Shown in pieces: positions 1 to 32,000 of a stretch of 32,000 nt of DNA (position 1 is its first letter; each line of letters begins with the position of its first letter). This DNA comes from Phycisphaera mikurensis NBRC 102666 (GTDB lineage: Bacteria > Planctomycetota > Phycisphaerae > Phycisphaerales > Phycisphaeraceae), in assembly GCF_000284115.1 (NCBI RefSeq), contig NC_017080.1, forward strand, positions 3,360,001 through 3,392,000. The letters run 5' to 3'. The notes beneath the pieces are model-generated. The model did no database searches. It saw only the letters and a program-made list of their open reading frames with translations, and was not told where the DNA came from. The position numbers and the translations under genes are program-made.

Positions 1-1
1 C

Positions 2-1138
2 AGCGGGCTCTACGGCGTCAACGGCACCTCGTGGAACCTGCACTTCCGCGGCAACGTGCTGGCGGCGAGCGGCGACCGGACGGTGTTCTTCCTGCACCGG
101 CGCGGCAACGAGAGCGACTACGCCAACGCCTCCCGCGACTGGATCGTGGCGGACAACCGCATCGAGGCGGCGACGCCGGACGCGTCGGTCTACCTGCAGG
201 GCAGCACGCCCGGCCAGTACGCCGAGTTCGTGGCGACCTACCGGGGCAGCGGCAACCTCTACGTGCGGCCCGGGGGCAGCCGGCCCTTCGTCGGGACGGA
301 CGGCCGGCCGATCGACCTCCACGGCTGGCGGGCGCTGACCGGGCAGGAGGAGGGCTCCGCCGCGGTCGCGCCCGGCGAGGGCCCGGCCGCCCGGATCGAA
401 CTCTCCGCGGAGGACCGGCGGCGGCTCGCGGCCGCCAACGCCCGCACCGACCGCTTCCTCGCGATCGCGGCCGCGGTGGAGGCGTCGAGCGGCCCGCCCT
501 TCGAGCGGATCACGCGAGCGGTCGGCAACAACGTCCAGCCGGTGAGCCTCGCCGGGCGGGCGAACCGGGCGCTGCTCGGCGGGGACGCCTGGATCGGCGG
601 CGGCATGCAGCTCAACCAGCTCGGCGGCGGCCGGAGCGTGTTCGCGGGCGTGCCGTTCGACGTCGCCGACCCGGCGGGCGGAGCGGAGGTGGCGATCGCG
701 CTGCGCAGCGAGAAGCTGCCGGGGGTCGCTCGCGCGGTGGAGGTGCCGATCGGCGGCCGCGTCGAGGCCGTCTACGTGCTGCATGGGGCCGGCTGGGTGG
801 ACGACGATCCGGCGCCCGTGGGCGCGTACGAGCTGATCTACGACGACGTCGACGAGGACGCGGCGGGCCTGGTGATCGGCTCGGGCGGTCCGGGCGGCCC
901 GGCGGCGAACACGGAGCCGCTGGTGGGCGACTGGTACGGAAGCTTCCAACCCTTCGACGGGCGGAAGGTGCGGCACGCGCGCCTGCCGGCCAACGAGGCG
1001 GGCGTGGCGGCGAACCTCTACATCGTCGAGATCGTGAACCCGCGGCCGGACCGCGCGGTGCGCAGCCTCCGGCTGCGGAGCTTCGAGGGGCGGGACCCGA
1101 CGCTGGTCGTGCTGGGCGTCACGGCGCTGCGCCGGTGA
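2..1138 (+). CDS. C-terminal part of a hypothetical protein (5' end outside window)
   Basis: Frame 2 is open from the window edge: SGLYGVNGTSWNLHFRGN precedes the GTG at 56 listed in the ORF track. Amino-acid composition is balanced (D,E,Y,F,N,I), unlike the R/G/A/P-rich off-frame ORFs. No family recognised by eye. Confidence 0.6.
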   Translation, partial: SGLYGVNGTSWNLHFRGNVLAASGDRTVFFLHRRGNESDYANASRDWIVADNRIEAATPDASVYLQGSTPGQYAEFVATYRGSGNLYVRPGGSRPFVGTDGRPIDLHGWRALTGQEEGSAAVAPGEGPAARIELSAEDRRRLAAANARTDRFLAIAAAVEASSGPPFERITRAVGNNVQPVSLAGRANRALLGGDAWIGGGMQLNQLGGGRSVFAGVPFDVADPAGGAEVAIALRSEKLPGVARAVEVPIGGRVEAVYVLHGAGWVDDDPAPVGAYELIYDDVDEDAAGLVIGSGGPGGPAANTEPLVGDWYGSFQPFDGRKVRHARLPANEAGVAANLYIVEIVNPRPDRAVRSLRLRSFEGRDPTLVVLGVTALRR

Positions 1139-1143
1139 TCGAT

Positions 1144-1189
1144 CCGCGGACCGCCGGCGATTCGGCCCCCGAGCGGCCGCGGTCCGCGG
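1144..1189. repeat. 46-nt palindromic-ended element, copy A (intergenic, between convergent CDSs)
   Basis: CCGCGGACCG (1144-1153), a 26-nt spacer, then CGGTCCGCGG (1180-1189). The arms extend to 13 bp (GATCCGCGGACCG / CGGTCCGCGGATC, 1141-1192). It begins 6 nt after the stop at 1138 and may double as a bidirectional terminator hairpin. Confidence 0.85.
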
Positions 1190-1301
1190 ATCACCCGCCG
1201 GCGGCGCCGATCGACGTGGCCGGGGGTCGCGGGCGGCCACGGGGCGGGCGTCGCACCCGCAGCGTGATCCGCTCGCACGCCCGGTCCCCCGAGGGCCCGT
1301 G

Positions 1302-2366
1302 TCAGACCGCTCGCGGGTGGGCCTGGGCGTAGGCGGTCCGCATCCGCATGGTGGACAGGTGCGTGTAGACCTGGGTCGTCGACAGGGACTGGTGCCCGAG
1401 CAGCTCCTGCACGCTTCGGAGGTCGGCCCCGTTGTCGAGGAGGTGGGTGGCGAAGCTGTGCCGCAGGGTGTGCGGCGAGATGCCCGGGTCCATGCCGGCG
1501 CCGACGAGGTACTTGTCGAGCTTGCGGCGGACGCTGCGGCTGGACAGCCGGCCGCCGTTCTTGTTGATGAAGACCGGCACCGCGGCGGTGCGGTCGCTCT
1601 CCCGGCGGAGCTTGGCGAAGCGGGGGTCGGGCTCGAGCAGCGTCATGTAGTGGCGGATCGCGGCGAGGGCGTGGCTGCCCAGCGGCACGATCCGCTCCTT
1701 CTTGCCCTTGCCGCGGATGTGCATCGTCTGCTCCGCCATCGAGACGTCGCCGCGGTCCAGCTGCACGAGCTCGCTCACGCGGACGCCGGTGGAGTAAAGC
1801 GTCTCGAGGATCGCCCGGTCGCGGGCGCCCAGCGTCTCGCGGTTGTCGGGAGCCGCCAGCAGCGCCTCCACCTGCTCGACGTTGATGGCCTTGGGCAGCC
1901 GCTTCGCCTGCTTGGGGCTGCGGATGAGCAGCATCGGGTTGACCTGGTCGGGGTCGATGCCCGACAGCCACTTGTAGAAGCTCCGCAGCGTGGCGACCTT
2001 GCGGGCGGTCGTGGCGGGGCTGTAGCCGAACTGGTCGAGGTGGCCGAGCAGGCCGCGGATCGTCATCGCGTCGGCGCCGCGGAGCTTGTAGCCGAGGGTT
2101 TCCTCGTCGATCTCCTCCTCCAGCTGCGCGGCGAGCGGGCCGCCGGCGAGGTACTCCACGTACTGGCGGAGGTCGGCCCCGTAGCACCGGGCGGTGTACG
2201 GGCTGAAGTGGCGCTCGTGGGTGAGGTAGTCGAGGAAGCGCTGGACCAGCGGGTGGTTCACGCTGGGCTTCGCCGCTGCCGCCGCCCTTGCCCCCCCGGC
2301 GGCGGGCGTGGCGGGCGTGGCGGCCGGTCGGGCTTCGTCGGGGAGGGGCTTGGAGGCGGCGGGCAT
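1302..2366 (-). CDS. xerC: Tyrosine site-specific recombinase, XerC/XerD family
   Basis: 354 aa. The catalytic set is readable: R (TGVRVSEL), K (RGKGKKER), HxxR (HTLRHSFATHLL), H and Y (LLGHQSLSTTQVYTHL). N-terminal core-binding motif FLDYLTHERHFSPYTARCYGADLRQY is present. XerC and XerD cannot be separated by eye, so the symbol is tentative. Confidence 0.9.
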   Translation of the reverse strand: MPAASKPLPDEARPAATPATPAAGGARAAAAAKPSVNHPLVQRFLDYLTHERHFSPYTARCYGADLRQYVEYLAGGPLAAQLEEEIDEETLGYKLRGADAMTIRGLLGHLDQFGYSPATTARKVATLRSFYKWLSGIDPDQVNPMLLIRSPKQAKRLPKAINVEQVEALLAAPDNRETLGARDRAILETLYSTGVRVSELVQLDRGDVSMAEQTMHIRGKGKKERIVPLGSHALAAIRHYMTLLEPDPRFAKLRRESDRTAAVPVFINKNGGRLSSRSVRRKLDKYLVGAGMDPGISPHTLRHSFATHLLDNGADLRSVQELLGHQSLSTTQVYTHLSTMRMRTAYAQAHPRAV

Positions 2367-2569
2367 GGGCGTCCTGAGGGAGCGGAACGGGGGCTCAGGA
2401 AAAACGGCCTCATGCCGAGATTCGGAAGGAACAAGCGGCGGGAGCCGGTGGGATCGATCGGCTCCGCCGACGCGTTCCGGCTTCGCCGGAAGGGATTTTC
2501 GCTCGCTCGGAAGCGAGGTAAAGGCCGCGGGCTATCGGTCGGATCGCCGCGGCGGGGGCAACTCCGCGG

Positions 2570-2833
2570 TCAGGCGGCCGCCTCGTCGATGCGTCGGGCG
2601 AGGCGGCCGCGGAGCTGGTGGCACAGGAGCGCGGCGTCGTACCAGGTGAGCGCGCAGGCGGGGTCGGCCACCAGCGGGGCGAGCTTCGCGATGAGCGCGG
2701 ACTCGCCCCCTTCGGGGCAGTCGAAGGCGTAGCGGCGGCCGCCGCGGACGACGGCGACCGCGCGGGGGAACCCCGGCTCCGGCGGATCGGGCCGCGGCCC
2801 GCGCTCGCGCTCTGGTTCGGGGAGGTCGTTCAT
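2570..2833 (-). CDS. Small hypothetical protein (87 aa)
   Basis: Starts 18 nt downstream of the lipoprotein gene stop on the same strand. Codon third positions are almost all G/C when read manually. No recognisable family. Confidence 0.55.
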   Translation of the reverse strand: MNDLPEPERERGPRPDPPEPGFPRAVAVVRGGRRYAFDCPEGGESALIAKLAPLVADPACALTWYDAALLCHQLRGRLARRIDEAAA

Positions 2834-2851
2834 CGCTTCGGCAACGGGGGA

Positions 2852-3652
2852 TCAACGCCCCGGGGAGGCCGCGAGCAGCTCCCCGGCGGCCTCGTAGGCG
2901 ACGAACTCGGCGAAGAGGTCGGCGCTGATGCGGTGGAGCCGGGCGTCGGTGTCGCTGCGCGCGTAGTCGGTGCCGCGGTGGCGGGCGAAACGCGCGAGGC
3001 GGTCCTGGAGGCCCGGGTTCGAGGCGTTGTAGACGCGGGAGATCGCGGCGACGGGGCCCGGGGTCGCGGCGGGGCCAGCGGCCCGGACCTCGGCCCGGGT
3101 CGGGCGGGCGGCGCGGGCGAGCGCCCGCGTGTCGGGAGCACCCGGAGCGACGGCCCAGACCTCCCGGTCGGCGTCGGCGTCGGTTCCGGTCCCGGTTCCG
3201 GTGTCGGGGGCCGGCGCGGCGGGCGTGGCCGGGGCCGTGTAGAAGGCACCCAGGTTCAAGCCGAGCTTCGGGGGGTCGTACGGATCGAAGGCGGTGATCG
3301 TCCCGGCGACCAGGCCGCCCACGCCCAGTCCGTCCCGCAGGGCGACCGCTTCCTCGTTGGTGCGAACCTCCGCGAGCCCCAGCCGCTCCATGGCCGCGAG
3401 AACGCGGTTCACCGGGACCGTGGTCACGCCGGCGGCGCCATTGAGCCGCTCGGTGAGCCGGTCGGCGAGGCGGACGCCGTCCGCGTGGACGCTGCCGCTC
3501 TCGTTGAGCAGCGGCGCCACCGCCAGCGTGCGCTCGCCGGCCCAGGGCGCCCGCAGCGTCGCGGCGCGGCGGGGCCCCAGCGTGCAGCCCGCGAGCGTCG
3601 CCGCCGCGACCAGCAGCGGGAGGAGCACCAGGTGGGGGCGGCGGGAACGCAT
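2852..3652 (-). CDS. Putative lipoprotein (possible LpoB/CsgG/TolB-N-like fold)
   Basis: Signal peptide and lipobox (LLVAAATLAGC). The motif LAVAPLLNESG resembles the first strand of LpoB/CsgG-type lipoproteins, a weak by-eye call. It starts 7 nt after the stop of the TolB-like gene. Confidence 0.7.
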   Translation of the reverse strand: MRSRRPHLVLLPLLVAAATLAGCTLGPRRAATLRAPWAGERTLAVAPLLNESGSVHADGVRLADRLTERLNGAAGVTTVPVNRVLAAMERLGLAEVRTNEEAVALRDGLGVGGLVAGTITAFDPYDPPKLGLNLGAFYTAPATPAAPAPDTGTGTGTDADADREVWAVAPGAPDTRALARAARPTRAEVRAAGPAATPGPVAAISRVYNASNPGLQDRLARFARHRGTDYARSDTDARLHRISADLFAEFVAYEAAGELLAASPGR

Positions 3653-3658
3653 GGCGGT

Positions 3659-5095
3659 TCAGGGGCCGGTCGGGACGCCCGCCTGCATGTCGCCGGGACC
3701 GGCGGTCCCGCCGCCGGGCCGCGCGTCGGCTTCGGCGTCGGCGTCGGCGGGGGCCACCGGGAGCCCGACCGCGCCGGCACCCGGCCCGCCCGCCGCGGCG
3801 ACGCCGCGAGGCCGGACCGACCAGATGTTCTCCACGCCGCCGTCCCGCCCGGGGCCCGCGGGGGCGCTGCCGCGGTCACTGATGAAGTAGACGCGGCCAT
3901 CGGGGCCCCAGCTGGGCTGCAGGTTCGCGGCGTCGCCGGTGGTCAGCTTCGAGCGGCCCGAGCCGTCGCGGCGGATCGTCCAGACGTCGGCGCGGGTGGG
4001 TTGCGTCGGGTCCTCACCGGCGGGGTCGAGCACGGTGCAGAAGACCAGGCTCTCGCCGTCGGGGCTCCACCGCGGCGTGATGACCGCGGCGTTGGACGAC
4101 ACCGCCACCTCGGTGGGCCGCACGGCCTCGCCGTCCTCCAGCTGCACCGTCCACACCGAGAACCAGCGGCTGCCGCGCTCGCGGGCCCGCTGGAAGGCGA
4201 TCGTGTCGTCGGCGGGCGACCACACCGGGAAGAGGCCGCGGCCGATGATGCGCTTCTTGGTGGGCCGGTCGACGTCGATCACGACCAGCTCCCACCCGCC
4301 GGCGTGCGGGCTGAAGGACGAGTAGACGAGCCGCTGGCCGTCGGGCGAGAAGCTGGGGTGGACGTTGTGGCCGTCGTCGTCGGTGAGCTTGACGGCCCGG
4401 CCGCCGCCGGCATCCATGAGGTAGAGGTCCCACGTGCCCGAGCGGTCCGAGGCGAAGGCGATGCGGCGGCCGTCGGGGCTGACGGCGGGCATCACGTCGT
4501 TGGCGGGGTCGTCGGTGAGCTGCGTGACGGAGGTCCCGCCGATCGCCTGCCGGTAGAGGTCGGCGGTGGGCCGGTGGCGGGTGGAGGCGAAGTAGAGCGT
4601 CTCGCCGTCGGGGGCCGGGGCGACGTCGAAGTCGTCGCCCTCGGTGGTGGAGGTGATGCGGCTGAGGCCCGCGTCGGCGGAGCCGTCGCGCGAGGGCTCG
4701 GGCTGCACGCCCTCGAATTGGCCGTAGAGGTTGAAGCCGGTGGAGCGCGGGTCGGCGGCCGAGGCGGCGGCGGCGGGCACGATCGCGACGTCGTGGGCCG
4801 GGGCGGCGAGCACGACGCTCGGCGGCGTCGGGGGCGCCGGCGGAGCGACCGAAGCCGCCCGGGCGGCGGAGGCGGTGTCGGGCGCCGGCACGACGGCGCC
4901 GGAGGGGGTCGGCGAGGGGGCGGCCCCGGCGGAAGCCAGGCCGGCCGCGGGGGTTCCGCCCGCCGGCCGCGGCGCGTAGCCGGTGGTCGGCGTGACGGCG
5001 GCCTGGCACCCGGCGAGCAGCAGCACGCCGGCGGCGGCAAACGGGGCGGGGCGGAGCGTCAAGGGGGTCGGTCGGAGCGTGGACGTTGCGGTCAT
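3659..5095 (-). CDS. TolB-like beta-propeller lipoprotein (PD40/WD40-like repeats)
   Basis: The track ORF runs to 5659, but its first 188 codons are R/A/P/G-rich. The ATG at 5095 gives a signal peptide and lipobox (AAAGVLLLAGC), then an Ala/Pro linker. This is followed by repeated TolB-type blades: SPDGRRIAFASDRSGTWDLY, SPDGQRLVYSS, WSPDGESLVF, WGPDGRVYFISDR. Confidence 0.85.
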   Translation of the reverse strand: MTATSTLRPTPLTLRPAPFAAAGVLLLAGCQAAVTPTTGYAPRPAGGTPAAGLASAGAAPSPTPSGAVVPAPDTASAARAASVAPPAPPTPPSVVLAAPAHDVAIVPAAAASAADPRSTGFNLYGQFEGVQPEPSRDGSADAGLSRITSTTEGDDFDVAPAPDGETLYFASTRHRPTADLYRQAIGGTSVTQLTDDPANDVMPAVSPDGRRIAFASDRSGTWDLYLMDAGGGRAVKLTDDDGHNVHPSFSPDGQRLVYSSFSPHAGGWELVVIDVDRPTKKRIIGRGLFPVWSPADDTIAFQRARERGSRWFSVWTVQLEDGEAVRPTEVAVSSNAAVITPRWSPDGESLVFCTVLDPAGEDPTQPTRADVWTIRRDGSGRSKLTTGDAANLQPSWGPDGRVYFISDRGSAPAGPGRDGGVENIWSVRPRGVAAAGGPGAGAVGLPVAPADADAEADARPGGGTAGPGDMQAGVPTGP

Positions 5096-5450
5096 CGGGG
5101 GCGTCCGGGTGAGGTGCTTGGGCGGCGGGGGGCCGCCGTCGGGGAGCGGTATCGGACGCAGCGCCGCCCGCCCATGAGGCGGAGCCCGGGCCCGCGGCGC
5201 GGCGGATCCTCTAAGGTCTTCGCCGCCTCCTGCGCCAGCGGCCCCGGCCGCCGGCGCGGGCTGGGGCGCTGGAGGGCGCAACGCGGCCCCCGCGGAGCGA
5301 CGCGGCGTCGCGGCGGGTCTGCCGGGGTTGTCCCCGGGGGGGGCTGCGGGGGACGCGCGGAGCGGACACCCCACGCCGTAAGACGGCATCGAAGCCGGCG
5401 ACTCCCCCGGCCGGCCGCCGCCGCTTCGTCCGTCCCGCCCGCCCCCCGCC

Positions 5451-7145
5451 ATGCTCGTCGCGACCGCCGCCCTCCTCGCCGCCGCCGCCCCGCCCGCGTG
5501 GGCGGAGCCCCCGGCGGCGGAAGCGGTCTTCCAGGACGGCGGCGGCCTCCGCCTCGCGGTGACGGTGGCGTACGTGCTGCTGCTCGCGGCGCTGTGCGCC
5601 TTCGGCGGGCACCGCTTCCTCATGGTCCGGTTGTTCCTGCGGCACCGGCGCGACCGCATCCGCCCCGCCCGCCGCTACGCCGACGAAGAGCTGCCGGCGG
5701 TGACGGTCCAGCTGCCCCTCTTCAACGAGGGGGCCGTGGCGGCGCGGGTGATCGACGCCGCCGCCGCCCTCGACTACCCCCGCCTGCAGGTGCAGGTGCT
5801 CGACGACTCCAACGACGGCAGCGAGCGGATCGGCGCCGAGCGAGCGGCCTTCTGGCGCGGCCGCGGCGTCGACGTCGTGCACGCGCACCGCGCCGACCGC
5901 TCCGGGTACAAGGCGGGCGCCCTCGCCGCGGGGCTCCAGACCGCGACCGGCGAGCTGGTCGCGATCTTCGACGCCGACTTCGTCCCCCCCGCGGGCTTCC
6001 TCCGGGCCGCCGTCCACTTCTTCACCGACCCGGGCATCGGCATGGTGCAGGCGCGCTGGGGGCACCTCAACCGCGACGAGTCGGCGCTGACCGCGGCGCA
6101 GGCGATCCTGCTCGACGGCCACTTCGTGGTCGAGCACACCGCCCGCAACCGCTCGGGGGTGTTCATGCACTTCAACGGCACCGCCGGCCTGTGGCGGCGC
6201 CGCTGCATCGACGACGCCGGGGGCTGGTCGCACGACACGCTGACCGAGGACGTGGACCTCTCGTACCGGGCGCAGCTGCGGGGCTGGCGGTTCCTCTTCC
6301 TCCCGCGCCTGGTGTGCCCGGCGGAGCTACCGCGGGAGATGAACGCGTTCAAAACGCAGCAGCACCGCTGGACCAAGGGCAGCGTGCAGACGGCGATGAA
6401 GCTGCTGCCGCTGGTGTTCCGGTCGGACCAGCCGCTGAAGGTGAAGGCCGAGGCGGCGGCTCACCTGCTCAGCCCGGCGACGTACCTGGCGGTGATCGGC
6501 TTCACCGCCCTGTGCTACCCCGCCATCGTCATGAACCTGCGGTACACGCCCGCCGGCGCCTTCTGGGGCCTGGGCGTCGGCGTGCTGCTGCTGTGCCTGG
6601 GCACGATCTCCGCGGCGACCTTCTACGTGGTGAGCCAGGCCGCCCTCGGCCGCTCGGCGTGGAAGACGATGCTGCGGGTGCCCTTGCTCATGGCCCTCGC
6701 GGTGGGCATCGCGGTGTCCAACGCGGCGGCGGTGCTGGAGGCGCTGGTCGGTCACCGCAGCGGCTTCGTGCGGACGCCCAAGCTGGGCGGGGCGGAGGCG
6801 GGAACCGAGGCGGATTCGGGGCCGGGCCCGACGCCGCGGGTGCGGGTGTCTCCGGCGAAGGCGGTGGTGATCGCGGCGGAGCTGGGCATGGGGCTGCTGA
6901 TGCTCGAGGCCGCGCGGCGGGGGCTGATGTCCGGCGCGACCGCCATCAGCACGCCCTTCCTGCTGCTCTTCGCGTGCGGCTACCTCTACGTGGGCTCCGC
7001 CTCCTTGTGGGGCCTGCGGCCGCGGACCGCGCGGGCAAACGCCGGCGAGGCCGCGCGGTCCGCGGGGACGGAGCGCGCGGCCCGGCGAGAAGCGCCCCCC
7101 GGCGAGGCCAAGATCGCGATCGGCCGCGAGGCCGTGGCTTCCTGA
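5451..7145 (+). CDS. Processive-type family 2 glycosyltransferase (cellulose-synthase/CslA/MgdA-like), multi-TM C-terminus
   Basis: 564 aa. GT2 motifs are readable: VLDDSNDGS, AIFDADF (DxD), TEDVDLSYR (TED), QQHRWTKG (QxxRW). An N-terminal TM helix and several C-terminal TM helices are present. Confidence 0.9.
   Translation: MLVATAALLAAAAPPAWAEPPAAEAVFQDGGGLRLAVTVAYVLLLAALCAFGGHRFLMVRLFLRHRRDRIRPARRYADEELPAVTVQLPLFNEGAVAARVIDAAAALDYPRLQVQVLDDSNDGSERIGAERAAFWRGRGVDVVHAHRADRSGYKAGALAAGLQTATGELVAIFDADFVPPAGFLRAAVHFFTDPGIGMVQARWGHLNRDESALTAAQAILLDGHFVVEHTARNRSGVFMHFNGTAGLWRRRCIDDAGGWSHDTLTEDVDLSYRAQLRGWRFLFLPRLVCPAELPREMNAFKTQQHRWTKGSVQTAMKLLPLVFRSDQPLKVKAEAAAHLLSPATYLAVIGFTALCYPAIVMNLRYTPAGAFWGLGVGVLLLCLGTISAATFYVVSQAALGRSAWKTMLRVPLLMALAVGIAVSNAAAVLEALVGHRSGFVRTPKLGGAEAGTEADSGPGPTPRVRVSPAKAVVIAAELGMGLLMLEAARRGLMSGATAISTPFLLLFACGYLYVGSASLWGLRPRTARANAGEAARSAGTERAARREAPPGEAKIAIGREAVAS
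7020..7065. repeat. 46-nt palindromic-ended element, copy B (inside the GT2 3' coding region)
   Basis: CCGCGGACCG (7020-7029), a 26-nt spacer, then CGGTCCGCGG (7056-7065). The arms extend to a perfect 15 bp (CCGCGGACCGCGCGG / CCGCGCGGTCCGCGG). It starts at codon position 1 and is translated PRTARANAGEAARSAG in the C-terminal tail. Confidence 0.85.
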
Positions 7146-7177
7146 AGCGGGCGGCGCGGGCCCTTTAGGCTCCCGCC

Positions 7178-9784
7178 GTGCGGCGCCTGCTCGACACCTG
7201 CATCCACGCCGCCGAGGCGCGGCCCCGCGGGGCCGTGCTCGTCGGCGTGCTCGTGATGCTGCTGGGCGCCGGCTCGGCGTTGACGCTGCGGCCGGGCACG
7301 GCGGTGGAGGACATGCTGCCGGCCGCCTCGCCTTCGGCCGAGGCGCTGGGCCGGGTGCTGCAGGACTTCCGACTCATCGACGACCTCGTGCTCGTCGTCG
7401 ACCCACCGGCGGGCGCCCAGGAAGCCGACGTCGCGGCCCAGACGCGCCGGCTGGCCGACCGTCTCCGGGTCCGGCTGGCCGGGGACAGGAGCATCGGCGG
7501 CGTGCGGGCGTCCGCCGGGCAAGCCGACGGGGCGGGCGTGGCGGGGATGGCGCAGCTGCACGCGTACGCGGCGGCGTACGCCCCCTGGCTGCTCGACGGA
7601 GCCGGCCGCGAGCGGCTGCGGGCGGCGCTGGAGCCGGCCGCGATGCGGGCCTCGCTGGAGCGCCTGCGGCGCTCGCTGGGCGCAGCCGGCAGCGAGTCCG
7701 CGGCCGGGGCGGGGCCGACCGCGGCCGATCCGCTGGGGCTGGTCGCGACGCTGCTCGACCCCGGGAGCGACCCGCTGGCCGCGCCGCCGGTCGGACCCGC
7801 CGACGCGGCCGCCCCGCCGTCGATCCGCATCGCCGCCACGCGGCCCGCGAACGACCTGCCCTACGCCGCGTCGCTGCTGAAGACCGTGACCGCCGCGGTC
7901 GCCGCCGAGAACGACGACCAGCTCGAAACGACCGCGACCGGCGCCCACGCCATCGCCGACTTCACGGCCCGCTCGGTCCGCGCCGACATGGTCATCAGCC
8001 TCGCGGTGACGATGGCCTCGCTGTCGCTGCTCTTCCTGCTGGTCTACCGCAGCGGGCGAACCCTCCCGCTGCTCTTGCTGACCGTCAACGGCGGGCTGGT
8101 AACGGCCTTCGGCCTGTACGCGGCGTTCGGCGGGAGCCTCTCGCCGGTGACCGCCGTGTGCGGGGCCGTGCTCGCCGGCCTGGGCATCGACTACGGCGTT
8201 CACCTGCTCGCGGCGCGGCGCTTCGACCGCGACGCGGCGCCGCCGCTCGTGGGCCAGGCGGCGGCGGACGCGAGCCGACCCGCACCCGCGGCCGGTGGCG
8301 TCATGGGCATCGGCCCGACGCTCGTCGCCGCCTGCGTGACCTCGTGCATCGGCTTCGCCGCGGTCGGCCTCGCCGGCGTGCGGGCGCTCAGCGAGTTCGC
8401 CGTGCTCGGCGTCTTGGGCCTCGTCGCGACGCTGGCGATGACGCTGTTGTTCCTACCCGCCGCCCTGAAGCTCGCCGGCGGCGCCGACGCGGCGCGGCCG
8501 CGGCTCGACCCCCAGCCGCTGCTCCGCCGGCTGCTCCGCCGGCCGCGTGTGCCGCTGTTCGCCGTGTCGATCGGCGGGGGCATGGTGGCCGCGGTGCTCT
8601 CCACCGGCGGCGGCGTCCGCTTCGCCAGCGACCTGGAGGCGATGCACGCCCGCCCCAACCCGCCGCTGGAGGCGCAAGCCCGGTTGACGGGCGCGGCCGA
8701 AGCCTCGGGCGGGCTGCTCGTGCTCGTGGAGGCCGACCCGCTGAGGCCCGGGTCGCTGCGCGAGCGGACGCTCGCCGCCGAGGCCGCGCTGGCCCGGCTC
8801 GCGGCCGAGGCCGGCTCGCCGGTCGCTTCGGTGACCGGCCCGGGCCGCTTCCTGCCCACCGGCGACGCCGACGCCGCGTACGCCGGGCTCGACGCCGACG
8901 CCGCCCTCGCCGCTCTGGACGCCGCCGCGTCGGAGGCGGGCTTCGCGCCGAACGCCTTCGCGGGCTTCCGGGAGACGCTCCGCACGCTGCTCACCCCCGC
9001 CCCGCCGCCGGGCCCCGAGGCGCTCGCGTCGACCCCGCTGGCCCGGCTGCTGCCCCGAAGCTCCGCCGCCGGCGCCATCCCGGCGGCGCTGGTGGTCGTG
9101 CGGCTCGCCCGGCCCTGGGAGCTGCTGGCCGATCGGGCGGCCGCCTTGGACCGCGTGCGGGCCGCGCTCGCGCCCGTCCGCGGCGCCACCGCCACCGGCC
9201 TCGCGGTCGTCGGCGCGGACATGCAGGCCCGCATCGCCGAGGTGCTGCCCCGCCTGCTCGCGATCGCCGGCCTGGCGGTGGTGCTCTGGCTCGCCGTCGT
9301 GTTCCGCAACCCCTGGGACGTCTTCCTCGCGCTCGGGCCCGCCGCCCTGGGCCTCGCCGCCGTGCTCGCCGCCGTCGTCCTCACCGACACCGAGCTGCAG
9401 GCCGCCAACCTCATCGCGCTGCCGCTCACGCTGGGCCTGGGCGTGGACGACGGCATCTTCCTGGTCCACCTCGCCCGCAAGGTGCGGCGGGCCAGCGAGA
9501 CGCCGACCGCGGGCGTGACCGCCCGCACGCTCGAGGCCGCGGCCGCCGGGCCGGTCCACGCGATCCTCATCACCAGCGTCACCACCATCGCCGCCTTCGG
9601 CTCGCTGTGGTTCACGCGGAGCCCGGCGATCGCGTCGCTGGGCCTGCTCTCGGCGGTCGGCGTCACGGCCTGCCTGGCCGTGTCGGTGCTCGGCCTGCTG
9701 CCGGCGCTGGCGATCCAGCAGCGCTGGCTGGTGAAGCGCCGCGAGGCGCGGGAGCAGCGCAGCGCCGGGCGGCCGGGCCGGTGA
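7178..9784 (+). CDS. MMPL/RND-superfamily membrane transporter (predicted exporter)
   Basis: 868 aa with a GTG start 32 nt after the GT2 stop. Two soluble-loop plus multi-TM halves carry MMPL-type motifs (AGLGIDYGVHLL and LGLGVDDGIFLVH). Confidence 0.85.
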   Translation: MRRLLDTCIHAAEARPRGAVLVGVLVMLLGAGSALTLRPGTAVEDMLPAASPSAEALGRVLQDFRLIDDLVLVVDPPAGAQEADVAAQTRRLADRLRVRLAGDRSIGGVRASAGQADGAGVAGMAQLHAYAAAYAPWLLDGAGRERLRAALEPAAMRASLERLRRSLGAAGSESAAGAGPTAADPLGLVATLLDPGSDPLAAPPVGPADAAAPPSIRIAATRPANDLPYAASLLKTVTAAVAAENDDQLETTATGAHAIADFTARSVRADMVISLAVTMASLSLLFLLVYRSGRTLPLLLLTVNGGLVTAFGLYAAFGGSLSPVTAVCGAVLAGLGIDYGVHLLAARRFDRDAAPPLVGQAAADASRPAPAAGGVMGIGPTLVAACVTSCIGFAAVGLAGVRALSEFAVLGVLGLVATLAMTLLFLPAALKLAGGADAARPRLDPQPLLRRLLRRPRVPLFAVSIGGGMVAAVLSTGGGVRFASDLEAMHARPNPPLEAQARLTGAAEASGGLLVLVEADPLRPGSLRERTLAAEAALARLAAEAGSPVASVTGPGRFLPTGDADAAYAGLDADAALAALDAAASEAGFAPNAFAGFRETLRTLLTPAPPPGPEALASTPLARLLPRSSAAGAIPAALVVVRLARPWELLADRAAALDRVRAALAPVRGATATGLAVVGADMQARIAEVLPRLLAIAGLAVVLWLAVVFRNPWDVFLALGPAALGLAAVLAAVVLTDTELQAANLIALPLTLGLGVDDGIFLVHLARKVRRASETPTAGVTARTLEAAAAGPVHAILITSVTTIAAFGSLWFTRSPAIASLGLLSAVGVTACLAVSVLGLLPALAIQQRWLVKRREAREQRSAGRPGR

Positions 9785-10506
9785 TGCCCCCCGGGGGCTC
9801 CTGGTCGCTTCTGGCGCCAACCGCGGGCCTGGCGGCGATCGGCGCCGGCCTCGGCTTTGGCGCGGCCTGGCCGCGCTCGAACCTCTTCGGCGGCGTCGTG
9901 TCGCGACGGCCCGTGCCGCTGCCGCCGCTCCACGCCGCCGCGCTCACGCTGTGGTGGCGGCCGGGGCGGCGCGGGTGCGGGCTGCTGCTGGACCGCCTGC
10001 TCGACGGCGACCGGCCCGGCCGCTTCCGCGTGTGCGTCTTCGTGGACGCGGCCGACGCCCGGGCCGACGCCCACGCCCTCGAGGAGCTGGCCGACGCCGG
10101 CCACGCCGTCGGCTCCCGCGGCGGCCCCATCGACCGCGCCGCGCTCGCCGAGGGCTACGGCGGCTGGCGTCGCCGCCTCGACGCCGCCGACGACGCGATC
10201 GCCGACGCGACCGGCCGCCGGCCGGTCTTCTTCCGCCCCCCGCGTGGCGTCAAGACCCCGGCGATGCTGCGGGAGGCGGCGGCGGGCGGGCAGGTCGCCG
10301 TCACCTGGGCGCGGCGTCTGCCGCCGCGGCTGCCGGTCGCGCCCGCCGCCCGGTGGCTCGCGGGAGCCGCGGCCGGCGGCGTGCTCGACCTGGGCGCGGA
10401 CCCGCTGCGCGCCGCGGACGGCCTGCCGTTTCTGCTGTCCGGGCTCGCGGTCCGCGGGGTGCGGGTGGTGGGGATGCGGGAGCTGCTGGGCGGGGAGGCC
10501 GCGTGA
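9784..10506 (+). CDS. NodB-homology (polysaccharide deacetylase fold) protein, catalytic motifs apparently degenerate
   Basis: Only the 3' 723 nt of track ORF 8158..10506 are credible. The ATG at 9784 overlaps the TGA (9782-9784) of the MMPL gene; an in-frame GTG at 9781 is an alternative start. The NodB layout is visible: ALTLWWRPG (position of TFDDG), GHAVGSRG (position of HxxxxH), FFRPPRGV (RPPYG-like), VLDLGAD (position of LxHD). Confidence 0.7.
   Translation: MPPGGSWSLLAPTAGLAAIGAGLGFGAAWPRSNLFGGVVSRRPVPLPPLHAAALTLWWRPGRRGCGLLLDRLLDGDRPGRFRVCVFVDAADARADAHALEELADAGHAVGSRGGPIDRAALAEGYGGWRRRLDAADDAIADATGRRPVFFRPPRGVKTPAMLREAAAGGQVAVTWARRLPPRLPVAPAARWLAGAAAGGVLDLGADPLRAADGLPFLLSGLAVRGVRVVGMRELLGGEAA
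10412..10457. repeat. 46-nt palindromic-ended element, copy C (degenerate, inside the NodB-like CDS)
   Basis: CCGCGGACGG (one mismatch, 10412-10421), a 26-nt spacer, then CGGTCCGCGG (10448-10457). The spacer shares TGCCGTTTC with copy D. It is translated ...AADGLPFLLSGLAVRG. Confidence 0.65.
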
Positions 10507-10607
10507 ACAAGGCAGGAGCGATCGGATCCCGGCGGAGCGGACGCCGCGGCCGTCTCTTCCGGTTGACGCGTCCCCGGCGCAGGCGGTTCGCCTGTCACAC
10601 TGTGCCC

Positions 10608-11297
10608 ATGCTCGACCTCGCCGCCCCGCCCCGCCTGCCGCTCGTCGCCCCCTCCGTGCTCGCCGCGGACTTCGGCCGCGCGGCCGGGGACGCCGCCGAC
10701 GCCCTCGCCGCCGGCGGCGACCTCCTCCACGTCGACGTGATGGACGGGCACTTCGTGCCGAACCTCTCGATGGGCGGAGGCATGATCGCCGGCCTGCGGA
10801 AGCACCTGCCCGACGCCTTCCTCGACGTGCACCTCATGGTCGAGCGGCCGCACGATTACGTCGGAGCCTTCGCCGAGGCGGGCGCGAACAGCTTCAGCTT
10901 CCACGCCGAGGTCTGCCGCCCGCACCGCGTGCACGGCGTCGACGCCGGCGACCTGATCGCTTCCATCCGCGACGCCGGGATGACGCCCGGGATGGTGATC
11001 AACCCGCCCACGCCGGTCTCGTGGGTCGCCCCTTACCTCGACGGCCTCGGCCTCGTGCTGGTGATGAGCGTCTTCCCCGGCGCGGGCGGGCAGTCGTTCA
11101 TGCCGGAGGTGCTGACCAAGTGCCGCGAGCTGCGGACGCGGCTGCGGCCGACGACGCGCCTGCAGATCGACGGGGGCATCGGGCCGGGCACGGCGTCGGC
11201 GGCCCGCGACGCCGGCGTCGACCTCCTCGTCGCCGGATCGGCCGTCTTCGGCGCAGCGGACCGCGCGGCGACGATCGCCGGCATCCGGGGAGCCTGA
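10608..11297 (+). CDS. rpe: Ribulose-phosphate 3-epimerase
   Basis: 229 aa from the ATG at 10608, the 3' part of track ORF 9951..11297. Motifs: PSVLAADF, HVDVMDGHFVPN, DVHLMV, VMSVFPGAGGQSF, QIDGGI. Confidence 0.93.
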   Translation: MLDLAAPPRLPLVAPSVLAADFGRAAGDAADALAAGGDLLHVDVMDGHFVPNLSMGGGMIAGLRKHLPDAFLDVHLMVERPHDYVGAFAEAGANSFSFHAEVCRPHRVHGVDAGDLIASIRDAGMTPGMVINPPTPVSWVAPYLDGLGLVLVMSVFPGAGGQSFMPEVLTKCRELRTRLRPTTRLQIDGGIGPGTASAARDAGVDLLVAGSAVFGAADRAATIAGIRGA

Positions 11298-11355
11298 CCC
11301 GCCGGTCGCGACACCACGCCCGCTGCGCCCGCCGGACCGACGCGCGGGAACGCCC

Positions 11356-11385
11356 TTGACCCGCCCCCGCCGCGGCGGATAGACT
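11356..11385 (+). promoter_or_regulatory. Candidate sigma70-like promoter for tRNA-Gln
   Basis: TTGACC (11356-11361), 18 nt, then TAGACT (11380-11385). The -10 element ends 26 nt before the tRNA 5' end. Promoter consensus in this lineage is unknown to me. Confidence 0.3.
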
Positions 11386-11411
11386 CCCGCCCTCGCCGCG
11401 GCGGGAACACC

Positions 11412-11482
11412 AGGCCCATGGTGTAACGGTAGCACTAAAGATTCTGATTCTTTCAGTCGGGGTTCGAATCCCTGTGGGCCTA
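11412..11482 (+). tRNA. tRNA-Gln (anticodon CUG)
   Basis: Manual cloverleaf of 71 nt. Acceptor stem AGGCCCA/TGGGCCT plus discriminator A. D arm GTGT-AACGGTA-GCAC. Anticodon stem AAAGA/TCTTT with loop TTCTGAT (CTG). T arm CGGGG-TTCGAAT-CCCTG. CCA is not encoded. Confidence 0.9.
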
Positions 11483-11534
11483 AGCCGGACCCGCCCGCCC
11501 GCCGGCGGACGCTGTCCCGCTGCGCTGCCGCGGC

Positions 11535-11554
11535 GGGCCGGGCCGGGCCGGGCC
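11535..11554 (+). repeat. (GGGCC)x4 microsatellite / G-quadruplex-type motif
   Basis: GGGCCGGGCCGGGCCGGGCC was read directly. It contains four G3 runs with 2-nt loops and begins 53 nt downstream of the tRNA 3' end. Confidence 0.8.
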
Positions 11555-11708
11555 GACGGACGGGTCCGCAAGGTCCGAAAACCTCGGGGAATCCGCCTAT
11601 CCGGACCCTCGGTAGACTCGGCCCGCCGATAACGAACCGTGTTCCGGAGCCGCTGCTCCGCCGCGTTTGGCATCTGAACCCCGCCCGAATCCCGCCCCCG
11701 AGCCGACC

Positions 11709-12335
11709 ATGCCCGCCACGCGCACCTCCCGTTTTCCCGCCGCCACCGTCTCCTGCGCCGGCGGGCTGCTCGCCGTGTCGGTGCTGTGGAGCGCCGGCTG
11801 CCAGGTGGCGCCGCTGCCGGAGGGCTACAACTGGGACCTCAAGAGCACCAGCGACCTGGGCTACGCCGAGACCGGCACCGCCCGTCACCGCAACGGCTTC
11901 AGGGCGAGCCGCGTCGACAGCCGCGACGCCGGCACCGCGCGGGCCGGCCGCACGTACAACTTCGCCTCCGCCCTGCCCGGCACCGAGGCCGAGGCCGCCG
12001 GGGCGCCCGCCGCCCCGCGGCAGCCCGACCTCTCCCCGCCGGCCGCCGCCCCGCAGAACCTCTTCGAGCCCGACCCCGCCGCCGAGCTGTTCGCGAGCCC
12101 CGCCACCGCCCGCCCCGCCTACCGGGTCGGCGTCGCCCCCACCCCGGCCACCGGCCGCCCCGCCTCCGCGGCGCTGCACACCGTCGAGCGTGGCGACAGC
12201 CTCTGGAAGATCGCCGAGCGGCGCTACGGCAACGGCCTCCGCTACGTGGACATCCTCGCCGCCAACCCCGGCATCAACCCCGACCGGCTCACCATCGGCG
12301 ACCGGCTCGTGCTGCCGGGCCTCGCGGGCGAGTGA
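11709..12335 (+). CDS. LysM-domain lipoprotein
   Basis: The ATG at 11709 is preferred over the TTG at 11667. It gives a signal peptide and lipobox (VSVLWSAGC). The C-terminal LysM is HTVERGDSLWKIAERRYGNGLRYVDILAANPGINPDRLTIGDRLVLP. Confidence 0.85.
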   Translation: MPATRTSRFPAATVSCAGGLLAVSVLWSAGCQVAPLPEGYNWDLKSTSDLGYAETGTARHRNGFRASRVDSRDAGTARAGRTYNFASALPGTEAEAAGAPAAPRQPDLSPPAAAPQNLFEPDPAAELFASPATARPAYRVGVAPTPATGRPASAALHTVERGDSLWKIAERRYGNGLRYVDILAANPGINPDRLTIGDRLVLPGLAGE

Positions 12336-12351
12336 CCCCGGCGGATCGGGT

Positions 12352-12397
12352 CCGCGGACCGTTGCCGTTTCCGCCCTCGCCGGCCCGCGGTCCGCGG
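12352..12397. repeat. 46-nt palindromic-ended element, copy D (intergenic, downstream of the LysM gene)
   Basis: CCGCGGACCG (12352-12361), a 26-nt spacer, then CGGTCCGCGG (12388-12397). The left arm is embedded in a perfect 12-bp palindrome GGTCCGCGGACC (12349-12360). Confidence 0.85.
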
Positions 12398-12601
12398 CGT
12401 CCCGCTCGGGTGCGCCGGAGGGAGCCGGAGCGACCGCCCGGGAGGGCGCGGGGCCCGGGCCCGGACCTCCGCCTCCGCCCGCGCGCTCGGGACGCGGCCC
12501 GGTCGCGCGGCCGGCGCGGGGCGGGCGGCGGGCGACGCCGCGGGTTTGCGGTTCTTGTTCGGATCGGTAGGCTGCGGCCGCCTTCCTTCCGGAACCCGAA
12601 C

Positions 12602-13612
12602 ATGAACGCGACCCCCAACGGCGTCCTGCCCAAGACGATCCGGGGGCGCTGCGCCCGGGTGCTCAGCTACGTCACCGCCGTGACGCGGGTGGACCCGGCG
12701 CAGGTGCGGGCGGGCGCCGTGCCCGAGCGGCCCGGCTTCGTCACGCGGCTGCTCAACGAGCTCGTCGAGCAGGGCTGGCTGGTGGAGGCCGATCCCGCAG
12801 CGGGCCTCGTGCGGGAGCGGGCGGCCCCGGCGGCCCGCCGCCAGGACCTGTTGCTGCGGTGGAACCGCGCCCGCGGCCCCTTCGACGCCGACGCCTGGCT
12901 CGACGCGAAGCTCGCGGGCGACCGCGTCGCCGAGCGGCCGGCGGGGGAGCGGCCGCGGGAGCGTCTGCTCGAGAGCGGCGTGGGCCTGCTCTCCAACGCC
13001 GACCTGCTCGCGGTGCTCATCCGCAGCGGCCGGCCCGGGGAGTCCGCCATCACCGCCGGCGACAAGCTCTCGCGCGCCTTCGCCGATCGCCTGACCGCCC
13101 TGCCCCACGCCGGCCGCGAGGAGCTCAAGGCGCTCAGCTGCGCCGTCAACATCACCGCCTACTGCGCCATCCTGGCCGGCATCGAGCTCGGCCGTCGCGT
13201 CGCGGTCGCCGCCGAGGCCGAGCCCGCGGCGCAGATCACCGGGACCGCCAGCGCCGTGAACTTCTGCCGCCGCCGCTTCGCTCGGCTCGCCGCCGACGGC
13301 GTGCAGGAGGAGTTCCACCTCGTGACGCTCGACACCCGCCACCACGTCATCGGCACGCACCGCGTCACGGTCGGCACGCTCGATGCCAGCCTCGTGCACC
13401 CGCGGGAGGTCTTCCGGCCGGCCATCCGCGACGCCGCCGCCGCCGTGCTGCTCGTGCACAACCACCCCAGCGGCGACCCCACGCCCAGCCCCGAGGACCA
13501 CGCGGTGACGCGGCGGATGGAGGCAGCCGGCCGCACCGTCGGCATCGACGTGCTCGACCACGTGATCGTCGCCCGCAGCGGGTGCTTCAGCGTGCGGGCG
13601 GGAGCCCGCTGA
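12602..13612 (+). CDS. radC: RadC-family JAB/MPN-domain protein with an N-terminal extension of about 115 aa
   Basis: 336 aa from the ATG at 12602, the 3' part of track ORF 11786..13612. The canonical RadC part starts near residue 118 (PRERLLESGVGLLSNADLLAVLIRSG). The JAB motif is intact (EEFHLVTLD ... LLVHNHPSGDPTPSPED). Confidence 0.88.
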   Translation: MNATPNGVLPKTIRGRCARVLSYVTAVTRVDPAQVRAGAVPERPGFVTRLLNELVEQGWLVEADPAAGLVRERAAPAARRQDLLLRWNRARGPFDADAWLDAKLAGDRVAERPAGERPRERLLESGVGLLSNADLLAVLIRSGRPGESAITAGDKLSRAFADRLTALPHAGREELKALSCAVNITAYCAILAGIELGRRVAVAAEAEPAAQITGTASAVNFCRRRFARLAADGVQEEFHLVTLDTRHHVIGTHRVTVGTLDASLVHPREVFRPAIRDAAAAVLLVHNHPSGDPTPSPEDHAVTRRMEAAGRTVGIDVLDHVIVARSGCFSVRAGAR

Positions 13613-13725
13613 TCCGGCGCCGCGGCGGGAGTTCCACGCGGGGCTCCCCCGCCCCGGCAAGCCTCCCCGAGCTCACCCGCGCGCGACTGGCCCCGGGGCC
13701 GGACGTCCCGCCCGCGCCCCGCTGC

Positions 13726-14004
13726 TCACCGCGAGACGAGCTTGTTGAAGCTGCTCTTCTGGCCGTCCGCGGTCTCCTCCTGGTAGAGCAGCGCCAGCCC
13801 GCTCTGGTCGAACTTCTCGAAGAATGCCTCCCACGAGATCTCCTCGAGCCCGTCGCTGTCGCTGTTCTGGTCGTCCGGGAACATGATGCGGATCACGCCG
13901 GCGTCGCCGCCGGCGGTGTCCGAGACCGTCGCCGGCTTGCCGCCGCGGCCCTCCGCCCAGGCCTTGATCTCGTCGTGATCGGTCGTCTTCGTGGAGCTGC
14001 TCAT
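13726..14004 (-). CDS. Small conserved hypothetical protein (92 aa)
   Basis: The ATG at 14004 (MSSSTKTTDHDEIKAWAEGRGGKPATV...EEISWEAFFEKFDQSGLALLYQEETADGQKSSFNKLVSR) is preferred over the R-rich upstream extension. The composition is normal. It resembles a widespread small protein of unknown function, recalled from memory and not verified. Confidence 0.7.
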   Translation of the reverse strand: MSSSTKTTDHDEIKAWAEGRGGKPATVSDTAGGDAGVIRIMFPDDQNSDSDGLEEISWEAFFEKFDQSGLALLYQEETADGQKSSFNKLVSR

Positions 14005-14198
14005 GCGGGGTTCTAGCGCGACCGAAGCCCGTCGGCACGGCGGGAAGCGGGCAGAGGCCGCGCTCCGCCGCCCGGGCAAAGATGCGAGAAGCCGCGTCAG
14101 GCGTCACGCGGCGGCGGCGGCAACCGCTCCCTCTTTCTCGCCCGCCGGCTTCCGCCCGATCCCTCCCCCGCTCCGCCATGCTCGCGGCTGCGTTCCGC

Positions 14199-14915
14199 TC
14201 ACTTGCCCTTCAGCGTCTTGTCGATGATCTTCTCCTCCGGGGCCCCCAGGCCGAGCAGGACCGGCCGCAGGTCCTCGCTGAAGCCCGGCGGGCCGCAGAG
14301 GTAGAAGTACTGGTCGAAGCTGCCGATCTTCTCCCCGAGGTAGCCCGCGTCGATGCGGCGCCTGTCGGCGAAACCCGTTTCCTCGCCGGTGACCTGGTAG
14401 ATCGCGTCGCGGCCGAGGAGGCCGTCCAGCTCGTCCTTGAGGAACACGTCGGCGGCCGTCGAGTTCGAGAACAGCAGGCGGTAGCCGGCGGTCCCGCCGC
14501 TGCGCTGCAGATCGCGGAGGATCGCGAGGAAGGGGGTCACACCCGCTCCGCCAGCGACGAAGACGCCCGGGCCGCGGTCGTAAAAGTAGCCGCCGGGCTC
14601 GCCCATGAGCAGCGTGTCGCCGACCCCGCAGCCGGACATCCGCTGCGTCATGCCTTCGTGCTCGGGGTAGTGCTTGACGACCCACTCCAGCGTCGCCGCG
14701 TCGGGCAGCGAGCTCATCGTGAAGGGCCGGTCCTCGTCGCGCCAGCCGTCGGCGTCGACCGCCAGGCGGCACGCCTCGCCGGGTCGGAAGGCGTAGCCGT
14801 CGGGCCGGGCGACCGTCCAGGCGGTGACGTTGTGGTTCAGCGGCTGCTTGCCGAGGATGCGGACGCGGTAGCGCCCGTCCTCGGCTCTGGAGACGGCGTC
14901 GGGAGAGTCGGTCAT
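14199..14915 (-). CDS. FNR-like FAD/NAD(P)-binding oxidoreductase
   Basis: 238 aa. It has an RxF/YT-type FAD motif (RPFTMSS) and an NAD(P)-binding motif (VFVAGGAGVTPF), and ends with YLCGPPGF. Confidence 0.8.
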   Translation of the reverse strand: MTDSPDAVSRAEDGRYRVRILGKQPLNHNVTAWTVARPDGYAFRPGEACRLAVDADGWRDEDRPFTMSSLPDAATLEWVVKHYPEHEGMTQRMSGCGVGDTLLMGEPGGYFYDRGPGVFVAGGAGVTPFLAILRDLQRSGGTAGYRLLFSNSTAADVFLKDELDGLLGRDAIYQVTGEETGFADRRRIDAGYLGEKIGSFDQYFYLCGPPGFSEDLRPVLLGLGAPEEKIIDKTLKGK

Positions 14916-14939
14916 GCGCGACGGTAGACCGCCGCGGGC

Positions 14940-15119
14940 TCAGTTCGCGGGGCGTCCGCCCGAGGGATCGCGGGCCAGCGGCGCCCGCGGGTTCGGCGAC
15001 TTCTCGGAGGCCGGCGGCTGCTGCAGGTCGGCGTTGTCCTTGCTCTTGCTCGCGGCGTCGGCCACGGTCTGGTCGGCGGGGTCGGCGGGCTGGTCCTTGG
15101 GGGGGTGGTCGAGGCTCAT
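14940..15119 (-). CDS. Small hydrophilic hypothetical protein (59 aa)
   Basis: ATG at 15119. Nearly every codon ends in G/C when read manually. The sequence is low-complexity and acidic/Pro-rich (MSLDHPPKDQPADPADQTVADAASKSKDNADLQQPP...). No family recognised. Confidence 0.4.
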   Translation of the reverse strand: MSLDHPPKDQPADPADQTVADAASKSKDNADLQQPPASEKSPNPRAPLARDPSGGRPAN

Positions 15120-15262
15120 GCCAAGGTCTAGGCGGCTGGGGGCATCGCGGCGCGGCGACGCGGCGGCGCCGGGCGGCCGGGAAGCCGTGCCGGCCGCGGC
15201 CACCCGCGGCGGGCGCACCGACGGATCGCCGCAGCGAGCGGTCGCCCCGCACCGCGGATCCT

Positions 15263-15967
15263 TCAGGCGACGCCGACCGCCAGCACGTCGTACACCGCGT
15301 GCGTCGCCACCGCGATCCCGAAGCCCCGCCCCACGAACAGGAAGCCCAGGTAGGCGCCCGCGAGGGCGTAGAAGAGGAAGCGGGGCCAGGTGAACCCGGT
15401 GACGTCGCCGAAGTGGTACAGGGCGAAGCCCACCGCGGTCAGGAGGATCGCGCCCACCGTCGCGGTCGTCTCCCCGGCCCGGAACACCCCGGCGAGCACC
15501 GTGTGCACGGCGGCGATGCCCAGGAGGCGGAAGACCAGCTCCTCGTAGATGCCGGCGCCGAGGGCGAACACGAAGCCGGCCATCTTCGGGTAACCGTCCA
15601 GCAGCGTGGCGACCCCGTCGCCGCCGCGGACCGCCGCCAGCCCCACCCGCTCGGCGTCGGAGAAGAGCGACCCCAGCAGGAACAGCGGCACCGCCCAGAC
15701 GATCGCCTCCACCACCATCCACGGCCAGAGCTTCGGCTCGGGTGCGAAAGGCTCGCGGTCTCGCGAGGCCGCGTGCATCCCCACCAGCACGCCGATCACG
15801 ACCAGCGGCGGCAGGTGGTAGCCCGTCGCGCCGAAGAGCTCGAAGAACCTGCCCAGGAGGCGCTCCGCGTAGATGGCCGGGAGGCGGTCGCCGCCCTCGG
15901 GCGCGTAGAGGGCGGTCCCGACGCTGTACAGCACCAGCAGCGGCAGCAGGAACCACAGGCACTGCAT
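15263..15967 (-). CDS. CPBP-family intramembrane glutamic endopeptidase (CAAX protease-like)
   Basis: The ATG at 15967 (MQCLWFLLPLLVLY...) is used because the upstream part of the 419-aa track ORF overlaps the VOC gene in another frame. Motifs: GIYEELVFR (EExxxR), FALYH, ATHAVYD. The protein is multi-TM. Confidence 0.8.
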   Translation of the reverse strand: MQCLWFLLPLLVLYSVGTALYAPEGGDRLPAIYAERLLGRFFELFGATGYHLPPLVVIGVLVGMHAASRDREPFAPEPKLWPWMVVEAIVWAVPLFLLGSLFSDAERVGLAAVRGGDGVATLLDGYPKMAGFVFALGAGIYEELVFRLLGIAAVHTVLAGVFRAGETTATVGAILLTAVGFALYHFGDVTGFTWPRFLFYALAGAYLGFLFVGRGFGIAVATHAVYDVLAVGVA

Positions 15968-16085
15968 GGGCGCCTGGGAGCGTTCCCAGTAGGAGGTGAG
16001 CGGTCGCGCGGGCACGGGCAGGGGTATAGAGGATGCCCCCCGCCCCCGGGGAGCCCGCGGCGGCTCCGCCGGCGAGGGGGCCGGA

Positions 16086-16430
16086 TCATTCCCGCTCCGA
16101 AGCCATGCGCAGCACGTGCCCGTCGGGGTCTTCCACGCGGATCTCCAGGCCCCAGGGCTTGTTGGTCGGCTCCTGCAGCAGCTTCGCCCCGTGCGCGGCG
16201 AGGTGCTGGTGCATCGCCCGGGCGTCCTCGATGCCCAGGTAGAGCCAGGTGTTCGGGCCGCCCTGCCCGCCGCGGCAGAGGTAGATGCCGTGGCCGTCGC
16301 GGGTGATGTGGGTGAACGCGTCGGTGCCCTTCGCCGAGGCGGAGAAGTGCAGCACGTCGACGTAGAAGCGGAGGCTCCTCGCGACGTCGGCGACGTTGAG
16401 GATCGGGTCGATGTGCTCGATGTGTTGCAT
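16086..16430 (-). CDS. Glyoxalase/bleomycin-resistance (VOC) family protein
   Basis: 114 aa from the ATG at 16430. The VOC-like pattern reads ILNVADVARSLRFYVDVLHF ... GLEIRVEDPDGHVLRM. Confidence 0.8.
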   Translation of the reverse strand: MQHIEHIDPILNVADVARSLRFYVDVLHFSASAKGTDAFTHITRDGHGIYLCRGGQGGPNTWLYLGIEDARAMHQHLAAHGAKLLQEPTNKPWGLEIRVEDPDGHVLRMASERE

Positions 16431-16643
16431 GAATGGACCGGGAGACGTGCGGGAGACACCGGCCGCAGCAGAGCGTCGGGGCCACGTGCATCTTGGTCGC
16501 ACGCGGCCTCGGAGGCAAGCACCCAGCGGGACGCGGCCGGCTGCGGGGAGGCCGGGGCGGCAGGCGAGCCGCGGCCGGTCTCGGGGCGGCGGCTCGCTCG
16601 GGGGGGCCCTCCGCGCAGCGGCAGCGAAGCGTTAGCCCACCGC

Positions 16644-16779
16644 GCGCAATTTTCCGATCGCCTCTGCGGGCGAGTCGTGCCCCTCGCTTCGTCGGCTGCA
16701 TCGCCCTGCAGGGGCAGGGCTGCTTCGCCTCCTCACGAGGAACACGACGCGCGGACGCAGGCCGATCGGAAAATTGCGC
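16644..16779. promoter_or_regulatory. Rod-like imperfect palindrome of about 136 nt upstream of murA
   Basis: The outer arms are a perfect 17 bp: GCGCAATTTTCCGATCG (16644-16660) / CGATCGGAAAATTGCGC (16763-16779). An inner stem pairs 16674-16686 with 16736-16748 around a 2x2 internal loop. The apical hairpin is GCCCTGC-AGGG-GCAGGGC (16703-16720). The structure ends 21 nt before the murA ATG. Confidence 0.6.
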
Positions 16780-16800
16780 ACGATGCTCTAGCTTCGCCGG

Positions 16801-18132
16801 ATGGACGCGTTCGAGATCACGGGGGGCAGGCCGCTCCGGGGCGAGGTCACCATCCAGGGGGCGAAGAACGCGGCGCTGCCGCTGATGGCCGCGGCGCTGC
16901 TCGCCGGCGGCGACACGCCGGTGACGCTGCGGAACGTGCCCGACCTCTCGGACATCCGCAGCATGCTCAAGCTGCTCGCGGAGCTGGGCCTGGAGCTGAC
17001 GCGAGACACCGGGGGCACGCTGTCCTCGGCCCCGTCGGCCAGCGACAAGGTGCTGGCGCCCTACGACATCGTCAAGACGATGCGGGCGGGCATCTGCGTG
17101 CTCGGCCCGCTGCTGGCGAAGCGGGGGCGGGCGGAGGTCTCGATGCCCGGCGGCTGCGCGATCGGGACGCGGCCGGTCGACTTGCACCTCCGCGGGCTCG
17201 AGGCATTGGGCGCCCGCATCACGCTCGACGCCGGGTACATCGTGGCCGAGGCGCCGCCGGCCCGCGGCGGCGGGCGGCGCCTCCGCGGGGCCCACGTCTT
17301 CCTCGGCGGCCCCAACGGCTCGACGGTCCTGGGCACGGCCAACGTGATGTCCGCGGCGGTGCTCGCCGCGGGCACGACCGTCATCGAGTGCGCCGCCTGC
17401 GAGCCCGAGATCGAAGACCTCGGGAAGATGCTCGTCGGCATGGGGGCCGAGATCGAGGGGCTCGGCTCGCCGCGCGTGACCGTTCACGGCGTCGACGAGC
17501 TCGCCGGCGTCGACCACGCCGTGATGCCCGATCGGATCGAGGCGGGCACCTACCTGGCCGCCGCCGCCGCGACCGGCGGCGACGTGGCGATCCACCGCTT
17601 CCCGGTGCGGGCGATGGGCGCCTTCCTCGCCGCGCTCCGGGACGTGGGCGTCCGGCTGGAGGAGGTCGACGGCGGATCCGCGGACCGCGAACTCAACGAC
17701 GCCGAAACCGCCACGGTCCGCGGGGTCATCCCGCGCCGGCTCGATCCCACGGCGGTCGTGACCCAGCCGCACCCGGGCTTCCCCACCGACCTGCAGGCCC
17801 AGCTGATGGCGCTGCTCTGCCTCGCCGACGGCAACTCGCTGGTGACCGAGAAGATCTTCCCCGACCGCTTCCTGCACGTGCCCGAGCTGCAACGCATGGG
17901 CGCCGACGTCACGCGGCTGGGGCCCTCGGCGATGGTCCGTGGGGTCCGCGAGCTGATCGGGGCGCCGGTGATGGCCAGCGACCTGCGGGCCTCCGCCGGC
18001 CTGGTCATCGCCGGCCTCGCCGCCCGGGGCACGACGCTCGTGCAGCGCGTCTACCACCTCGACCGCGGCTACGAGGCGATGGAGACGCGGCTGCAGGCGC
18101 TGGGCGCCGACATCCAACGCGTCCGGCGCTAG
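16801..18132 (+). CDS. murA: UDP-N-acetylglucosamine 1-carboxyvinyltransferase
   Basis: 443 aa. The sequence is collinear with E. coli MurA as I remember it: GEVTIQGAKNAALPLMAAALL, YDIVKTMRA, the active-site loop PGGCAIGTRPVDLH with Cys retained, PHPGFPTDLQAQ, ASDLRASAGLVIAGL, YHLDRGYE. Confidence 0.95.
   Translation: MDAFEITGGRPLRGEVTIQGAKNAALPLMAAALLAGGDTPVTLRNVPDLSDIRSMLKLLAELGLELTRDTGGTLSSAPSASDKVLAPYDIVKTMRAGICVLGPLLAKRGRAEVSMPGGCAIGTRPVDLHLRGLEALGARITLDAGYIVAEAPPARGGGRRLRGAHVFLGGPNGSTVLGTANVMSAAVLAAGTTVIECAACEPEIEDLGKMLVGMGAEIEGLGSPRVTVHGVDELAGVDHAVMPDRIEAGTYLAAAAATGGDVAIHRFPVRAMGAFLAALRDVGVRLEEVDGGSADRELNDAETATVRGVIPRRLDPTAVVTQPHPGFPTDLQAQLMALLCLADGNSLVTEKIFPDRFLHVPELQRMGADVTRLGPSAMVRGVRELIGAPVMASDLRASAGLVIAGLAARGTTLVQRVYHLDRGYEAMETRLQALGADIQRVRR
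17678..17723. repeat. 46-nt palindromic-ended element, copy E (inside murA)
   Basis: CCGCGGACCG (17678-17687), a 26-nt spacer, then CGGTCCGCGG (17714-17723). The spacer ends in CCGAAACCGCCA, shared with copy F. It is translated (S)ADRELNDAETATVRG. Confidence 0.85.
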
Positions 18133-18205
18133 CGGGGCGGCCGCCGAGCGGGGGACCGCCGAAGAACCGACCGCCTCCGGTGCCTCGGGGGGAGCCGGCG
18201 GCTCC

Positions 18206-19516
18206 TCAGAACGAGTAGGTGAACGAGGCCTCGAGTGCGTGGCCCTCGTAGAGGTCCCGGCTCTCGTCCGCGAAGCTGCCCTCGTAGCCCAGCCGCAGCG
18301 TGGTCCGCTCGCCGGTGAGCGAGACGCCCGCCGTGGGCGCCCACCAGCCTTGGACGGCGGCGTCGTCGAGGAAGCGGTGGTACGCGAGGCCGGCGTCCAG
18401 GGCGAAGCGGGTGCCCGGCCGCCACAGCACCCCGCCGCCGAGCGAAGCGACCGCCTGCGAGAGGTCGGTGTCGAGCGTGTCCCGGTCCACCTCGGAGAGG
18501 AAAGGCCCGCTGTTGTCCTCGTCGTCGTCGTGGTCGTAGAAGGTCTGCTCCAGCCCGCTGTAGCCGACGATCCCGGCGCCCACGCTGAAGGTGAGGTCGC
18601 CGATCCGCAGCCCGCCGCCGGCGTTGAGGCCGTAGCCGACGAAGGAGCCCAGGTCGCCGGTGTCGCGGCTGCCGGCGCCGCCGAACTGCAGCACCGGCGT
18701 CAGGCGCAGGCTCAGCGCGTTCTCGGAGAGCGGGGCCGGGCGGTGGCCGAGCAGCGTGACCGGAAGGCCCAGCTCGATGCCGGACTGCCAGAGGTCCGCG
18801 CCGGCGACCTCGCGGTAGCCGAAGGTGTACGCGCCGGTGAGGCCGACCCACTCGCTGAAGTCGATGCCGCCGTCGAGCGTGCCCGCGAGGCGGACGCCGC
18901 CGAAGCCGTCGCTGTCGGCGTAGCCGCCGGTGCCCGTGTAGCGCACCCAGCCGATGCGGTTCTCGTCGAGTTGGAACGACAGCGACCGCGCCCCGCCGAG
19001 GGCCTCGGGGCCGGGCAGCGCGTGGCGGGAGAAGCTGCCGGTGGCCAGCAGCGCGGTCGCGGCGTCGGGGTTGCCGTCGACCGAGCCGATCGCCGCCTGT
19101 TCCCGCAGGTAGCGGAGGTAGCGGGCGTACACGTCGCTGCCCTCCTCCTCGAAGAAATCCTCGATCTCGTCGGTGAGGTCGTCGCGGTCGTCGCCGCGGA
19201 AGGTCCGCTCGAAGCCGACGCCGCGGAGCCGCACGGTCGCGGTGCGGCCATCGGCGGAGACGTCCACGACCGCCGCGTCGGCGACGCCGGCGTAGTCGAG
19301 CCGGATCCGCTGCTGCGTCCCGTCGAAGCCGCCGAAGCCGCCGCGGGCCTGGAGCGCGTCGTCGAGCAGGTCGAACGCATCCGACCCGCCCCGCTGCACG
19401 GCCGGTGTCCCGCCCGCGCCCGTCGCCCCGACCACGAAGAGCTCACGCCCGGACGCGGGGCACGCCGCGAGCGCCGCGGCGAGAAGGACGGCCGGCGGGG
19501 GGATCGTGCGGGTCAT
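18206..19516 (-). CDS. Putative outer-membrane beta-barrel protein
   Basis: 436 aa with a signal peptide (MTRTIPPPAVLLAAALAACPASG). It is Gly/aromatic-rich with alternating-pattern segments and has a C-terminal OMP-type signature (ASFTYSF, terminal Phe). Confidence 0.65.
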   Translation of the reverse strand: MTRTIPPPAVLLAAALAACPASGRELFVVGATGAGGTPAVQRGGSDAFDLLDDALQARGGFGGFDGTQQRIRLDYAGVADAAVVDVSADGRTATVRLRGVGFERTFRGDDRDDLTDEIEDFFEEEGSDVYARYLRYLREQAAIGSVDGNPDAATALLATGSFSRHALPGPEALGGARSLSFQLDENRIGWVRYTGTGGYADSDGFGGVRLAGTLDGGIDFSEWVGLTGAYTFGYREVAGADLWQSGIELGLPVTLLGHRPAPLSENALSLRLTPVLQFGGAGSRDTGDLGSFVGYGLNAGGGLRIGDLTFSVGAGIVGYSGLEQTFYDHDDDEDNSGPFLSEVDRDTLDTDLSQAVASLGGGVLWRPGTRFALDAGLAYHRFLDDAAVQGWWAPTAGVSLTGERTTLRLGYEGSFADESRDLYEGHALEASFTYSF

Positions 19517-19594
19517 GCCGGATCCTACCGCCCCCGAGGCCGACCCCTACCCTCGCTCCCGGACCCCGCCGCGCAACACCACCCAGAGAAAACC

Positions 19595-20008
19595 ATGTCC
19601 CTCCTCGGCCCGCTCTCCAACCTCCTCAACGCCGACGACGGCGTCACCCGCGACGCCGGCCAGCAGAGAGGCCTCGTGGGCATGGCCTCCGAGCTGCTCG
19701 GCTCCGCCGGCGGCATGAGCGGGCTCGTCGCGGCGCTCAGCGCCGGCGGCCTGGGCGAGCAGGTGAAGACCTGGCTGGGCGACGGGCCCAACGCGAGCGT
19801 CTCGGCGGGTGAACTCGAGGCGGCGCTGGGATCGGAGAAGATCCAGCAGCTCGCGGCGAAGTTCGGCCTGGACCCGGCCGCCGCCGCGACGCAGCTGTCC
19901 GCCTTCCTCCCGGGCCTCCTGGACAAGCTCTCGCCCGGCGGCGAGACGCCCGCCGACGGCGACGTGATGAAGCAGGTGACCGGCCTGCTCGGCGGCCTGA
20001 TGAAGTGA
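19595..20008 (+). CDS. YidB/DUF937-like protein
   Basis: 137 aa from the ATG at 19595, the 3' part of track ORF 18239..20008. The YidB-like pattern is GGLGEQVKTWLGDGPNASVSAGELEAALGSEKIQQLAAKFGLDPAAAATQLSAFLPGLLDKLSP. Confidence 0.75.
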   Translation: MSLLGPLSNLLNADDGVTRDAGQQRGLVGMASELLGSAGGMSGLVAALSAGGLGEQVKTWLGDGPNASVSAGELEAALGSEKIQQLAAKFGLDPAAAATQLSAFLPGLLDKLSPGGETPADGDVMKQVTGLLGGLMK

Positions 20009-20029
20009 GCCCGGCCTCCGCGGCGCTTC

Positions 20030-20938
20030 ATGCCCTCCTCCCCGCCGCTGGACCTGCCGCCGACCGACCTCCTCCTCGCGGTCTGCGTCCAGACGGTCGC
20101 CGCGCTCGTCGCGTTCGCCGCGGGGGCGGCGGTGTCGCGGGCGCTGCGGGAGCGGGAGGCGGATTGGCCGCTGCTGCTCGCCGCGCTGGCGGGAGGATTG
20201 CTCGCGGCCTGGCTCATCGCCGGCCGCGAGCCGACCTTCGTCGCCGGGTGGCTGCCGGTGCCCGCGGTCATCGTCTACGGCAACCCGGGCCCGGCGCTCG
20301 GCGGCCTGCTCGCGGGCCTGCTCGCGGCCAACCGCCGCGTGCCGGGCTGGCGCAGGGCCCCGCTCGCGGCCGCGGTCGCGGCGGTCGGTCTGTACGGACC
20401 CGCCTCGACGCTGCTGCACGAGCCGCCGGCGGTGCGGCCGGTCCGCCGCGACGGCATCGACATGCAGACCCACCGGGCCAGCTGCAGCGCCGCCGCGGCC
20501 GCGACGCTGCTGCGGGCACGCGGGATTCTCGGCTTCACCGAGCGGGAAATGGTCCGGCTGTGCCTCACCGGCGAGCGCGGCACCCCGCTTCTGGGGGCCT
20601 TCCGCGGGCTCTACCTCGCGGCGGAGCGAGCCGGGGCCCCGCTGCGGCCGGTGTTCCGCCGCATGCCGGCCGCGGAGCTGCGGGCGCGGCCTGAGCTGCT
20701 GCCCGCGATGGTGAGCGTGCGCCTCACCGAGGAGCTCGACGAGCGCGACCCGCGCTACCGCGGCGACTGGGGCTGGCTGCTCGGCGTCACCCACTCGGTG
20801 GTCGTCTTCCGCTTCACCCGCGACGGCCGGGTGGAGGTCGGCGACCCGGGCGCCGGCCGGGAGCTGTGGTCGGTCGCGGCGCTGGAGAGCCTCTGGGTGG
20901 GCGACGTGCTCAGCCTGGAGACGCCGGATCCCGGTTGA
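20030..20938 (+). CDS. Membrane-anchored peptidase C39-like (papain-fold) domain protein
   Basis: 302 aa with about four N-terminal TM helices. These are followed by Q-x5-C (MQTHRASCSAAAAATLL, the same Q-to-C spacing as bacteriocin-processing C39 domains) and a downstream THSVVV His. No ABC transporter part is present. Confidence 0.6.
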   Translation: MPSSPPLDLPPTDLLLAVCVQTVAALVAFAAGAAVSRALREREADWPLLLAALAGGLLAAWLIAGREPTFVAGWLPVPAVIVYGNPGPALGGLLAGLLAANRRVPGWRRAPLAAAVAAVGLYGPASTLLHEPPAVRPVRRDGIDMQTHRASCSAAAAATLLRARGILGFTEREMVRLCLTGERGTPLLGAFRGLYLAAERAGAPLRPVFRRMPAAELRARPELLPAMVSVRLTEELDERDPRYRGDWGWLLGVTHSVVVFRFTRDGRVEVGDPGAGRELWSVAALESLWVGDVLSLETPDPG

Positions 20939-22001
20939 CGGCGTAGACGAGGCACAGGTCGTCGCCGAGCCGACTCGCCGAGACGAGCCGCAGCGGGCGG
21001 GCTCCGGCCATCCGCTCCATTGATCCCGCCGCCGCGGGCCCAAGCCCGGCCGGGTCGCCGAGCAGGAGCGGCGCGACGTAGGCGTGGATCTCGTCGACCA
21101 GGCCGGCGGCGAAGAAGGCGCCGGCGAGGCCGGGGCCCGCCTCGAGCAGCACGCGGGTGCAGCCGTCGGCCGCCAGCCGGCGAAGGACGGCCTCCGGCGG
21201 ATCTGCGGTGACCTCCAGCGGCGGCCCGCCGCGCTCGCGCAACGCCGCCCCGGCGGGCAACCGGCCCGAGCGATCGAAGACCACCCGCCGCGCCCGGCGG
21301 TGCACCCGCACGCCGCGTGCGGTCAGCCGCGGGTCGTCGGCAACCGCCGTGCCCGCGCCGGTGAGGACCGCGTCGACGCGGGCCCGCAGGCGGTGGACGC
21401 GGCGGCGTGAGGCCTCGTTGCTGATCCACTTCGAGTCGCCACCGGCGGTCGCGACGCATCCGTCGAGCGTCTGCGCCCACTTCGCGATCACCCAGGGCAG
21501 GCCGGTCGCCAGCCGCTTGGCGAAGGGCGCGAGCAGCCACGCCGTCCCCGGTGTCGGGGCCGCCACCGCCTCCACGCCCGCGGCCCGCAGCCGCCCGAAG
21601 CCGCCCCCGCTCACGCGCGGGTCGGGGTCGACCTCGCCGGCGACGACGCGGCCGACCCCCGCCGCGAGCAACGCCTCGGTGCAGGGCGGCGTCTTGCCGG
21701 TGTGGCGGCACGGCTCCAGCGTGACCACGGCGGTGAAGCCGGGCGCGAGCGGGCCACGCCGCCGCGCGTCGGCGAGGGCTTGCACCTCCGCGTGCGGCCC
21801 GCCGAAGCGCCGGTGGAACCCGCGGCCGAGCACGGGCCGCGGCCGCTCCACCGGCCCCGCCGCGAGCAGCACGCACCCCACCCGCGGGTTGGGCTCCACC
21901 CGCCCCGTCGCCCGCTCCGCCAGCCGCACCGCCGCCGCCATCGCCTGCGCCTCGGTGAGCGTCGCGTCCGTCTCCCACGGGCTCGGTCGGGGCGGGAGCA
22001 T
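20910..22001 (-). CDS. ribD: Bifunctional riboflavin biosynthesis protein RibD (deaminase/reductase)
   Basis: 363 aa. Deaminase zinc motifs are present (GGPHAEVQAL, TLEPCRHTGKTPPC), as is the reductase part (PWVIAKWAQTLDGCVAT...SKWISNEASRRRVHRLRARVDAVLTGAGT). The 3' end overlaps the convergent C39-like gene by 29 nt. Confidence 0.93.
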   Translation of the reverse strand: MLPPRPSPWETDATLTEAQAMAAAVRLAERATGRVEPNPRVGCVLLAAGPVERPRPVLGRGFHRRFGGPHAEVQALADARRRGPLAPGFTAVVTLEPCRHTGKTPPCTEALLAAGVGRVVAGEVDPDPRVSGGGFGRLRAAGVEAVAAPTPGTAWLLAPFAKRLATGLPWVIAKWAQTLDGCVATAGGDSKWISNEASRRRVHRLRARVDAVLTGAGTAVADDPRLTARGVRVHRRARRVVFDRSGRLPAGAALRERGGPPLEVTADPPEAVLRRLAADGCTRVLLEAGPGLAGAFFAAGLVDEIHAYVAPLLLGDPAGLGPAAAGSMERMAGARPLRLVSASRLGDDLCLVYAVNRDPASPG

Positions 22002-22132
22002 CCGCCCGAACCTAGCGCCGCTGCCCGCGTGCGATCCCGTCGCGCGTCGAGCGACGCGGCGCCGGGATCCGCACGCCCGCCCTCCCCGGCCGGGGGCTCC
22101 CCCCGCCGTTTATCCTCGACCCCGGGCCCGCG

Positions 22133-22178
22133 CCGCGGACCGTCGCTCTTTTCGCCCCGAAACCGCCGCGGTCCGCGG
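22133..22178. repeat. 46-nt palindromic-ended element, copy F (intergenic, 5' of the AsmA-like gene)
   Basis: CCGCGGACCG (22133-22142), a 26-nt spacer, then CGGTCCGCGG (22169-22178). It ends 17 nt before the ATG at 22196. Confidence 0.85.
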
Positions 22179-22195
22179 CCTCCGGAAGCCAAGCC

Positions 22196-23128
22196 ATGAA
22201 GTGGATCCTCCGCCTTGCCGTCGTGCTCGTGATCCTCGCCGTCGCCGTGCTCGGCGCCGGCTACTTCTTCCTCAACCAGATCGTGCAGCGGGTCGTCGTG
22301 GACGCGGGCACCGAGGCGACGGGCACGCGGACGACGCTCGCCGGCGTCGGCCTCTCGCCCTTCTCCGGCGAGGCCAGCCTCACCGGCTTCGGCGTGGCCA
22401 ACCCCGAAGGCTTTGGCGGCGGCGACGTGATGTCGTTCACCAACGCCGACGTGCAGGTCGACCCCGCGAGCCTCCTCACCGACGTCATCCAGGTGCCGCG
22501 CTTCCACGTCGACGGCACGACGATCCACATCGCCTACGCCGACGGCCGGGCCAACTTCCTGGAGCTCTACAAGCACGTGCTCGGCGACGCCACCGGCGTG
22601 CCCGAGGAGCCCGCGCCCGACGAACCCGCCGACGGCGCGGCCGCGACGAAGGTGGTCATCGGCGACCTCCGGGTCACCAACACCCGCTTGCTGGGCAGCG
22701 TGCAGCTGCCCGGCTCGGAGACGCCGCTGGAGGTCGACCTCGTGCTCCCGCCGGTGGAGATGGAGAACATCGGCAGCGACGGCTCGGGCGTCACCGCCAA
22801 GGAGGCGATGCGCCTGGTGATGGAGGCGGTGCTCGCCAACGCCCGCGACGAGGCGATCAAGCTGCCCGACCTCGAGGGCGTCGCCCGGGCGTACCTCGAC
22901 GGCGTGCTCGAGGAGAAGCTCGGGGCCGACCTCAAGGGGCTCGAAGCGCAAGCCAAGGGCAAGAAGGCCGAGCTGGAGGCCGCCGTCGAGGACAACAGAG
23001 CGAAGCTCGACGCGGTCGTCGACGAGAACAAGGCCCGGCTCGAAGAGGGCAAGCAGCAGCTCGAGGGCCTGAAGGAGGGCTTTGGCGGGCTCTTCGGCGG
23101 GAAGAAGGACGAGCCGACCGCCGAGTGA
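22196..23128 (+). CDS. Membrane-anchored AsmA/DUF748-like protein with C-terminal coiled coil
   Basis: 310 aa with an N-terminal TM helix (MKWILRLAVVLVILAVAVLGAGYFFL). An AsmA-N-like segment (LAGVGLSPFSGEASLTGFGVANPEGFGGGDVMSF) is present. The C-terminus is charged and heptad-like (KKAELEAAVEDNRAKLDAVVDENKARLEEGKQQLEGL). The family call is by eye. Confidence 0.6.
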   Translation: MKWILRLAVVLVILAVAVLGAGYFFLNQIVQRVVVDAGTEATGTRTTLAGVGLSPFSGEASLTGFGVANPEGFGGGDVMSFTNADVQVDPASLLTDVIQVPRFHVDGTTIHIAYADGRANFLELYKHVLGDATGVPEEPAPDEPADGAAATKVVIGDLRVTNTRLLGSVQLPGSETPLEVDLVLPPVEMENIGSDGSGVTAKEAMRLVMEAVLANARDEAIKLPDLEGVARAYLDGVLEEKLGADLKGLEAQAKGKKAELEAAVEDNRAKLDAVVDENKARLEEGKQQLEGLKEGFGGLFGGKKDEPTAE

Positions 23129-23162
23129 GCAGCGGGCGACAAGAGAGCGGCCGCGGCCGGCT

Positions 23163-23918
23163 TCAGTAGTAGGGATCCGCCTTCGCCATCCCCTCGATGA
23201 AGCCGCGGCTGCGGCGGTCCTGGCGGCGGGGGTTCGCGGTCTCTTCCTTCAGCCGCAGCACCTCCGCGTGCCCGTCCACGAAGGCCATGCTGGAGCGGAG
23301 GTGGCCGTCTTCCTCGCCGTGCCAGGCGTTCTGCTCGCCCGCGGCGAGGTTGCGCAGCTGGATGAAGTCGGTCATGACCGACTTGGTGGCCGGCGAGGTG
23401 ACGTCCTGGAGGCCGAAGCCCTCCAGCGACCAGATGCCGTTGCGTTCGACGCGATCGCGCAGGCGATCGTCCTGGTTGTTCATCATGACGTAGGACGTCC
23501 CCCAGAGGTCCGCGACGGTGGGCGTGCTGTAATCCACCACGCTGCGGTCCAGCGGGCAGACCGCCACGGCGACGTCGCCGCCGAGGTAGTGGTGCAGCGC
23601 TCGCTGCTCGGCGGGGATGTTGCGCCGGTCCGAGTTGCTGCCGCGGTCGCCCGCCATGTTCACGTACCAGACCGGGTCCACCCGGGCGCTGTCCTCCACG
23701 CCCGCGGGGAAGCGTCGCTTCGCGTCGACCGTGTAGGCGGCGTAGGCCTGGCCGAGCGAGCGGATGTTGCTGACGCACTGCGTCTCCGCGGCGACGCCGT
23801 ACGCCTTGGTCATCACCGGCACCGCGAGCGCGGCCAGCAGGCCGATGATGCCCATGACGACCAGGAGTTCGAGGATCGTGAACGCGCAAGCGCGACGGCG
23901 GGGGTGTCGTTTCGTCAT
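23163..23918 (-). CDS. Prepilin-type N-terminal cleavage/methylation-domain protein (paralog 1)
   Basis: The ATG at 23918 gives MTKRHPRRRACA-FTILELLVVMGIIGLLAAL, a class III signal with Glu at +5 and Ala at -1. The C-terminus reads GHLRSSMAFVDGH ... DPYY. Confidence 0.85.
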   Translation of the reverse strand: MTKRHPRRRACAFTILELLVVMGIIGLLAALAVPVMTKAYGVAAETQCVSNIRSLGQAYAAYTVDAKRRFPAGVEDSARVDPVWYVNMAGDRGSNSDRRNIPAEQRALHHYLGGDVAVAVCPLDRSVVDYSTPTVADLWGTSYVMMNNQDDRLRDRVERNGIWSLEGFGLQDVTSPATKSVMTDFIQLRNLAAGEQNAWHGEEDGHLRSSMAFVDGHAEVLRLKEETANPRRQDRRSRGFIEGMAKADPYY

Positions 23919-24281
23919 CGGATGGTTTGGATCGGGGGCCGCGTGCATTCCCCGCTGCCTTCTTCGGACACGGATCGGTCCTCCCTGAGGGCCCGATCAC
24001 GCCCACGCCGACGGGTGGGCGGGGTGATGCCGGTTGCGCGGCGGCGTGCGGGAGGGGGAGCTGCGCCCGATCCCGACGGCCTCCAGGAGCGGGACGACGC
24101 GAGAAAGGCAGGGCTGGCGTCCGCGGGCGTAGCGGACCGAGCCCGCTCTGGGGCGGGCAAGGAGCAGCCGGAGAGCCCGACCGCGTGCATCGGCGGCCTC
24201 CTCGGCCGGGAAGACGATCCGGAGCCCGCGAACGGACCGCCCGCGTTCCGGCGGGCCCGCCTCGGCCCGCCTCCGCCCGCC

Positions 24282-25013
24282 TCAGTAGTAGGGGTCGCTC
24301 TTGGCCATCGCCTCGATCTCGCCGAAAGAATGCCGCACCAGCGGGGGGTTCAGGACCGTCGGCTCGACCTTCATCCGGACCGTCTCGGCGTGGCCGTCGA
24401 CGAAGCCCATGCCCGTGCGGAGGTGCCCCTTCTCCACGCCGTGCCAGGCGTGCTGCTCGGACTCGGCGAGGCTCCGGTGGTGGATGTAGTCGGTGAAGAC
24501 CGACTTCGTCGCCGGGCTGCTCACGTCGTTGAGGCCGAAGCCTTCCAGAGACCAGATGCCGTTGAGCGTCCGCCGGAGGGAGGTGGCCGCCCCGTTGTCG
24601 ACGTAGCTGTATGACGTCCCCCAGAGGGCGGCGATGGTCGAGCTGCCCGCCCGCGTGGTGCCACGGTCCAGCGGGCACACCGCGACCTCCACGGCGCCGT
24701 CCAGGTAGGGGTTGAGCACGCGCCGGTCGGCGTCGCGGTTGATCGAGCTGGACGTGGCGCCGCGGGCCCCGACGACGTTGAGGAACCAGACGTCGTGGCC
24801 GTGGCCGGCGGGGAAGCGACGCTTGAAGTCCACCGTGTAGGCCGCGTTGGCCTGCGTCATCGAGCGGAGGTTGCTGATGCACTGGGTCTCGGCCGCGACC
24901 CCGAAGGCCTTGGTCATCACCGGCACCGACAGCGCGGCCACGGCCGCGATGATCGCGATGACGACGAGGAGCTCAAGGAGGGTGAAACCGCCGCGAAAGG
25001 AAGGCTGCTGCAT
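24282..25013 (-). CDS. Prepilin-type N-terminal cleavage/methylation-domain protein (paralog 2)
   Basis: The ATG at 25013 gives MQQPSFRGG-FTLLELLVVIAIIAAVAAL (Gly at -1, Glu at +5). It is collinear with paralog 1 (VPVMTKA.GVAAETQC.SN.RS, VAVCPLDR, NGIWSLEGFGL.DV.SPATKSV.TD, GHLR..M.FVDGHAE, MAK.DPYY). Confidence 0.88.
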   Translation of the reverse strand: MQQPSFRGGFTLLELLVVIAIIAAVAALSVPVMTKAFGVAAETQCISNLRSMTQANAAYTVDFKRRFPAGHGHDVWFLNVVGARGATSSSINRDADRRVLNPYLDGAVEVAVCPLDRGTTRAGSSTIAALWGTSYSYVDNGAATSLRRTLNGIWSLEGFGLNDVSSPATKSVFTDYIHHRSLAESEQHAWHGVEKGHLRTGMGFVDGHAETVRMKVEPTVLNPPLVRHSFGEIEAMAKSDPYY

Positions 25014-25189
25014 GATTGTTCTCGGGTGTAAAGCAGCCCGACCCCCGGGCTTGCGTTCCTGCATCGGCGCGGCGGCGGCTTGGCTTGTGCCCCGGGTTCG
25101 ACCCTTTGCGGCGGCGGCGCATCAGGAGATGCCTGAAGCTTCTGGGCGGGTTGCAGCGGTTGCCGGCCCGCGCCCCGTAGCGTCGGGCC

Positions 25190-27680
<2,491 letters not shown>

Positions 27681-27706
<26 letters not shown>

Positions 27707-27737
27707 CTTCGCTGAATGTACCTGACACCTTCGCTTG
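27681..27737. terminator. Hairpin with a 23-bp stem and 11-nt loop straddling the stops of convergent helicase and nadA (candidate bidirectional terminator)
   Basis: 27683-27703 (AGCGAAGGTGTCAGGTACATT) is the exact reverse complement of 27715-27735. A G-T pair and a C-G pair extend it to 27681/27737. The helicase TAG (27704-27706) lies in the loop, and the nadA TGA (complement of 27693-27695) lies in the left arm. No T-tract follows. Confidence 0.5.
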
Positions 27738-28970
27738 ACCTGACACCTTCGCTTGACCTTCGCTTGCCGTGATCTGGAGCATGCGGTCGAGGCTTCTGAG
27801 GGCCCACTTCTTGGCTTCGGGGTGGACGCCGACGCGGTTGACGACGCGCCCGGCGGCGAGCTCGTCGAGCACCCAGCACAGGTGCGGGGGGTCGATGCGG
27901 ACCATGGTCGTGCAGAGGCATTGGCACGAGGAGAGCATCCGGACGTGCACGCCGCGCTTGGCGCCGTACGCGGCGAGCCGGTTGACGAGGTGGGTCTCGG
28001 TGGCGATGGCCCAGCGCGAGCCGGGCTCGGCGCCCTCGATCGCCTGGATGATCCGCTCGGTGCTGCCGGAGAGGTCGGCGGCGCGGCACACCTCGTAGGC
28101 GCACTCGGGGTGGGCGATCACCGTGACGTCGGGCCACTGGGCGCGGACCTCGGCGACGTGCTCGGGGCGGAAGAGCTTGTGCACGCTGCAGTGGCCCTTC
28201 CAGAGGAGGAAGGTGCTGTCGAGCAGCCGCTGCTCGGTGTTGCCGCCGAGCTCCTCGCGCGTGCGCGGGTCCCACACGCACATCTGGGCGTCGGCGGGCG
28301 GCTCGCCGGCGGCGTCCAGCGGGCGATCGGGCCGGAAGCCGGCGTCGGCGGCGGTGTTGCGGCCGAGGTGCTGGTCGGGAACGAAGAGGATCTTCGCCTC
28401 CTCGCCTTCCTCCAGCGGCTCGTCGCCGCCGGCGAGCGCCCAGGCGAAGACCTTGTCGCAGTTGCTGCTCGTGCACACCGCCCCGCCGTGCTCGCCGCAG
28501 AAGGCCTTGATCGCCGCCGACGAGTTCATGTAGCAGATGGGGAGCAGCCGGACCTTCCGCCCGCGCCGGCGGTACAGCTCGGTCAGCTGCTCCCACGCGT
28601 CGACGGTCTGGTCGTAGTCGGCCATGTCGGCCATCGAGCAGCCGGCCCCCATGTCCGGAAGCAGCACCGCGACGCCGTCGCCGGTGAGCACGTCCGCCGT
28701 CTCGGCCATGAAGTGGACCCCGCAGAAGACCACGGTTCTGGCACCCACCTCCTGCACCCGCTCCGCCGCGAGCTGGCTGAGCTTGAAGCTGTCGCCGGTG
28801 AAGTCGGCGTGGGCGATCACGTCGTCGCGCTGGTAGTGGTGGCCGAGGATGACGACCTCGCCGGCGAGCTCGGCGCGGCGGGCGGCGATGCGTTCGGCGA
28901 GTTCCTCGCCGGAGGCACGCGTGTACGCGTCGGGGATCGCGGGCTGCCAGAGGAGCGTTGCAGAAGCCAT
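27693..28970 (-). CDS. nadA: Quinolinate synthase NadA (long form) with a repeat-encoded C-terminal tail
   Basis: 425 aa. NadA motifs: ILGHHYQRDDV, FCGVHFMAETA, the three Cys-bearing segments (GAGCSMADM, AVCTSSNC, SSCQCLCTTM) and HPEC. The last 25 aa or so are encoded by the repeat/hairpin element. Confidence 0.92.
27720..27766. repeat. 18-bp tandem direct repeat, 2.6 copies
   Basis: ACCTGACACCTTCGCTTG occurs at 27720-27737 and 27738-27755. It is followed by ACCTTCGCTTG at 27756-27766, the same unit lacking TGACACC. The first unit overlaps the right arm of the hairpin. On the minus strand it encodes the GQAKVSGQAKVSG tail of NadA. Confidence 0.9.
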
Positions 28971-29000
28971 GGCTCAGTTTACGGCCGATAGCCTCCGGCC

Positions 29001-30008
29001 TTGAAGCTCTGCGACGAGGAACTCAAGGAGGGGCACCGGGACACGCTCCGCCGCGGCAACGCCAGCCCGCACCCCGCGGGCGGCTGGCGGCACGACGTGT
29101 ACGTCGTCGTCTTCGAGGCCGACACGCCCGCCGGCAAGGCCTTCGACGTGGGCCTGCTCGTGGCCATCCTCACCAGCGTGGTGGTGGTGCTGCTGGAGTC
29201 GGTGGACGAGGTCCGCGCCGCGTACGGCTTCCCGCTGCGGGTGGCGGAGTGGTTCTTCACGCTGCTGTTCACGGCGGAGTACGCGCTGCGGCTGCTGTGC
29301 GTCCGCCGGCCGGCGCACTACGCCCGCAGCTTCTTCGGGGTGATCGACCTGCTGTCGATCCTGCCGACGTTCCTCTCGCTGGTGATCCCCGGGGCCCAGC
29401 AGCTGCTGACGATCCGGGCGCTCCGCCTGCTGCGGCTGTTCCGCATCTTCAAGCTGACGCGCTTCCTGACCGAAGCCGAGGCGCTCCTGGTCTCGGTGCG
29501 GTCGGCGTGGTCCAAGATCACGGTCTTCATCGCGACGGTGGTGATCCTGGTGGTGATCGTCGGCTCGGCGATGAGCCTGATCGAGGGCAGCGGCGTCTTC
29601 AACCGCGGCCCGCTCACCGATGCGGCCGGCGAGCCGATCGTCGACGACGCCGGCGCCCCGGTGATCGGCGACCGGCCCACGCCGGGCTTCGACTCGATCC
29701 CCAGCAGCATGTACTGGGCGATCGTGACGATGAGCACCGTGGGCTACGGCGACATCGCGCCGGTGACCGTGCCCGGCAAGGCCGTCGCCAGCCTCCTGAT
29801 CCTGATCGGGTACAGCCTCATCATCGTGCCCACGGGCGTGCTCTCGGCCGAGATCGCTGGGAGGCGGCGCGCGGCGGAGGCGGAGGCGGAGGCGGAGATA
29901 TCGCAAGACCCACCGGACGCGTGCCTCCGGTGCGGGAGAACGCTCCCGCCGGACGCCGCGTTCTGCCACGCGTGCGGGCACCCGGTGGTGGAGAAGGGGC
30001 ACGGGTGA
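29001..30008 (+). CDS. Voltage-gated-type (6TM) potassium channel with C-terminal zinc-ribbon
   Basis: An S4-like helix (LTIRALRLLRLFRIFKLTRFL) and the K+ selectivity filter (TMSTVGYGDI) are present. The C-terminal CxxC-x11-CxxC is DACLRCGRTLPPDAAFCHACGHP. The start is uncertain: TTG at 29001 in the track, with GTG at 29097 as an alternative. Confidence 0.85.
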   Translation: MKLCDEELKEGHRDTLRRGNASPHPAGGWRHDVYVVVFEADTPAGKAFDVGLLVAILTSVVVVLLESVDEVRAAYGFPLRVAEWFFTLLFTAEYALRLLCVRRPAHYARSFFGVIDLLSILPTFLSLVIPGAQQLLTIRALRLLRLFRIFKLTRFLTEAEALLVSVRSAWSKITVFIATVVILVVIVGSAMSLIEGSGVFNRGPLTDAAGEPIVDDAGAPVIGDRPTPGFDSIPSSMYWAIVTMSTVGYGDIAPVTVPGKAVASLLILIGYSLIIVPTGVLSAEIAGRRRAAEAEAEAEISQDPPDACLRCGRTLPPDAAFCHACGHPVVEKGHG

Positions 30009-30146
30009 GGCGTCGGGCGGGCCCGGCCGGCCGCGGGCGACGCGGACGCGAGACCGGCTCGGCCCGTTCTCCCGCGGTTCCTACACTCGCCGCCCGCGCG
30101 TGCGGCCGAACCCGATCCTCCGAAGACCTCAGAAGAAGACCTTTTC

Positions 30147-30782
30147 ATGCCGCTGATCCCGATGGTCATCGAAAAGTCCGGGCGTGGCGAACGCGCCTTC
30201 GACATCTACTCGCGCCTGCTCAAGGACCGGATCATCTTCCTGGGTGGCCCGGTGACGGACGACTCGGCGAACCTGATCATCGCTCAGCTGCTCTTCCTCT
30301 CCAACGAGAACGCCGAGGAAGACATCCACTTCTACATCAACTCCCCCGGCGGCAGCGTGTCCGCCGGGCTGGGCGTCTACGACACGATGCAGTTCGTCCG
30401 CCCCAAGATCTGCACCTACTGCATCGGCGTCGCCGCCTCCATGGGGCAGATGCTGCTGATGGCCGGCAGCGAGGGCAAGCGTTTCATGCTGCCCAACAGC
30501 CGCGTGCTCATGCACCAGCCGCTCATGGGCGGCGTGATGCAGGGCCAGGCCACCGACCTGTCGATCCAAGCCAAGGAGATGCTGCGAACCCGCAAGCGGC
30601 TCTTCGAGTTGATGGTCCACCACACGGGGCAGGACTACGAGAAGATCGCCCGCGACTGCGAGCGCGACCTCTGGCTGGACGCCGAGGAAACGGTGGAGTA
30701 CGGCGTGGCCGACACGGTGCTGCAGCACCTGCCGACGGTGAAGCCCAGCGACGACAGCGGCGACGCCCCCGATGAGGACTGA
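30147..30782 (+). CDS. clpP: ATP-dependent Clp protease proteolytic subunit
   Basis: 211 aa. Motifs: [31 protein letters not shown], catalytic Ser (GVAASMG), His (VLMHQP) and the Asp region ([11 protein letters not shown]). Confidence 0.95.
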
Positions 30783-31428
30783 GCCAGCCGGCCGCCGGTC
30801 CTCCCTCCGAGTGCCCGCCGCGCTCGCGGTCGGCTCCGCGACGCTGTTCGCCTGGGGCTGCGGCCCGGGCAACTTCGCGAACACGAACGACCGGCTGCGT
30901 CGCGAGAACCTGGAGCTGCAGCAGTCGGTCGACGAGCTGTCGCGGCGGCTCGAACGCGAGGTGCAGGCCCAGGAGGTGCTCCTCGCCCGCGCGTCGGGCG
31001 CCGCGGGCTCCCTCCCCGAGGGCGCCCGCCCGCCGGTGCTCGTCGGGGTGACGATGGACCGCTACGGGGCCGCCGTCGACGAGAACGGCGACGGGCTCGA
31101 CGACCTCGTCCGGCTCTACGTGTACCCGCGGGACCAGCAGGACCGGATGCTGCCCAGCGCCGGGACGCTGACCGCTCGCGTGCTCGACCTCTCCACACCC
31201 GAGCCGACGGTGCTCGGCCGCACGGAGCTGGATCCAGCCGCCTTCGACGCGGCCTACCGCGACGGCTTCACCGGGCCGTACTACCGGGTGGAGGTGCCCC
31301 TGACGGCGCTGGCCGGGCGACCGGCGGGGCAGCGGCCGCGGGAGGTCACGGCGATCGTGTCGCTGGCGCCCGCCGTCGGCGGCCCGGCGCTGACGGCGCA
31401 GCGCGTCTTTGAACTCGACCGCGAGTGA
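30772..31428 (+). CDS. Putative lipoprotein with N-terminal coiled-coil segment
   Basis: The ATG at 30772 overlaps the clpP 3' end by 11 nt. It has a signal peptide and lipobox ([10 protein letters not shown]) and a coiled-coil-like segment [29 protein letters not shown]. No family recognised. Confidence 0.65.
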
Positions 31429-31490
31429 AGCCCGGCGGGCGCGCGGGCTCGCTGGCATCGGGCCCGAGGGATGCCCCGGCGCGGCGGGCC

Positions 31491-32000
31491 TCACCCCGCC
31501 GCCGCGAGGGCGGCGAGGTCCTGCAGGCGGTCGCCGAGGGCGGCGGGAACGACGCGGCAGCGGTCGGCGACGGCGGGCAGCACCTCGGCGGCGAAGGCTG
31601 CGCGGACCTGTCCGATCCACCGCTCGCCCAGCCGGGGGGCGAGGCTGCCGAGCACTATCGCCCCGGGCACGAGCAGGTCGCCGAGGATCGCGGCGGTCCG
31701 GCCGGTCATGCGGGCGTGCAGGGCGAGCGTGGCGAGGGCGTCGGCATCGCCCGCCGCGGCGAGGGCGGAGAGCGCCGGGCCCGCCGGGGCGGGCTGCGTC
31801 CCGCCCGGCCCCCAGCGGGCGGGCGCCGCGGCCGCGGCGACGCCGGGCAGCCCGGCCCCCGCGCACCAGGCCTCCACGCAGCCGCGCTTGCCGAAGGCTT
31901 CGGGGTCGTCGGGGCCGTCCGTAAGCCGCACGTGGCCCAGCTCCGGCGAGCGGCCCCCGGCCCCCACCCAGGCCTCGCCGCGGAGCACGAGCCCCGCCCC
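31491..32000 (-). CDS. ROK-family sugar kinase/regulator, C-terminal part (5' end outside window)
   Basis: The frame stays open to the window edge. It carries a ROK-like motif (SPELGHV) and the Cys-rich segment (GKRGCVEAWCAGAGL). Confidence 0.6.
   Translation of the reverse strand, partial: GAGLVLRGEAWVGAGGRSPELGHVRLTDGPDDPEAFGKRGCVEAWCAGAGLPGVAAAAAPARWGPGGTQPAPAGPALSALAAAGDADALATLALHARMTGRTAAILGDLLVPGAIVLGSLAPRLGERWIGQVRAAFAAEVLPAVADRCRVVPAALGDRLQDLAALAAAG

Follow-up and report, generated by a model that had tools for sequence, protein, structure and literature searches.

A 46-nt palindromic repeat family with invariant ends and a copy in frame within murA

The murA gene of the 32-kb window, by which we mean the whole stretch of DNA analyzed, carries in frame a copy of a 46-nt palindromic repeat that occurs six further times in the same window. 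In our judgment, which we hold with moderate confidence, this copy is old, has been inherited vertically, and belongs to an undescribed REPIN/MITE-like family whose ends are constrained at the DNA level. Our analysis established that the copy belongs to the family, that it persists in orthologous genes, that its arms are conserved, that one arm overlaps conserved codons, and that the loop in which it lies is of ordinary length.

The murA copy and its host gene

The host of the copy is a 443-aa ORF that Pfam assigns to the EPSP_synthase family, and the copy follows the pattern CCGCGGACCG-N26-CGGTCCGCGG (full 46-mer, CCGCGGACCGCGAACTCAACGACGCCGAAACCGCCACGGTCCGCGG). The gene and the parts of the copy are as follows.

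16801..18132, + strand: murA CDS (443 aa) from the ORF list; Pfam EPSP_synthase E = 3e-93, solved MurA structures E = 1e-120
17665..17709, + strand: beta-hairpin loop, as codons for residues 289-303; in the AlphaFold2 model, strands 285-288 and 304-309 lie on either side
17676..17677, no strand assigned: AT dinucleotide flanking the left arm; AT plus 46 nt gives 48 nt, or 16 codons
17678..17723, no strand assigned: murA copy of the 46-nt palindromic element (copy E), S293..G308; exact pattern match, none in shuffles
17678..17687, no strand assigned: left arm CCGCGGACCG, coding for (S)-A-D-(R); identical in L001 and L004, with the bases just outside variable
17702..17713, no strand assigned: interior block CCGAAACCGCCA, coding for (A)-E-T-A; common to other copies
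17714..17723, no strand assigned: right arm CGGTCCGCGG, overlapping the T305-V306-R307 codons and forcing G308

The initial annotation had placed copy E wholly inside murA with the translation (S)ADRELNDAETATVRG. This was borne out, as 17678-17723 falls within 16801-18132 and reads in frame as S293-ADRELNDAETATVR-G308. Eleven of these 16 residues are those of the frame-2 translation of the family consensus. When scored with an HMM built from the family copies (the murA copy itself included), the element gave 28.8 bits with E = 1e-7. Its 12-nt interior block is identical to other family copies at 9-11 of the 12 positions, and the 22-nt stretch formed by this block and the right arm is only 1-3 nt away from the copies at window 22133, L088 19406, L073, L043, and L086 5700. 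The predicted DNA hairpin, at -14.1 kcal/mol, is the weakest among the seven window copies. It had also been argued that bases must have been gained or lost on insertion because 46 is not a multiple of 3, an argument that lapses once the flanking AT is counted. Mapping the element onto an AlphaFold2 model (mean pLDDT 88) placed it in a beta-hairpin loop at the surface; this is the stretch of lowest confidence, with residues 291-300 at the protein's minimum pLDDT of 64.

A family of 46-nt repeats

We found seven family copies in the window, six with exact arms and one with a single mismatch, and the spacer is 26 nt in all of them. No matches to the pattern were obtained from 100 shuffled versions of the window. 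The six copies outside murA are listed below, none with a strand assigned.

1144..1189: family copy, intergenic, 6 nt past a stop codon between convergent genes; AT on both sides; hairpin -24.1 kcal/mol
7020..7065: family copy in a GT2 glycosyltransferase ORF, within the final 42 codons; read as PRTARANAGEAARSA
10412..10457: family copy with one mismatch (CCGCGGACGG) in a polysaccharide deacetylase ORF; translated as AADGLPFLLSGLAVRG
12352..12397: intergenic family copy, 17 nt beyond the stop codon of a LysM-domain gene
22133..22178: family copy separating ribD from DUF748, two divergent genes; it ends 18 nt short of the ATG at 22197
26798..26843: family copy in the hypervariable acidic linker of a DEAD-box helicase ORF; translated as PRTADDSDGEPPRSA

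Of the seven copies, three or four are counted as lying in ORFs, namely those in murA (17678), the helicase (26798), the deacetylase (10412), and the tail of the GT2 protein (7020). In the GT2 ORF, the left-arm CCGCGG falls on codons for R-P-R that are common to L084 and L085, both of which are without a copy there, and the C-terminal tail of the window protein diverges from the two relatives after this point. The deacetylase segment beneath the copy aligns without gaps to a 32%-identical homologue (P0246), i.e., there is no length change, and the orthologues in L084 and L085 have perfect arms and retain the rare Phe codon TTT. Orthologues of the copy at 22133 are present in L086 (5700) and L089 (437), the latter with a compensatory double change in its arms. 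Lastly, the helicase copy has perfect arms in L088 and one mismatch in L089, and the indels of the linker adjoin the 46-nt unit with none inside it.

To describe the family beyond the window, we used a sample of about 130 kb (the window and related contigs) chosen independently of the motif. This contained 26 copies with exact arms, six with one mismatch, and three with two mismatches, and no copies with a spacing other than 26 nt. Close relatives carry about one copy per 3-4 kb, and over the clade as a whole the figure is about one per 3-5 kb. The interiors of the copies are ~30% diverged. Searches of ~165 kb by nhmmer with the family HMM found no full-length decayed copies and only a few lone half-sites. 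Outside copies, the half-site CCGCGGACC occurs once; a third-order Markov model gives 1.5 occurrences as the expectation for the entire window. Since isolated half-sites are at chance frequency, the unit is the pair of arms. Syntenic intergenic sites of close relatives are occupied in some cases and empty in others, which implies turnover or mobility of the copies.

The consensus of the family is AT-CCGCGGACCG-YCGCCGTTTCGG-NN-CCGAAACGGCGR-CGGTCCGCGG-AT, so that the unit measures 46 nt, or 48-50 nt with its AT flanks. All six frames of the consensus are open, and frame 2 translates as SADRRRFGPETATVRG. Of 71 family copies, 31 are flanked by AT at one or both ends (both in seven), compared with 3 of 38 chance matches; as AT is its own reverse complement, a target-site duplication and a longer inverted repeat look alike here. 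The calculated folding energy is -33.7 kcal/mol for the consensus, -18 to -24 kcal/mol for the intergenic copies, -27 kcal/mol for the in-ORF GT2 copy, and -14 kcal/mol for the murA copy. Base pairing in the interior is weak in many copies and barely above that of chance matches, with only interior positions 1 and 3 exceeding background. Pairing at these two positions is insufficient evidence for a conserved extended stem. The arms themselves provide a single case in which a double change, in the L089 copy, preserves their complementarity.

The family is genuine and, from these comparisons, appears limited to a narrow Phycisphaera-like clade. The pattern gave just 26 scattered and unrelated single matches in 596 Gb of reference genomes, which is the level of chance in a collection that apparently does not include the source genome, and 21 kb from a relative with a 70%-identical MurA contained neither copies nor half-sites. 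At gathering thresholds, no Rfam family matched the element, the sole find in the window being a tRNA-Gln at 11412-11482, and a BLAST search of a plasmid collection with the consensus returned only noise. Our literature search retrieved no account of palindromic repeats from Phycisphaera, and unrelated primer lists were the only places where the motif string turned up. There are no Y1 or RAYT-type transposase genes in the window or the related loci, which cover ~3% of a genome, nor did we see an autonomous insertion sequence with the same ends in ~215 kb of loci.

Loop length in MurA

The initial annotation had attributed an expansion of the murA loop to the element, having counted 38 residues in the segment where E. 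coli has 26. On recounting, we obtained 39 and 27, and the surplus of 12 stands. Its placement on the element held in part: in an HMMER alignment to solved Gram-negative-type MurA, nine residues fall in the loop under the element and three further on. Versus Firmicute-type MurA, the length difference is confined to the hairpin loop.

To ask whether the segment is lineage-specific, as had been proposed, we aligned 120 MurA proteins, consisting of 116 from Phycisphaerae outside the close clade and the four members of that clade. An enlarged, hypervariable loop was found in 116 of the 116, with lengths of 10-64 residues (median 15). The window loop has 17 residues, and 38% of the 116 are as long or longer. 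At the end of the loop, T305 is found in 85, V306 in 116, and R307 in 96 of the 120 proteins, and the VR of this T-V-R strand is also present in Firmicute MurA structures. Because the right arm encodes the conserved T-V-R, excising a 46- or 48-nt unit would remove a conserved strand, and this excludes simple insertion into an intact ancestral gene as the history. Both the loop lengths of the orthologues and the T-V-R overlap contradict the proposal that the element accounts for the expansion. Judged by these alignments, the element is not the source of the extra length of MurA relative to E. coli. The likeness to Rickettsia palindromic elements (RPEs) that had been drawn survives to the extent that a dispersed palindromic family has a copy in frame in a hairpin loop, persistent in at least three lineages; it fails for the element as the cause of the expansion.

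Orthologues with a peptide of the same length and no palindrome, which the initial annotation had named as evidence against its proposal, do exist if this is taken literally. L002 and L003 (MurA 87-89% identical) have the homologous 16-residue segment at equal length, with both arms decayed by three mismatches each. This decay is most likely a secondary loss, a reading favored because P0004, and not P0003, was basal in 84% of distance bootstraps of the four close murA lineages, where rooting is weak and discrete characters are star-like. We also compared the window loop peptide with the 16-residue loops of sister lineages (e.g., SEIRN versus RELND), and this homology was too weak for use.

Conservation of the arms at the DNA level

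A comparison of the arms with synonymous-site divergence had been suggested. Both arms are perfect in the murA genes of the window, L001, and L004, three lineages in which the bases adjoining the arms vary and fourfold sites differ pairwise by 37-40%. Two fully conserved 10-mers 36 nt apart occur at only 1.5% of murA positions, the others being in conserved parts and mostly in the C-terminal region. Orthologous copies have also been kept at three loci besides murA (deacetylase, ribD/DUF748, and helicase). Across the four orthologous sets, 10 of 300 pairwise sites differ in the arms versus 105 of 390 in the interiors, and upon adding the decayed orthologues, the counts become 50 of 440 versus 180 of 572, all of these being phylogenetically non-independent. 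At residue 308, 114 of the 120 MurA proteins have V or I, and G is found only in the three element-bearing proteins. G308 is dictated by the right arm, against the protein consensus. The best reading of these patterns is that the arms and the 26-nt spacing have been kept through a constraint on DNA or RNA and not through the protein. Restriction-site logic was considered for the arms, which hold SacII-type (CCGCGG) and RsrII-type (CGGWCCG) palindromes, and was rejected, since outside the copies there is neither avoidance nor enrichment of either one.

Origin of the murA copy

That the arms are simply coding sequence, kept by selection on the protein together with extreme codon bias (GC3 ~97%), has in its favor that T-V-R is conserved in the protein and that the genome uses very few codons. 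However, the A-D-R codons are invariant even though they lie in the loop of MurA that is least conserved, and Gly308 is contrary to the protein consensus. The fourfold sites of the arms are identical in three lineages, while at ~58% of fourfold sites one or more of the three differ, for which we estimate a chance probability of ~0.01. These 20 nt, identically spaced, also recur at six further places in the window, both in non-coding DNA and in different reading frames. With zero matches in shuffles and with the intergenic copies, coincidence is effectively refuted, and we regard it as extremely improbable. The insertion of an RPE-like selfish element into a short ancestral murA loop, such that the inserted peptide is the expansion, fares better. 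The murA copy does belong to the family and lies in frame in a surface loop; a 48-nt unit preserves the frame and is open in all frames; the presence/absence at syntenic intergenic sites implies turnover or mobility; and the GT2 copy resembles a 3'-end event that altered a C-terminal tail. Opposed to this are the 10-64-residue loops (median 15) of all 116 orthologues outside the close clade versus 17 residues here, and the loss of the T-V-R strand upon exact removal, which means that the right arm is not added sequence. The loop was, moreover, hypervariable before the family arose, because the family is absent from sister lineages. The simple form of this history is already contradicted, and we consider it unlikely.

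We find it equally hard to favor an origin by point mutation, without imported DNA, in which both arms and the GAAACCGCC block were assembled stepwise in murA under selection or molecular drive for a genome-wide motif, with uptake signal sequences and highly iterated palindromes as the model cases. It would account for the ordinary loop length, and the right arm amounts to synonymous choices plus one Val-to-Gly change on native T-V-R-V codons. It is also in keeping with the gapless deacetylase copy, with the native R-P-R coding sequence that supplies the CCGCGG of the GT2 left arm, and with the near absence of decayed copies. What weighs against it is the block CCGAAACCGCCA, identical with other copies at 11 of 12 positions, for which a rough estimate that allows for all pairwise comparisons gives a chance of ~2e-3. 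The murA copy also has the AT flank typical of the family, the consensus is palindromic over its whole length, implying that the 46-nt unit was copied, and lone half-sites are no commoner than chance, unlike uptake sequences. Loop length by itself fits replacement or formation in place equally well as insertion followed by trimming.

Under our preferred explanation, in which the murA copy is an inherited member of a REPIN/MITE-like family, the element would be non-autonomous and its 10-12-nt ends would be recognized by a putative sequence-specific protein that acts in trans. The 16-codon unit, the six open frames, and the frame-2 peptide SADRRRFGPETATVRG would make the element tolerable in permissive protein segments. 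In murA it sits in a beta-hairpin loop at the protein surface, one that had been enlarged and hypervariable across the class beforehand. The right half of the murA element would be imported DNA. Its right arm would have taken the place of the codons for the ancient T-V-R strand, and microhomology to the native ACG-GTC-CGC is the most plausible route. The left interior would later have been remodeled into hydrophilic loop residues, and both arms with their 26-nt spacing would since have been maintained by constraint on DNA or RNA. What is inferred here is the factor in trans, how the element entered murA, and the use of the arms. With the spacing fixed and the interiors unpaired, what is recognized could equally well be two double-stranded half-sites or a hairpin.

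More tentatively, and as a possibility that we ourselves rate as doubtful, the arms might function as sites for a sequence-specific factor peculiar to the clade and be maintained by purifying selection even in essential genes, so that murA carries a second code at the DNA level. Candidates for the factor would be a partner of the REPIN/RAYT kind and a chromosome or RNA factor of the host. Such a code may override the protein consensus (Gly for Val/Ile at 308) while sharing codons with an ancient beta-strand, and copies may overwrite native coding sequence without a change in length, as in the deacetylase.

Significance

Short palindromic repeats are usually seen either as extragenic (REPs and REPINs) or as decaying passengers of genes (RPEs), and the 46-nt family fits neither description. 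It is a repeat of strictly 46 nt whose ends are invariant at orthologous positions in an essential gene, where the synonymous sites around it are nearly saturated, and in murA the apparent DNA-level constraint outweighs a conserved protein position. If the arms do act as a DNA-level code in essential genes, this would be an intragenic repeat biology that is new relative to REPs, MITEs, and RPEs. The family provides, within a phylum that has received little study, a compact system in which to ask whether repeats are kept up by a dedicated enzyme, by a host function, or by both. It also counsels caution in annotation, as the coincidence of a repeat with a variable loop is no proof that the repeat made the loop.

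Comparison with known repeat systems

Uptake sequences (USS/DUS) and cyanobacterial HIP1 are clade-specific, over-represented motifs that are tolerated in genes and kept at orthologous positions; they are single short motifs, abundant as singletons, that arise by point mutation. The 46-nt family is likewise clade-specific, over-represented, tolerated in genes, and orthologously kept. However, its unit is a 46-nt pair of arms with a common interior, and its lone half-sites are at chance.

Bacterial MITEs occasionally reside in frame within ORFs (PMC10969869). The present element resembles those of the Correia, ERIC, and BOX type in its short terminal inverted repeats (10-12 nt), its lack of coding capacity of its own, a possible 2-bp AT flank, presence/absence polymorphism between relatives, and in-frame copies in ORFs. 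It differs in being far shorter than described MITEs, and no parent insertion sequence is known for it.

REPINs consist of two invariant inverted ends around a less conserved spacer of fixed length, with hairpin potential and signs of selection on the ends (PMC3116915). The 46-nt family shares the invariant inverted ends, the less conserved spacer (fixed at 26 nt), and the hairpin potential, as well as the restriction to a lineage, vertical persistence, signs of selection on the ends, and an expected hundreds of copies per genome. REPINs, in contrast, have ~70-110 nt between their ends, are almost exclusively extragenic, and are defined by their association with a RAYT, whereas the present unit is half that size and has three or four of its seven window copies in ORFs.

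Lastly, RPEs are palindromic repeats found between genes and in frame within unrelated housekeeping ORFs, where they give extra or altered peptide that is compatible with the fold (summarized in PMC10969869). The 46-nt family is likewise both intergenic and in frame in ORFs, and its murA copy occupies a fold-compatible surface segment in the AlphaFold2 model. RPEs are ~100-150 bp long and belong to Rickettsia, whereas the present element has 46-50 nt, is found in a planctomycete that its MurA relatives place in the Phycisphaerae, and has no sequence in common with them. RPEs are added peptide, but the murA element adds no length beyond that of element-free orthologues, and, as a further difference, its ends are conserved at the DNA level inside an ORF.

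A translated copy of the element in murA

The window (G+C 74.7%) contains seven copies of the 46-nt palindromic element, each with a 26-nt spacer between its two 10-nt arms, and shuffled sequence of the window contains none. Four copies lie in ORFs, two after stop codons and one before a start codon. These copies, murA and the one tRNA gene noted are as follows:

1144: copy, after a stop codon
7020: copy, tail of a GT2 glycosyltransferase ORF
10412: copy with one mismatch, within a polysaccharide deacetylase ORF
11412-11482: tRNA-Gln (anticodon CTG), between a ribulose-phosphate 3-epimerase gene and a LysM-domain gene
12352: copy, after a stop codon
16801-18132: murA, 443-codon ORF (Pfam EPSP_synthase E = 3e-93; solved MurA structures E = 1e-120)
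17678-17723: murA copy, CCGCGGACCG-N26-CGGTCCGCGG, in frame as S293-ADRELNDAETATVR-G308
22133: copy, 18 nt ahead of a start codon
26798: copy, within a DEAD-box helicase ORF

As the initial annotation had proposed, the murA copy lies within the CDS, is translated in frame (S293 to G308) and is a genuine member of the dispersed palindrome. The AT flank is present, and 9-11 of the 12 bases in its right interior block CCGAAACCGCCA are those of other copies; the 22 nt formed by this block and the arm differ from the copy at 22133 by one base. The copy's score against the family HMM is 28.8 bits, and its peptide matches the consensus as translated in frame 2 (SADRRRFGPETATVRG) at 11 of 16 residues. 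Together, flank, interior block, HMM score and frame-2 residues indicate that the copy is a family member by descent. The left interior bears no recognisable family resemblance and the hairpin (-14.1 kcal/mol) is the weakest of the seven, both expected if selection at the protein level reshaped the interior. The murA copy is thus real, old and translated.

The deacetylase copy (AADGLPFLLSGLAVRG) aligns to a 32%-identical homologue with no gap over this segment, which falls in the fold's terminal helix and strand, and it retains TTT, a rare Phe codon, in the TTTC motif. In the GT2 gene, the left-arm CCGCGG is native R-P-R coding sequence, common to relatives with no copy at that position. The GT2 C-terminal tail (7020 copy included; 6990-7145) is wholly unlike its orthologues past the common ...LWGL-RPR, and its stop falls 21 residues later than in the relatives' contigs L084 and L085. 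In L085 a copy lies instead at 7285-7330, in the intergenic stretch between the GT2 and MMPL genes.

Lone half-sites occur at chance level in the window, and elsewhere in it the SacII-type and RsrII-type palindromes of the arms show neither avoidance nor enrichment. The sole exact isolated half-site CCGCGGACCG (15624-15633) lies inside an Rce1-like gene on the opposite strand, with no partner 26 nt off. The copy at 1144 and a XerC/XerD-type tyrosine recombinase gene (1302-2531, minus strand) are separated by 113 nt; since the syntenic gene of L085 has no neighbouring copy, we take this proximity to be coincidental. The direct repeats D1, D2 and D20, 79% identical, are explained by a tandem pair of paralogues (23163-23996 and 24282-25121, minus strand), both carrying a pilin-like N-terminal methylation motif.

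Consensus and arm variation

Aligned copies gave an almost perfect palindrome, AT-CCGCGGACCG-YCGCCGTTTCGG-NN-CCGAAACGGCGR-CGGTCCGCGG-AT, which as single-stranded DNA folds at -33.7 kcal/mol. Of 71 copies, 31 have AT on one side or both, versus 3 of 38 chance hits. With AT, the 46 nt make 16 codons, open in all six frames in the consensus and in 43 of 65 real copies. In a census restricted to contigs reached without using the motif, 26 copies had exact arms, 6 had one mismatch and 3 had two, with a spacing of 26 throughout; interiors were ~30% diverged and paired weakly. Almost no intermediates between intact and clearly decayed copies were found on these contigs or by family-HMM search.

Most arm mismatches are one recurrent half-site variant, CCGCGGACGG, in which the C of position 9 is G; it makes up 7 of 9 single arm mismatches across seven imperfect copies:

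Window: 10412-10421
L085: 17076, 18863, 20018
L086: 694, 4898
L089: 4311

This recurrence hints that CCGCGGACGG may be a tolerated or alternative recognition sequence. In the L089 copy ahead of the DUF748/AsmA gene (copy at 437-482), the arms CCGCGGATCG and CGATCCGCGG carry a compensatory double change that leaves the 10-nt inverted repeat perfect.

The element occupies an enlarged MurA loop

The AlphaFold2 model of MurA (mean pLDDT 88) places a strand at 285-288, a loop at 289-303 and a strand at 304-309, with the protein's lowest confidence at 291-300 (pLDDT 64), and so bears out the element's location in a loop. Against Gram-negative-type solved structures the 12-residue surplus is real but divides into 9 residues in the hairpin loop and 3 farther on; against Firmicute MurA, the loop is the only difference.

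That an insertion like a Rickettsia palindromic element (RPE) caused the expansion was not borne out. Across 120 aligned Phycisphaerae orthologues, the stretch from the strand ending at residue 287 to T305 is hypervariable (10-64 residues, median 15; 17 in the window). It is as long or longer in 38% of the other 116, all lineages without the repeat family. Because the modelled strand spans 304-309, the right arm, xCG-GTC-CGC-GGx, encodes its start, and this strand is conserved: of 120 orthologues, 116 have V306 and 96 have R307, and the x-V-R-V motif recurs in Firmicute structures. Cutting out a 46- or 48-nt unit yields ...EVDGG-VIPRRL..., and since removal would take away the T-V-R strand, plain insertion into an intact murA cannot be the history.

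Two relatives with MurA 87-89% identical carry the 16-residue segment without intact arms:

L002 1852-3207 (likewise L003): murA orthologue with decayed arms

Their homologous segment SEEGDLNDARTASVRA is unchanged in length, with 3 mismatches per arm and an additional 7-codon insert adjoining the arms, and third codon positions here are unusually A/T-rich. The element-bearing MurA P0004 was basal in 84% of replicates in a distance bootstrap of four close murA lineages. The L002/L003 arms most likely reflect recent decay, and the loop sequence suggests recent, rapid change after arm loss. The loop codons and the insert (ACA AAG GGT CCT GGC ACC TTT) include an unusual share of codons ending in A/T for a gene with GC3 near 95%. 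The gap-free segment of the deacetylase copy and the native R-P-R codons in GT2 likewise speak against expansion by the element. The element, then, occupies an enlarged MurA loop and did not create the enlargement.

The arms are conserved at the DNA level

Between murA of the window and of the relatives' contigs L001 and L004, fourfold sites differ at 37-40%, and the arms are identical at 20 of 20 bases. The directly flanking bases vary, with T/C before and with C/T and G/C after. Only 1.5% of murA positions have a pair of invariant 10-mers at a distance of 36 nt, and every other such pair falls in conserved parts, chiefly the C-terminal region. The arm forces Gly308 at a position that is Val or Ile in 114 of 120 orthologues.

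Perfect or near-perfect arms are also retained in orthologous copies of the deacetylase gene (L084, L085, L086), the helicase linker (L088, L089; indels adjoin the 46 nt, none fall inside) and the site before the DUF748 gene (L086, L089). Over the four orthologous sets, pairwise differences number 10/300 arm sites and 105/390 interior sites, or 50/440 and 180/572 with the two decayed orthologues added; as the pairs share history, P values for these counts are nominal. What stands out is this DNA-level conservation of element ends within an essential gene.

Distribution and turnover

In 596 Gb of species-representative genomes, exact arms and spacing were matched by 26 single, unrelated hits, none of them in other Phycisphaerae; the closest proteins to MurA carry the names Planctomycetota or Phycisphaerae. 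A scan of metagenomes turned up ~35 copies from a relative, on contigs in a single marine assembly. Close relatives' contigs, picked via orthologous proteins and not the motif, have one copy per 3-4 kb (L088, 6 in 22 kb; L085, 5 exact and 3 one-mismatch in 21 kb), and in 21 kb of a relative with MurA 70% identical there are none. By these scans the family is abundant and limited to a narrow clade. L001 has a copy 3' of murA and the syntenic place in the window has none; such presence and absence at syntenic intergenic sites shows copy turnover.

Some relatives also carry ~270-nt palindromic composites, inverted arrays of the octamer CACAGAGG (CACAGAGGCACAGAGG...) around a central 46-nt copy:

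L001 11333-11613: 3' of murA
L084 about 2450-2760: between two small genes
L085 about 2400-2720: between two small genes

The window has no composite at either syntenic site. Octamer arrays without a central copy lie at 20-124 in L084 and 1975-2079 in L085.

Discussion

The interpretation with most support is a non-autonomous REPIN/MITE-like element (REPIN, a hairpin-forming REP doublet), whose ends would be putative sites recognised in trans by a sequence-specific factor. With a length of 16 codons and an open reading in every frame, it could enter permissive protein segments, after which ends and spacing would be kept as the interior drifts or adapts to coding. The T-V-R codons of murA would then come from the imported right half of the element, in an event perhaps steered by microhomology, which we propose because native ACG-GTC-CGC agrees with 9-10 nt of the arm. 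Candidate uses of the arms are mobility, a hairpin or cruciform, RNA ends, or two half-sites, 36 bp apart, that are bound as double-stranded DNA; the fixed spacing and unpaired interiors lean towards protein recognition of both ends.

No Rfam family matches the element, and our literature search found no description of the motif. In REPINs, inverted ends that do not vary enclose a spacer that is constant in length but less conserved, with the potential to form a hairpin (PMC3116915). The element shares this architecture but differs in not being extragenic. In-frame residence inside genes is the behaviour of RPEs (PMC10969869), which the element resembles in being intragenic and in frame, although it is unlike them in size and sequence.
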